A stretch of 64,000 nucleotides of DNA from contig JABZGZ010000001.1 in NCBI GenBank assembly GCA_015259105.1, forward strand, positions 20,670-84,669, given 5' to 3'. Below are positions 1 to 64,000 of the stretch, piece by piece. Every line of letters begins with the position of its first letter. Position 1 is the first letter of the stretch. Both the position numbers and the translations under genes were made by a program. The notes under the pieces were generated by a model. That model saw nothing but the letters and a program-made list of their open reading frames with translations, had not been told where the DNA came from and did no database searches. This DNA comes from Atopobium sp. GTDB lineage: Bacteria; Actinomycetota; Coriobacteriia; Coriobacteriales; Atopobiaceae.

Positions 1-1
1 T

Positions 2-247
2 AAGCCTAAGCGTGTTGGTGGCGCTACTTACCAGGTTCCAATGGAGGTTAACTCCCGCCGTGCAACTACTCTTGCTATCCGCTGGATGGTCACTTTCAGC
101 CGTAGCCGTAAAGAGAAGACCATGGCAGAGCGTCTTGCAAACGAGATCATCGACGCAACTAACGGCGTAGGTGCATCCGTCAAGCGCCGCGAGGACCTGT
201 ACAAGATGGCTGAGGCCAACCGCGCCTTCTCCCACTACCGCTTCTAG
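2..247 (+). CDS. rpsG: 30S ribosomal protein S7, C-terminal part (5' end lies outside the window)
   Basis: Frame 2 translates to [16 protein letters not shown]...RAFSHYRF, a typical S7 C-terminus. The gene sits directly upstream of fusA, as in the str operon. Confidence 0.85.
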
Positions 248-271
248 TCGGAATTCAGGAGTAGCAAACAA

Positions 272-2368
272 ATGGCTAAGACTAAGTACAATCTTAAAGA
301 CCTCCGCAACATCGGCATCATGGCTCACATCGATGCTGGTAAGACCACCACTACGGAGCGTATTCTTTACTACACCGGTAAGACCCACAAGATTGGTGAG
401 GTCCACGACGGTGCAGCAACCATGGACTGGATGGTTCAGGAGCAGGAGCGCGGCGTAACCATTACTTCCGCAGCTACCACTTGCTTCTGGAAAGACCACG
501 TCATCCAGATCATCGACACCCCAGGTCACGTTGACTTTACCGCTGAGGTTGAGCGTTCTCTTCGTGTTCTGGACGGCGCAGTTGCAGTCTTCGACGCAGT
601 TGCAGGCGTTCAGCCACAGTCCGAGACCGTTTGGCGTCAGGCAACCAAGTACGGCGTACCTCGTATTGCATTCATCAACAAGTTTGACCGCGTAGGCGCA
701 GACTTCTTCCGTGCAATCCAGACCATGCGTGACCGCCTTGGCGCAAACGCAATTGCAGCTCAGGTCCCAATGGGCGCTGAGTCCAACTTCTGGGGTCTTA
801 TCGACCTTGTCACCAACACTGCATGGGACTTCAAAGAGGATGCTAAGGGCATGATTTACCCTGAGCCACTCGACGAGATTCCTGCAGAGTTTGTAGAGAT
901 TGCAGCTGAGAAGCGTGAAGAGCTTCTTGAGGCAGCTTCTGACTTCTCTGAGGACGTCATGATGGCTGTTCTCGAGGGTGAAGAGGTTGACGTTGAGACC
1001 CTTAAGGGTGCTCTTCGTGCTGGCGTTCTTGCTGGTCAGATTAACCCTGTCTTTGTTGGCTCTGCTTACAAGAACAAGGGTATCCAGGAGCTTCTGGACG
1101 CAGTCATCGACTTCCTTCCAAGCCCACTGGACGTTCCAGAGATTGATGGCGTCACTCCTAAGGGTGACGAGGCTGTCCGTCACGCAGACGTTAAGGAGCC
1201 ATTCTCCGCTCTTGCATTCAAGATCATGACTGACCCTTATGTTGGTAAGCTTACCTACATTCGTGTTTACTCTGGTCAGGCAGAGGCAGGTTCTTACGTC
1301 TACAACTCCGTCAAGGACAACCGTGAGCGCTTCGGCCGCATCCTTGAGATGAACGCAAACGACCGTGTTGACCGTGACGAGTGCTCCGCAGGCGACATCG
1401 TTGCATGCGTTGGTCTGAAGAACACCACTACTGGTGACACCCTTTGTGATGAGAAGAACCCAATCATCCTTGAGTCCATCAGCTTCGCAGATCCTGTTAT
1501 CGACGTTGCTGTTGAGCCTAAGACCAAGGCTGAGCAGGAGAAGATGTCCATCGGCCTTGCTAAGCTGGCTGAAGAGGACCCAACCTTCCAGGTTCACACT
1601 GATCACGAGACCGGCCAGACCATCATTGCTGGTATGGGCGAGCTTCACCTTGAGATTATTGTTGACCGTCTCCGTCGTGAGTTTAAGGTTGACTGCAACG
1701 TTGGTAAGCCACAGGTTGCTTACCGTGAGACTGCTGGTAAGGCAGTAAGCCACGCTGAGGGCAAGTTTGTCCGTCAGTCCGGTGGTAAGGGTCAGTATGG
1801 CCACGCAGTCATCGACCTTGAGCCACAGGAAGAGGGCAAGGGTTACGAGTTTGTCAACGCTATCGTCGGTGGTGTTATTCCTAAGGAGTACATCCCATCT
1901 ATCGATAAGGGCATTCGTGAGGCTCTTGAGAACGGCGTCATTGCTGGTTACCCAGTAGTCGACATCAAGGTTACCCTTGTTGACGGTTCTTACCACGAGG
2001 TCGACTCTTCTGAGGCAGCATTTAAGATTGCTGGTTCTATGGCAATTAAGGATGCTCTTAAGAAGTCCAACCCTGTCCTTCTCGAGCCAGTTGAGTCTGT
2101 TGAGGTTGAGACACCTGAGCAGTACATGGGCGACGTTATGGGCAACCTTTCTTCCCGTCGTGGCAAGATTGAGGGCATGGACGATCGTATGGACGCCAAG
2201 GTCATCCGCGCTAAGGTGCCTCTTGGTGAGATGTTCGGTTACGCAACCGACCTTCGTTCCCAGACCCAGGGCCGTGCGAGCTACACCATGCAGTTCGATT
2301 CTTACGAGCCCGTTCCTAACGCTGTACGCGAAGAGATTGTCGCCAAAAACGGCGGCTCTGCATCCTAA
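272..2368 (+). CDS. fusA: Elongation factor G
   Basis: 698-aa ORF with the G-domain motifs [12 protein letters not shown] and DTPGHVDF; it follows rpsG. Confidence 0.97.
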
Positions 2369-2411
2369 GTAAACGACCACGAGCTCTAGCTCATTTATGG
2401 AGGTACCCAAA

Positions 2412-2720
2412 GTGTCAAGCCAGAAGATCAGGATTCGCCTCAAGGGCTATGATCACGAGGTCATTGATCAGTCCGCTAAGCTGATTGTTGACACCGCACA
2501 GAAGACAGGTGCGCGTGTTTCCGGTCCTATCCCTCTGCCAACCGAGCGCAACCTTTACACCGTTATCCGCTCACCACACAAGGATAAGGATTCCCGTGAT
2601 CAGTTTGAGATGCGCACTCACAAGCGTCTCATCGATATTCTCGACCCAAGCGCTTCTACCGTTGATTCGCTTATGCGTCTCGACCTTCCAGCTGGTGTCG
2701 ATATCGAGATCAAGCTCTAA
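2412..2720 (+). CDS. rpsJ: 30S ribosomal protein S10
   Basis: Translation [14 protein letters not shown]... matches the S10 N-terminus. The GTG start lies 8 nt after a GGAGG ribosome-binding site; the upstream ATG at 2397 would add a non-conserved extension. Confidence 0.92.
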
Positions 2721-2746
2721 GCATACGGCTTAATCCAACTTGCAAA

Positions 2747-2779
2747 CCCTCCTGCGCATCTCCGCGCGGGAGGGTTTTT
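2747..2779 (+). terminator. Rho-independent terminator after rpsJ
   Basis: 11-bp GC-rich stem (CCCTCCTGCGC / GCGCGGGAGGG, one G-U pair) with a 6-nt loop, followed by TTTTT. Confidence 0.6.
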
Positions 2780-2794
2780 GCATAGGCGGGCTTT

Positions 2795-2839
2795 CCGCTT
2801 GCGCCGAACCCGCTTGCGCCTAACCAGCTTGCGCCTGAT
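2795..2839. repeat. Tandem repeat, 3 x 15 bp (CCGCTTGCGCCNAAC)
   Basis: Three contiguous units: ccgcttgcgccgaac, ccgcttgcgcctaac and cagcttgcgcctgat. Confidence 0.75.
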
Positions 2840-2935
2840 TTTCTCACCATGTCTGAACGATTTGCCGGAAAAGTGCGCCATGTCTGAGCTATTTGCCTGA
2901 TTTTCTCATCAAGTCTGAGTAAATTTGCTCAGACA
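2836..2935. repeat. Tandem array of three ~31-bp units ending in a 22-bp palindrome
   Basis: The units share the pattern ca(t/a)gtctga...atttgc(c) and start at 2836, 2868 and 2898. The first and third also begin with ctgattttctca. The array ends in the perfect palindrome gtctgag-taaatttg-ctcagac (2914-2935). Confidence 0.6.
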
Positions 2936-2998
2936 TGATGAACTTTTCAGGCTGGCTCATGCAGGAGCGCGTTGCTTTACAGAGTAAAGGGCATGTTT

Positions 2999-3011
2999 AG
3001 CGAGAAACCCG
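2999..3011 (-). repeat. Copy of the dispersed motif in minus orientation (cgggtttctcgct)
   Basis: The reverse complement of agcgagaaacccg is cgggtttctcgct. With its flanks it matches 17 of 19 positions against the copy at 3672, in inverted orientation. Confidence 0.55.
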
Positions 3012-3054
3012 TAGAATAGGGAAGCGAATACTTTTACAGTGCACAGGAGAAGAG

Positions 3055-3591
3055 ATGAACCAAAGCTCGCAGAACATAAGTGGTCAGCAGAATGCAGGTA
3101 GCCAGCTAAACGAAGTCCGCTCGGAAAACGCTCACGTAACAAAGATCCTTTTTGTCTGTCACGGAAATATCTGCAGGTCAACTATGGCGCAATATGTCAT
3201 GCAAGACCTTGTCGAGAAAAACGGTCTGGCAGAATCGTTCTTCATTGACTCAGCCGCAACATCCACAGAAGAGATCGGCAATCCTGTGGACCCTCGCACG
3301 CGTAGAAAACTGCAGCAAGAGGGGATTCATTGCGGCAATCATCGTGCCAGGCAGATGACTCGCGCAGATTACGAGGAGTTTGATTACCTCATTGGTATGG
3401 ATCACAACAACCTGCGCAACATGATGCGTATGCTCAAGGATGATCCGCTTGGAAAGGTTTCGTTGCTTCTTGACTGGACAGAGAAGCCTCGCGACATTGC
3501 GGATCCGTGGTATTCGGGTAATTTTGACCTGACGTACGAGGATGTTACAGAAGGCTGCGAAGCGTTGCTCAAGAAAATTTTAGCCAGATAG
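3055..3591 (+). CDS. Low-molecular-weight protein-tyrosine phosphatase
   Basis: Carries the P-loop CHGNICRS (CX5R-S) and a downstream DPWY motif. Has an AGGAGA ribosome-binding site before the ATG and a ~35-aa Q/S-rich N-terminal extension. The family assignment is from established knowledge of low-molecular-weight phosphatases and ArsC-type reductases. Confidence 0.85.
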   Translation: MNQSSQNISGQQNAGSQLNEVRSENAHVTKILFVCHGNICRSTMAQYVMQDLVEKNGLAESFFIDSAATSTEEIGNPVDPRTRRKLQQEGIHCGNHRARQMTRADYEEFDYLIGMDHNNLRNMMRMLKDDPLGKVSLLLDWTEKPRDIADPWYSGNFDLTYEDVTEGCEALLKKILAR

Positions 3592-3671
3592 CCTTCACCG
3601 CAATTTTCCCGGTAACTAGTTCCGGCAAATCATTCCGACAAATTTTTCAGAAAAATTTTGCAAAATTCTTC

Positions 3672-3684
3672 GGGTTTCTCGCCA
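3672..3684 (+). repeat. Dispersed motif GGGTTTCTCGCCA, copy 1
   Basis: Exact 13-mer. Its partner GGCGAGAAG lies at 3724-3732. Confidence 0.7.
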
Positions 3685-3949
3685 ATGGATACGCCCGGGT
3701 CAGCGGTTTGACCTCGCAAAATAGGCGAGAAGAAAGATCTCGCAGCTAGAAGGTATCAAACGGTCTTCACAAAGCGTTCATCTTTTAGAGATTTTAGGCT
3801 TGTTTCTTGTCAAAAATGAGTGTAAAGTAGACGGGCTGCTCAAACAGGACAATTATGTCTAAAGGCAGTATGTACAGGACGTGGTCCGCTGGGGAAGAGT
3901 ACCCGATGTGCTCTCAAGGTCCCATGACCACCGAAGGTTAGGAAAGAGC

Positions 3950-4570
3950 ATGGTTAATACCATCCTCGGCCGCAAGCTGGGCATGACCCAGGTATGGGAC
4001 GAGAACGACAACGTCGTTCCTGTTACCGTCGTTCTTGCTGGCCCCTGCACCGTTTCACAGGTAAAGACTGTTGAGACGGACGGCTACAATGCCGTACAGA
4101 TTGGCTTCGGCGACATCTCCGAGAAGCATGTCAACAAGCCAATGGCTGGTCACTTCAAGGCACAGGGCGTCGAGCCAATGCGTTACCTCCGTGAGGTCCG
4201 CGTTGAGGATGCTTCTGAGCACAAGACCGGCGATGTTGTCACAGTTGCTGACTTCTCCGAGGTCACCGCTGTTGACGTAACAGGCACTTCTAAGGGTAAG
4301 GGTTTCCAGGGTACCGTTAAGCGCTGGAACTTCTCTCGCGGTCCAATGACTCACGGTTCTCGTAACCAGCGTCGTCCAGGTTCCATTGGTCAGTGCGCAT
4401 ACCCTGCACGCGTTCGTAAGGGCCTTCACATGTATGGTCACATGGGCGCAGAGCGCGTTACGGTCAAGAACCTTAAGCTTGTCCGCGTTGATGCTGAGCA
4501 GAACCTCATGCTTATCAAGGGTGCTGTTCCTGGCGGCAAGAATGCCCTCGTCCAGGTCCGCATGGCCTAA
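3950..4570 (+). CDS. rplC: 50S ribosomal protein L3
   Basis: Begins MVNTILGRKLGMTQVWDEN, the canonical L3 start, after an AGGAAAGAG ribosome-binding site. Confidence 0.93.
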   Translation: MVNTILGRKLGMTQVWDENDNVVPVTVVLAGPCTVSQVKTVETDGYNAVQIGFGDISEKHVNKPMAGHFKAQGVEPMRYLREVRVEDASEHKTGDVVTVADFSEVTAVDVTGTSKGKGFQGTVKRWNFSRGPMTHGSRNQRRPGSIGQCAYPARVRKGLHMYGHMGAERVTVKNLKLVRVDAEQNLMLIKGAVPGGKNALVQVRMA

Positions 4571-4609
4571 GGGCCTTTAGGCAAACACTTAGGCTAACAA
4601 GGAGACAAC

Positions 4610-5236
4610 ATGTCCAAGTATGAGATTAAGAACGTAGAGGGAAAGAAGGTCGGCGACGCCGAGCTCTCCTCTGACGTCTATGGCATTGAGCCAAACATCC
4701 CTGTTGTGCACCAGGTTGTAGTCTGCCAGGACGCATCCGCACGTCAGGGTACCCACTCTACAAAGAACCGTCACGAGGTATCCGGCGGTGGCGTTAAGCC
4801 TTACCGTCAGAAGGGTACTGGTCGTGCTCGCCAGGGTTCTATTCGTGCTGGTCAGTGGACTGGTGGTGGCGTCATCTTTGGACCTACCCCTCGTTCACAC
4901 GCACGTCGTATTAACAACAAGATGGTCAAGCTTGCTATGAGGTCCGTCCTCTCCGGCAAGGTTGCAGACTCCGAGCTTGTCCTCGTTGACTCTCTTGAGT
5001 TTGCTCAACCTTCCACTAAGCAGGCAAAGGCTGCACTTCAGAACCTCGGTATTGAGGGTAAGCGCGTTACCGTCATCGTCCCAGACGACGACGTCAACAC
5101 CTACCTCTCTTTCCGTAACCTTCCTAAGGTTTCGGTCTTCGGTGTTTCTGAGGTTACTACTCGTTTCCTGATCGACAACGGCGCACTTGTTATGTCCGCT
5201 GATGTTGCTAAGCAGCTTGGGGAGGTGCTCGCATAA
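4610..5236 (+). CDS. rplD: 50S ribosomal protein L4
   Basis: 208-aa ORF in the expected position with an AAGGAGA ribosome-binding site and L4-like sequence (GTGRARQGS). Confidence 0.93.
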   Translation: MSKYEIKNVEGKKVGDAELSSDVYGIEPNIPVVHQVVVCQDASARQGTHSTKNRHEVSGGGVKPYRQKGTGRARQGSIRAGQWTGGGVIFGPTPRSHARRINNKMVKLAMRSVLSGKVADSELVLVDSLEFAQPSTKQAKAALQNLGIEGKRVTVIVPDDDVNTYLSFRNLPKVSVFGVSEVTTRFLIDNGALVMSADVAKQLGEVLA

Positions 5237-5535
5237 TGAACTCTCCTTATGAGGTCATCATTCGTCCTATCGTTTCAGAGCGTGCTTTCGATCTGATGGA
5301 GCAGGGCAAGTACACTTTTGAGGTTGCTCGTAACGCAGGTAAAGAAGAGATTGCTGCAGCTGTAGAGAAGCTCTTCTCTGTACACGTCACCAAGGTAAAC
5401 ACACTTTCTGTTAAGCCAAAGAACAAGCGTGTACGTTATCAGCAGGCAGGCAAGACCCGCCAGTGGAAGAAGGCTATTGTTACCCTCGCTGCTGGTGAGA
5501 CTATCGAGATCTTCGGTAATAACTCTGCTGAGTAA
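5236..5535 (+). CDS. rplW: 50S ribosomal protein L23
   Basis: 99-aa ORF whose start overlaps the rplD stop (ATGA). Confidence 0.92.
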   Translation: MNSPYEVIIRPIVSERAFDLMEQGKYTFEVARNAGKEEIAAAVEKLFSVHVTKVNTLSVKPKNKRVRYQQAGKTRQWKKAIVTLAAGETIEIFGNNSAE

Positions 5536-5673
5536 GGTTTTTCTCCCGTGCCTCTTTTGAGGTACGGGTTCGTATGCCGCGCATAGTAGATACGCGCGGT
5601 ACCGTGGTAATCCGGTGTTAGCTCGACTTTCCCTTAAGCGGGCTAGCCAACGGAGAAGAAAGGGATACTGTTT

Positions 5674-6510
5674 ATGGCAGTTAGGCATCTAAAGCCAACA
5701 AGCGCAGGCAGGCGCTTCCAGACAATCTCAGACTTTGCTGAGATTACAACTGATAAGCCCGAGAAGTCCCTTCTCGAGCCTCTGCCAAAGAAGGCTGGCC
5801 GCAACAACAATGGCCGCATCACTACCCGTCACCAGGGTGGTGGCCACAAGCGCCAGTACCGTCGTATCGACTTCAAGCGTCGCAAGGATGACATCCCAGC
5901 TAAGGTCGCTACTGTTGAGTACGATCCTAACCGTTCCGCTCGTATTGCTCTTCTGCACTATGCAGACGGTGCAAAGGCATACATCCTTTGCCCAGAGGGC
6001 CTGAGCGTCGGTGACACCGTTCTTTCTGGTACCAAGGACATCGACATCAAGCCTGGTAACTGCACCACTCTTGAGCAGATTCCAGTAGGTACTCTTGTTC
6101 ACGCAGTTGAGTTCCAGCCTGGCAAGGGTGCTGCAATGGCACGTGCTGCTGGTACTTCCGTCCAGCTCATGGGTAAGGACAACGGCTATGCAGTTCTGCG
6201 TATGCCTTCCTCCGAGCTCCGTCGTGTTCTTCTGACCTGCCGTGCAACCATCGGTGAGGTTGGTAACGCTGAGCACTCCAACATTGTTGTTGGTAAGGCT
6301 GGTCGTTCCCGTTGGGCAGGCGTCCGTCCTACCGTCCGTGGTACTGTCATGAACCCTGTTGACCACCCACACGGCGGTGGTGAAGGTAAGAACCACACTT
6401 CTGGTCGTCCTTCCGTCACCCCATGGGGTAAGCCAACCAAGGGTTATAAGACCCGCGACCCGAAGAAGGCTTCTAACCGCCTGATCATTCGCCGTCGTAA
6501 GTCCAAGTAA
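5674..6510 (+). CDS. rplB: 50S ribosomal protein L2
   Basis: Begins [14 protein letters not shown] and contains GGGHKRQYR and HPHGGGEG, which are L2 hallmarks. Confidence 0.96.
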
Positions 6511-6531
6511 GACACGAGTAGGAGTAGATAA

Positions 6532-6792
6532 ATGAGCAGAAGTCTCAAAAAAGGCCCCTTTGTGGAGACTCGCCTCCTTGCGCGTGTCGCTGCAATGAAC
6601 GAGGCTGGCAAGAAGGACGTTATCAAGACTTGGTCACGTTCCTCAACCATCTTCCCTGAGATGGTCGGTCACACCATCGCTGTTCACGATGGTCGTAAGC
6701 ATGTACCTGTGTACGTCACCGAGTCCATGGTTGGTCACAAGTTGGGCGAGTTCTCCCCATCCCGTACCTTCCGCGGTCACAAGGCCAAATAG
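6532..6792 (+). CDS. rpsS: 30S ribosomal protein S19
   Basis: Begins [11 protein letters not shown] and contains HNGRKHVPV. Confidence 0.95.
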
Positions 6793-6806
6793 GGGGAGTG
6801 TAGTAA

Positions 6807-7169
6807 ATGGCTAAGAACACCGATTCTATTGAGGTTCGCGCAACAGCTAAGTATGTTCGCGTTGCTCCTCGTAAGGCTCGCGCGGTTGTCGCGCTTGTCC
6901 GCGGTAAGTCTGTCGAGAAGGCCCTTGAGGTTCTTCAGTTCTCGACTCGCGCTGCCGCTACTGATGTTGCTAAGGTTCTGCGTTCTGCAGTTGCTAACGC
7001 TGAGAACAACAATGGACTCCGCGCTAACAACCTGGTAGTCAAGACCGCTTTTGTTGACGAAGGCCCAACGCTTAAGCGTATTCGCCCTCGTGCAAAGGGT
7101 TCGGCTTCCCGCATTAACAAGCGCATGAGCCACATTACCGTTGTCGTTGCACCTCGAAAGGAGGCGTAG
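6807..7169 (+). CDS. rplV: 50S ribosomal protein L22
   Basis: 120-aa ORF reading [12 protein letters not shown], in the expected position. Confidence 0.93.
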
Positions 7170-7171
7170 GA

Positions 7172-7882
7172 ATGGGTCAGAAAGTACAGCCTACAGGCTT
7201 CCGTCTTGGTGTAACCGAGAGCTGGCGTTCTCGTTGGTACGCCGATAAGGACTACGCCGAGCAGCTCGGCAACGATCTTGCTATCCGCAAGTATCTTGAG
7301 AAGCGCCTTGAGAAGGCAGCTGTTGCTCGTATTGATATCGAGCGCGCTGGCGATAAGGTCAAGGTAACTATTTTCTCCGCACGTCCTGGAATTGTCATTG
7401 GCAAGAAGGGTGCAGAGATTGACGGCCTCCGTGCAGATCTTGAGCGTGTTGCTAAGGTCGGCAAGGGTCAGGTCAACGTAGATGTCGTCGAGGTTAAGCG
7501 TCCTGAGCTTGACGCAAACCTTGTTGCTCAGTCCATCGCAGAGCAGCTTGAGCAGCGTGTCGCTTTCCGTCGCGCTATGCGTAAGGCTGTTCAGTCCGCT
7601 CGTAAGGCTGGCGCTAAGGGTATTCGTATCCAGTGCTCCGGTCGTCTGAACGGTGCTGAGATGGGCCGCCGTGAGTGGTACCGTGAGGGTCGCGTGCCTC
7701 TGCACACCCTTCGTGCTGCAATCGGCTATGGTACCGCTACAGGTCGCACCACCATGGGCGCTGTTGGTATCAAGGTTTGGATTTATTACGGCGAGAAGAT
7801 GCCTGGACAGCCAACACCTAACCCAGCTCTTGAGGGCTCCGCTCGTCCTCGTCGTGCTCGCAATGAGAGGAGGGGCCGTTAA
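7172..7882 (+). CDS. rpsC: 30S ribosomal protein S3
   Basis: Begins [13 protein letters not shown] and has KH and S3-C domains. Confidence 0.95.
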
Positions 7883-8307
7883 TGCTTGCTCCAAAGCGTG
7901 TATTGCACCGTAAGGTACAGCGCGGTTCCATGAAGGGCCAGGCAAAGGGTAATACCCAGCTGCATTTTGGTTCCTGGGGCATCCGTGCAGAGGAGGCTCA
8001 CTGGATTACTAACCGCCAGATTGAGGCTGCTCGTATTGCTCTCACCCGTGAGATGAAGCGTGGCGGTAAGGTTTGGATTACTATCTTCCCAGATAAGCCA
8101 ATCACCAAGAAGCCTGCAGAGACTCGCATGGGTTCCGGTAAGGGTAACCCAGAAGAGTGGGTAGCAGTTGTTAAGCCTGGTCGTATCATGTTTGAGATTG
8201 ATGGCGTACCAGAGGAAGTTGCTCGTGAGGCCCTCCGTCTTGCTCAGCACAAGCTTCCAATTAAGACCAAGATTGTCTCCAAGGCCGATCAGGACGGTGA
8301 GAACTAA
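7882..8307 (+). CDS. rplP: 50S ribosomal protein L16
   Basis: Begins [15 protein letters not shown]; its start overlaps the rpsC stop. Confidence 0.95.
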
Positions 8308-8522
8308 TGAAGTACACCGAAATCAAGGCTATGAGCGATGCAGACCTCGCTAAGAAACTCGAGGAAGGCCGCGCAGAGCTCTTTAATCTTCGTTTCCAGA
8401 TGGCAACCAGCCAGCTGGACAACACCGCTCGTGTCAAGGCTGTAAAGCGTGACATTGCTCGCGTTCAGACCGAGATGCGCACCCGTCAAATTGCTGCGGA
8501 ATCATCCGCAGAGCAGAACTAG
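8307..8522 (+). CDS. rpmC: 50S ribosomal protein L29
   Basis: 71-aa ORF whose start overlaps the rplP stop. Confidence 0.9.
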   Translation: MKYTEIKAMSDADLAKKLEEGRAELFNLRFQMATSQLDNTARVKAVKRDIARVQTEMRTRQIAAESSAEQN

Positions 8523-8539
8523 ATCGCAGGAGATAAGTT

Positions 8540-8806
8540 ATGGCAGAGACCGAAAGCAGAAATGCGCGTAAGGTTCGTACCGGACTCGTCGTCTCCATCT
8601 CTGGCGAGAAGACGATTACGGTAGAAATTACGTACCGTAAGCACCACCCTAAGTATGGCAAGATGATGACCATCGGCAAGAAGCTTCACGTTCACGATGA
8701 GAACAACGAGGCTGGTCTGGGCGATACCGTCCGCGTCATGGAGACTCGTCCTCTTTCCAAGACCAAGCGTTGGCGTCTCGCAGAGATCGTTGAGCGCGCT
8801 AAGTAA
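8540..8806 (+). CDS. rpsQ: 30S ribosomal protein S17
   Basis: 88-aa ORF with an S17 fold signature ([10 protein letters not shown]). Confidence 0.93.
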
Positions 8807-8916
8807 TTAGCACCTAGGAAACAGCTTTTAGCTCAACCTAGTTTTGTATCTATCATTATTTCTCATGTGCGCAAATACGCGCACCTCTGAGAAATTAGGT
8901 TCCGGAGGAACGTCAC

Positions 8917-9285
8917 ATGATTCAGATGGAGACCATTCTCAACGTCGCTGACAACAGCGGCGCAAGGCGCGTAAAGTGCGTCAAGGTCCTTGGTGGCTCC
9001 AAGCGTCGTTACGCCGGCCTTGCCGACGTCATCATTGGCGCTGTCCAGGAGGCTACTCCAGGTGGTTCGGTGAAGAAGGGCGACATTGTTCGCTGCGTCA
9101 TCGTTCGTACCGCTAAGGACACCCGTCGCAAGGACGGTAGCTACATCCGCTTTGACCAGAACGCATGCGTTCTTGTTAACAAAGAGGGTGAGCCCAAGGG
9201 TACTCGTATCTTTGGACCAGTCGCTCGCGAGCTGCGCGACCACAAGTACATGAAGATTGTCTCACTTGCACCTGAGACCCTTTAA
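8917..9285 (+). CDS. rplN: 50S ribosomal protein L14
   Basis: Begins [18 protein letters not shown]. Confidence 0.95.
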
Positions 9286-9296
9286 GGAGGAACGAC

Positions 9297-9614
9297 ATGC
9301 CTAAGATGAAGATCAAGAAGGGCGACAAGGTCGAGGTCCTCACTGGTAAGGACAAGGGTAAGCGCGGCGAGGTACTTCGCGTATATCCAGAGAAGAACAA
9401 GGTTGTCGTTGAGGGCGTTGCAATTGCAAAGCGCCATGTCAAGCCAAACGCAGCTAACCAGCAGGGTGGCATCGTTGAGGCAGAGGCAGCAATCGACGCT
9501 TCCAATGTTGCTCTTATCGACCCTAAGACCGACAAGCCAACTCGTGTTGGCTACCTGATCAAGGAGGACGGCACCAAGGTCCGCGTCTCCAAGAAGTCAG
9601 GCGCTGAGCTCTAA
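9297..9614 (+). CDS. rplX: 50S ribosomal protein L24
   Basis: Begins [24 protein letters not shown], a KOW-domain sequence. Confidence 0.93.
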
Positions 9615-9661
9615 GTTACCCGTGTTTCTCGCTTTGTAAGAAACATCTCAGAGCTACTTCA

Positions 9662-9697
9662 AACCCCGTTATCATCAGATAGCGGGGTTTTCTTTTT
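9662..9697 (+). terminator. Rho-independent terminator after rplX
   Basis: 10-bp stem (AACCCCGTTA / TAGCGGGGTT, one G-U pair) followed by TTTTCTTTTT. Confidence 0.55.
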
Positions 9698-9917
9698 GGG
9701 CGAGAAGTGCGGTGTTGTGTAAGTCGTGTGATGACACGAAAAAATATCAGCTAGCTTGAAATTCTCGCCCCATTTTTGCTCAATAAGGTCTAATATTGTT
9801 CATTGCGTCTTTCTATGGGACACGTATGTCTCGAGGACGCAGATGGCTCCTAGTTCGCCAAACTAGGAGGTGCGAGGCGATCCCCGCACTTAAAACCCCA
9901 AGAGTTAAGGAGAAACC

Positions 9918-10478
9918 ATGGCAGACGAGAAGTACACACCTCGCCTTAAAGAGCTTTACTACGCATCCGTGCGTGATGCTCTGAAGGAGAAATTTGGTTA
10001 CACCAACGTTAACCAGATTCCTAAGTTTGAGAAGATCGTTGTCAACATGGGTGTTGGCGAGGCAGCTACAGACGCTAAGGCAATTGACGGCGCTGTAAAC
10101 GACCTCCGTACCATTACTGGTCAGCAGCCACTCGTTACACACGCTCGCAAGTCTATCGCAACCTTTAAGCTTCGCCAGGGTATGCCAATCGGCGCTAAAG
10201 TTACCCTTCGTGGCGATCGTATGTGGGAGTTCCTGGATCGTCTGATCGCAGTTGCAATTCCTCGTATCCGCGACTTCCGTGGTATCTCTGCTAAGAGCTT
10301 CGACGGCCGTGGTAACTTCTCCATGGGCGTAACCGAGCAGCTCATCTTCCCAGAGATTGACTTTGACAAGATGGACCACACCCGCGGTATGGACATCACC
10401 ATTGTCACCACTGCTAAGACCAATGAGGAGGGCAAGGCACTTCTCGACGCCTTCCACTTCCCATTCAAGCAGGACTAA
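9918..10478 (+). CDS. rplE: 50S ribosomal protein L5
   Basis: 186-aa ORF with L5 sequence and an AAGGAGA ribosome-binding site. Confidence 0.95.
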
Positions 10479-10486
10479 CTTTTACC

Positions 10487-10544
10487 TGCGCTTAAATTAA
10501 GCGCATTCCTGTTGGCATCTTCGATGCCGGGTGACATAGTCACC
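10487..10544 (+). promoter_or_regulatory. Three consecutive perfect palindromes in the rplE-rpsN spacer
   Basis: The palindromes are tgcgcttaa-a-ttaagcgca (10487-10505), ggcatc-ttc-gatgcc (10514-10528) and ggtgac-ata-gtcacc (10530-10544). Their function is unknown; they could be an RNA leader structure or operator sites. Confidence 0.4.
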
Positions 10545-10602
10545 AGCACTATTGTTTGAAGTCATCTTGGCGTTCGCCAAGTTGCATTTTGAAGGAGGAT
10601 TT

Positions 10603-10788
10603 GTGGCTAAGACTTCGATGATCGTCAAAGCCTCGCGTGAGCCGAAGTACTCTACGCGCACACAGAACCGTTGCCAGCGTTGTGGACGTCCCCACTCCGT
10701 TTACCGCAAGTTTGGTCTGTGCCGTGTGTGCTTCCGTGAGCTAGCGAGCAAGGGCGAGCTTCCTGGTGTCCGCAAGGCAAGCTGGTAG
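10603..10788 (+). CDS. rpsN: 30S ribosomal protein S14 type Z (zinc-binding)
   Basis: 61-aa ORF with GTG start after GAAGGAGGA. Translation [15 protein letters not shown]...[24 protein letters not shown] carries the C-X2-C...C-X2-C zinc ribbon. Confidence 0.9.
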
Positions 10789-10877
10789 GACTCAGAGCTC
10801 TGGCGTCAAGGCATCTGCGCCACGGGTGTAGATGAACCAGACACGCAGTTTCATCATTAACGAAGGAGAAGGATCAA

Positions 10878-11276
10878 ATGAAAATTACCGATCCCATTTC
10901 AGACATGCTGACGCGTATTCGTAACGCAAACTCAGCTGGCAAGGATTCCGTATCCATGCCATCGAGCAAGGTGCTCGTTGAGATTGCTCGCGTCATCACC
11001 GAAGAGGGCTATGTCGAGGGTTACACCGTTGAGGACACCAAGCCTCAGAAGACTCTTCACATCACCCTTAAGTATGGTAAGAAGCGCGCTAAGGTTATCC
11101 GCGGCATTCGTCGCATTTCCAAGCCTGGTCTGCGCATTTACTCCACCGCTGAGAAGCTTCCACGCGTTCTTGGTGGTCTTGGTACCGCAGTGGTTTCCAC
11201 TTCTAAGGGCATGATGTGCGACCGCGACGCTCGTAAGAACGGCGTTGGCGGCGAGGTCATCGCTTACGTTTGGTAA
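10878..11276 (+). CDS. rpsH: 30S ribosomal protein S8
   Basis: Begins [17 protein letters not shown]. Confidence 0.95.
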
Positions 11277-11303
11277 ATCTGACAGGAATGAAAGGAGACA
11301 GCC

Positions 11304-11840
11304 GTGTCTCGTATTGGTAAGAAGCCTGTCCAGATTCCTGCTGGAGTCACTGTGACAGTTGATAACACCACCGTTACCGTTAAGGGTTCTAAGGGCGAGC
11401 TGACTCGTACTTTCTCTGAGCTGGTTGCTATCGCTCAGGAGGGCGAGGAGATTCTTGTTACTCGCGTTGACGAGTCCACTGAGTCCAATGCTCAGCAGGG
11501 TCTTGTCCGTACCCTTATCCACAACATGGTTGTTGGTGTCTCTGAGGGCTTCGAGAAGAAGCTTGAGCTCACCGGCGTTGGTTACCGTGTAGCACTTAAG
11601 GGCAAGGATCTTGACCTTTCCCTTGGTTATTCTCACCCAGTTCTCTATGTTGCACCTGAGGGCATTAGCTTTGAGGTACCTGATAACACTCACCTTACCG
11701 TTAAGGGTATTTCTAAGGAGAAGGTCGGCCAGGTTGCAGCTGAGATTCGTATGAAGCGTCCACCAGAGCCTTACAAGGGCAAGGGCATTCACTACGAAGG
11801 TGAGCACATCCGCAGGAAGCTCGGTAAGGCTGCTAAGTAA
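11304..11840 (+). CDS. rplF: 50S ribosomal protein L6
   Basis: GTG start; begins SRIGKKPVQIPAGV. Confidence 0.93.
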   Translation: MSRIGKKPVQIPAGVTVTVDNTTVTVKGSKGELTRTFSELVAIAQEGEEILVTRVDESTESNAQQGLVRTLIHNMVVGVSEGFEKKLELTGVGYRVALKGKDLDLSLGYSHPVLYVAPEGISFEVPDNTHLTVKGISKEKVGQVAAEIRMKRPPEPYKGKGIHYEGEHIRRKLGKAAK

Positions 11841-11908
11841 AGCAACCCTACTTTTAGGCTAAAAGACCATCACCCCGTTAGGTGATGGCATGTCTCTAAG
11901 GAGAAGGA

Positions 11909-12277
11909 ATGAACAAGCAGCAGGCGAAAAAGGCGGGTCTTGAACGCCGCAAGCGCCGCGTACGTGCCAAGGTCTTTGGTACACCTGAGCGTCCGCGTCT
12001 TGCAGTTCACCGCACAAACGCAAACATTTATGCACAGCTTATTGACGACGCTTCTGGAAGAACTCTCTGCTCTGCCTCTACGCTTGACCCAGAGTTCCGT
12101 TCTACTGGCAAGGTTGGCTCCAACAAGGAGGCAGCTGAGTTCGTAGGTGAGCTTATCGGTAAGCGCGCTGCCGAGAAGAACGTCACTGAGGTCACTTTTG
12201 ACCGTGGTGGCCGTCTCTATCACGGCCGCGTCAAGGCTTTGGCAGATGGCGCCCGCAACGCGGGCCTGAAGTTCTAG
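11909..12277 (+). CDS. rplR: 50S ribosomal protein L18
   Basis: 122-aa ORF between rplF and rpsE with L18 sequence. Confidence 0.93.
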
Positions 12278-12286
12278 GAGGATTCA

Positions 12287-12808
12287 ATGGCACGTGATCG
12301 TAAGCGCCAGCAGGATACGGATCTTCAGGAGCGCGTCGTTTATATTCACCGCGTTTCCAAGACCGTTAAGGGTGGCCGCCGTATGTCACTCGTTGCTCTG
12401 GTAGTCGTTGGCGACGGTAAGGGTAACGTTGGTATTGGCCAGGGTCGTTCCGCTGAGGTACCTCTGGCAATTCAGAAGGGCGTCGAGGACGCAAAGAGGA
12501 ACATGTTCAAGGTCCCACTGACCGAGACTGGTTCCGTACCACACGCAGTCACTGGTCACTACGGTGCAGGCTCTGTTCTTATTAAGCCTGCATTCGAGGG
12601 TACTGGTGTTATTGCTGGCGGTCCTATTCGTCCACTCTTTGAGCTTGCAGGTATCACCAATGTACTTTCTAAGTCCCTTGGTACCGACAACGCTCTGAAC
12701 ATGATTAAGGCAGCAGCTGAGGGTCTGAAGGAGCTTTCCAGCCCAGAAGAAGCAGCTGAGCGTCGTGGCCTAACCGTCGGCGATATGTTCGTCGGAAAGG
12801 AGAACTAA
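12287..12808 (+). CDS. rpsE: 30S ribosomal protein S5
   Basis: Contains [19 protein letters not shown] and an S5 dsRBD. Confidence 0.95.
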
Positions 12809-12810
12809 CG

Positions 12811-12996
12811 ATGGCTAAGAACCTTAGCATCAAGCTTGTCCGTGGCGCCGTTGCAGGCGTCAAGAAGGACCAGACTGCTACGGTGAAGGCCCTCGGCCTC
12901 CACAAGATCGGCGATACCGTCGAGCAGCCTGACAACCCAAGCATTCGTGGAATGATCTTCAAGGTTAAGCACCTTGTCGAGGTTGAAGAGAACTAG
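12811..12996 (+). CDS. rpmD: 50S ribosomal protein L30
   Basis: 61-aa ORF beginning [12 protein letters not shown]. Confidence 0.9.
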
Positions 12997-13007
12997 AGGT
13001 AGTAATA

Positions 13008-13454
13008 ATGCAGCTCAATGATCTTCGCCCCGCAGTGGGTTCGCGCAAAAATCGTAAGCGCGTAGGTCGCGGTAATTCTTCAGGCAATGGTACTTTTGCC
13101 GGCCGCGGTATGAATGGTCAGCTCTCCCGCTCTGGTGGCGGCAAGGGTGCTGGCTTCGAGGGTGGACAGCAGCCACTGGCTATGCGTCTTCCTAAGCTTC
13201 CTGGTTTCACTAACCACAACCGTGTTGAGTACGCTCCAGTCAACGTTGCTCGTCTGAACGCTCTCTTTGCAGATGGCGAGACCGTAGACGCAGAGGCTCT
13301 GGTTGCTAAGGGAGTTATTAAGTACAACTTCATCCCAGTCAAGGTTCTGGGTGATGGCGAGCTTTCTAAGAAGCTCACTGTTAAGGTCGACAAGGTTTCC
13401 GCCTCCGCAAAGGCTAAGATCGAGGCGGCCGGTGGAAAGGTTGAGGCCGAGTAG
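13008..13454 (+). CDS. rplO: 50S ribosomal protein L15
   Basis: Begins [22 protein letters not shown]. Confidence 0.93.
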
Positions 13455-14734
13455 TGAGTAAAGGAATCGCCAACGCATTTCGTGTTCCGGAACTAAGGGG
13501 AAAGATTCTCCTTACGGTATTGATTCTTCTTCTGTACCGTTTTGGTGCGTATCTTCCTGTGCCCGGTGCTCCATTCCAGCAGATGCTTTCTGTTTATCAG
13601 AATGGTCTTGCTAAGAATGGCGCAATGGCCGTGCTTAACCTATTTTCGGGTGGCGCTCTTTCTCGCATGTCTGTTTTCAGTCTGGGCATCATGCCTTACA
13701 TTACGGCTCAGATCATCTTCCAGATGATGCAGTCCGTTATTCCATCTCTTGGCGAGCTTGCTAAAGATGGTGAGAGCGGCCAGCGTAAGATTACGCAGTA
13801 CACGCGTTATCTTACGGTTGGCTTAGCTCTGCTCAATGCAGTTGGTTACCTGTTCTTGTTTAAGAGCTATGGTGTATCTTTTGCATCTATGGAGGGCGTG
13901 CCTGAGGCACTTGAAAACTTCCTGGTAGTCTTTACCATGCTAGTTGGTGCCATCATTATTATGTGGCTCGGTGAGGTTATTACCCAGCAGGGTGTTGGCA
14001 ACGGAATGAGTCTTATCATCTTTGCAAACATCATGGCTGGACTTCCAACAGCCCTTATTTCTTCAGTAGCTACTCGTGGAAACATTATTCTTACTGTTGT
14101 TACTGTTGTGGTTATGCTCGCTATTATTCCGCTCATTGTTTACATTGAGCGTGGTCAGCGTCGTATTCCTATCAACTATGCCAAGCGCGTTGTTGGTCGT
14201 CGTATGATGGGCGGTCAGTCAACTTACCTTCCAATTAAGGTAAACACTGCAGGCGTTGTGCCAATCATCTTTGCATCTGCAATCCTGTACCTTCCTGCTC
14301 AGGTTGCTGTGTTCTTCCCAGGAGTAGAGTGGATTCAAAATCTTGCTACTTCACTTTCTTCTGGATGGGTTAACTGGGTTCTCTCAGTTATGTTCATTGT
14401 CTTCTTTGCATACTTCTACACCTCAATGGTGTTCAATCCAGAGGAGACAGCAGACCAGCTTAAGAAGCAGGGTGGCTTTATTCCTGGTGTTCGTCCAGGT
14501 ACTGCTACTTCGACGTATATCAAGACTGTTATTGACAGAGTCACCCTCCCCGGTGCTATCTTTATGGCAGTTCTTGCAATCGTTCCAACCATTATTTTCT
14601 GGTTCACAGGCGATTCGTTGATACAGGCGTTTGGTGGAACTTCCGTCCTCATCATGGTCGGTGTTGCAATGGATACACTCTCTTCCATTGAGTCCCACCT
14701 TAAGATGCACAACTATGAGGGCTTCTTTAAGTAG
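13454..14734 (+). CDS. secY: Preprotein translocase subunit SecY
   Basis: 426-aa polytopic membrane protein. GTG start overlaps the rplO stop; sits in the canonical position after rplO. Confidence 0.95.
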   Translation: MSKGIANAFRVPELRGKILLTVLILLLYRFGAYLPVPGAPFQQMLSVYQNGLAKNGAMAVLNLFSGGALSRMSVFSLGIMPYITAQIIFQMMQSVIPSLGELAKDGESGQRKITQYTRYLTVGLALLNAVGYLFLFKSYGVSFASMEGVPEALENFLVVFTMLVGAIIIMWLGEVITQQGVGNGMSLIIFANIMAGLPTALISSVATRGNIILTVVTVVVMLAIIPLIVYIERGQRRIPINYAKRVVGRRMMGGQSTYLPIKVNTAGVVPIIFASAILYLPAQVAVFFPGVEWIQNLATSLSSGWVNWVLSVMFIVFFAYFYTSMVFNPEETADQLKKQGGFIPGVRPGTATSTYIKTVIDRVTLPGAIFMAVLAIVPTIIFWFTGDSLIQAFGGTSVLIMVGVAMDTLSSIESHLKMHNYEGFFK

Positions 14735-14751
14735 TTCTTAATACGTAGCAT

Positions 14752-14785
14752 AAAGGGGCCTGGAAACAGGCCCCTTTTATTATTT
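14752..14785 (+). terminator. Rho-independent terminator after secY
   Basis: Stem AAAGGGGCC / GGCCCCTTT followed by a T-rich run. Confidence 0.6.
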
Positions 14786-14801
14786 GAAAGGAAGGCGAAG
14801 C

Positions 14802-15428
14802 ATGAACATTGTTCTTCTCGGCGCACCTGGCGCTGGCAAGGGTACACAGGCTCAGAAGCTCGTTGCAGAGTATGGACTTGCTCACATCTCAACCGGTGAC
14901 CTTCTTCGTGCTGCTGTTAAAGCTCAGTCTGAGCTTGGCGTTAAGGCTAAAGAGTATATGGATGCTGGTCAGCTTGTTCCAGATCAGCTTGTAATTGACC
15001 TGGTAAAAGAGCGCCTTTCTGCAGACGATGCAAAGGCTGGTTTTATTCTTGATGGTTTCCCACGCAACACCGCTCAGGCAGTAACCCTTGATTCTGAGCT
15101 TCAGAATATGGGCCTCAAGCTTGATGCAGCTCTGCTTGTTGCTGTTGAGCCAGAGGTTATTGTTGAGCGTCTTTCTTCTCGCCGTACGTGCAAAGAGTGT
15201 GGTTATACTGCACCTGCTGGTACAGAGACTTGCCCAAATTGCTCTGGTGAGATGTATCAGCGTGATGACGATAAGCCAGAGACTATTCGTAAGCGTCTTG
15301 ATGTATACGAGAACCAGACTTCTCCTTTGATCGAGTACTACAAGGGTCATGGAATTCTGAAGGAGGTCAACGGAGATCGTCCTGTTGACGAGGTATTCGC
15401 CGACGTTAAGACACTCCTCGCACTATGA
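14802..15428 (+). CDS. adk: Adenylate kinase
   Basis: Begins MNIVLLGAPGAGKGTQ (P-loop) and has a zinc lid (CKECGY...CPNC). Confidence 0.95.
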   Translation: MNIVLLGAPGAGKGTQAQKLVAEYGLAHISTGDLLRAAVKAQSELGVKAKEYMDAGQLVPDQLVIDLVKERLSADDAKAGFILDGFPRNTAQAVTLDSELQNMGLKLDAALLVAVEPEVIVERLSSRRTCKECGYTAPAGTETCPNCSGEMYQRDDDKPETIRKRLDVYENQTSPLIEYYKGHGILKEVNGDRPVDEVFADVKTLLAL

Positions 15429-16213
15429 TTACCATAAAAACACCTGAACAAATCGAGGCAATGAAGGTGTCGGGCGCCCTTTCTAAGGCAGTTCTTCGTC
15501 GTGCTGGATCCATGATTAGACCTGGTGTTTCAACGCTCGAGATTGACCGCGCTGTTGAAGCTTTTATTAGACTTCATGGCGGAACCCCTACCTTTAAGGG
15601 CTACGGTGGATTCCCTGGATCTGTTTGCTCTTCCATTAACGAGCAGATTGTTCACGGTATTCCATCAGCTAACGTCATTTTGCAAGATGGCGATATTCTG
15701 ACTATTGATACAGGCGCTACCGTTAACGGTTGGGCAGGAGATAACGCTTGGACGTTCTACTGCGGAACAGTTGACGAGAAAACCCAGGCACTTTGTGAGG
15801 TTACCCGCGATTGCCTTAAGGCAGGTATTGCAGCTGCTGTTCCTGGAGCTCGCCTTGGCGACGTTGGACATGCAGTTCAGAAGCTTGCTGAGGATAATGG
15901 CTATGGCGTTATTCGTGATTTTGTTGGTCATGGTATTGGCCGCGATCTTCACGAGGACCCCGAGGTCAGAAACTACGGTCGTGCAGGCAACGGCATTGTT
16001 CTTCGTGAGGGAATGGTAATTGCAATTGAGCCTATGATTGCTATGGGTACCTACGATTGCACCGTTCTTGAAAATGGTTGGACCGTTGTTACCGATGATG
16101 GCCTGCCATCAGCACATTATGAGAACACGGTTGCTATTACTGCCGATGGTCCCGTTATCGTTTCAGAAGATGAAGTTGGTCCATGGTGCGAGATGCAAGG
16201 CGGTCTTGAGTAA
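15425..16213 (+). CDS. map: Methionine aminopeptidase type I
   Basis: 262-aa ORF with the pita-bread fold metal ligands (D..D..H..E..E). Start overlaps the adk stop (ATGA). Confidence 0.93.
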   Translation: MITIKTPEQIEAMKVSGALSKAVLRRAGSMIRPGVSTLEIDRAVEAFIRLHGGTPTFKGYGGFPGSVCSSINEQIVHGIPSANVILQDGDILTIDTGATVNGWAGDNAWTFYCGTVDEKTQALCEVTRDCLKAGIAAAVPGARLGDVGHAVQKLAEDNGYGVIRDFVGHGIGRDLHEDPEVRNYGRAGNGIVLREGMVIAIEPMIAMGTYDCTVLENGWTVVTDDGLPSAHYENTVAITADGPVIVSEDEVGPWCEMQGGLE

Positions 16214-16326
16214 CACATACATTGTTCTTCTCGCTATCTAATTGTGTTGAAAAAATAAGTGATAGACGAGTGGCACATTTTTATGTATTATTGATAACCG
16301 CTGTCGATGTGTCGAGAGGATGAAAG

Positions 16327-16545
16327 TTGGCTAAACAAGACGCGATTGAGCTTGAAGGCAAGGTACTAGAACCCCTGCCAAACGCTATGTTTAACGTTGA
16401 GTTAGAGAACGGCAAGACCATCCTTTGCACCATCTCAGGTAAGATTCGAATGAATTACATTCGAATTCTCCCTGGTGACAAGGTTGTAGTAGAGATTTCT
16501 CCTTACGATCTTACCAGGGGTCGCATTACCTACCGTTATAAGTAA
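16327..16545 (+). CDS. infA: Translation initiation factor IF-1
   Basis: TTG start; translation [12 protein letters not shown]...ILPGDKV is an S1-like IF-1. Confidence 0.92.
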
Positions 16546-16691
16546 GTAGTGCAAAAGCCTTGTGTCATGCATGAGGCTATCTGTGTCTTTGCGCACGTTG
16601 CAAGGGCATATGTACGTAAGTACAGTCGGTATTTCACGCCAGCGGCTGGGCGAGTATATAGTTCGTATCAGCAGAACCGAAAGGAAGACAC

Positions 16692-16805
16692 ATGAAGGTA
16701 CGTCCTTCGGTAAAGAAGATGTGCGACAAGTGCAAAGTCATCCGTCGCCACGGTAAGGTTTACGTGATTTGCGAGAACCCGCGCCACAAGCAGCGTCAGG
16801 GCTAA
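16692..16805 (+). CDS. rpmJ: 50S ribosomal protein L36
   Basis: Found by hand because it is below the 60-aa ORF cutoff. Translation [37 protein letters not shown] is 37 aa with a zinc ribbon. Confidence 0.9.
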
Positions 16806-16820
16806 GGAAGGAGCACCAAG

Positions 16821-17189
16821 TTGGCCCGTATTAACGGCGTCGACCTGCCACGCGATAAGCGTGTTGAGGTCGGACTCACCTATCTTTACGGCATTGGTCA
16901 GACTCGTGCAACCAAGATTTGCAACGAGACTGGTATCGATGTAAATACTCGCGTCAAGGACCTCACAGAGGAAGAAGTCACTAAGATTCGTGACTTTATT
17001 GACGCTCATTACACCACCGAGGGCGATCTTCGCCGCGAGGTGCGTCAAAATGTTGCCCGCCTGATGGAGATTGGCTGCTACCGCGGCCTCCGTCACCGCA
17101 AGGGCCTCCCTGTCCACGGTCAGCGTACCCACACTAACGCTCGTACTCGTAAGGGTAAGAAGCGTCAGGTGGGCGGCAAGAAGAAGTAG
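16821..17189 (+). CDS. rpsM: 30S ribosomal protein S13
   Basis: TTG start; begins [14 protein letters not shown]. Confidence 0.95.
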
Positions 17190-17203
17190 GCGAGGAGTAG
17201 CTA

Positions 17204-17605
17204 ATGGCACAGAAAAAGAACGCTCGCACTACACGCGTCCGCCGCTCCGAGCGTAAAAACATTGCAGTGGGCCAGGCCCACATCAAGAGCACATTCAATA
17301 ACACGATTGTCTCTATTTCCGATCCCCAGGGTAATGTAATTTCCTGGCAGTCCGGTGGTACCGTCGGCTTCAAGGGCTCTCGTAAGTCCACTCCTTTTGC
17401 TGCACAGCTTGCAGCAGAGGCAGCAGCAAAGGCAGCAATGGAGCACGGTCTCCACAAGGTAGCTGTTTTTGTTAAGGGCCCAGGCTCTGGTCGCGAGACC
17501 GCAATCCGTTCCCTTCAGGCAGCAGGCCTTGAGGTTTCGGGTATTCAGGATAAGACACCTATTGCACACAACGGCTGCCGTCCTAAAAAGCGCCGTCGCA
17601 ACTAG
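17204..17605 (+). CDS. rpsK: 30S ribosomal protein S11
   Basis: 133-aa ORF with S11 sequence ([14 protein letters not shown]). Confidence 0.95.
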
Positions 17606-17622
17606 CACGAAAGGACAAGCAA

Positions 17623-18216
17623 ATGGCAATTGATAGGACCCCGGTCCTTAAAAGATGTCGTCAGCTTGGCATCGATCCCGTTGTGATGGGGATCAATAAG
17701 ACTTCTAACCGTGAGCCACGTCGCCGTCGTCGCCAGGAGAGCGAGTACGGTATGCAGCTCCGTGAGAAGCAGAAGGCTAAGTTCATTTACGGCGTCCTTG
17801 AGAACCAGTTCCACGGTTACTATGAGATGGCTAAGAAGAACCCAGGCATTACTGGTGACAACCTGATGAGCATCCTTGAGACTCGTCTTGACAACGTCAT
17901 CTTCCGCCTTGGCTTTGCTCGTACACGTAAAGAGGCTCGTCAGACTGTCCGTCACGGTCACATCACCGTTAACGGTCAGCGCGTTGACATTCCTTCTTAT
18001 CGCGTAAAGAGCGGCGATGTTATCGCTGTTGCTTCCAAGGCAAAGGATCTTCTTCCAATCAAGGAAGCTCTCATTTCCTCCGAGCACATGGCAGTTCCTG
18101 CATGGCTTGAGGTTGACATTGAGAAGCTGCAGGGCACTGTTCTTCAGCTTCCAACCCGCGATCAGATCGACCTTGAGATTGACGCACAGCTGATCGTCGA
18201 GCTCTACTCCAAGTAA
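17623..18216 (+). CDS. rpsD: 30S ribosomal protein S4
   Basis: 197-aa ORF with N-terminal RCRQLG and an S4 RNA-binding domain. Confidence 0.93.
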   Translation: MAIDRTPVLKRCRQLGIDPVVMGINKTSNREPRRRRRQESEYGMQLREKQKAKFIYGVLENQFHGYYEMAKKNPGITGDNLMSILETRLDNVIFRLGFARTRKEARQTVRHGHITVNGQRVDIPSYRVKSGDVIAVASKAKDLLPIKEALISSEHMAVPAWLEVDIEKLQGTVLQLPTRDQIDLEIDAQLIVELYSK

Positions 18217-18240
18217 GCCCGACCCGTTTTGGAGGTAGCA

Positions 18241-19182
18241 ATGTCCGAATTTATCCGACCAAACGTGTCGGTAGATGAAATCGGCGCAAACGTCGCTCGT
18301 GTGAGCGTAGAGCCGCTTGAGCGTGGCTATGGTGACACGCTTGGCAACTCCCTCCGCCGCGTACTGCTTTCCTCTCTTGAGGGAGCTGCGGTTGAGGCCA
18401 TCCAGATTGATGGCGTTCAGCATGAGTTCACTACGGTTGAAGGCGTCTATGAGGACGTTACTGACATCGTTCTGAACGTTAAGGGCCTAGTTTTCCGCAA
18501 CACCAACAACTCTGATGAGGCTGAGGCTTCCATCTCTGTTGATGGTCCTTGCAAAGTTACTGGTGCTGATCTTGATGTTCCTATGGGCTACGAGCTGGTT
18601 AACCCAGCTCAGCACATTTGCACCCTTGCTGAGGGAGCTCATCTTTCCATGAGGCTTCGCCTTGGTAATGGTCGCGGTTATGTTTCCGGTGAGGATAACG
18701 AGCGTGAGAGCGATCCAATTGGATTCATTCACGTTGACTCGATCTTCTCGCCAGTTCGCCGCTGCGCTAAGGCTGTTGAGCCTTGCCGTGTTGGCCGTCA
18801 CACCGACTATGATCGTCTGGTGCTTGAGGTTGAGACCAATGGTGCAATCAGCCCTCGCGAGGCTGTCGTTGAGGCTGCAAACATCATTAACCAGCACATG
18901 AGCGCATTCATGGGACTTACTGATTTTGACGAGACTCAGGAAGAGGCTTCGATTTTTGCTAAGGCAGACGTCGAGGACGATTCCGAGCTTGAGAAGCAGG
19001 TTGAGGATTTGGACCTTTCCGTCCGTTCTTACAACTGCCTCAAGCGTGCAGGAATTCACTCTGTCCGTCAGCTCGTTGATTTCTCTGAGAACGATCTTCT
19101 CAACATCAGAAACTTTGGTGTTAAGTCTATTGAAGAAGTCAAGGAAAAGCTCGAGAGCATGGGCCTGTCCCTTAAGGCTTAG
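18241..19182 (+). CDS. rpoA: DNA-directed RNA polymerase subunit alpha
   Basis: Begins MSEFIRPNV after GGAGGTAGCA; N-terminal domain plus C-terminal domain. Confidence 0.95.
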   Translation: MSEFIRPNVSVDEIGANVARVSVEPLERGYGDTLGNSLRRVLLSSLEGAAVEAIQIDGVQHEFTTVEGVYEDVTDIVLNVKGLVFRNTNNSDEAEASISVDGPCKVTGADLDVPMGYELVNPAQHICTLAEGAHLSMRLRLGNGRGYVSGEDNERESDPIGFIHVDSIFSPVRRCAKAVEPCRVGRHTDYDRLVLEVETNGAISPREAVVEAANIINQHMSAFMGLTDFDETQEEASIFAKADVEDDSELEKQVEDLDLSVRSYNCLKRAGIHSVRQLVDFSENDLLNIRNFGVKSIEEVKEKLESMGLSLKA

Positions 19183-19215
19183 TCGCGCCTTGTCACGCAT
19201 AGGAGAATGTAAATT

Positions 19216-19701
19216 ATGAGGCACAATAAGAAGAGGGGCATGAAGCTTGGTACTGATGCTAGCCACACCAAGGCCATCAAGAAGAGCCTGATCCAAGCCC
19301 TTTTCACTAACGATCGTATTAAGACTCTTGACGTCCGCGCTAAGGCAGTTCGCGGCGAGGTCGACAAGGTCATCACTTGGGCAAAGCGCGGCGACCTTCA
19401 CGCTCGTCGTCTTGCTATGGCCAAGGTTGGTAACGCAGAGCTTGTCCGTGAGGTATTTGACAAGGCTGCTCAGGGTATGTGGGCTGACCGCAACGGCGGC
19501 TACACCCGTATCATGAAGCTTGGTCCTCGTAAGGGCGATGCTTCTGAGGTTGTTATCCTTGAGCTTGTTACCGAGCCAGTTCAGCCAAAGGCTTCTAACA
19601 AGAAGGCTAAGGCTACCAAGGTTGCTCCTGCTCCTGTAAAGGAAGAGGAGACCGAGGCTCCAGCAGAGGAGACCGAGCAGACCGAAGAGGCTGCAGAGTA
19701 A
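19216..19701 (+). CDS. rplQ: 50S ribosomal protein L17 with an acidic, low-complexity C-terminal tail
   Basis: 161-aa ORF beginning MRHNKKRGMKLG. Ends in a K/A/E-rich tail. Confidence 0.93.
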   Translation: MRHNKKRGMKLGTDASHTKAIKKSLIQALFTNDRIKTLDVRAKAVRGEVDKVITWAKRGDLHARRLAMAKVGNAELVREVFDKAAQGMWADRNGGYTRIMKLGPRKGDASEVVILELVTEPVQPKASNKKAKATKVAPAPVKEEETEAPAEETEQTEEAAE

Positions 19702-19720
19702 CTTCTGTCAAAGTGAATCT

Positions 19721-19756
19721 AAAGAGGTCCTGGCTTTTTGCTGGGACCTCTTTTTC
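19721..19756 (+). terminator. Rho-independent terminator after rplQ
   Basis: Stem AAAGAGGTCC / GGACCTCTTT followed by TT. Confidence 0.6.
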
Positions 19757-19774
19757 AAATGAAGGAGGGTTGTC

Positions 19775-21487
19775 ATGATTGAGTTCAAAAACGTTTCATT
19801 TGCATACGGTTCTTCAACTGCTACACAATCTATGACCGATCCTGCTTCAAAAGACTCCATGGGAGCCATTGAGAGCCTTTCTCAGCCAAAGATGGCGCCA
19901 ACCCTGGATAACGTTTCATTTAACTTAAAGCCTGGCTCTAGAACGGTTGTGCTTGGCCATAATGGCTCAGGCAAGTCAACGCTTGTAAATCTTTGTAACG
20001 CATCGCTCTTTCCGTTTTCTGGAGAAGTTTTAGTAGACGGCTCCTCAACTGCCGAAGTACCGTCTACTCAGATTTCTTCGCATGTGGGAATGGTTCGTCA
20101 AGATCCAACGGCGCAGCTAGTATGTGCAACTGTCTTTGACGAAGTTGCCTTTGGTCCCGCTAATCTTGGCCTGCCAAAAGAAGAGATTGTTTCTCGCGTT
20201 TCTCAAACACTTGAGCTCTGTGGCATTGCCGATTTGTCCAACGCCCAAATACATACGCTTTCTGGTGGTCAACAGCAGCTTGTTTCTATTGCAGCAGCGC
20301 TTTCCCTGCGTCCGTGCTATCTGGTCCTTGATGAGGCATTTGCTCAGCTTGATACGCGATTCAGAAATCACCTTTCTAAGCTGGTAAATACCCTTGTTGC
20401 AAACGGAATGGGTGTGCTTGAGATTTCTCATTCATTTGAGTCTCTTCCCGGGGCTGACCAGGTACTTGTTTTGGAGAAAGGCCAGCTAGTTTGGACGGGA
20501 ACTCCCACAGAGTTTCTCTTGGATACAAACGCTATCGCAAACGCTGGTTTTGATGATGTACTCACAGCAACAGCGCATGTAGCAGCGCAGGCTGGCTACA
20601 ACTTTGACATGCCTCTTAACGCATCAGAGTTTGTTGCGTTTCTTGTTCAGAACAACCTTGCGTTTGACGCTTTGGATACCCTTGTGTACCAGCGTGCTCT
20701 TGAGGTAGTGCGAGCAAATAACTATGACGGAATACAAGCGCTTGGAGAGGCTCATGAACTGGCAATTTGTGGCGTTTCTCATGCGTTTGACAAGCCAGTT
20801 CTGCACGATATAACACTTTCTTCCACGGGGGAGCTTACCGTTTTGGTGGGAGCTTCTGGTTCTGGAAAAACAACCTGCGCCCGAATAGCTGCTGGCCTCA
20901 TAAAGGCTGATGCTGGTCATGCAACAATTGATGCGCGGCTGGTAAGTCCTGGAGATGTCGGCATGTGTTTCCAGCGCCCTCAAGATCAGCTCTTTGCCCA
21001 AACTGTTGCTGAAGATATTGCATTTGGTCCAACTAACAAGGGTTTCTCGCCAGATGATGTTGAGGCGCTTGTTGCGTATGCGGCAGACCGTGTTGATTTG
21101 GATCAGCAGGTCCTGGACGCGTCTCCGTTGACGCTTTCTGGTGGTCAGGCTCGCCGTGCGGCTCTTGCGGGAACGCTGGCCTGCGCAACGTACGCAGTTG
21201 TGTTTGACGAGGCAACATCTGGGCTTGATGGCAAGGCGCGCTCGCAGGTGCTGCATCTTGCTCGTGAGCTTGCAAATGAGGGCAAGGCAGTTCTTGCAAT
21301 CACGCACGACGTAAGCGAATGGCTCCCTTTTGCCGATAGAGTAGTGTTTCTCGAGAAGGGCCGTGTTGTTGCAGACGTCGACGTACAAGAAGCACAGACA
21401 ACCCCAGAGCTATACGAGGCTGCGCAGCTTGACTGCCCGCTGTTTGTAAGCGTATTGCATGAGCTTTTGGAGGCTTGCTATGTCTAA
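19775..21487 (+). CDS. ecfA: Fused ECF-transporter ATPase (EcfA1-EcfA2 in one polypeptide)
   Basis: 570-aa ORF with two complete ABC cassettes: GHNGSGKST / LSGGQQQL / LVLDEAF and GASGSGKTT / LSGGQARR / VVFDEATSGLD. Confidence 0.85.
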   Translation: MIEFKNVSFAYGSSTATQSMTDPASKDSMGAIESLSQPKMAPTLDNVSFNLKPGSRTVVLGHNGSGKSTLVNLCNASLFPFSGEVLVDGSSTAEVPSTQISSHVGMVRQDPTAQLVCATVFDEVAFGPANLGLPKEEIVSRVSQTLELCGIADLSNAQIHTLSGGQQQLVSIAAALSLRPCYLVLDEAFAQLDTRFRNHLSKLVNTLVANGMGVLEISHSFESLPGADQVLVLEKGQLVWTGTPTEFLLDTNAIANAGFDDVLTATAHVAAQAGYNFDMPLNASEFVAFLVQNNLAFDALDTLVYQRALEVVRANNYDGIQALGEAHELAICGVSHAFDKPVLHDITLSSTGELTVLVGASGSGKTTCARIAAGLIKADAGHATIDARLVSPGDVGMCFQRPQDQLFAQTVAEDIAFGPTNKGFSPDDVEALVAYAADRVDLDQQVLDASPLTLSGGQARRAALAGTLACATYAVVFDEATSGLDGKARSQVLHLARELANEGKAVLAITHDVSEWLPFADRVVFLEKGRVVADVDVQEAQTTPELYEAAQLDCPLFVSVLHELLEACYV

Positions 21488-22256
21488 GTGCCCCTGTGCT
21501 CTGCTTAAGCGCATCTCGCTTGCCTCGTTGACGGCGCAGACAAAAATCGTTGCTACCCTCGTGGGAATTGTTGTCCTTTTCTGTGTGCAGCAGCCACTTA
21601 CATTTGCTGCATTTGCTTTGATTTGTGTGAGCCTTCTTTGGAGCGCTCGTGTAAGTTTTTTGGAGTTTTTGCGCGTGGCAAAGCCTGCGGCTTTTGTTTT
21701 GCTCCTCTCATTTGTGGCCAATACGCTGGTGTTTATTGGACACCCCGATATCATTTTCTCCGGATCAGTTGGACTTTCTGTGGCAGGCTTTTACAGGAGC
21801 ACTGTAGCTATTGCTCGCGTATTGCTTGCCTTAGCACTGGTTTTATCGGTAGCGTCAACAACCACACCCACGCAGCTTGCTGACGGTTTTTCTGTACTGC
21901 TGCTGCCTCTGCGCCTTATCCGTATTGACGTTGACGGTCTGAGTATTGCGCTCTCAATTGCGCTGAGGGCAATTCCGCTTACCTTAGAAGAGCTCGACAG
22001 AATTAGAGCAGCTCAAAGGGCTCGCGGGTTTAATTTTGAATCAGGAAGTATTGTTGAGCGAATCAAAAAGTGGTTTACGCTTCTAGTTCCGCTCACCGTA
22101 TCGCTCTTTCAGCGAGCCGATCAGATGGCGCAAACTATGACGGATCGCTGTCTTGGCGCCGCAAAACGTACACGCATTTCCGCAAAAATGCAGTTTGTAG
22201 ACTGGGTTGTGCTTCTGCTCTGGACTGCCGTGTGCTTTGGTCTTGTAACGCTGTAG
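21480..22256 (+). CDS. ecfT: ECF-transporter transmembrane component EcfT
   Basis: Polytopic membrane ORF that overlaps the ecfA stop and lies in the conserved ecfA-ecfT-truA context. Confidence 0.8.
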   Translation: MSKCPCALLKRISLASLTAQTKIVATLVGIVVLFCVQQPLTFAAFALICVSLLWSARVSFLEFLRVAKPAAFVLLLSFVANTLVFIGHPDIIFSGSVGLSVAGFYRSTVAIARVLLALALVLSVASTTTPTQLADGFSVLLLPLRLIRIDVDGLSIALSIALRAIPLTLEELDRIRAAQRARGFNFESGSIVERIKKWFTLLVPLTVSLFQRADQMAQTMTDRCLGAAKRTRISAKMQFVDWVVLLLWTAVCFGLVTL

Positions 22257-22304
22257 TGGTCCAACAACGCTGTAGCGGTCTTGCAACGCTGTAGCGCTGG
22301 CGTT
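22247..22304. repeat. Three direct repeats of ~19-20 bp (AACGCTGTAGYGNT...)
   Basis: The units aacgctgtagtggtccaaca, acgctgtagcggtcttgca and acgctgtagcgctggcgtt are contiguous. The first contains the ecfT stop codon. Confidence 0.65.
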
Positions 22305-22383
22305 TGTTGTCGCGTAGCGTGCGCTTTCTTTGAGCCTAGGATACAATCACTTTGTTGCGCCAAAAGTCTTTTCAGGGAGCTTC

Positions 22384-23280
22384 ATGAACTCAGAAATGTC
22401 ACAGAACAATGCATTAAACTGCAACGTTTATGCATGCGAAGAACCTTCTGCTGAGCCATCAGCTGTCGAGGCTCTCGCTGACGCCTCTGCTGAGCCTGAA
22501 GCAACGCTTGTCATCAAGCTAGGCTATCGCGGCGCTGCCTTCTGCGGCTTTGCTGAGCAGCCAACCCAGCGCACCGTGGCAGGAGACCTTCGTCGCGCGC
22601 TTCAGACCGTCTTGCGCAGAGAGGTTGAGCTCACCTGCGCGGGCAGAACTGACGCCGGCGTACATGCCCAGGCCCAGTACGTGAGCCTTCCCGTATACGG
22701 CGCTGAGCTGGCGCTGTCTGGCGAGAAACTCGTCCGCTCGCTCACCGCTCTGACCGACGATGACATCTCTATCCGACAACTCTTCCGTGCCCCACAGGGT
22801 TTCTCGGCACGCTTTGATGCCCAGGCTCGCTCGTACCGCTATCGCATTTGTGCAGATAGCGCTCGTCCCGTGCTGGGCTGGGACCACGTGTGGTGGTACA
22901 ACGGTCACTTGGACGCAGAGCTTATGGACAAGGCGGCGCAGGCGCTAGTGGGAGAGCACGATTTCAAGAGCTTCTGCAAGGCAATTTCTGCCGAGGGCAA
23001 GCCAACGCATCGTTTTGTGGAGCGCCTTACGGTAGAAGAAATTGAAGAGGCTGGCGAGAAACTCATTGCAGTTGATATTACGGGTAACGCCTTCTTGCAT
23101 AACATGGTGCGCACGATTGTGGGCACACTGGTTGAGATTGGCCGAGGTCACAGGCCTGTTGAGTGGATTGACGAGGTTCTAGCTGCTCAGAATAGAATTG
23201 CTGCTGGCAGTTGTGCACCTGCTCAGGGCCTCACGTTTGTGAGCGTTCGCTATGCAGACGGTATTCTGCAGCCCTGGTAG
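22384..23280 (+). CDS. truA: tRNA pseudouridine(38-40) synthase TruA
   Basis: The core LVIKLGYRGAAFCGFAEQ...GRTDAGVHA is the TruA catalytic region. The start is ambiguous: ATG candidates at 22330, 22384 and 22396 all give a low-complexity N-terminal extension. Confidence 0.8.
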   Translation: MNSEMSQNNALNCNVYACEEPSAEPSAVEALADASAEPEATLVIKLGYRGAAFCGFAEQPTQRTVAGDLRRALQTVLRREVELTCAGRTDAGVHAQAQYVSLPVYGAELALSGEKLVRSLTALTDDDISIRQLFRAPQGFSARFDAQARSYRYRICADSARPVLGWDHVWWYNGHLDAELMDKAAQALVGEHDFKSFCKAISAEGKPTHRFVERLTVEEIEEAGEKLIAVDITGNAFLHNMVRTIVGTLVEIGRGHRPVEWIDEVLAAQNRIAAGSCAPAQGLTFVSVRYADGILQPW

Positions 23281-23478
23281 CGCTTTCGGTTCCTTGATTG
23301 CGTCGTAGTATCTGTGTGCCAATCCAGCTCCATCGGTCTTCTCGCGCCGTTCACGAAGACTTTTCTACCACTTGTATTGTGTGCGGTGGTTTCCCTCGCA
23401 AAGAAATAGCATCATAGAAGAGAGCGTCTTTTTTAGGAGCTCTTGCAGAACTGATGAACAGTGAGGCAGGGAGCCAGT

Positions 23479-24219
23479 ATGTTTAGGAAAAGAGAAAGAT
23501 TTGAGCGCAGCGATGTTCCGCGTGAGAATCCCTATACCAACGTGATTGGCCTTGCCGTAATTGCCATTGTTGCTGTTCTTGTAGGTATTGTTGTTGTAAC
23601 TCTTTGGGATCGCGCGCAGCTTGAGTCTCACTTGGGAGATCATGGGCTTAACAAGGCTGTAAAGAGTCAAAGTGTTTCAGGTAATCCGGATGGCACTACA
23701 CAATCTGATGATGACTTTCTTACCTATGCCGTTATCAGCACAAATTCGCTTAAGGCAGGGGAGTCGACGCTTCAGTCTGTACGGCTTTTGGTCATTGATC
23801 GTACGCAGGGAACCGGCCATATAGTGTCTATTCCTACTGATGTGTATGCAGAAGTAGACTCAAACGCTAAAACACTGGCAGATATTTACAAAGATGACGG
23901 TCAGATCGCTTTTGTTAGCGCACTTGCTTCTGTCACCAACATTAAGATTACGCACGTTATCATTGCCACAGATGATGTGTGGGAGAAAATCTCGGCGCTT
24001 TCTGGTTCGGGCGCTCGTTCACTGGTAAGCAATGCTTCTAGTTTGTTGTCTTCAATGATTACCGATATGAAGCCCAATCAGCTTCTTGAGCTTGTAGAGA
24101 TTGTGCAGCCAATTGGCGTGTCTAATCTTGAGCATGATGAAGCTCCTGTTGTTGAAGGTTCAAGTGGCACTACCGTTGACCCTACGGCCTTAGGAAAGCT
24201 TGTTGGTATGCTCGTATAG
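23479..24219 (+). CDS. Membrane-anchored extracytoplasmic protein, possibly LCP-like (LytR-CpsA-Psr)
   Basis: Single N-terminal transmembrane helix (VIGLAVIAIVAVLVGIVVVTLW). Contains LLVIDRTQGTGHIVSIPTDVYAEV, which loosely resembles an LCP motif. Start set at the ATG after GGGAG. The family assignment is tentative. Confidence 0.35.
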   Translation: MFRKRERFERSDVPRENPYTNVIGLAVIAIVAVLVGIVVVTLWDRAQLESHLGDHGLNKAVKSQSVSGNPDGTTQSDDDFLTYAVISTNSLKAGESTLQSVRLLVIDRTQGTGHIVSIPTDVYAEVDSNAKTLADIYKDDGQIAFVSALASVTNIKITHVIIATDDVWEKISALSGSGARSLVSNASSLLSSMITDMKPNQLLELVEIVQPIGVSNLEHDEAPVVEGSSGTTVDPTALGKLVGMLV

Positions 24220-24391
24220 ACGTTATGGGCGTTGTGTGTAGCGCCGCTCCTACAAAACAGGTCAGATGTCCACATAACAGCAGTTAAACACGTTATGTGG
24301 AGAGATTTTGATAGAATAAAAATGTCTTTTTAATTCACTTTTTATGGGTAAACTGGTATCTAAAATTTAGGACCAGTTTGGGGGATGTGGA

Positions 24392-25432
24392 ATGCACGAG
24401 CGCTCATACAATCCACATATGATTTCGGTTCTCATGGCCGCTGATAATGATGCTGATGCTATTAGAACGGTAATTAGGCAACTTCAAGAGCAGACATACC
24501 CTCATTGGGAGCTCATCATTGTTGATAACAGCTCCGACCCTCAGATTGCTCGCATGCTGGATAACCTTGCTAATCAAGAGCCTCGCTTAGATGTCCTGTG
24601 CCAATCGGGCATTAGCCATTTTGTAGCGCTTGAGATTGCTCAGGGTCGTGCGCGTGGAGCTTATACGCTTACTACTGAGCCTTCTTATAGATTTAATCCT
24701 CATGTTTTGCAGAAGCTCTATACTGCAGCTACTGCCCTAGGTCCTATTGGTTCACCTAAAGCGGCAGATATTGTTATTGCGCACATGAAAACCGCCAATG
24801 CACCCATGGAATGCAAAAGGGCTTTTGGTGCAAAGGCTTCTGCATTGTCGCAGGTATTTGAGGAGTCACAGCTTCCTTATTTGACGTCTATGAGCGGAAA
24901 GCTGTGCTCAACGCGTATTTTGACCGATATCAAACATGAGCCAGAGACTGATGGTGAATGCAATTTTGTAGGCTATTGTTTTGAGATTGCAAAAAACATC
25001 ACGTACGCTCCTGAAGCAATTTTTGTAGATGTACCAGCAGATTCTTCTAAGAAAGAAGAAACTATTACTGCCGCTATGGATAAACTTACCCAAGAGCGTC
25101 AGGCACTTGGTGCTCTTGCCAAGCATCTTGGCTTTGCAAACTCCAAGAAAGTTCAAAAGTTGATTAGTCGTTATCTGATCAGCAAGCTTCTTAAAAACAT
25201 GTATCCCGTTTTTAACGGAGAATCCCAGCTTAGCCATGAGGAAAAAGAAAATCTAATTGTTAAGATTCTTTCTAATCCTGTAGCTCATCTGATTGTTACT
25301 GAAGCAACTTCTCCGCGATTGGTTGCTCATGCTTTGCTTGGTGCCATTTTGTCTACCACAGTACAGGCACGCTATGCCTATGCACGAAGAGCTGTATGGT
25401 ACGCACGCTTTATGCGTATACCACTTGCGTAA
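24392..25432 (+). CDS. GT2-like glycosyltransferase, possibly degenerate
   Basis: The N-terminus MISVLMAADNDADAIRTV...ELIIVDNSSD resembles a GT-A fold, but no clear DXD motif follows. Confidence 0.55.
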   Translation: MHERSYNPHMISVLMAADNDADAIRTVIRQLQEQTYPHWELIIVDNSSDPQIARMLDNLANQEPRLDVLCQSGISHFVALEIAQGRARGAYTLTTEPSYRFNPHVLQKLYTAATALGPIGSPKAADIVIAHMKTANAPMECKRAFGAKASALSQVFEESQLPYLTSMSGKLCSTRILTDIKHEPETDGECNFVGYCFEIAKNITYAPEAIFVDVPADSSKKEETITAAMDKLTQERQALGALAKHLGFANSKKVQKLISRYLISKLLKNMYPVFNGESQLSHEEKENLIVKILSNPVAHLIVTEATSPRLVAHALLGAILSTTVQARYAYARRAVWYARFMRIPLA

Positions 25433-25482
25433 GTAACTTCGTGTAAGGTTGGCCGGTATTTGACAGCTTGATGTTGCCGGCT

Positions 25483-26649
25483 TTAACGCCTGTCCATGAG
25501 CGATTTAAACGTCTGTGCAATGCCGTCATTTTTGACACGGAAAAATCCCTCTTTGGCTAGATAAGCATAGCGAGCAAACTTATCATCTTTAGGCAAAGCA
25601 ATACCTCGCACTTGTGCAAAGAAAGCTTTTCCAGAGCCTGAGATTGCTGGGTTTTCAAACACGTGCTTTGCATCCATGCGCTCAAAGCTCTTGGCGAGAA
25701 GATCGTGCACTTCTGAGTCAATCTGACCTGCAGCATCATGTTCTTCTCGCCAGATAAGTGCGTCTTTTGTAAGCAGCGCGTAGTTGATGCCGCGCAGTGT
25801 AAGAGCGTTGAGCACGACGTCTGAGGTGATGTTGCGTGCATCCACAACGTCCATCATGTCATTCCAGCGCTCAAGCGGAATTTTGGGCTGACGCTGCGCA
25901 AAGGTGGCAGCTTCTGCATAGCCATTTTCGCGATAGTTGTAAAGCGCTGAGTCTGTATACACCAAACGGGCACCACAGCAATGTGAGGCAATAAGGAAGG
26001 GATTGTCTACCCAGCCTGCACCAGGAACTTCTTTAAAGCTGATGTTGTTCTGGGTCAAGAATTCTTTGCGATAGAGTGCCGTCCAAATGGCAGGATGGTG
26101 CAACAGAAGCTGAGCCATCTGGTCAATAGAACAGGGCTGATGCTTGGGTTTGACGCGGCCCTTATAAGCGCAGGGAATCCTGTGCTCGCCAGAACCAGCA
26201 GCATTTTTTACCTGCGACTTTACTCCTGCTCGACCGTTTTTCTGATTGCCAAACACGCGCCAATACGCAGAACGAGCAATATCTACCTGGTCTTCTCCGC
26301 CGTTTGCTTGGATAAGATCAACAAGTTCTTGAATCATAGTTGGCTCAAGGTAATCGTCAGGCTCAACAATTCCTACCCATGTGCCATGAGCTGCGGCAAT
26401 ACCACGATTGCATGTTTTTCCGTAGCCTTCGTTTTCTTTGTCTATGATGACAAGGCGTCCATCACGGGCAGCATATGCTTCTAAAAGAGCTAAAGACGAG
26501 TCAGTTGAGCCATCGTTTAAGCAGATAATCTCCAGGTTGGTGTAGCTTTGCGATTGAATGCTTGCCAGGCACTGCTCCAGATAGTCCGCAACGTTATATA
26601 TAGGCACAACAAGAGAAACCAAGGGTTGGTGGTTTTGCGTGTGACTCAT
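25483..26649 (-). CDS. Family 2 glycosyltransferase
   Basis: VSLVVPIYNVADYLEQCL...LNDGSTD...EPDDY forms a canonical GT2 N-terminal domain. Confidence 0.8.
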   Translation of the reverse strand: MSHTQNHQPLVSLVVPIYNVADYLEQCLASIQSQSYTNLEIICLNDGSTDSSLALLEAYAARDGRLVIIDKENEGYGKTCNRGIAAAHGTWVGIVEPDDYLEPTMIQELVDLIQANGGEDQVDIARSAYWRVFGNQKNGRAGVKSQVKNAAGSGEHRIPCAYKGRVKPKHQPCSIDQMAQLLLHHPAIWTALYRKEFLTQNNISFKEVPGAGWVDNPFLIASHCCGARLVYTDSALYNYRENGYAEAATFAQRQPKIPLERWNDMMDVVDARNITSDVVLNALTLRGINYALLTKDALIWREEHDAAGQIDSEVHDLLAKSFERMDAKHVFENPAISGSGKAFFAQVRGIALPKDDKFARYAYLAKEGFFRVKNDGIAQTFKSLMDRR

Positions 26650-26722
26650 CTAAACTCCTTTTGATTGCTGCTTTATACTATATAGGCACTCACCCACTCA
26701 CGAAGTCACATTTTGGGGAAAT

Positions 26723-27712
26723 ATGAAGCGCACTGCTCTTGTCATAGTTACCTTCAAACGCCAGGAACTGCTCTCTAACCTGCTTAATTCCATTACGCAG
26801 CTTACGCAGGCACCATGGCGCATCATTGTTGTGGACAACGAGAACTCCTCTGAAACAGCCTCACTTGTGTCTGACTTTTCCGAGAAGGTCAAAACCTTGT
26901 GGGGAGAAACCACTGATGATCCCGACACTCACGGAGGTACTAATCGCGTGTGTTACGTCCCTATGGAGCAAAACACTGGAGGCTCCGGCGGTTTCTCTGA
27001 GGGTGTGCGCGTAGGTTATGAGCTGGGCGCTGAGTGGTTCTGGGTTATGGACGATGACGTTGCCGTGCTGCCTGATGGCCTTGATAAGCTTGACGCATGG
27101 TCAGACAAGGCTGAGGTCATCCAGGGCCAGCGCTACGACTTTGATGGCGGTCCTTTCTTCTGGCAGTATCGTTTTAGTACCGCTTTGGGCATCTATAATC
27201 CGCTGGCAAAGGCCGGTTTTGATGGCGTTGCGTACCGTGAGTGCAATGTTATGTGCTTTGAGGGCGCCTGCTTTAAGCGCTCTGTAGTGCAGAAGATTGG
27301 CTTGCCTGACGCGCGCTTCTTTATCTACTGGGACGATGCTCTGTACGGCTATTTGGCCAGTAAGGTGACACAGCCTATTTTGATTCCAGACTTTGTTCTC
27401 TCAAGATGTCGAGAAGTTCCTGGTCAGAGCATTGGTTCTGTGCGTCAGCTTAATTCAACTTCTGACATGACACGCTATTACATCACACGTAACCGCGGCT
27501 ATATTGCTCGTTACTTCCAGGTTCACGGTGATTACAATCCCGTACTCTTTGGTGTTGGCACTGCGCTCACCTTTGCAAAAGAGATTATTCGACTCATTTT
27601 GGTAGATAGAGCGCACTTCTCGTCTGGTCTTTCTCGCCTTATTAAGGGTTGGAAGGATGCACGTCTTATCTATAAAGATGCAACCTGGCGTCCACAACCT
27701 CCACTTGAGTAA
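26723..27712 (+). CDS. Family 2 glycosyltransferase (rhamnosyltransferase-like)
   Basis: Contains ALVIVTFKRQELL...IIVVDNENS and the DXD motif WVMDDDV. Confidence 0.75.
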   Translation: MKRTALVIVTFKRQELLSNLLNSITQLTQAPWRIIVVDNENSSETASLVSDFSEKVKTLWGETTDDPDTHGGTNRVCYVPMEQNTGGSGGFSEGVRVGYELGAEWFWVMDDDVAVLPDGLDKLDAWSDKAEVIQGQRYDFDGGPFFWQYRFSTALGIYNPLAKAGFDGVAYRECNVMCFEGACFKRSVVQKIGLPDARFFIYWDDALYGYLASKVTQPILIPDFVLSRCREVPGQSIGSVRQLNSTSDMTRYYITRNRGYIARYFQVHGDYNPVLFGVGTALTFAKEIIRLILVDRAHFSSGLSRLIKGWKDARLIYKDATWRPQPPLE

Positions 27713-27925
27713 GACTTAGAGCCGACATTTTGTGTCGGCTTTTTTGTTGCCCAAATGCTCAACAAAAGTGAGCGCTGAGGGGTGAATTGTGGCGCATTTG
27801 TGAAAGGCGACGAATGCCTACTTACAAAAAATCGAATTATTTTTTGACCATTAATAAATTTTGTAATTAGCGAAGTTTCTAGCTAATTTTCTACCTGCAG
27901 AGATATTGGTTGCCGCAACGTGTCA

Positions 27926-27970
27926 ATACATAATTTTGTATTCGTGTGGAAATTTCACAATATATTGTTA
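27926..27970 (+). promoter_or_regulatory. Candidate tandem NrdR boxes upstream of nrdD
   Basis: tcacaatatattgtta (27955-27970) matches the palindromic NrdR consensus acaCwAtATaTwGtgt at 13 of 16 positions. A weaker box, atacataattttgtat (27926-27941), matches at 11 of 16. The centres are 29 bp apart. Confidence 0.35.
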
Positions 27971-28135
27971 TAGTTCTCGAACCCAAACACTATAAGTTGT
28001 GGCATAGTAGTTCCCATCACACAAGCGGGTTCCCAACCACTTCGCTTAGGCAAAAGCTTAGGAACCGCAGTGATAATCCAATTAAACACGCATGAAAGCG
28101 TTGCTTTCACCAACGTTTGTTCAAGGAGTTTGCAC

Positions 28136-30358
28136 ATGAAGATTATCAAGCGCAATGGCTCAGAGGTCACCTTCGAGGTAGAGAAGATTGTTAACGCAAT
28201 CGCTAAGGCTAACGCAGAGGTCCCTGAGGATCAGCGCCTGACTGAGCGTGAGATTCAGTTTGCTTCCCTCAACGTCACCGATGAGTGTGAGAAGGCTGGA
28301 CACACCGTCACCGTCGAGGAGGTCCAGGACCTTGTCGAGGATCAGCTCATGGCTCTTGACCGCTTTGAGGTTGCTCGTAAGTACATCATTTACCGCTACA
28401 TCCAGAACCAGAAGCGTCACAAGAACACCACCGATGACAAGATTCTGTCTCTGATTGAGTGCAACAACGAGGAAGTCAAGCAGGAGAACTCCAACAAGAA
28501 CCCTACCGTTGTTTCCGTTCAGCGTGACTACATGGCTGGTGAGGTTTCTAAGGACCTCGTTCAGCGTGAGCTCCTTCCAGAGGATATTGTTGCTGCTCAC
28601 AACGAGGGTCTCATCCACTTCCACGATTCCGATTACTTTGCACAGCACATGCACAACTGCGACCTCATCAACCTTGATGACATGCTGCAGAACGGCACTG
28701 TTATCTCCGGTACTCTGATTGAGCGTCCACACAGCTTCTCTACGGCATGCAACATTGCAACTCAGATTATTGCTCAGGTAGCATCCTGCCAGTACGGCGG
28801 TCAGTCCATCTCCCTGGCTCACCTTGCTCCTTTTGTTGATGTTTCTCGTAAGAAGATCCGCAAGACCGTTATGGAGGAGATGAACTCCGTCGGTGTTGAG
28901 CTCTCTGCTGAGCAGCTCAACGAGATGGTTGAGAAGCGCCTTCGTGATGAGGTTTCTCGTGGCGTTCAGACCATTCAGTACCAGGTTGTCACCCTCATGA
29001 CCACCAACGGCCAGGCTCCTTTTATTACCGTCTTCATGTACCTCAACGAGGCAAAGAATGAGCAGGAGAAGCAGGATCTTGCACTCATCATTGAGGAAAT
29101 GCTCCGTCAGCGTTACCAGGGCGTAAAGAACGAGGAGGGTGTCTGGATTACTCCTGCATTCCCTAAGCTCATCTACGTTCTTGAAGAGGACAACGTTTAC
29201 GAGGATTCCAAGTACTACTACCTCACTCAGATGGCTGCAAAGTGCACCGCTCGCCGTCTTGTTCCTGACTACATCTCTGAGAAGAAGATGAAGGAGTACA
29301 AGCTTTCTAAGGGCGAGAAGGAAGGCGAGGGCGATACCTTCACCTGCATGGGTTGCCGTTCCTTCCTGACTCCAGACCGTTCTGGTAATGGCTTCAACAA
29401 CGTTGCTCGCGCTAAGAACTATGAGCCAAACAAGCCTAAGTACTATGGCCGCTTCAACCAGGGTGTTGTAACTATCAACCTTCCTGACGTTGCTCTTTCT
29501 GCTGGTCGCGATATGGACAAGTTCTGGAAGATCTTTGATGAGCGTCTTGAGCTTTGCCACCGCGCACTTCGCGCTCGTCACGATCGCCTGAAGGGCACCC
29601 TGTCTGATGCTGCTCCTATTCTTTGGCAGTACGGCGCACTTGCTCGTCTGGACAAGGGTGAGGTCATCGATCCACTGCTCTACGGCGGATACTCCACCAT
29701 TTCCCTTGGTTATGCAGGTCTGTATGAGTGCGTTAAGGCTATGACTGGTCACAGCCACACCGATAAAGAGGCAACTCCATTTGCTCTCCAGGTTATGCAG
29801 CACATGAACGATAAGTGCACCGAGTGGAAGGAAGCAGAGGATATCGATTACTCCCTCTACGGAACTCCTCTCGAGTCCACCACCTACAAGTTTGCTAAGG
29901 CACTTCAGCGTCGCTTTGGTGTTATCCCTGGCATCACTGATAAGGGTTACATCACCAACAGCTACCACGTCCACGTTGCAGAAGAGATTGACGCATTCCA
30001 GAAGCTTCAGTTTGAGTCTGAGTTCCAGCGTCTTTCCCCAGGTGGAGCAATCTCTTACGTTGAGGTTCCTAACATGCAGGACAACATCGAGGCTGTCCTC
30101 AGCGTCATGCAGTTCATCTACGACCACATCATGTATGCAGAGCTCAACACCAAGTCTGACTTCTGCCAGGAGTGCGGTTATGACGGTGAGATTCAGATTG
30201 TTGAGGAGGACGGCAAGCTGGTTTGGGAGTGCCCACACTGCGGCAACCGTGACCAGACCAAGATGAACGTTGCTCGTCGTACCTGCGGCTACATTGGTAC
30301 CCAGTTCTGGAACCAGGGTCGTACCCAGGAGATTAAGGACCGCGTCCTTCACCTCTAA
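28136..30358 (+). CDS. nrdD: Anaerobic ribonucleoside-triphosphate reductase
   Basis: N-terminal ATP cone (KIIKRNGSEVTFEVEKI). C-terminal zinc ribbon CQECG...CPHCG and glycyl-radical motif RTCGYIG. Start at the ATG after AAGGAG. Confidence 0.95.
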   Translation: MKIIKRNGSEVTFEVEKIVNAIAKANAEVPEDQRLTEREIQFASLNVTDECEKAGHTVTVEEVQDLVEDQLMALDRFEVARKYIIYRYIQNQKRHKNTTDDKILSLIECNNEEVKQENSNKNPTVVSVQRDYMAGEVSKDLVQRELLPEDIVAAHNEGLIHFHDSDYFAQHMHNCDLINLDDMLQNGTVISGTLIERPHSFSTACNIATQIIAQVASCQYGGQSISLAHLAPFVDVSRKKIRKTVMEEMNSVGVELSAEQLNEMVEKRLRDEVSRGVQTIQYQVVTLMTTNGQAPFITVFMYLNEAKNEQEKQDLALIIEEMLRQRYQGVKNEEGVWITPAFPKLIYVLEEDNVYEDSKYYYLTQMAAKCTARRLVPDYISEKKMKEYKLSKGEKEGEGDTFTCMGCRSFLTPDRSGNGFNNVARAKNYEPNKPKYYGRFNQGVVTINLPDVALSAGRDMDKFWKIFDERLELCHRALRARHDRLKGTLSDAAPILWQYGALARLDKGEVIDPLLYGGYSTISLGYAGLYECVKAMTGHSHTDKEATPFALQVMQHMNDKCTEWKEAEDIDYSLYGTPLESTTYKFAKALQRRFGVIPGITDKGYITNSYHVHVAEEIDAFQKLQFESEFQRLSPGGAISYVEVPNMQDNIEAVLSVMQFIYDHIMYAELNTKSDFCQECGYDGEIQIVEEDGKLVWECPHCGNRDQTKMNVARRTCGYIGTQFWNQGRTQEIKDRVLHL

Positions 30359-30376
30359 GTTTTAAGTACCAGACAA

Positions 30377-30416
30377 ACGAGCAGAAGAGCGCTTTGGCCC
30401 TTCTGCTCGTTTTTAT
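30377..30416 (+). terminator. Strong hairpin plus T-run between nrdD and nrdG (terminator or attenuator)
   Basis: 12-bp stem AACGAGCAGAAG / CTTCTGCTCGTT followed by TTTATT. Confidence 0.5.
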
Positions 30417-30471
30417 TATCTCTATCAGGTAACATCCAAAATATGTGGAAGTTACCCATCAAAGGTTATGT

Positions 30472-31014
30472 ATGAACTATTCAAATATTAAGTTTTCAGA
30501 TATTGCAAATGGTGTTGGCGTAAGAACAACTCTGTTTGTTTCAGGCTGCCGTCTGCACTGTGAAGGCTGCTTTAATTATGAGGCGTGGGACTTCAAGAGC
30601 GGCGGAGAGTTTACTCCAGAAGTTGAGCAAGAGATCATTGACTCCCTTGCACCTGTCTATATCAACGGTCTTTCCATCCTTGGTGGAGAGCCTTTTGAGC
30701 CAGAAAACCAAGAAGGCCTTGTTGAGTTTGTCGAGAAGGTCAGAGCTACCTACCCGCAAAAGAGCATTTGGATGTATTCAGGACACACCTGGGATCAGCT
30801 GACCGAGGGAAAGTGGCACACAGAGTACACTGATCGCATTCTGTCTTGTATAGATGTTCTGGTAGATGGCCCATGGGTTCAGAGTCTCCACGATATTACC
30901 TTGCGTTTTAGAGGCTCTTCCAACCAGCGTCTTATTGATGTCCCTAAAACACTGGCTTCAGGAGAGATTACCCTTTGGTCCGATGGACCAATGTTGAGCT
31001 CTCGTGAGATGTAA
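30472..31014 (+). CDS. nrdG: Anaerobic ribonucleotide reductase activating protein (radical SAM)
   Basis: MNYSNIKFSDIANGVGVRTTLFVSGCRLHCEGCFN matches the NrdG N-terminus with its CX3CX2C cluster. Confidence 0.9.
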   Translation: MNYSNIKFSDIANGVGVRTTLFVSGCRLHCEGCFNYEAWDFKSGGEFTPEVEQEIIDSLAPVYINGLSILGGEPFEPENQEGLVEFVEKVRATYPQKSIWMYSGHTWDQLTEGKWHTEYTDRILSCIDVLVDGPWVQSLHDITLRFRGSSNQRLIDVPKTLASGEITLWSDGPMLSSREM

Positions 31015-31032
31015 AAGCTGCTTATCGCATTC

Positions 31033-31060
31033 AAAAAAGCCCGCGTCTGCGGGCTTTTTT
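31033..31060. terminator. Bidirectional rho-independent terminator
   Basis: AAAAAAGCCCGC-GTCT-GCGGGCTTTTTT. It serves nrdG on the + strand and the DMT gene on the - strand. Confidence 0.7.
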
Positions 31061-31086
31061 CTTAGGTACGTTTTATGGAGAGAGCC

Positions 31087-32034
31087 TTAGTGCTCTGAAG
31101 GGGTTTGGGGCTCTGCGGGTTTCTCGCCAAGCTCGCTGATAAAGATTGCAACAAAGATAACAATAAAGCCGAGGAAGATTGTGGGGGTAATAACCTCAGC
31201 AAGGAAGATGACGCCAAAAACTGCTGCAAAAATACTGTCCAGAGAAATTATTAGTGAGGCCTGAACAGGAGTAACTGACTTCTGTGCGCGGTTCTGCAAA
31301 ACACCAGTCAGTGCGGTTGCAATAAGAGTGATGTAGGCGAGGGCAACCCAGGCATTTATGGGCAGTGCTGCAAAATTGGGAACCGTTTCAAAGCAAAGCG
31401 CGTAGGCAAGGCAGGGAAGGGCGCTCACGCCAAGCTGCACCACCGTAAGTGTGATGATGTCGTATTTGTGAGCAAGCTCGGCAGTAAGCACAAAAACGAA
31501 GGCAAAAATAATGGCTGAGAGCAATGTCATCTGCTCGCCCAAGCCAAACGAGAACGAAAAATCAGTGCCCAGTGAGATAAGACCAATGCCAGCTACGCAT
31601 AAAAAGGCTGCAAAGATACTGGTTCCATGAGGTTTTTTCTTTGCAATGAGCCAGTTTACAAACGGAATCATCGCGCAATAAATTGATGCAATAAAAGCAG
31701 CTTTACCTGCAGTGGTATAAGCAAGAGCTCCATTTTGGAACAGAAATCCTAGACCGTTAAGAACGCCTAAGAGCACGCCGTATTTGATATGTGTGACATT
31801 CAAGTGTTCTTTAAGTTTTTTTCTAAAGATGATGGCAACAATACCTACGGCAAAGACAAAACGTAAGGTCATAAGCCAAGCTGCCGAGATGTAACTAATT
31901 GCATCTTTGATAACGACAAAAGATCCGCCCCAGATAAGTGCGCAGACAAGAAGAGCAAACTTCCATACAAGCGTAGAAGAAGTATCTAGTGTGAGTCTGG
32001 AAGAGTTTCTAGTAGAAAGATCTGATAATGCCAC
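31087..32034 (-). CDS. DMT-superfamily (EamA-like) transporter
   Basis: 315-aa ORF with ~10 transmembrane helices arranged as two EamA-like halves. Confidence 0.8.
   Translation of the reverse strand: MALSDLSTRNSSRLTLDTSSTLVWKFALLVCALIWGGSFVVIKDAISYISAAWLMTLRFVFAVGIVAIIFRKKLKEHLNVTHIKYGVLLGVLNGLGFLFQNGALAYTTAGKAAFIASIYCAMIPFVNWLIAKKKPHGTSIFAAFLCVAGIGLISLGTDFSFSFGLGEQMTLLSAIIFAFVFVLTAELAHKYDIITLTVVQLGVSALPCLAYALCFETVPNFAALPINAWVALAYITLIATALTGVLQNRAQKSVTPVQASLIISLDSIFAAVFGVIFLAEVITPTIFLGFIVIFVAIFISELGEKPAEPQTPSEH
31117..31129 (+). repeat. Dispersed motif GGGTTTCTCGCCA, copy 2
   Basis: Exact 13-mer with extended match gcgggtttctcgccaag. Lies inside the last 15 codons of the - strand DMT gene. 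Confidence 0.7.
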
Positions 32035-32236
32035 GCGCTATCCATTCCCGTCGAAGATAAAAGTTAAGGTATAGGTAGTGTTCTGAGAAAATCAAACGCG
32101 TGCAAGTATACGTGATTTTGCACTTGAAGGACCCCACAAGCAGCATAAAAATGAGATTAGAAGTATACTCACATCTGCAAGAAAAATAAGTGTGTGCGAT
32201 TGTTTTTATGCAAGAAGATATTTCAAGGAGACTTGT

Positions 32237-33121
32237 ATGTCCAACTACGTTCTGACCTGTTGCTCTACGGCCGATGTAAGCGAGAAGTACCTTCAGTCAC
32301 GAGATGTGAAATACGTATATTTCAACTACGAACTTGATGGTGTTCAGTGCAAGGATGACTTTGGTCGCACTAATACACCAGCTGATCTCTATAAAAAGAT
32401 GCTTGCAGGTGCTGAGTGCCGCACTTCACAGGTATCAATTGGTGAATATATGGCCTTCTGGCGTCCTTTCCTGGAGGAGGGCAAAGACGTTCTTCATGTT
32501 TCGTTGAGTTCGGGCGTTTCTGGAACGTATGAGTCTGCTTGCCAGGCAAAGGCAGAAATTGAGCAGGAGTTCCCAGACAGAAAGATTGAAGTTGTTGACT
32601 CTCTGCAGGCATCTTCTGGCTATGGTCTGCTGGTAGACGGTATTGCCGATAAGCGCGATGAGGGTCTGTCTTTTGACGAGGCAGTTGCATGGGCTAAAGA
32701 GGCTCGTCATCGCGTGTATGGATGGTTCTTCTCAACAGATTTGACCTTCTTTGTTCGCGGTGGTCGCATTTCTAAGACAGCTGGCCTGCTTGGCGGCATG
32801 CTTAACATTTGCCCTGTTATGGATATTGAGGCCGACGGGTCTTTGGCTGTTAAAGAGAAGGCGCGTGGCAAAAAGAAGGCAATTGCTCGCGTAGTCGAGA
32901 TTATGACTCAAACTGCAGAGCAGGGCAGTGCCTACGCACGTAAAGTGTTTATCTCTAACTCTGAGTGTGCTTCTGATGCCCAGGCTGTCAAAGAGCTTAT
33001 TCAAGAAAAGCTTCCACAGACCGGTGATATCAACATCTTTACCATTGGCGCAACTATTGGTGTTCATACTGGTCCTGGAACTGTTGCAACATTCTGGTGG
33101 GGAGAAGAACCTCGCGCTTAA
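32237..33121 (+). CDS. DegV-family fatty-acid-binding protein
   Basis: MSNYVLTCCSTADV...HVSLSSGVSGTYESA is a DegV/EDD fold. Confidence 0.85.
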   Translation: MSNYVLTCCSTADVSEKYLQSRDVKYVYFNYELDGVQCKDDFGRTNTPADLYKKMLAGAECRTSQVSIGEYMAFWRPFLEEGKDVLHVSLSSGVSGTYESACQAKAEIEQEFPDRKIEVVDSLQASSGYGLLVDGIADKRDEGLSFDEAVAWAKEARHRVYGWFFSTDLTFFVRGGRISKTAGLLGGMLNICPVMDIEADGSLAVKEKARGKKKAIARVVEIMTQTAEQGSAYARKVFISNSECASDAQAVKELIQEKLPQTGDINIFTIGATIGVHTGPGTVATFWWGEEPRA

Positions 33122-33156
33122 GATGTTGTTCGAGTAGGTAAGAAAGGTCTTGAGTC

Positions 33157-34350
33157 ATGGTTAATTTTGAGTACGTTGTACCTACTCAGGTGGTTTTTGG
33201 AAAAGATACTCAGCTTCGTGTGGCAGAGCTTGTCTCTGCTCACGGAGGTACCAAGGTGCTGGTGCATTTTGGTGGCAGTCACGTGGTAAAGAGCGGCTTG
33301 CTTAACCAGATCCACCAGCTTCTAAGCAATGCGGGAATTGCTTTTGTTGACTGTGGTGGAGTTGTCCCTAACCCTCGATTAGAGCTTGCAGAAGAAGCTG
33401 TAGAGCTGGGCAAACGCAAGGGTGTTGACTTTATTTTGGCCATCGGTGGCGGATCTGTCATGGACTCTGCTAAGGCGATTGCATACGGCCTGGCCAATGA
33501 CATTTCTCTTGAAGACCTCTATTTGCATAAGGTCAGTGTTTCAAAGGCAACTCCTCTTGGTGTCATTTCTACTATCGCAGGAACTGGCTCTGAAACCTCG
33601 GATTCTTCCGTCATGAACATTACGCTGGCTGATGGTCGCGTACTTAAGCGTTCTTATCACCATCAGAGCGGACGCCCTTGTTTTGCCATCATGAATCCAG
33701 AGCTCACCTACTCTGTGAGCGCTTATCAGACGGCATCAACAGGTGCAGATATCATGATGCACACCATGGAGCGCTACTTTACGCTTGAGAAGGACGTAGC
33801 GCTCACTGACGAGCTGGCCGAGGGACTCTTACGTACCGTAAAAGAAGCTGTTCTGGTTGCCGTTAAAGAGCCAGAGAACTACGCTGCGCGTGCAGATTTG
33901 CTCTGGGCCTCGTCGCTTTCTCACTGCGGACTTACCGGAACTGGTCGCGTAAGCGATTTTGCTTCTCATGCAATTGAGCATGAGCTGAGCGCAAAGTATG
34001 ACGTGGCGCACGGCGCTGGTCTCACGGCTATTTGGGCAAGTTGGGCTCGCTACGTTATGAGTCAAGATCCAGAGCGCTTTGCGCAGTTTGCGGTCAATGT
34101 GTTTGGAGTTCAGAACAACTTCCATAATCCAACCGCTACAGGCCTTGCAGGAATTGAAGCTTGGAATCAGTGGTGTCATGCAATCGGCATGCCAACCTCC
34201 CTTGCAGAGCTCGGAGTAGACCCTTCGGAAGAGGATATTCTACAGATGGCTAAGGGCACTATTGATGCTCGCGGTGGAGATCATGCGGGCAACTTTATGC
34301 AGCTTAAAACAGCAGATGTTCAACAGATTTTAAGGATGGCCTTAAAGTAA
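33157..34350 (+). CDS. Iron-containing (group III) alcohol dehydrogenase
   Basis: 397-aa ORF with GGGSVMDSAKAIA and metal-binding histidines. Confidence 0.85.
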   Translation: MVNFEYVVPTQVVFGKDTQLRVAELVSAHGGTKVLVHFGGSHVVKSGLLNQIHQLLSNAGIAFVDCGGVVPNPRLELAEEAVELGKRKGVDFILAIGGGSVMDSAKAIAYGLANDISLEDLYLHKVSVSKATPLGVISTIAGTGSETSDSSVMNITLADGRVLKRSYHHQSGRPCFAIMNPELTYSVSAYQTASTGADIMMHTMERYFTLEKDVALTDELAEGLLRTVKEAVLVAVKEPENYAARADLLWASSLSHCGLTGTGRVSDFASHAIEHELSAKYDVAHGAGLTAIWASWARYVMSQDPERFAQFAVNVFGVQNNFHNPTATGLAGIEAWNQWCHAIGMPTSLAELGVDPSEEDILQMAKGTIDARGGDHAGNFMQLKTADVQQILRMALK

Positions 34351-34443
34351 AGTTTCTCAAGGTAAATTTTGTTTCATTGCGGGTATTATTACTACATACG
34401 AAGTTACTGAGCCACCAAGCTCAAACATACGGAAGGAAGATTC

Positions 34444-34902
34444 ATGAGCGGTTTTGTTAAGGCAGACAATGTTTTTGTAAACCAGAACGCAGCGAGCCGT
34501 AATGATGTCCTGCGTTTTATTGCCGATAAAGCACTGGAAGCTGGCGTAACTGACGATGCAGACGCTGTCTACAACGCTTTTTTGGCTCGCGAGGAAATGG
34601 GCGAGACCGGCATGACTGATGGTTTTGCAGTTCCTCATGCAAAGGATGCTGCTATTAAGGATGCGGCTGTCTTTGTCTTCAAGAACAGCACCCCTCTTGA
34701 GTGGCCTTCTTTTGACGAGAAGCCCGTTGATGTTGCTATTGCACTGCTTGTTCCAGATGGAGAGGCTGGCACTACTCACATCAAGCTTCTTTCTAAGACC
34801 GCTGTTCTTCTGATGAGAGATGAGTTTAAGTCTCTACTTCGTAGCTCTAACGATCAGGAAGTTATTGCTCAGGCCATTAACGAGGGCATTAGCGAGGAGT
34901 AG
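34444..34902 (+). CDS. PTS EIIA component, fructose/mannitol/Ntr type (EIIA-2)
   Basis: 152-aa ORF. GFAVPHAKD carries the phosphorylatable histidine of the EIIA-2 fold. No EIIB or EIIC gene is adjacent. Confidence 0.78.
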   Translation: MSGFVKADNVFVNQNAASRNDVLRFIADKALEAGVTDDADAVYNAFLAREEMGETGMTDGFAVPHAKDAAIKDAAVFVFKNSTPLEWPSFDEKPVDVAIALLVPDGEAGTTHIKLLSKTAVLLMRDEFKSLLRSSNDQEVIAQAINEGISEE

Positions 34903-34914
34903 GGTTTCTCGCCA
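34902..34914 (+). repeat. Dispersed motif GGGTTTCTCGCCA, copy 3
   Basis: Exact 13-mer. It overlaps the last base of the EIIA TAG stop codon. Confidence 0.7.
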
Positions 34915-34969
34915 GATTATAGAGGGCTTGGCAGGTACTTTCTGCAACAGTCTAACTGGGTAAAATTTT

Positions 34970-35003
34970 GGACACTCAAGCACAAACTTGAGTGTCCTTT
35001 TTT
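34970..35003 (+). terminator. Rho-independent terminator
   Basis: GGACACTCAAG-CACAAA-CTTGAGTGTCC followed by TTTTTT. Confidence 0.7.
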
Positions 35004-35052
35004 GTGTAAAAAGGCGTACACTTGTACTAGTTTTAGTCGAGAAGGGAGTCAG

Positions 35053-35625
35053 ATGTTTACACCATGTACTGACAAGCGCGTTGCTGTCTTTTTTGCCGAT
35101 GGTTGTGAAGAGATTGAGGGACTGAGCGTTGTTGATGTCCTGTATCGTGCAGGTATTCCCTGTGACAAAGTGTCTATCTCTGATTCCTTGAGCGTGACTT
35201 CATCTCACCAGGTTACCTTTCTAACAGACAAGCTACTTAGTCAGGTCTCGTTTGATGATTACAGCATGTTGGTGCTTCCTGGAGGTCTTCCTGGAACTAC
35301 TAATCTTGAGGCTTGTGAGCCACTTATGCAGGCAGTTGATGCGTTTGCGGAAGATGGCCGTGCGCTTGCTGCAATCTGTGCTGCTCCTTCAATTTACGCT
35401 AAGCGTGGATTGCTTGCGGGTAAGAAGGCTACGTCTAATCCAGGCTTCCAGCATTTTCTTTCAGAGAATGGCGCCAATCTTTCGCAAGATGCGGTTTGTG
35501 TTGATGGTTCTTTTATTACCAGTCAGGGTGCGGGAACAGCTCTTAAGTTTGGTCTTGAGATTGTTCGTTATCTTGTAGGTAATGACGTGGCAGAAAAAGT
35601 TTCAAAAGGTATTGTGCTTATCTAA
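35053..35625 (+). CDS. DJ-1/PfpI-family protein
   Basis: RVAVFFADGCEEIEG...AICAAP shows a class I glutamine-amidotransferase-like fold with the nucleophile cysteine. ATG after GAAGGGAG. Confidence 0.8.
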   Translation: MFTPCTDKRVAVFFADGCEEIEGLSVVDVLYRAGIPCDKVSISDSLSVTSSHQVTFLTDKLLSQVSFDDYSMLVLPGGLPGTTNLEACEPLMQAVDAFAEDGRALAAICAAPSIYAKRGLLAGKKATSNPGFQHFLSENGANLSQDAVCVDGSFITSQGAGTALKFGLEIVRYLVGNDVAEKVSKGIVLI

Positions 35626-35628
35626 GCC

Positions 35629-36972
35629 ATGGCACCTTCTCAAAAACAGTACCTGGTTATTGATCTAAAGAGTTTTTACGCATCAGTTGAGTGCGTTGAG
35701 CGAGGCCTTGATCCCATGAAGGCCAAGCTTGTTGTGGCTGATCTTACCAGGACAGAAAAGACAATCTGTTTGGCTGTTTCACCGGCGCTTCGTGCGCTGG
35801 GTGTTCCTGGACGTTGCCGCGTTTTTGAGATTCCCAAAAACCTTACTTACGAGGTAGCACCTCCTCGCATGGCTCTATATGTGGAGCGCTCTGCAGACGT
35901 TTATTCGGTGTATCTCAAATACATTGCTCCAGAAGACATCCACGTTTACTCCATTGACGAGGCATTTATCGATGTAACACCGTACTTATCGCTTTACGGA
36001 TGCACAGCAAGAGAGCTAGGCGAGAAGATCCGTGCAGACGTAGCAAAAACTACTGGTATCCCTGCTACTTGTGGTTTGGGCCCAAATTTGTATCTGGCAA
36101 AAATTGCGCTTGATATTACGGCAAAGCACAGCCCAAATTTCTTTGGTGAGCTTGATGAAGAGTCGTACAAACTTAAACTTTGGAACCATAAACCTTTGAC
36201 TGATTTTTGGCATATTGGTGCAGGTATTCAAAAGCGTCTTGCGGCAATGAATATTCACACCATGGGGCAGCTTGCCATGGCTCCTACAGAACCTCTATAT
36301 AAAGAATTTGGCGTTGATGCAGAAATTCTTATTGATCATGCATGGGGTATTGAGCCAACTACCATTGCAGATATTAAGGCCTACAAGTCTCAAAGTCATT
36401 CTGTCTCAACGGCGCAGGTCTTTGATCACAACAGAGACACAGAAGGTGCGCGTCTTATCTTTAAAGAGATGGTTGAAGCGTTGACGCTTGAGCTTGTAAC
36501 GCAAAAGCTCGTTTGCTCTTCTATTGGCATCTATATTGGTTACTCGGCAACAGAGAGCCAGATGGAAGAGCTGAGGCAAACAGGAGATTATAGAAGCTGG
36601 AGAAGACATATTCCCTCCAGTAGCAGTACTAGGAAACTCTCTTACCCCACTAACTCTAGAGATGAGCTTATGGCAGAGGTTTTGTCTTTCTTTGACGAGC
36701 GAGTAATACCTTCAGAAAGCGTGCATCGCGTTGGCCTTACCTTTGGAAACACTCAAGAAGAAACGGGATCGGGTATTCAGACGTCGCTTTTCCAGGACAC
36801 TACCGTTTTAGAGAAAGAGCGCCAGCGCCAAGATACTATCAACGCCATAAAGAAGAAGTTTGGAAAGAACTCCTTGCTCAAAGTTATGGACCTACTTCCC
36901 GAAGCAACTGCTCGACAGAGAAATGCTCAGATTGGAGGACACCGTAGTGGAGAAGAAACCAATGAAGCCTAG
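35629..36972 (+). CDS. Y-family DNA polymerase (UmuC/DinB-like)
   Basis: YLVIDLKSFYASVECVERGLDP is the Y-family palm start. 447 aa. Confidence 0.85.
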   Translation: MAPSQKQYLVIDLKSFYASVECVERGLDPMKAKLVVADLTRTEKTICLAVSPALRALGVPGRCRVFEIPKNLTYEVAPPRMALYVERSADVYSVYLKYIAPEDIHVYSIDEAFIDVTPYLSLYGCTARELGEKIRADVAKTTGIPATCGLGPNLYLAKIALDITAKHSPNFFGELDEESYKLKLWNHKPLTDFWHIGAGIQKRLAAMNIHTMGQLAMAPTEPLYKEFGVDAEILIDHAWGIEPTTIADIKAYKSQSHSVSTAQVFDHNRDTEGARLIFKEMVEALTLELVTQKLVCSSIGIYIGYSATESQMEELRQTGDYRSWRRHIPSSSSTRKLSYPTNSRDELMAEVLSFFDERVIPSESVHRVGLTFGNTQEETGSGIQTSLFQDTTVLEKERQRQDTINAIKKKFGKNSLLKVMDLLPEATARQRNAQIGGHRSGEETNEA

Positions 36973-37183
36973 ACAGGGTTTCTCGCCAGCGGAAGATAGT
37001 GCAAAAGAGGACGTGTTTGCAGCACAGATGCACTACGGACACCCCCGCATGTCACGAGCAAACAGGGCAAAAATATTCATGCCTTTTGATGCTCTGAAAG
37101 GTTTACGAGAAGCCTTGGCAGAAAGAGAACAAGAAGCTCAAGACCATATAAAAGACTTTCATGACTTACCGCACTGGTCATAG
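36962..37183 (+). CDS. Small protein translationally coupled to the Y-family polymerase (positionally YolD-like)
   Basis: ATG overlaps the polymerase stop by 11 nt. 73-aa product, MKPRQGFSPAED...HWS. No family could be recognised from sequence. Confidence 0.35.
   Translation: MKPRQGFSPAEDSAKEDVFAAQMHYGHPRMSRANRAKIFMPFDALKGLREALAEREQEAQDHIKDFHDLPHWS
36976..36988 (+). repeat. Dispersed motif GGGTTTCTCGCCA, copy 4
   Basis: Exact 13-mer starting 3 nt after the polymerase TAG stop. It also encodes GFSP of the small ORF. Confidence 0.7.
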
Positions 37184-37232
37184 GTTTATACGATAAAATA
37201 GACAGGTCGTATAAAGAAATCGAGGAGGTTTC

Positions 37233-49732: not shown

Positions 49733-51019
49733 GTGAAGTTTATCCCAGATTGTCTGCGCCAGAAGATGCATAAAACTTTTGGACCAAAAGACCCTGATGA
49801 GAAGATTACTCCACCAACTGCCACTTCTGTTACAAGAACCTCATTTATTATCCTGGCTGTCTCGGCGGTTGCTGCACCTGTAATAGCTACGGTAGCAAAT
49901 GTTTTGAGCCCAGGAATTTCTTATGTTCAGCAGGAGCTTCTTCCTCCACAGCTTAATTCAAAAGTTCCAGGCTACGCTCGAGCGCTTATTCAACTTGCGC
50001 AACGAGAGGGCTCCCTCAATCTTTTATGTACTTCAAAAGAAGCGGTAAAGTCCCTGGTAGAAACATATTCAAGAATGTTTTCTATGCCTGTTACGGTGGG
50101 TGAGGCAACAGAGGAAGAAATTCAGGAGTTTATTCAGCAAACATATACTTCTGGTAAGAGTTCGGAGTCTGAAACTTCTGATACCAAATCTGGTACTGAT
50201 TGGGGTTTTGAGAAACCCGATGTCATTTTCTTGGCAAGCGAAGCTCTCATGCAAAATTTTGAGACTTCCGCATATTGTCAACCGTTTGAAGTTTCTTCAA
50301 CAGACCAGTATGTGCGCCCTGAGTTTTTTGACGCCAACGGACACTGGTATGCCTACGCTGCAGATCCATTGGTTTTACTGGTAAATCAAGAACGCCTTAA
50401 TGAGAAAAAGATTTTGCGTCCTCACGAATGGACCGATCTTCTTACAGATGGCCTGCGTGGAAGGTATGTTATTCCTGACCCCGCACTTACGTATACGGGC
50501 AAGAAGTTTGAATCGCTCTTTTTAGGCCAGTATGGTATGGATAAAGGCGCTCAAATTATCCAAAGTTTGTTTGAAAATGTTGACGCATTTTCTGAGAGTA
50601 CCCATCAAGCTATTAGAGACACAGGATTTGGCAGGTACAGGGCTTGTGTTTGTCCGCTGAGCGCTGCTTATAGGGCAATTACTAAAGACGATTTTGATAA
50701 TCTTTCAGTTATTCTGCCAGGCACTTCTTATTTCTCTACGATAAGGTCATTTGTATGCCAGGGGTCAAAACATACGTATTCAGCGTATTTATGGCAGGAA
50801 TTTATTACCAAACGAGATTCTGCTGAACACATGGGAGAAATGGACTCGTTCTTCTCGCCAGTTATTGAGGGAACACCAACGCCTTGGTATGCGGATCGTC
50901 TGAATTTGACAGCAGTAAGTGAATCAATGCAGATAGCTCCTGCTCCCACCGATGCTGAAGGCAATCTCATCAAGCTTGAAGACGTCCATGCTGCATACAG
51001 TAAGTTGGTCAACGCATAA
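49733..51019 (+). CDS. Membrane-anchored protein resembling periplasmic solute-binding proteins (Fe3+/polyamine/thiamine type)
   Basis: GTG start after AAGGAGG and an N-terminal transmembrane helix. The central region WYAYAADPLVLLVNQERL...PHEWTDLL...GRYVIPDP resembles ABC solute-binding proteins. There is no permease or ATPase gene nearby. Confidence 0.45.
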   Translation: MKFIPDCLRQKMHKTFGPKDPDEKITPPTATSVTRTSFIILAVSAVAAPVIATVANVLSPGISYVQQELLPPQLNSKVPGYARALIQLAQREGSLNLLCTSKEAVKSLVETYSRMFSMPVTVGEATEEEIQEFIQQTYTSGKSSESETSDTKSGTDWGFEKPDVIFLASEALMQNFETSAYCQPFEVSSTDQYVRPEFFDANGHWYAYAADPLVLLVNQERLNEKKILRPHEWTDLLTDGLRGRYVIPDPALTYTGKKFESLFLGQYGMDKGAQIIQSLFENVDAFSESTHQAIRDTGFGRYRACVCPLSAAYRAITKDDFDNLSVILPGTSYFSTIRSFVCQGSKHTYSAYLWQEFITKRDSAEHMGEMDSFFSPVIEGTPTPWYADRLNLTAVSESMQIAPAPTDAEGNLIKLEDVHAAYSKLVNA

Positions 51020-51050
51020 CCTTTGCCACATCTTATGAGTTTGGATACAA

Positions 51051-51079
51051 AAAACGGCCCAGGTAAACTAAGCCGTTTT
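51051..51079. terminator. Bidirectional terminator hairpin
   Basis: AAAACGGC-loop-GCCGTTTT. Confidence 0.55.
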
Positions 51080-51094
51080 GCTGTATAGATGGAG

Positions 51095-51120
51095 TGGCGA
51101 GAAGACCGGGTTTCTCGCCA
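51095..51120. repeat. Hairpin containing copy 5 of the dispersed motif
   Basis: tggcgagaa-gaccgggt-ttctcgcca is a 9-bp perfect stem. The 13-mer gggtttctcgcca occupies 51108-51120. Confidence 0.65.
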
Positions 51121-51138
51121 AGAAGCCCTGATGAAGAA

Positions 51139-53289
51139 TTAGACGTAGAAGAGCATCTTGTTGTAGCTAGGAACTGGCCACCAGTCGTGTCCGCAGATGA
51201 GCTCCATGGAGTCAACGGCGCTGCGCAGGCGGGCCATAGCAGGAAGAACTTCATTGCAGTAGTATTCGCACTGCTCCTGAGGCTGATCTTTCATCTGGTG
51301 AGCTGTGGTATTGATCTCATCAAGGCTGTTGGTAGCTGCATAAATCTCGTCAATACCTGCGGTGAGCTTCTCAACAATCTCTGTTTCTGCAGCGCTCTTG
51401 ATACCAATAGCCTGCTTAGCAGCAACTGAAGAGGCAACATCACTTGAGTAGGTAAAGAGGGCAGGTAGATACATGTGGCGCGTCATATACAGCATGGTAC
51501 GAGCCTCAATGTTGAGAACCTTAGCGTATTGCTCTGCCTTTGCAACGTAGCGAGCCTGTGCTTCTGCCTGGGAAAGAACACCATAGCGCTCAAAGAGCTC
51601 AATGTTCTCTGGAGCAATCATTGCGGGAAGCGCCTCAGGGGTGGTGCGGAGGTTTGGAAGACCGCGCTCCTCGGCAAGTTTCTCCCAATCGCCTGAGTAG
51701 CCATTGCCTTCAAAGAGAATGCGCTCGTGAGCTTTGAAGGTATCAATAACCCATCTCAAAGCTTCCTTTGTGAAGTTCTCTTCAGAAGCATTTGAAAGAT
51801 CGTTTGCAAAGCGGTCGCACTGCTCGGCAACAATGGTGTTCAAAATGACGTTAGGATCAGAGAGGTTCTGCTGGCTGCCGCACATACGGAACTCAAACTT
51901 GTTACCAGTAAACGCAAAGGGGCTGGTACGGTTTCTGTCTGTGTTGTCCCTAAGGACTGCAGGTAGTGTTGGTACGCCAAGGTCCATGCGAGTGCGCTTT
52001 GCACCGTGAACATCAGAGCCAGTGATAAGATCATCAACAATTACAGAAAGCGCAGCGCCTAAGAAGACTGAGACAATCGCAGGAGGAGCTTCGTTTGCGC
52101 CAAGACGGTGATCGTTTCCAGCAGATGCAACAGACATGCGCAGAAGGTCTGCATGAGAGTCAACAGCGGCAACAAGGCACGCAAGGAAGACCAGGAAGCG
52201 AAGGTTCTCGCCAGGTTTATCGCCAGGTTCGAGCAGGTTCTCGTTGTCTGCAGAGAGTGACCAGTTGTCGTGCTTACCAGAGCCATTGACGTACTCAAAG
52301 GGCTTCTCGTGCTCAAGGCAGGCAAGACCGTGATGCGGTGCAAGAAGCTTGAGCTTCTCCATGGTTAGAAGGTTGTTGTCAATAGCAAGTGCGCCCTGCT
52401 CAAAGACAGGTGCAAGCTCATGCTGGCAAGGAGCAACCTCGTTATGCTTGGTCTTTGCAGGGATACCCAGCTTCCAGAGCTCGTCATCAAGCTCTTTCAT
52501 GAAGTTGTTGACGGTTGGGCGAATAGCGCCAAAGTAGTGCTCGTCAAGTTCCTGACCCTTGCTTGGTTCGCAACCAAAGAGGGTACGACCACAAAGGATA
52601 AGGTCAGGGCGCTGCTCAAAGTCTTCCTCTTTGATAAGGAAGTACTCCTGCTCAGGACCAATGTTTGTGACAACGCGAGAAGGCTCTTGTCCAAAGAGCG
52701 CAAGAACGCGCTTGGCCTGCTTCTCTAGGGCAACCTGGGAACGAAGCAGAGGAGTGCGCTTATCCAGCGCTTCTCCGGTATATGAAATAAATGCAGTTGG
52801 AATGCAGAGGACTTCATCTTTGATGAAAGTTGGGCTTGCAGGATCCCAAACCGTGTAACCGCGAGCCTCAAAAGTGGCGCGTAGGCCGCCAGAAGGGAAG
52901 CTTGATGCGTCAGGCTCGCCCTGTACCAGCTCTTTTCCCGAGAAGGACATCAAAATAGTGCCGTTTCCCTGAGGAGTCATAAAGCTGTCGTGCTTCTCGG
53001 AAGTAATACCTGTGAGAGGCTGGAACCAGTGCGTGAAGTGAGTAGCACCTTTTTCAAGTGCCCACTCTTTCATGGCATGCGCAACCTCGTTTGCAATGTC
53101 GAGGTCAAGCGGTTTGCCGTCCTGGATAACACTACGAAGTTTCTTGTACGTTGGCCTTGGCAGACGTTCTTGCATGTCTGCGTCGGTAAAGAGAAGTGAG
53201 CCAAATTCCTGAGAAACTTTGTCGTGAGCCACAGCCCCTCCTTGTGGGTAAATGCTGGCAGTTAGTCTGTTTTCTCGCGTGCTGGGCAC
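51139..53289 (-). CDS. glnN: Glutamine synthetase type III
   Basis: ~700-aa ORF with the GlnN-type N-terminus [21 protein letters not shown]. The start could be GTG at 53289 or the GTG at 53232 that follows an AAGGAGG. Confidence 0.9.
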
Positions 53290-53480
53290 GTTATGTTGGT
53301 TGTTATTTTCGCACGTTTGGAAGAGTCAGAGTGGCGAGGATGCAAACAGAAACATAACGATTACAAAAAATTTTGGCCGCTGCCCAAATGAGATGTGGGC
53401 TTTGTTTCCATGGGCTCTGGCGCGCATAAGCAGAGGAAGTCTTAGTACAATAGAAGCACACAAAACTAAGAGGAGCAGGT

Positions 53481-56219
53481 ATGTCTGATACTACTATGCC
53501 AGTTGATACTACAGATCAAAACGAGGCTGCATCAACCAAAGAAGGTGCAGCTAAACCACGTAGAACCATTGCTGTTATTGACGGAAACTCGCTCATGCAC
53601 CGAGCATTCCATGCAATCCGTCAGCCTATGGCAGCACCAGATGGTACGCCAACTGGTGCACTTTTTGGCTTCTTTAACATGTTTATCAAGCTTGTTGAGT
53701 CCTTCTCGCCAGATGGTGTCATTTGCGCCTTTGATAAGGGTAAACCACAGGTTCGCATTGATATGTTGCCTCAGTACAAGGCTCAGCGTCCTCCGATGGA
53801 CCCCGCTTTGCATGCACAGTTTCCCATAGTCAAGGAGCTGCTCAAGACGCTTGATGTTCCTGTCTGCCAGCTTGAAGGCTGGGAGGGCGACGATATCTTG
53901 GGCACCCTTGCTCGCCGCGGTGAGGCAGAGGGCTATCAGATGCTGCTCTTCACGGGCGACCGCGATATGTATCAGCTCTCCACAGAAAACGTCAAGATTG
54001 TCTCTACGCGCAAGGGCGTCTCTGACGTCTCAATTATGACACCAGAGACTGTGGCAGATCTCTATGCAGGTATTACGCCTGAGCTTGTTCCAGATTTCTA
54101 TGGTCTTAAGGGAGATTCTTCCGATAACATTCCAGGTGTTCCTGGAATTGGCCCCAAGAAAGCTGCTGCTCTGATTGTGGAGTATGGCTCGCTTGACCAG
54201 GTCATTGCCCACGCTGACGAGGTCAAGGGCAAGGTGGGAGAAAACCTTCGCGCCCATATTGATGACGCGCTGCTCTCCCGTAAGGTTGCTACTATTCGTA
54301 CCGATGCGCCGCTTGATATCAATCTGGAAGACGCTCAGTTCCCCACGTTTGATCCAAATGACGTGGTCAAGGCCTTCTCGGCTTTGGGCTTTACCGGTAT
54401 GACCTCAAGGCTTGCTCGCATGGCTGGTGGGTCTGCTGCTGGTGCAGTCGCACAAACTGCTTCCACTACGTCTGCACTTCCTATTCCATCAGAGTATCTA
54501 CAGGCAGGAGACGCGTCTGCTGCGCTCACTGCGGCAATTGAGGACCAGGAGTGGATTGGCGTTGCTGAGGATTCTGCGGCTGATGCTGGAGCGCTCTTTA
54601 GCCTTTCTCGCACACTTTGGGTGTCTACAGAAAAGGCACTTCTTAAGTTTGAGGGAGAAAACGCAACTGCAGCACTTTTGCGTATTTTGCGAGAAGCTCG
54701 TGTTGCTGCAGATGATGTCAAGGCACTACTGCACGAGGTAAGTCCTGTTGATTCATCTGAACCACAGAAACTGGATATTGAGACCATTGATTCTGACCGC
54801 CTCTTTGATACGGGTGTTGCTGCCTATCTGCTTGAGTCCGATCGTTCAAGCTTTGATATCAACGGCTTGGTTGAGCTGTACTTTGGCTCTGAGCTTCCTG
54901 AGCCTACAGATGAGATTCCTGCTGCAGCACTAAGAGCTGTAGCTGCTAGAGCTCTTGTGCCTGTGCTCACTAAAAAGCTTGAAGATGATGGTTCCTTGGA
55001 GCTCTTTACTTCTCTAGAGATGCAACTTTTGCCTGTGCTTGCCGCGATGGAGCGTCGTGGTCTCTACGTTGATCCTCAGGAGCTTGCTAAGCAGTCTTCG
55101 GAGCTGGGTGAAGATATTGCGCAGCGTGTAGCAAGTATTCACCAGACAGCAGGCGAGGATTTTAACTTGGATTCTCCAAGCCAGCTTTCGCACATCTTGT
55201 TTGACGTGCTTAAACTTCCAACCTATGGCCTCAAAAAGACGCGCACCGGGTTTTACTCCACCAACGCAAAGGTTCTAGGAGACCTGGCGCAGGAGTACCA
55301 GATTGTTGCTGATGTTCTTGAGTATCGTGAGCGTGCCAAGATCAAATCAACTTATCTCGATGCGCTTCCTGCGCTTATTCGTGGCGATAAGCGCATCCAC
55401 ACCACATTCAATCAGACCGTTGCTGCAACAGGAAGGCTTTCCAGCTCTGATCCAAACCTGCAGAACATTCCTACCCGTTCTGAGCTTGGACATCGTGTCC
55501 GTACTGCCTTTACCGTTCCCGAGGGCAGCGTTTTTCTCGCCTGCGACTACTCTCAGATTGAGCTTCGCCTGCTTGCGCATCTCTCGGCTGACGAGCACCT
55601 GGTAGCAGCATTTAACTCTGGTGCTGACTTCCACGCCGCAACTGCCGCCCGTGTCTTTGGCGTGCCTGTTGAAGAGGTCACGCCAGCACTTCGTAGCCGT
55701 GCTAAGGCAGTTAACTTTGGCATTGTCTATGGTCAGCAGGCCTTTGGTCTGGCAACGTCTCTGAAGATTTCCCGCAAGGAAGCGCAAGAGATGATTGACC
55801 GCTACTTTGACGCATATCCTGGAGTCCGTGCATACCTTGACGATTCCGTCCGTACTGCTCACGAGACTGGTTATGCGATTACCATGTACGGTCGTAAGCG
55901 CCACATTAGAGAGTTCAATCAGTCAAATCGCCAGCTCATTGCCTTTGGCGAGCGTACTGCTATGAATCACCCTATGCAGGGAAGTGCTGCAGACATTATC
56001 AAAATTGCAATGATTAATGTCGAGAAACGCCTGTGTGATGAGGGTCTTGCGTCAAAGCTGATTCTTCAGATTCACGACGAACTTGACTTGGAAGTTCCAG
56101 AGTCAGAGATTGAGACAGTCTCTGCGTTGGTAAAAGAGACCATGGAAGACGTTGTTACCCTGCGTGTCCCTCTGATTGCTGATGTCAGCTATGGCTCCAA
56201 TTGGGCTGAGGCAAAGTAA
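53481..56219 (+). CDS. polA: DNA polymerase I
   Basis: 912 aa with a 5' nuclease domain, a 3'-5' exonuclease-like domain and polymerase motifs A (DYSQIELR), B and C (QIHDEL). Confidence 0.95.
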   Translation: MSDTTMPVDTTDQNEAASTKEGAAKPRRTIAVIDGNSLMHRAFHAIRQPMAAPDGTPTGALFGFFNMFIKLVESFSPDGVICAFDKGKPQVRIDMLPQYKAQRPPMDPALHAQFPIVKELLKTLDVPVCQLEGWEGDDILGTLARRGEAEGYQMLLFTGDRDMYQLSTENVKIVSTRKGVSDVSIMTPETVADLYAGITPELVPDFYGLKGDSSDNIPGVPGIGPKKAAALIVEYGSLDQVIAHADEVKGKVGENLRAHIDDALLSRKVATIRTDAPLDINLEDAQFPTFDPNDVVKAFSALGFTGMTSRLARMAGGSAAGAVAQTASTTSALPIPSEYLQAGDASAALTAAIEDQEWIGVAEDSAADAGALFSLSRTLWVSTEKALLKFEGENATAALLRILREARVAADDVKALLHEVSPVDSSEPQKLDIETIDSDRLFDTGVAAYLLESDRSSFDINGLVELYFGSELPEPTDEIPAAALRAVAARALVPVLTKKLEDDGSLELFTSLEMQLLPVLAAMERRGLYVDPQELAKQSSELGEDIAQRVASIHQTAGEDFNLDSPSQLSHILFDVLKLPTYGLKKTRTGFYSTNAKVLGDLAQEYQIVADVLEYRERAKIKSTYLDALPALIRGDKRIHTTFNQTVAATGRLSSSDPNLQNIPTRSELGHRVRTAFTVPEGSVFLACDYSQIELRLLAHLSADEHLVAAFNSGADFHAATAARVFGVPVEEVTPALRSRAKAVNFGIVYGQQAFGLATSLKISRKEAQEMIDRYFDAYPGVRAYLDDSVRTAHETGYAITMYGRKRHIREFNQSNRQLIAFGERTAMNHPMQGSAADIIKIAMINVEKRLCDEGLASKLILQIHDELDLEVPESEIETVSALVKETMEDVVTLRVPLIADVSYGSNWAEAK

Positions 56220-56253
56220 ATACGTAAGCAACACGTTTTAGAGGAGATTTGGT

Positions 56254-56766
56254 ATGGAGGCTGCAACCTCATATATGCACGTCACAGTCTATACAGACGG
56301 TGCGTCTCGAGGAAACCCTGGTCCTGGTGGCTACGGGGCCGTGCTTCTATATACCGATCCCTCCGGCCAGCAGCATACAAAAGAGTTCAGCCAGGGTTAT
56401 AAATCCACTACAAATAACCGAATGGAGCTCCTCGGCGTCATTGTTGCACTTGAAGCGCTTAAGCGTCCCTGCCAGGTTGAGCTCTATTCCGATTCAAAGT
56501 ACGTAGTTGATGCGTTTAATCAAAAATGGGTCTCGGGGTGGATTAGAAAAGGCTGGAAAACGGCTTCTAAAGAGCCTGTCAAAAACGTAGACCTTTGGAA
56601 GCGTTTGCTTTCCGCCATGGAAGACCATGAGGTAAGTTTTAAGTGGGTCAAAGGCCACGCAGGTCATCCACTTAACGAGCGCTGCGATCAGCTGGCCACT
56701 GAAGCAGCTGACGGCTCCAATCTCCTGGACGACCAAGGTTTCTTCGTGGATCAGCCATTGCTGTAA
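56254..56766 (+). CDS. rnhA: Ribonuclease HI
   Basis: [15 protein letters not shown]...NRMEL...D match the RNase H catalytic DEDD residues. Confidence 0.9.
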
Positions 56767-56777
56767 CCCTAGACGCA

Positions 56778-56803
56778 TAGGGCGAGAAGCCCTTCTCGCC
56801 CTA
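56778..56803. repeat. Palindromic hairpin related to the dispersed motif (TAGGGCGAGAAG-CC-CTTCTCGCCCTA)
   Basis: 12-bp perfect inverted repeat directly after the rnhA stop. It is not followed by a T-run. Confidence 0.5.
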
Positions 56804-56815
56804 CGTGCTCTCTAC

Positions 56816-56846
56816 AAGAAAACAGCCGCCTGAGTGGGCGGCTGTT
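56816..56846 (-). terminator. Terminator for the - strand DegV gene
   Basis: AACAGCCGCC-TGAGTG-GGCGGCTGTT, preceded by an A-run on the + strand, which is a T-run on the - strand. Confidence 0.55.
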
Positions 56847-56871
56847 CTTAGTTGCATGAGGCGATTAACTG

Positions 56872-57741
56872 TTAGTAACCGAATACGGCATAGCCAACAA
56901 GACCTGGACCTGTGTGGACAACAAGGTCCGAGCCAGCCTCGACATACCTAAAGTCAGTGACATTAGGGATTGCCTCTTTAATCATGGCTTCCATTTCGGA
57001 GTAAATGATATTAGGCGCGGAGCAGCAAATTCCTACATGGACGCGGTCAAATTGCTGAGCAAAGGCTGCTCCTAGAGCAATCTGTCCTGCAAGAGACTTC
57101 TGCCAACCGCGAGTCTTCTTGGCAATGGTGTATTTGCCGTTCTCATCGCAGGTAAGAACAGGTTTGATGTTCAACATGGAACCAATGCGATAAATTGCCT
57201 CAGAAATGCGGCCACCCTTACGTAGATACTCAAGGCTTGGAACGGAGAAGTATACGCGCGTGTTAAGGGAAGCCTGATCAAGCTTGGCGCCAATTTCCTC
57301 AAGAGAAAGGCCCTGCTCAATAAGACGTTGAGCCTCAATAACAATAAGACCGGAAGCAATACCAATGTTTTTGGTATCAACAACATAAATAGGGAAGTCT
57401 GTAATGGACTCTGCAATCATGCGAGCAGTATCGCAGGTAGCAGAGAGTCCAGAGGAGATAGCAACGTAAACAGCACCCTCGTACCCTGCTGCTTTTGCAT
57501 CATCAAAGGCAGCCTTAATGCCCTCAGGAGAAGGAAGCGAAGTCTTTGGAACCTCTTCTTCAAAGCGGGCAACCAGCTCAGCTGGCGTGATGGTAATACC
57601 AGACTCGTAGGAAGAGCCGTCAGAATAGTTAATGCGAAGTGGGGTGATACGAATATTGTGTTCAGCAACAAAATCAGGTGGGACATTAGTTCCTGAGTCT
57701 GTGATGATGGCAATTCGCTTAGTGTCCATTATCCGCTCCAA
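56872..57741 (-). CDS. DegV-family fatty-acid-binding protein (second paralog)
   Basis: 289-aa ORF with a DegV/EDD fold (IAIITDSGTNVP...). Confidence 0.85.
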   Translation of the reverse strand: MERIMDTKRIAIITDSGTNVPPDFVAEHNIRITPLRINYSDGSSYESGITITPAELVARFEEEVPKTSLPSPEGIKAAFDDAKAAGYEGAVYVAISSGLSATCDTARMIAESITDFPIYVVDTKNIGIASGLIVIEAQRLIEQGLSLEEIGAKLDQASLNTRVYFSVPSLEYLRKGGRISEAIYRIGSMLNIKPVLTCDENGKYTIAKKTRGWQKSLAGQIALGAAFAQQFDRVHVGICCSAPNIIYSEMEAMIKEAIPNVTDFRYVEAGSDLVVHTGPGLVGYAVFGY

Positions 57742-57933
57742 ATATATACGTGCTACAAGTAGCTAAACGTTGACTTTCTATTACCCACATTTTACATAGA
57801 GATATACCCCGTTTTCTTGAGATATGACAAGTTGCCCTCAACGGTAGGTAGACGGTACACTAGGCATATACATCGAGAAAAACTTTCATAGCTAACGGTC
57901 AATACCATTTAGATAAAGAGAGAACGGCAGATA

Positions 57934-59310
57934 ATGTCTAGTATTTATAGAGAGCCCGCAGTTGTAAGAAGAATTAGTCAGCGCTCTTCTCTAAAGAAAA
58001 TCACCTCTAACAGCACTATTGCAGCAGCAGTCATGGTGCTTGCGGCTCTTATTGCACTTGTAGTTGCCAACTCACCTGCTCATGAGGTGGTTCGAGAAAT
58101 TCTTGAAGTCCAAATGAGTTTCTCGCTTGGAATGATTCATGCGCATATGGCTCTAGAAACCTTTGTGAATGACTTCCTTATGGCAATCTTCTTCTTGCTG
58201 GTAGGTATTGAGCTTAAGTATGAAGTAACTGTTGGCCAGCTCAGAAAGCCAAGACAGGCAATGCTTCCTATGCTTGCGGCTGTTGGTGGCGTTGCAGTTC
58301 CTGCCCTTATTTATCTGGCGCTTAACGCAAGCACTGCCCCTCATGGATGGGCAACGCCAATTGCAACCGATATTGCGTTTGCGCTGGGTGTCATGTCGCT
58401 GTTGGGCAACAGAATTAGTCCGCAAACAAAGGTCTTTTTCCAAACACTTGCTATTGCCGACGATATCCTGGCTATTGTGGTCATTGCGCTTTTCTATGGT
58501 CACACGCCAGATATTGCCTGGTTAGCAGCTTCTCTTGGAGTACTTGTTATTTTGTGGGGAATGAATCGCCTAAAGATTTATTCTTCTGGTCCGTATTTGC
58601 TTGTTGGTTTGGTGCTCTGGGTTTGCATGTACCACTCGGGAATTCATGCAACCCTTGCAGGTGTTCTTCTTGCCTTCTTCTTGCCATCTCACTCTGATGT
58701 TCGCCTGAGCAAGCTGGGAAGCTGGCTTTCAAGACGCGCTCGTGAGCTTGACGATCACTACGACGATGAGCATCACGTTTTGGGTCAGCATGACTTTACA
58801 CATGGTGCTAACTCAATCGAGCAGGTCATGCACCACGTAACTCCACCACTTCAGCGTGTTGAGCACTACATTTCTGTCTTTGTGAACTTTGTTGTTCTGC
58901 CTATTTTTGCGTTTGTAAACGCGCAGATTACGCTGGTAGGAGCAGATTTTGGCGCTCTATTGAGCAGCTCTATTGCACATGGCGTTTTCTTTGGCGCTGT
59001 CCTGGGTAAGCCACTAGGAATTATTTTTGTAACGCTCTTGCTGGTCAAATGTAAGATTTGCAAGCTTCCTGCAAAAGTTGATTGGATTCAGATTACAGCT
59101 GTTGGTCTTATGGGCGGCCTAGGCTTTACCATGTCAATTCTTATCTCTAATCTTGCATTCCCAGATGCAGGGGAGATTCTTGCAGCTAAGGTAGCTGTTC
59201 TTGCCGCATCGTTTGCTTCTGCAATTTTGGGCCTACTCTTTGTACACATCGCAGAGTTTTATAAGCACCAAAGGCAGAGCAGCTTAAGGGAAGATGCCGT
59301 ACAAGAATAA
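57934..59310 (+). CDS. nhaA: Na+/H+ antiporter NhaA
   Basis: 458 aa with ~12 transmembrane helices and NhaA signature segments (FFLLVGIELK, ATDIAFALG). Confidence 0.88.
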   Translation: MSSIYREPAVVRRISQRSSLKKITSNSTIAAAVMVLAALIALVVANSPAHEVVREILEVQMSFSLGMIHAHMALETFVNDFLMAIFFLLVGIELKYEVTVGQLRKPRQAMLPMLAAVGGVAVPALIYLALNASTAPHGWATPIATDIAFALGVMSLLGNRISPQTKVFFQTLAIADDILAIVVIALFYGHTPDIAWLAASLGVLVILWGMNRLKIYSSGPYLLVGLVLWVCMYHSGIHATLAGVLLAFFLPSHSDVRLSKLGSWLSRRARELDDHYDDEHHVLGQHDFTHGANSIEQVMHHVTPPLQRVEHYISVFVNFVVLPIFAFVNAQITLVGADFGALLSSSIAHGVFFGAVLGKPLGIIFVTLLLVKCKICKLPAKVDWIQITAVGLMGGLGFTMSILISNLAFPDAGEILAAKVAVLAASFASAILGLLFVHIAEFYKHQRQSSLREDAVQE

Positions 59311-59343
59311 ACCTAATGAGACGTACTAATCAATAAGCTATGA

Positions 59344-59613
59344 CTACTCAACCGTGCCGTAGGTAAAGCCCCAACCGTGCGCCGTAACAATTGAGTTAAT
59401 CTGATCGCAGAGGCGAGCGCGGACATATGTGCCAGAAGGAATCAACTCAATAACTTCTTGCAAATCTTCTTCAAGATCATCTACTTCAGCTTGAATCAGC
59501 ACGTCAACCTTAGTAACTGTGCCCGAAGGTTTGCGCTTATAAAGATTATCAACAAGGTGCTGGAGCTCGCCATATGCCTCCGAGCGCATGCCAGGCTGTG
59601 CAGAATTTGCCAT
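59344..59613 (-). CDS. Small acidic hypothetical protein (89 aa)
   Basis: ATG after GGAGAATC. No recognisable domain. Confidence 0.45.
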   Translation of the reverse strand: MANSAQPGMRSEAYGELQHLVDNLYKRKPSGTVTKVDVLIQAEVDDLEEDLQEVIELIPSGTYVRARLCDQINSIVTAHGWGFTYGTVE

Positions 59614-59685
59614 GATTCTCCTTGTCGCGTTGATTTTTAAATCACCTATACTTTGTATCACGCAGAGACCGAAAAGGGGAGTGTC

Positions 59686-61077
59686 ATGTTTGAGCTAGTT
59701 TCTCGCGAGCTGTTCCAGCCAAAATCAACCTCTGAGCAAAACGCTTATCAGAAGATGAGCGACGCTGAGCTTAACCAGGCTCTTGAGCTTATTGGACAAG
59801 AAGCTCGTGCACTTGGCGAGAAAAACCTCAAGCTTGATATGGCTCGTGGAAAGCCAAGCCCTGCGCAGACGGCGCTGTCTAAGCCTATGCTTGATGAGCT
59901 TAACTCCAGTTCTGACCTGACTGACGGCGGCTCTTTTGCAGACAACTACGGAGACCCCTGGGGTCTTCCTTCTGCACGAGCCTTTGCTGCGGAGCTCACC
60001 GGTGTACCTGCTGATCAGGTCATTGTAAATGGCTCTTCAAGCCTCAATCTTATGCACGACATTATTTCTCATGCCGTAACCCACGGTCTTGCTGGTCAGC
60101 CTTCTTGGGCAGAGCAGATGGCGGCTGCAAAGGCTCAGGGTACCACGCTCAAGTTCCTGTGCCCTGCTCCAGGCTATGACCGTCATTTTGCTATTACACA
60201 GCATTACGGACTTGAAAACGTTGCCGTACCTATGACCGATGACGGCCCCAATATGGACGTGGTCAAAGAGCTTGTTGAAAACGACAACTCTGTTAAGGGA
60301 ATTTGGTGCGTTCCACGTTTTGCTAACCCAACTGGCATCACCTATTCAGATGAGGTTGTTCGCGCGTTTGCAAACCTTAAACCTGCGGCGCCTGACTTTA
60401 GAATCTTCTGGGATAACGCCTATGCAATTCACGCCTTTGTACCAGAATCTGAGGCCCCTCAGCTCTTAAATATCTTTGATGCGCTTTCAGAGGTTGCTGC
60501 AGGTGGCGCTCAAAAGAACCTGGTAATTGCTTTTGCCTCAACGGCAAAGGTAACCTTCCCAAGCTCGGGCATGGCCTGGGTTGCTGCAAGTCCTGCAGAC
60601 AGTAAAGAAATCCAGAGCGCTTTCAAGGTTGCTCGAGTTTCTCCCGAGAAAATCTCGCAGCTGGCACATGTGCGTTTCCTCAAAGATGCTCAAGGCATTG
60701 AAGCCCATATGCAAAAGCATGCCGAGCTGCTTCGACCACGCTTTGAACTGGTTGAGCGCAAATTGCAGGAGGGTCTGGGAGATCTAGGCGTTGCAACCTG
60801 GTCTCATCCTAAGGGTGGCTATTTTGTCTCGTTTGATGGTCCCGTTGGCTCTGCACGCGCAATTGTTTCTCGCGCCAATGAGCTGGGCGTTACCATGACA
60901 CCTGCAGGAGCTACATGGCCAGCCGGTAAAGATCCTTTTGATACTAATATCAGAATTGCTCCAAGTTACCCAACGTTGGAAGAGCTTGATGCAGCACTTG
61001 ATGTCTTTATTGTTGCTGTTAAACAGGTAAGTGCTCGACTTGCAAAAGTTGATCGCGGTCAGAGCGTCTGGGGATAG
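59686..61077 (+). CDS. Aminotransferase, fold type I (aspartate aminotransferase-like)
   Basis: 463 aa. ATG after AAAGGGGAG. Contains NPTG, a lysine candidate in the SxxK region and a class I/II-like core. Confidence 0.8.
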   Translation: MFELVSRELFQPKSTSEQNAYQKMSDAELNQALELIGQEARALGEKNLKLDMARGKPSPAQTALSKPMLDELNSSSDLTDGGSFADNYGDPWGLPSARAFAAELTGVPADQVIVNGSSSLNLMHDIISHAVTHGLAGQPSWAEQMAAAKAQGTTLKFLCPAPGYDRHFAITQHYGLENVAVPMTDDGPNMDVVKELVENDNSVKGIWCVPRFANPTGITYSDEVVRAFANLKPAAPDFRIFWDNAYAIHAFVPESEAPQLLNIFDALSEVAAGGAQKNLVIAFASTAKVTFPSSGMAWVAASPADSKEIQSAFKVARVSPEKISQLAHVRFLKDAQGIEAHMQKHAELLRPRFELVERKLQEGLGDLGVATWSHPKGGYFVSFDGPVGSARAIVSRANELGVTMTPAGATWPAGKDPFDTNIRIAPSYPTLEELDAALDVFIVAVKQVSARLAKVDRGQSVWG

Positions 61078-61165
61078 CTTGTGTAACTTTGGTATTTCCT
61101 TTGAAAGTAGGCCCATTCTGCCGTATCTTGATAAGTTATGTTTAGAAAAAGCGATTGGATGTTGA

Positions 61166-61942
61166 ATGCCAACTAATACTTCAAAGCCAGAACTTACACC
61201 AGAACAGAAGGCAGAAAAAGAGCTGGTTGCCATGGCAAACCAGACAGCAAAAAAGAAGGCAAAGGATCGCAAGCCCGATGAGGCTCCTAAAAAGCCAGGT
61301 CCTTCTACAAGCATGAAGATTGCTATTGGCGTATTCTCGCTCTTTATTGCTATTTCTATGATGCTACCTTCTCTTGCCAGCATTTTCTCTAACTCGCAAA
61401 AGCAGCATCAGACTCAGCAGAATTCTCCTGAGGCTATTAACCAGGTCTATCAGAAGCAGGCAGAAGAAAAAGAGTCTGCCATTCAGTCCAACCCAGATAA
61501 TCTGCCAGCACATCTTGATTTGGCTCGTACCTATTTAGGTTGGGGAATGGCGCTTAAGAGTTCTTCTCAAGATGATTCTGTTCAGAAGCAGTCTTTGCAG
61601 CTGATTAACAAAGCAATTGCTGAGTACGATACGTATCTTGCTTCAAATGATTCTGATGAAGTCCGTGTTGATAGGGCCATTGCGCAATTCTACGCAGGAG
61701 ACCAAACAGGTGCTGTTGAGGCACTTAAGGCAGTAACAGATCGCTCTCCAGACTATGCTAACGGTTGGCTTAATTTGGGAATGATGTATCGTGTTACTGA
61801 TCAAGTAGATCTTGCAAAAGAGGCACTGCAGAAGGCAATTGAAAAGGATTCCGATAATAGCGCCGGTGTGAGGGATAATGCGCAGAAAGTTCTTGATGCA
61901 TTAAACGGAAACACCTCTACCTCTTCAAATAACACCAAGTAA
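61166..61942 (+). CDS. Membrane-anchored TPR-repeat protein
   Basis: N-terminal basic region and one transmembrane helix, then TPR-like helical repeats (LDLARTYLGWG..., WLNLGMMYRVTDQVDLAKEALQKAIE). Confidence 0.7.
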   Translation: MPTNTSKPELTPEQKAEKELVAMANQTAKKKAKDRKPDEAPKKPGPSTSMKIAIGVFSLFIAISMMLPSLASIFSNSQKQHQTQQNSPEAINQVYQKQAEEKESAIQSNPDNLPAHLDLARTYLGWGMALKSSSQDDSVQKQSLQLINKAIAEYDTYLASNDSDEVRVDRAIAQFYAGDQTGAVEALKAVTDRSPDYANGWLNLGMMYRVTDQVDLAKEALQKAIEKDSDNSAGVRDNAQKVLDALNGNTSTSSNNTK

Positions 61943-61951
61943 GGAGGAGTT

Positions 61952-62263
61952 ATGGCACTAGAGATAAGCTCTGAAATTACAGATACAAAGGCCATTATTC
62001 GCATTGAGGGTGAGGTAGACGTATCAAACGCCTCCGAGCTTCGTGATGCTTTGGATACTGCGCTCGCCGATGGAGCAAAAGAAGTTGAAGCTGATTTTGC
62101 TGAGGTAGCTTATATTGATTCGACGGGCATTGGCGTTTTAGTGGGTGCCGCACATCGAGCACAAGAGAGCGGTTCTGTGCTTGTTGTTGCAAACCCTCAG
62201 AAAAACGTGGAGCGTGTCTTTACGCTTCTTGGGGTTGATAAAGACCTTAACGTTCGCAAGTAG
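61952..62263 (+). CDS. STAS-domain protein (anti-sigma-factor antagonist, SpoIIAA-like)
   Basis: 103 aa; VAYIDSTGIGVLVGA belongs to a STAS fold. AAGGAGG ribosome-binding site. Confidence 0.72.
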   Translation: MALEISSEITDTKAIIRIEGEVDVSNASELRDALDTALADGAKEVEADFAEVAYIDSTGIGVLVGAAHRAQESGSVLVVANPQKNVERVFTLLGVDKDLNVRK

Positions 62264-62337
62264 GTTTGGTAACTTGCAAGCTCTTTGAGAAACGGTTCAA
62301 AGAGCTTGTTTATGTTTGTTCCAGAAAGGTATCGCTT

Positions 62338-62961
62338 GTGTTTGGCATTGGAGAAACAGAGCTCGTACTAATTCTGCTCTTTGCATTTTTAGTATTTGGT
62401 CCTGATAAATTACCTGGTATGGGTCGCACGCTTGGCCGTGCTCTCAGACAGTTCCAGAACGCTCAAGAAGGCTTTAATAAAGTTGTCCGTGCAGACTTAC
62501 TTGATCCTGCAGCGGATGCACTTCACGAGAAACCCAAGCGCTCCGAGCAGCTCAAAAATGCTGCATCTGATGCTGACCGCGAGGATACAGATCACCAGGA
62601 GACCTTTGCTGAGCGTCGTGCTCGTCTCAAGGAAGAGCGTGAGGCAGCTGAGAAGGCTGCTGCTGAGGCAGCTGAACAGAGCAAGCAGGCTGAGCAGACC
62701 CAGGAGGCCGAGCAGACAGAGGCCGCTTCTGCTGACGAGGCTCCTGCAACTGCACCACAAGCCACCTCTTCTGTTGCTTTCTCCGATGATTCCACAGAGG
62801 TAACTGAGCACGTGGCACCTCAGGCAGCAGAAGAAACTCCTGCTGCCGCTCCATCTGCAAAAGACCTCTATAACCTTGGATCTGCACGTTCTTCTCGCTC
62901 CATGGCAGAAGACAAGAAAGAAGAAGTTGCTGGAGAGGAGGGAGAAAGCCAGGACGCATAA
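62338..62961 (+). CDS. tatB: Twin-arginine translocase TatA/TatB-family protein with a long acidic tail (TatB-like)
   Basis: GTG start. FGIGETELVLILLFAFLVFGPDKLPGMGRTLGRALRQF is the Tat transmembrane-plus-amphipathic-helix signature. 208 aa. Confidence 0.7.
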   Translation: MFGIGETELVLILLFAFLVFGPDKLPGMGRTLGRALRQFQNAQEGFNKVVRADLLDPAADALHEKPKRSEQLKNAASDADREDTDHQETFAERRARLKEEREAAEKAAAEAAEQSKQAEQTQEAEQTEAASADEAPATAPQATSSVAFSDDSTEVTEHVAPQAAEETPAAAPSAKDLYNLGSARSSRSMAEDKKEEVAGEEGESQDA

Positions 62962-62979
62962 GTCCAGCTTTCGCGTGTA

Positions 62980-63768
62980 ATGCCTATTACTCCAGCTCGT
63001 ATGCCACTTTTTGATCACCTGGGAGAACTCCGTCGTCGTGTGACCATTGTGGTGGTATCGCTTTTTGTTACCGCAATCATTATTTATTTTGCTACACCTG
63101 CATTGATTGAGATTTTGATTGACCCTATCAGGGAGTTTTTAACCGATGGTAAGCTTACGGTTATCTCGGTCCTTGGTGGCTTTAGTATCAGGTTTAAGGT
63201 AGCTTTCTTCTTCTCGGTGATTATCTGCACACCTATTATCATCTGGGAGATTATGGCGTTCTTCTTGCCTGCACTTAACGCTAAAGAGCGCAAGTGGGTT
63301 GTTCCTACCGTAGCCGCTATGATTACCCTGTTCTTCTTGGGTATGTTGTTCTGCTACTTCATCATTTTGAACACCGCAATTGGTTGGATGATTGGCCAGT
63401 CGCAGGAGTTTGCAGGAACCATTAATGAGGCAAGCGATTACCTCAACATTATTATGATGTTTGAGATTGGCTTTGGTGTTGCGTTCCAGCTTCCGCTGGT
63501 CATCTTCTACCTGGCTATTCTTCACCTTGTTCCTTACAAGGACATGCGTGAGCAGTGGCGCTACGTTTACGTTGGACTGATGATTCTCTCTGCAGTTGTC
63601 ACTCCTGATGCATCACCTGTCACCATGATTTTGATGTTTGCAGCTCTTATCCTGCTGTACGAAGTTGCTCTGGCAGTTGCTCGATACGTCATTATTGCCC
63701 GCGATGGCAAGGCTGCTCTTAAGTGGAGTCGTGAGGACTACGAGCAGCATGAGCTGGACAAAATCTAG
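62980..63768 (+). CDS. tatC: Twin-arginine translocase subunit TatC
   Basis: MPLFDHLGELRRR... with six transmembrane helices. The true start may be the ATG at 63001. Confidence 0.9.
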   Translation: MPITPARMPLFDHLGELRRRVTIVVVSLFVTAIIIYFATPALIEILIDPIREFLTDGKLTVISVLGGFSIRFKVAFFFSVIICTPIIIWEIMAFFLPALNAKERKWVVPTVAAMITLFFLGMLFCYFIILNTAIGWMIGQSQEFAGTINEASDYLNIIMMFEIGFGVAFQLPLVIFYLAILHLVPYKDMREQWRYVYVGLMILSAVVTPDASPVTMILMFAALILLYEVALAVARYVIIARDGKAALKWSREDYEQHELDKI

Positions 63769-63801
63769 TAATTCCGCTTTTACTTTGGAGAGTGTTGTTC
63801 T

Positions 63802-64000
63802 TTGATTCTAGTTGTTACCGAGAAAAACGACGCAGCGCAGCAGATTGCTCGCCTTCTGTCTGAATCGGGTAAGCCTGAGGCAGACAAGGTATACAACACT
63901 CCTGTTTATCGTTTTAGACGTGGCGGAGAAGACCATGTTGCCATTGGTCTTCGTGGCCATATTTTGCAGCCTGATTTTCCTTTGGCTCTCAAGTTTGACA
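63802..64000 (+). CDS. Type IA DNA topoisomerase, N-terminal Toprim fragment (3' end lies outside the window)
   Basis: TTG start. LILVVTEKNDAAQQIARLL...AIGLRGHILQ carries the Toprim EK and GH(I/L) motifs. Confidence 0.45.
   Translation, partial: MILVVTEKNDAAQQIARLLSESGKPEADKVYNTPVYRFRRGGEDHVAIGLRGHILQPDFPLALKFD

Follow-up and report, generated by a model that had tools for sequence, protein, structure and literature searches.

Putative split of the S10 operon in Coriobacteriales, with a long-fixed phosphatase gene and a candidate leader RNA between rpsJ and rplC

The S10 operon of Coriobacteriales is likely split into two transcription units, with a permissive slot between them that holds a long-fixed gene for a low-molecular-weight tyrosine phosphatase (LMW-PTP) in the genus studied here. 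The adjacency of rpsJ and rplC is one of the most conserved among bacterial genes. In the 64,000-nt stretch of Atopobium sp. DNA that was analyzed (the window), these two genes are separated by 1,229 nt (rpsJ stop at 2720, rplC start at 3950). The spacer contains a strong intrinsic terminator, two tandem arrays, an intact LMW-PTP gene, and an inverted pair of motifs that match at 19 of 21 positions (Table 1). The initial annotation had described a 1.2-kb insert with a terminator, repeat arrays, and a phosphatase gene, all of which were recovered where expected or close by. In the arrangement we propose, rpsJ would be the tail of an rpsL-rpsG-fusA-rpsJ unit that ends at the terminator, and the genes from rplC onward would be driven by their own predicted promoter and preceded by a structured leader at the 5′ end. 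Between the terminator and this rplC control region would lie the slot, where genes would have been gained, lost, and exchanged by lineage. In the Atopobium/Lancefieldella-like genus, its LMW-PTP gene would have been acquired once, in the ancestor of the genus and probably from Clostridia, and kept by purifying selection together with its own conserved upstream region.

Table 1. Features of the rpsJ-rplC junction, in window coordinates.
Feature	Position	Strand	Basis or detail
rpsJ (S10)	2397..2720	+	PF00338, E = 2e-39
Intrinsic terminator of the rpsJ transcript (predicted)	2744..2782	+	14-nt arms, then T5
Tandem array, 15-nt unit CCGCTTGCGCCGAAC	2795..2835	+	TRF: 2.7 copies, 92% matches
31-nt unit, three direct copies and one inverted copy	2833..2952	.	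Fold z = -4.49
Left motif copy, 13-mer GGGTTTCTCGC(T)A	2997..3017	-	19/21 inverted match to right copy
LMW-PTP gene	3055..3591	+	PF01451, E = 7e-35; 178 aa
Partial inverted copy of the 31-nt unit, 3′ of the PTP gene	3620..3654	-	Sequence match
Right motif copy	3665..3685	+	Exact 13-mer at 3672-3684, 81 nt past the PTP stop
GGATAC box GGATACGCCCGG (GGATACGCSCGG-N4-GYGG form)	3687..3698	+	Conserved 5′ of rplC across Coriobacteriales
Putative rplC-operon promoter	3800..3828	+	-35 TTGTTT 3800-3805, 17-nt spacer, -10 TAAAGT 3823-3828
Candidate ribosomal-protein leader RNA	3835..3949	+	Covariance model R1; no Rfam match
rplC (L3), first gene of the rplC-rplD-rplW-rplB... unit	3950..4570	+	PF00297

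The rpsJ gene follows fusA after 28 nt (from ATG 2397) or 43 nt (from GTG 2412, the start chosen by gene callers on other contigs, giving 102 aa), with no tuf in between. Because of this adjacency, rpsJ looks like the final gene of the rpsL-rpsG-fusA-rpsJ unit. Beyond its stop codon, a GC-rich stem-loop is followed by a U-tract, the arrangement expected of a rho-independent terminator as judged from sequence and folding. The two arms (2744-2757 and 2764-2777) pair with 93% complementarity, and TTTTT follows at 2778-2782. The predicted fold had an energy of -30.9 kcal/mol (z = -4.95), and none of 200 shuffled sequences was as stable. Across the genus, the terminator sequence was 91-100% identical. 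These results agree with the initial annotation, which had noted extra DNA relative to the canonical S10 operon and a terminator predicted to uncouple rpsJ from rplC.

The arrays that follow the terminator evolve quickly. The copy number of the 15-nt array differed by strain, and the alignment of block 2783-2996 contained 19-60 gapped positions even among same-species contigs. The 31-nt unit is repeated 2.8 times in direct orientation (2833-2919), and a fourth, inverted copy (2922-2952) folds into a long hairpin with the third. This region was hypervariable between species (30-78% identity, 141-186 gapped positions). Elsewhere in the window, an nhmmer profile of the 31-nt unit found only a weak partial match at 3627-3650. 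As part of the explanation we consider likely overall, both arrays would be either fast-evolving filler or operator-like repeats.

On the other side of the phosphatase gene, positions 3668-3949 showed 98-99% identity between species, versus 86-90% for the PTP coding sequences of the same species. The right motif copy marks the start of this ultra-conserved rplC control region, and its TTCTCGCC pairs with GGCGAGAA at 3721-3731. The L3 protein itself was 100% identical in eight GTDB species representatives titled Atopobium or Atopobiaceae. The GGATACGCCCGG box also occurs ~12 nt 5′ of the -35 element of the rpsL promoter and may be a transcription-factor or UP-like site. The Atopobiaceae loci checked retained promoter-like hexamers TTGTGA and TAnAnT, separated by 17 nt of variable sequence; in Collinsella, the -10 element was kept and the -35 element was not clear. 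A sigma-70 consensus scan of positions 2300-4100 found no promoter, as the putative rplC promoter fell under the threshold, and the promoter call is therefore based on conservation across genera. No plus-strand terminator was found after 2782, including the stretch between the PTP gene and rplC. Given this, together with the sub-threshold promoter, the two genes could share transcripts by read-through from the PTP gene into rplC, and the transcription start could lie further 5′. The 160 nt from the GGATAC box to the promoter were as conserved as the leader, which the split-operon account leaves unexplained.

The region between the promoter and rplC corresponds to a candidate leader RNA. Its covarying core of roughly 85 nt (3868-3949) lies directly 5′ of this ribosomal-protein gene and adjoins the ribosome-binding site, as is characteristic of ribosomal-protein leaders. 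The core is composed of helix P1 (3881-3886/3926-3931), a short P2 (GG 3892-3893 with CC 3921-3922; UGGGG/UCCCA in the full-length fold), and the P3 hairpin (3897-3902/3908-3913). The Shine-Dalgarno sequence (3940-3946) begins 8 nt past P1, and a further 5′ domain (GCUGC...GCAGU) was weakly supported. Covariance model R1 gave one match per Coriobacteriia locus, always just 5′ of rplC and with 30-99 bits, and no match in the other phyla compared. In the alignment fitted to this model, 98.3% of cells were paired versus 81.5% after shuffling, and the covariation score was 0.423 versus 0.112; controls with a slid structure scored 0.03-0.08. Compensatory changes were observed in 6/6 pairs of the apical helix, and in P1 a U-A pair was replaced by C-G in deep lineages. 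Single-sequence folding of the leaders gave unremarkable z-scores (-0.03 to -1.65), so the case for the structure is built on covariation and not on stability.

No ribosomal-protein leader family of Rfam matched this region of the window at E ≤ 10, and the complete window (gathering score) and the loci of four other genera (E ≤ 0.5) were likewise without such a match. The matches obtained were noise (miRNA/sRNA families and a 23.5-bit chance match to Mu-gpT-DE). Since 3868-3949 has no Rfam match, it is a candidate new ribosomal-protein leader. The leader would probably mediate autogenous control by a ribosomal protein, with L4 as a candidate ligand by precedent and L3 by proximity. With filters off, the leader motif was detected only once in the window. 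A likeness of the leader to 23S rRNA domain I, noted by eye, was dropped, as the local sequence alignments of four leaders with the 23S rRNA of E. coli gave lower scores than the mean of shuffled sequences. A leader peptide encoded by a 28-aa open reading frame (3855-3941) was also rejected, since the frame was not conserved in other genera. Separately, a second strongly covarying RNA structure without an Rfam match was noted in the rplW-rplB spacer, 5′ of rplB.

The junction was compared across about 50 Coriobacteriia loci. Streptomyces and one Firmicutes MAG had 29-34 nt between rpsJ and rplC; the distance was 111-134 nt in a Peptococcaceae-titled contig and two deep Coriobacteriia MAGs. In Atopobiaceae and Collinsella it was 222-5,408 nt, or rpsJ lay outside the upstream DNA compared (spacers of 0.2 to >6 kb). 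In the two deep Coriobacteriia, the leader was present within an unsplit 111-nt spacer. Of 20 Coriobacteriales loci that were folded, most had a GC-rich hairpin 3′ of rpsJ, and about 13 had a T-run as well. Most loci of Atopobiaceae and Collinsella shared one layout, consisting of a terminator-like hairpin, a spacer, a promoter-like element, and the leader RNA; in its minimal form (locus L032), the rpsJ terminator, promoter-like element, and leader fit within 222 nt. Judged from the genomes compared, the break between rpsJ and rplC is common to the whole order Coriobacteriales and is old.

The content of the slot differed between genera. A His_Phos_1 gene, with or without a HAD or cation-efflux gene, was present in Olsenella, Thermophilibacter, and Collinsella, and a zinc-ribbon protein gene in Tractidigestivibacter. 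Other slots encoded large proteins without Pfam domains, and four loci (L021 and L031-L033) had no cargo gene. No His_Phos_1 homologue was found by tblastn within the 64-kb window. Among the loci compared, LMW-PTP cargo was limited to the window's own genus, which was sampled by nine GTDB representatives (one without the rpsJ side), the window's own lineage, and locus L091. There, the PTP gene was located at the rpsJ-rplC junction in every species sampled, with the same neighbors in the eight representatives with both flanks and in L091 (83% identical). The initial annotation had held that the same insert in all related genera would argue for an ancient fixed feature over a mobile cassette. 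Strictly taken, this pattern was not seen: other genera had other cargo at this junction. That finding nevertheless favors a permissive site of long standing over a recent insertion. The further proposal that insertion of the phosphatase gene had broken the operon was not upheld, because the layout of terminator, spacer, promoter, and leader extends across Atopobiaceae and Collinsella with other cargo or with none.

The product of the PTP gene belongs to the LMW-PTP family according to both profile and motifs. It matched PF01451 with 120.8 bits (cut-off 23.2) over profile positions 1-144 of 144, and 35 solved LMW-PTP sequences matched it at E < 1e-10, the best being 2gi4, YfkJ, and ACP1. The catalytic P-loop CX5R(S) (CHGNICRS, within VCHGNICRST) and the DPWY acid loop (DIADPWYSGNF) are intact, and both the P-loop and the Asp-Pro loop motifs were invariant in 10/10 genus orthologues translated. 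The P-loop contains Ile at what we take, from the YwlE literature, to be the position that separates phosphotyrosine from phosphoarginine phosphatases. An N-terminal extension of ~30 aa, rich in Q, N, and S, is specific to the genus, and the ribosome-binding site is GGAG at 3046-3049. The capsule-associated Wzb/Etp type was rejected, because the scores against the NCBIfam equivalogs were far under the cut-offs (NF007520, 43.8 bits versus 243; NF008486, 32.8 versus 247) and the neighbors are ribosomal-protein genes.

The gene is under purifying selection, with dN/dS of about 0.09 and dS of up to 1.27 between orthologues. Its GC content (48.8%) is close to that of the window (49%), and its GC3 resembles that of its neighbors. 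The nearest named relatives outside the genus were found in Clostridia (69-72% identity) in unrelated gene contexts, one of them adjoining Tn916-type xis/int genes. Foreign origin is therefore probable from sequence, with Clostridia as the probable donor, the direction of transfer being suggested by the names on the top matches. As to whether such relatives are mobile, which the initial annotation had raised, one clostridial relative adjoins xis/int genes, as noted, and the plasmid and phage collections gave no tie to a known mobile element, the best matches there being only ~60% identical. The window's exact PTP protein had the same neighbors in all 10 places listed (24 contigs read). Purifying selection, native composition, and clostridial relatives together point to an ancient acquisition rather than an active cassette.

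The phosphatase gene is flanked by inverted motif copies at 2997-3017 and 3665-3685. The 17/19 match described in the initial annotation falls within this 19/21 pair, of which none is expected in shuffled sequence. A second 19/21 pair, absent from that annotation, was detected around the same gene at 2850-2870 and 3620-3640. The resulting order is A, B, gene, A′, B′, and the two pairs are thus not nested. The core of the first pair is a genus-specific 13-mer, GGGTTTCTCGCCA, dispersed in 6 exact copies over the 64-kb window, where its 11-mer core with at most one mismatch gave 14 matches versus 0.9 expected. Because the 13-mer is dispersed, the random-sequence null overstates how special the inverted pair is. 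The other 13-mer copies were single, unpaired around genes, and without a longer shared unit, and their typical position is after a stop codon, as is that of the right copy. When the 14-mer GGGTTTCTCGCCAG was used to scan metagenomes, most matches were due to chance (soil and other habitats), and only a handful of human-associated contigs could be used. The left copy overlaps a -10-like TAGAAT (3012-3017) ~40 nt 5′ of the PTP start codon and is probably part of a PTP promoter or operator. Block 2997-3054 was 79-100% identical across the genus, which was not the case for the DNA just 5′ of it. On the account we favor as likely, the two inverted copies would be instances of the dispersed 13-mer and not transposon ends.

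The initial annotation had instead viewed segment 2997-3685 as a mobile or mobilisable phosphatase cassette with ~21-nt inverted repeats, inserted into an intact S10 operon. In its favor, the 19/21 pair coincides exactly with the borders of the stretch conserved along with the PTP gene, the repeat core occurs in multiple genomic copies, as would be true of MITE ends, and the clostridial relatives, including that beside xis/int genes, fit such an origin. Nevertheless, we regard this reading as very unlikely. The break in the operon is older than the PTP gene and is seen without it in other genera, the dS and dN/dS values indicate long residence, and the composition is native. No transposase or integrase was found among the surrounding ribosomal-protein genes; the open reading frames within about 6 kb on either side encode ribosomal proteins, EF-G, HypA, an acetyltransferase, and similar proteins only. 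The bases outside the arms differ (GCATGT versus TGGATA), so there is no target-site duplication. Neither a second copy nor an empty site occurred in the species sampled, where the exact protein was confined to the rpsJ-rplC context. The bracketing motif is one of many genus-wide copies of the 13-mer, and the flank that extends the 13-mer in the right arm varied between species, so that the additional similarity of the arms is not conserved. The module resembles MITEs, IS-bounded, and integron cassettes in its single gene, imperfect inverted repeats, and multi-copy core. In contrast to them, it has no target-site duplication, transposase, integrase, or attC-like structure, no polymorphism in copy number or presence, and a repeat of only 13 nt without a longer shared unit.

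Another reading is that the slot 5′ of rplC was selected as an expression site for phosphatases, perhaps reached by read-through, with the enzyme acting on the translation machinery. Phosphatase genes recur here on the rplC strand (His_Phos_1 in Olsenella, Thermophilibacter, and many Collinsella; LMW-PTP in this genus), with HAD hydrolases beside the phosphatase in L019 and L022, and no terminator separates the PTP gene from rplC. We consider this reading unlikely, as four loci are empty and others contain a zinc-ribbon protein, large proteins without Pfam domains, or a cation-efflux pump, and His_Phos_1 proteins are mostly metabolic, with only sub-threshold NCBIfam matches to cobC, gpm, and SixA. 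In a more elaborate and decidedly unlikely version, genes would be captured through GGGTTTCTCGCCA, acting as a recombination or 3′-end signal, and phosphatases of three different folds (LMW-PTP, His_Phos_1, and HAD) would each have entered the slot independently, with co-transcription with rplC tying the phosphatase to ribosome synthesis. If so, the phosphatase would act on ribosomal proteins or translation factors, and the rplC leader, the structure upstream of rplB, and the GGATACGCCCGG box would form an undescribed class-wide system of ribosomal-protein operon control. The window matched MAG and metagenome records only, which might suggest an assembly or binning artefact. This was refuted by the recurrence of the layout in independent assemblies, and its probability is close to nil: the 10 of 10 places mentioned above came from 10 different samples, and eight species-level MAGs from different studies had the layout with intact genes on both flanks.

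A split S10 operon thus remains the preferred, likely explanation. It would mean that a core operon was rewired throughout the order without loss, as rpsJ joined the str unit and rplC gained its own control region. The rplC and rplB RNAs are candidate new regulators of ribosomal proteins in Collinsella, Olsenella, and Atopobium/Lancefieldella-like taxa of the human gut and mouth. For annotation, the PTP gene is best regarded as a stable chromosomal gene in this genus and not as a marker of a mobile element.

The window PTP shares its fold family with bacterial and eukaryotic LMW-PTPs (B. subtilis YfkJ, Campylobacter Cj1258/2gi4, and human ACP1; E = 1e-28 to 1e-31), together with the CX5R(S) P-loop and the DP(W/Y) acid loop. 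It differs from them in the low-complexity N-terminal extension of ~30 aa and in its location between rpsJ and rplC instead of a capsule/BY-kinase or stress locus. DNA uptake sequences, Chi/KOPS, and REP are examples of short dispersed signals with which the 13-mer can be compared; they offer a lead for this motif only. Like these, it is over-represented, lineage-specific, strand-biased, and often located just past genes, and at times, as in REP-type signals, it forms an inverted pair with the potential for a hairpin. Unlike these, it has a density of only ~1 per 10 kb, and it is longer than known Chi/KOPS sites.

Two described leaders invite comparison with the candidate leader RNA. In the tabulated motifs of Eckert & Weinberg 2020 (PMC7247131) considered here, the one Coriobacteria motif is the L31 leader 5′ of rpmE, and the sole rplC entry is that from Archaeoglobi. 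This candidate L4 leader, as described there, is archaeal and was not detected in the window, but it is likewise a computationally identified, covarying motif directly 5′ of rplC-rplD-rplW-rplB and a proposed L4 binder. The E. coli S10 leader mediates autogenous control by L4 through attenuation and translational repression (PMC3616713), and the title of the same source describes most E. coli ribosomal-protein regulatory RNAs as narrowly distributed to Gammaproteobacteria. That leader lies 5′ of rpsJ and has five hairpins with an L4/NusA-dependent terminator. In contrast, the window leader lies 5′ of rplC, with rpsJ in another transcription unit, and consists of one irregular helix with an apical hairpin and a weakly supported 5′ stem. 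Both are structured 5′ leaders that precede the rplC-rplD-rplW-rplB... block and end by the ribosome-binding site, and their presumed purpose is the same, namely matching ribosomal-protein synthesis to the supply of rRNA.

In the window, rpsJ lies directly 3' of fusA (28 or 43 nt, depending on the rpsJ start), with neither a tuf gene nor a terminator between them. Evidently, tuf has been relocated, and the str unit (rpsL-rpsG-fusA) appears to end with rpsJ. The rpsJ-rplC spacer is 1,229 nt long. The initial annotation had placed in this interval of ~1.2 kb a rho-independent terminator and a gene for a low-molecular-weight protein tyrosine phosphatase (PTP) flanked by inverted motif copies, all of which were recovered. 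The arrays upstream of the PTP gene are hypervariable, with 30-78% identity and 141-186 gapped positions between species, and their repeat copy number varies within the species as well. Within 2783-2996, the gain or loss of 15- and 28-nt repeat units produces 19-60 gapped positions between same-species contigs (L001-L007); this VNTR-like polymorphism could act as a strain marker.

Features of the rpsJ-rplC and rplW-rplB spacers and their flanking genes (window coordinates unless another locus is named)
Feature	Position	Strand	Remarks
fusA	272-2368	+	5' of rpsJ
rpsJ	2397 or 2412 to 2720	+	next after fusA
Intrinsic terminator	2744-2757 / 2764-2777	+	14-nt arms, then T5; -30.9 kcal/mol, z = -4.95
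Tandem array, 15-nt unit	2795-2835		2.7 copies
Tandem array, 31-nt unit	2833-2919		2.8 copies; inverted fourth copy gives long hairpin
Inverted motif pair	2997-3017 / 3665-3685		19/21 positions match
Second inverted pair	2850-2870 / 3620-3640		19/21; also flanks PTP gene
13-mer GGGTTTCTCGCCA, exact	3672, 21040, 31117, 34902, 36976, 51108	+	
13-mer, one mismatch	2998	-	
PTP gene	3055-3591	+	178 aa; PF01451, E = 7e-35
Box GGATACGCSCGG	3687-3698		start of conserved rplC control region
Box GGATACGCSCGG	5588-5599		within rplW-rplB spacer
Box GGATACGCSCGG	L001 2144-2154		equivalent site in 12 other loci; ~12 nt upstream of -35 TTGACA of clear rpsL promoter
Promoter-like element	TTGTTT 3800-3805; TAAAGT 3823-3828	+	hexamer pair conserved in Atopobiaceae
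Structured RNA core	3868-3949	+	P1 GUGGUC/GACCAC; P2; apical P3
rplC	3950-4570	+	then rplD, rplW, rplB and remainder of cluster, all +
Structured element	5536-5673		upstream of rplB; same position in L011-L063

A scan with the L3 protein, taking one genome per species, gave 80 loci, Streptomyces and other phyla included. L3 was identical in eight species-level MAGs, of which seven bear the title uncultured Atopobium sp. and one uncultured Atopobiaceae bacterium; its identity to the window was 82-90% in Olsenella, Thermophilibacter, Tractidigestivibacter, and other Atopobiaceae, 74-78% in Collinsella, and 56-58% in two deep Coriobacteriia MAGs. The rpsJ-rplC distance was 29-34 nt in Streptomyces and relatives and in one Firmicutes MAG, 111-112 nt in the two deep MAGs, 134 nt in a Peptococcaceae-titled contig, 222-5,408 nt in Atopobiaceae, and 1,185-3,589 nt in Collinsella, where rpsJ was otherwise absent from the upstream DNA examined (up to 6 kb). 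The spacer carried a His_Phos_1 phosphatase, frequently accompanied by a HAD hydrolase, in Olsenella and Thermophilibacter, a cation-efflux pump with His_Phos_1 in many Collinsella, a zinc-ribbon protein in Tractidigestivibacter, and no gene in four loci (L021, L031-L033). Among the loci compared, the PTP gene occupied this junction only in the window's genus, namely in nine GTDB representatives (eight with both flanks; the L012 contig ends before rpsJ) and in L091, whose orthologue is 83% identical. The window's exact PTP protein is present on many metagenome contigs; in the 24 contigs read for its context, the order rpsL-rpsG-fusA-rpsJ-PTP-rplC was found in all 10 places listed. The break is order-wide and older than the PTP gene.

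A hairpin followed by a T-run, of differing sequence, was found just 3' of rpsJ in ~13 of the 20 loci folded. In the minimal layout (L032), terminator, promoter-like element, and leader fit within 222 nt. The transcriptional uncoupling of rpsJ from rplC proposed in the initial annotation is real, but the PTP insertion is not its cause, because other lineages combine different or no cargo with such hairpins. The architecture is real and unusual. Its best explanation is that the S10 operon was split long ago across the order and has a permissive slot at the break, which in the window's genus holds a long-fixed PTP gene. A His_Phos_1 protein (PF00300, ~200 aa) is encoded immediately 5' of the rplC control region in L019, L020, L022, L034, L038, L044, L045, L047, and L059, with 49% identity between L019 and L045. 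Since it occupies the slot in both Atopobiaceae and Collinsella, it may be the ancestral occupant, replaced by PTP in the window's genus.

The PTP motifs CHGNICRS and DPWY are intact; among solved structures, 2gi4, YfkJ, and ACP1 are the nearest relatives. Among ten orthologues within the genus, the median dN/dS was ~0.095 (dS 0.3-1.27); GC (48.8%) and GC3 (0.56) resemble those of neighbouring genes. The 58 nt 5' of the start codon, 79-100% identical across the genus, include the left motif copy together with a -10-like hexamer (TAGAAT) and a ribosome-binding site (GGAG). The genus proteins cluster at ≥82% identity; the next proteins (61-74%) lack the N-terminal extension and, where named, belong to Clostridia (Mediterraneibacter, Lachnoclostridium, Faecalicatena, Ruminococcus) in unrelated contexts. 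In plasmids and phages, the best matches reach ~60% identity. The simplest reading is a single, ancient acquisition in the genus ancestor, with Clostridia as the probable source judging by these relatives. No plus-strand terminator was found 3' of the PTP gene, so transcription might continue from it into the rplC control region.

A cassette-type origin of the PTP module, the motif-bounded insertion suggested initially, would fit the exact coincidence of the two motif copies with the borders of the conserved module. However, neither a target-site duplication nor a recombinase was found, nor, among the species sampled, a second module or an empty site, and the motif core is a dispersed 13-mer, GGGTTTCTCGCCA. 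The 64-kb window holds six exact copies of it, every one on the plus strand, and it is strongly over-represented (24 occurrences with at most two mismatches vs 1.5 expected). It is genus-specific and was not found in loci of other genera. Four of the six follow a plus-strand gene, 0-90 nt beyond its stop codon, and one of these four forms a hairpin between convergent genes; the remaining two lie in a coding sequence and at the 3' terminus of a minus-strand ORF. The right motif copy (3672-3684), 81 nt past the PTP stop, thus fits the usual pattern, and the left copy alone has the opposite orientation. The exact copies share no longer unit, and the added similarity around the right copy does not hold across species. 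We assign the cassette origin a small probability and retain the old split with a long-fixed PTP gene. In other species (L106, L097), the 13-mer occurs inside ~41-nt tandem units upstream of an apparent PTP gene.

When the ~270 nt 5' of rplC were aligned for 21 loci, a non-coding block with strong conservation emerged. In Atopobiaceae, it opens with a TTGTGA-like hexamer, 17 variable nt, and TAnAnT; in Collinsella, the -10-like hexamer is kept and the -35 is unclear. The hexamer pair is a putative promoter, inferred from this conservation, and scores below the sigma-70 consensus scan. Three r-protein units are preceded by the box GGATACGCSCGG, to which N4-GYGG is often attached. Conservation of the box extends from Atopobiaceae to Collinsella, and it may serve r-protein operons as a transcription-factor or UP-like site.

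A structured RNA core immediately precedes rplC. Its P2 consists of a short GG/CC pairing, which the full-length fold lengthens to UGGGG/UCCCA; P3, at the apex, is a hairpin of variable length, and the Shine-Dalgarno sequence begins 8 nt 3' of P1. Among 85 sources searched, each Coriobacteriia locus held a single match to the covariance model (30-99 bits), in every case immediately 5' of rplC; none fell in Streptomyces, Firmicutes, or Gastranaerophilales loci, and with filters off the model found no second copy in the window. In the alignment fitted to this model, 98.3% of cells formed a standard pair (81.5% in shuffles), and the covariation score was 0.423 vs 0.112 in shuffles (0/500 reached 0.423) and 0.03-0.08 with partners slid by 1-3 columns. 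Compensatory changes affected 6/6 P3 pairs, and in deep lineages a P1 U-A pair became C-G. An independent MAFFT/RNAalifold run gave the same helices; a 5' stem (GCUGC/GCAGC) was weakly supported. The region 3668-3949 is 98-99% identical between species of the genus whose PTP coding sequences are 86-90% identical (dS 0.65-1.27). A weak, simplified copy of the motif (26 bits, E ~1e-4) lies directly upstream of rplN in a deep Coriobacteriia MAG (L063 5104-5177); the hairpin in the window's rpsQ-rplN spacer (8807-8916) is different.

The element upstream of rplB was present in all Coriobacteriia loci checked, and comprises a hairpin CCGCGC-(AUGGAUAC loop)-GCGCGG, UACCGUGGUAAUCCGGUGUC, a covarying variable stem, and GGCCAACGGA, with compensatory changes in 7 of 15 predicted pairs. 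The rplW-rplB spacer measures 138-182 nt in Coriobacteriia vs 26-54 nt in Streptomyces and Firmicutes loci. Rfam contains no match for the element, which is a candidate L2 (rplB) leader.

The greatest interest lies in the undescribed, strongly covarying RNA ahead of rplC and its associated putative promoter elements, rather than in the phosphatase. As its ligand, precedent suggests L4 and proximity L3; a simple comparison of its sequence to the 23S rRNA of E. coli found nothing. No Rfam 15 family matched the RNA from the window or four other genera. Among the entries compared in the table of new ribosomal leaders of PMC7247131, the only one for rplC is an archaeal L4 candidate, and Coriobacteria are represented solely by an L31 leader. 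The title of PMC3616713 describes the r-protein regulatory RNAs of E. coli as, for the most part, narrowly distributed to Gammaproteobacteria. The L4-responsive leader of E. coli lies upstream of rpsJ, whereas the RNA described here lies upstream of rplC. On these comparisons, the latter is a candidate new ribosomal-protein leader, and the organisation found here is that of an r-protein operon whose leader may represent a new structural class.
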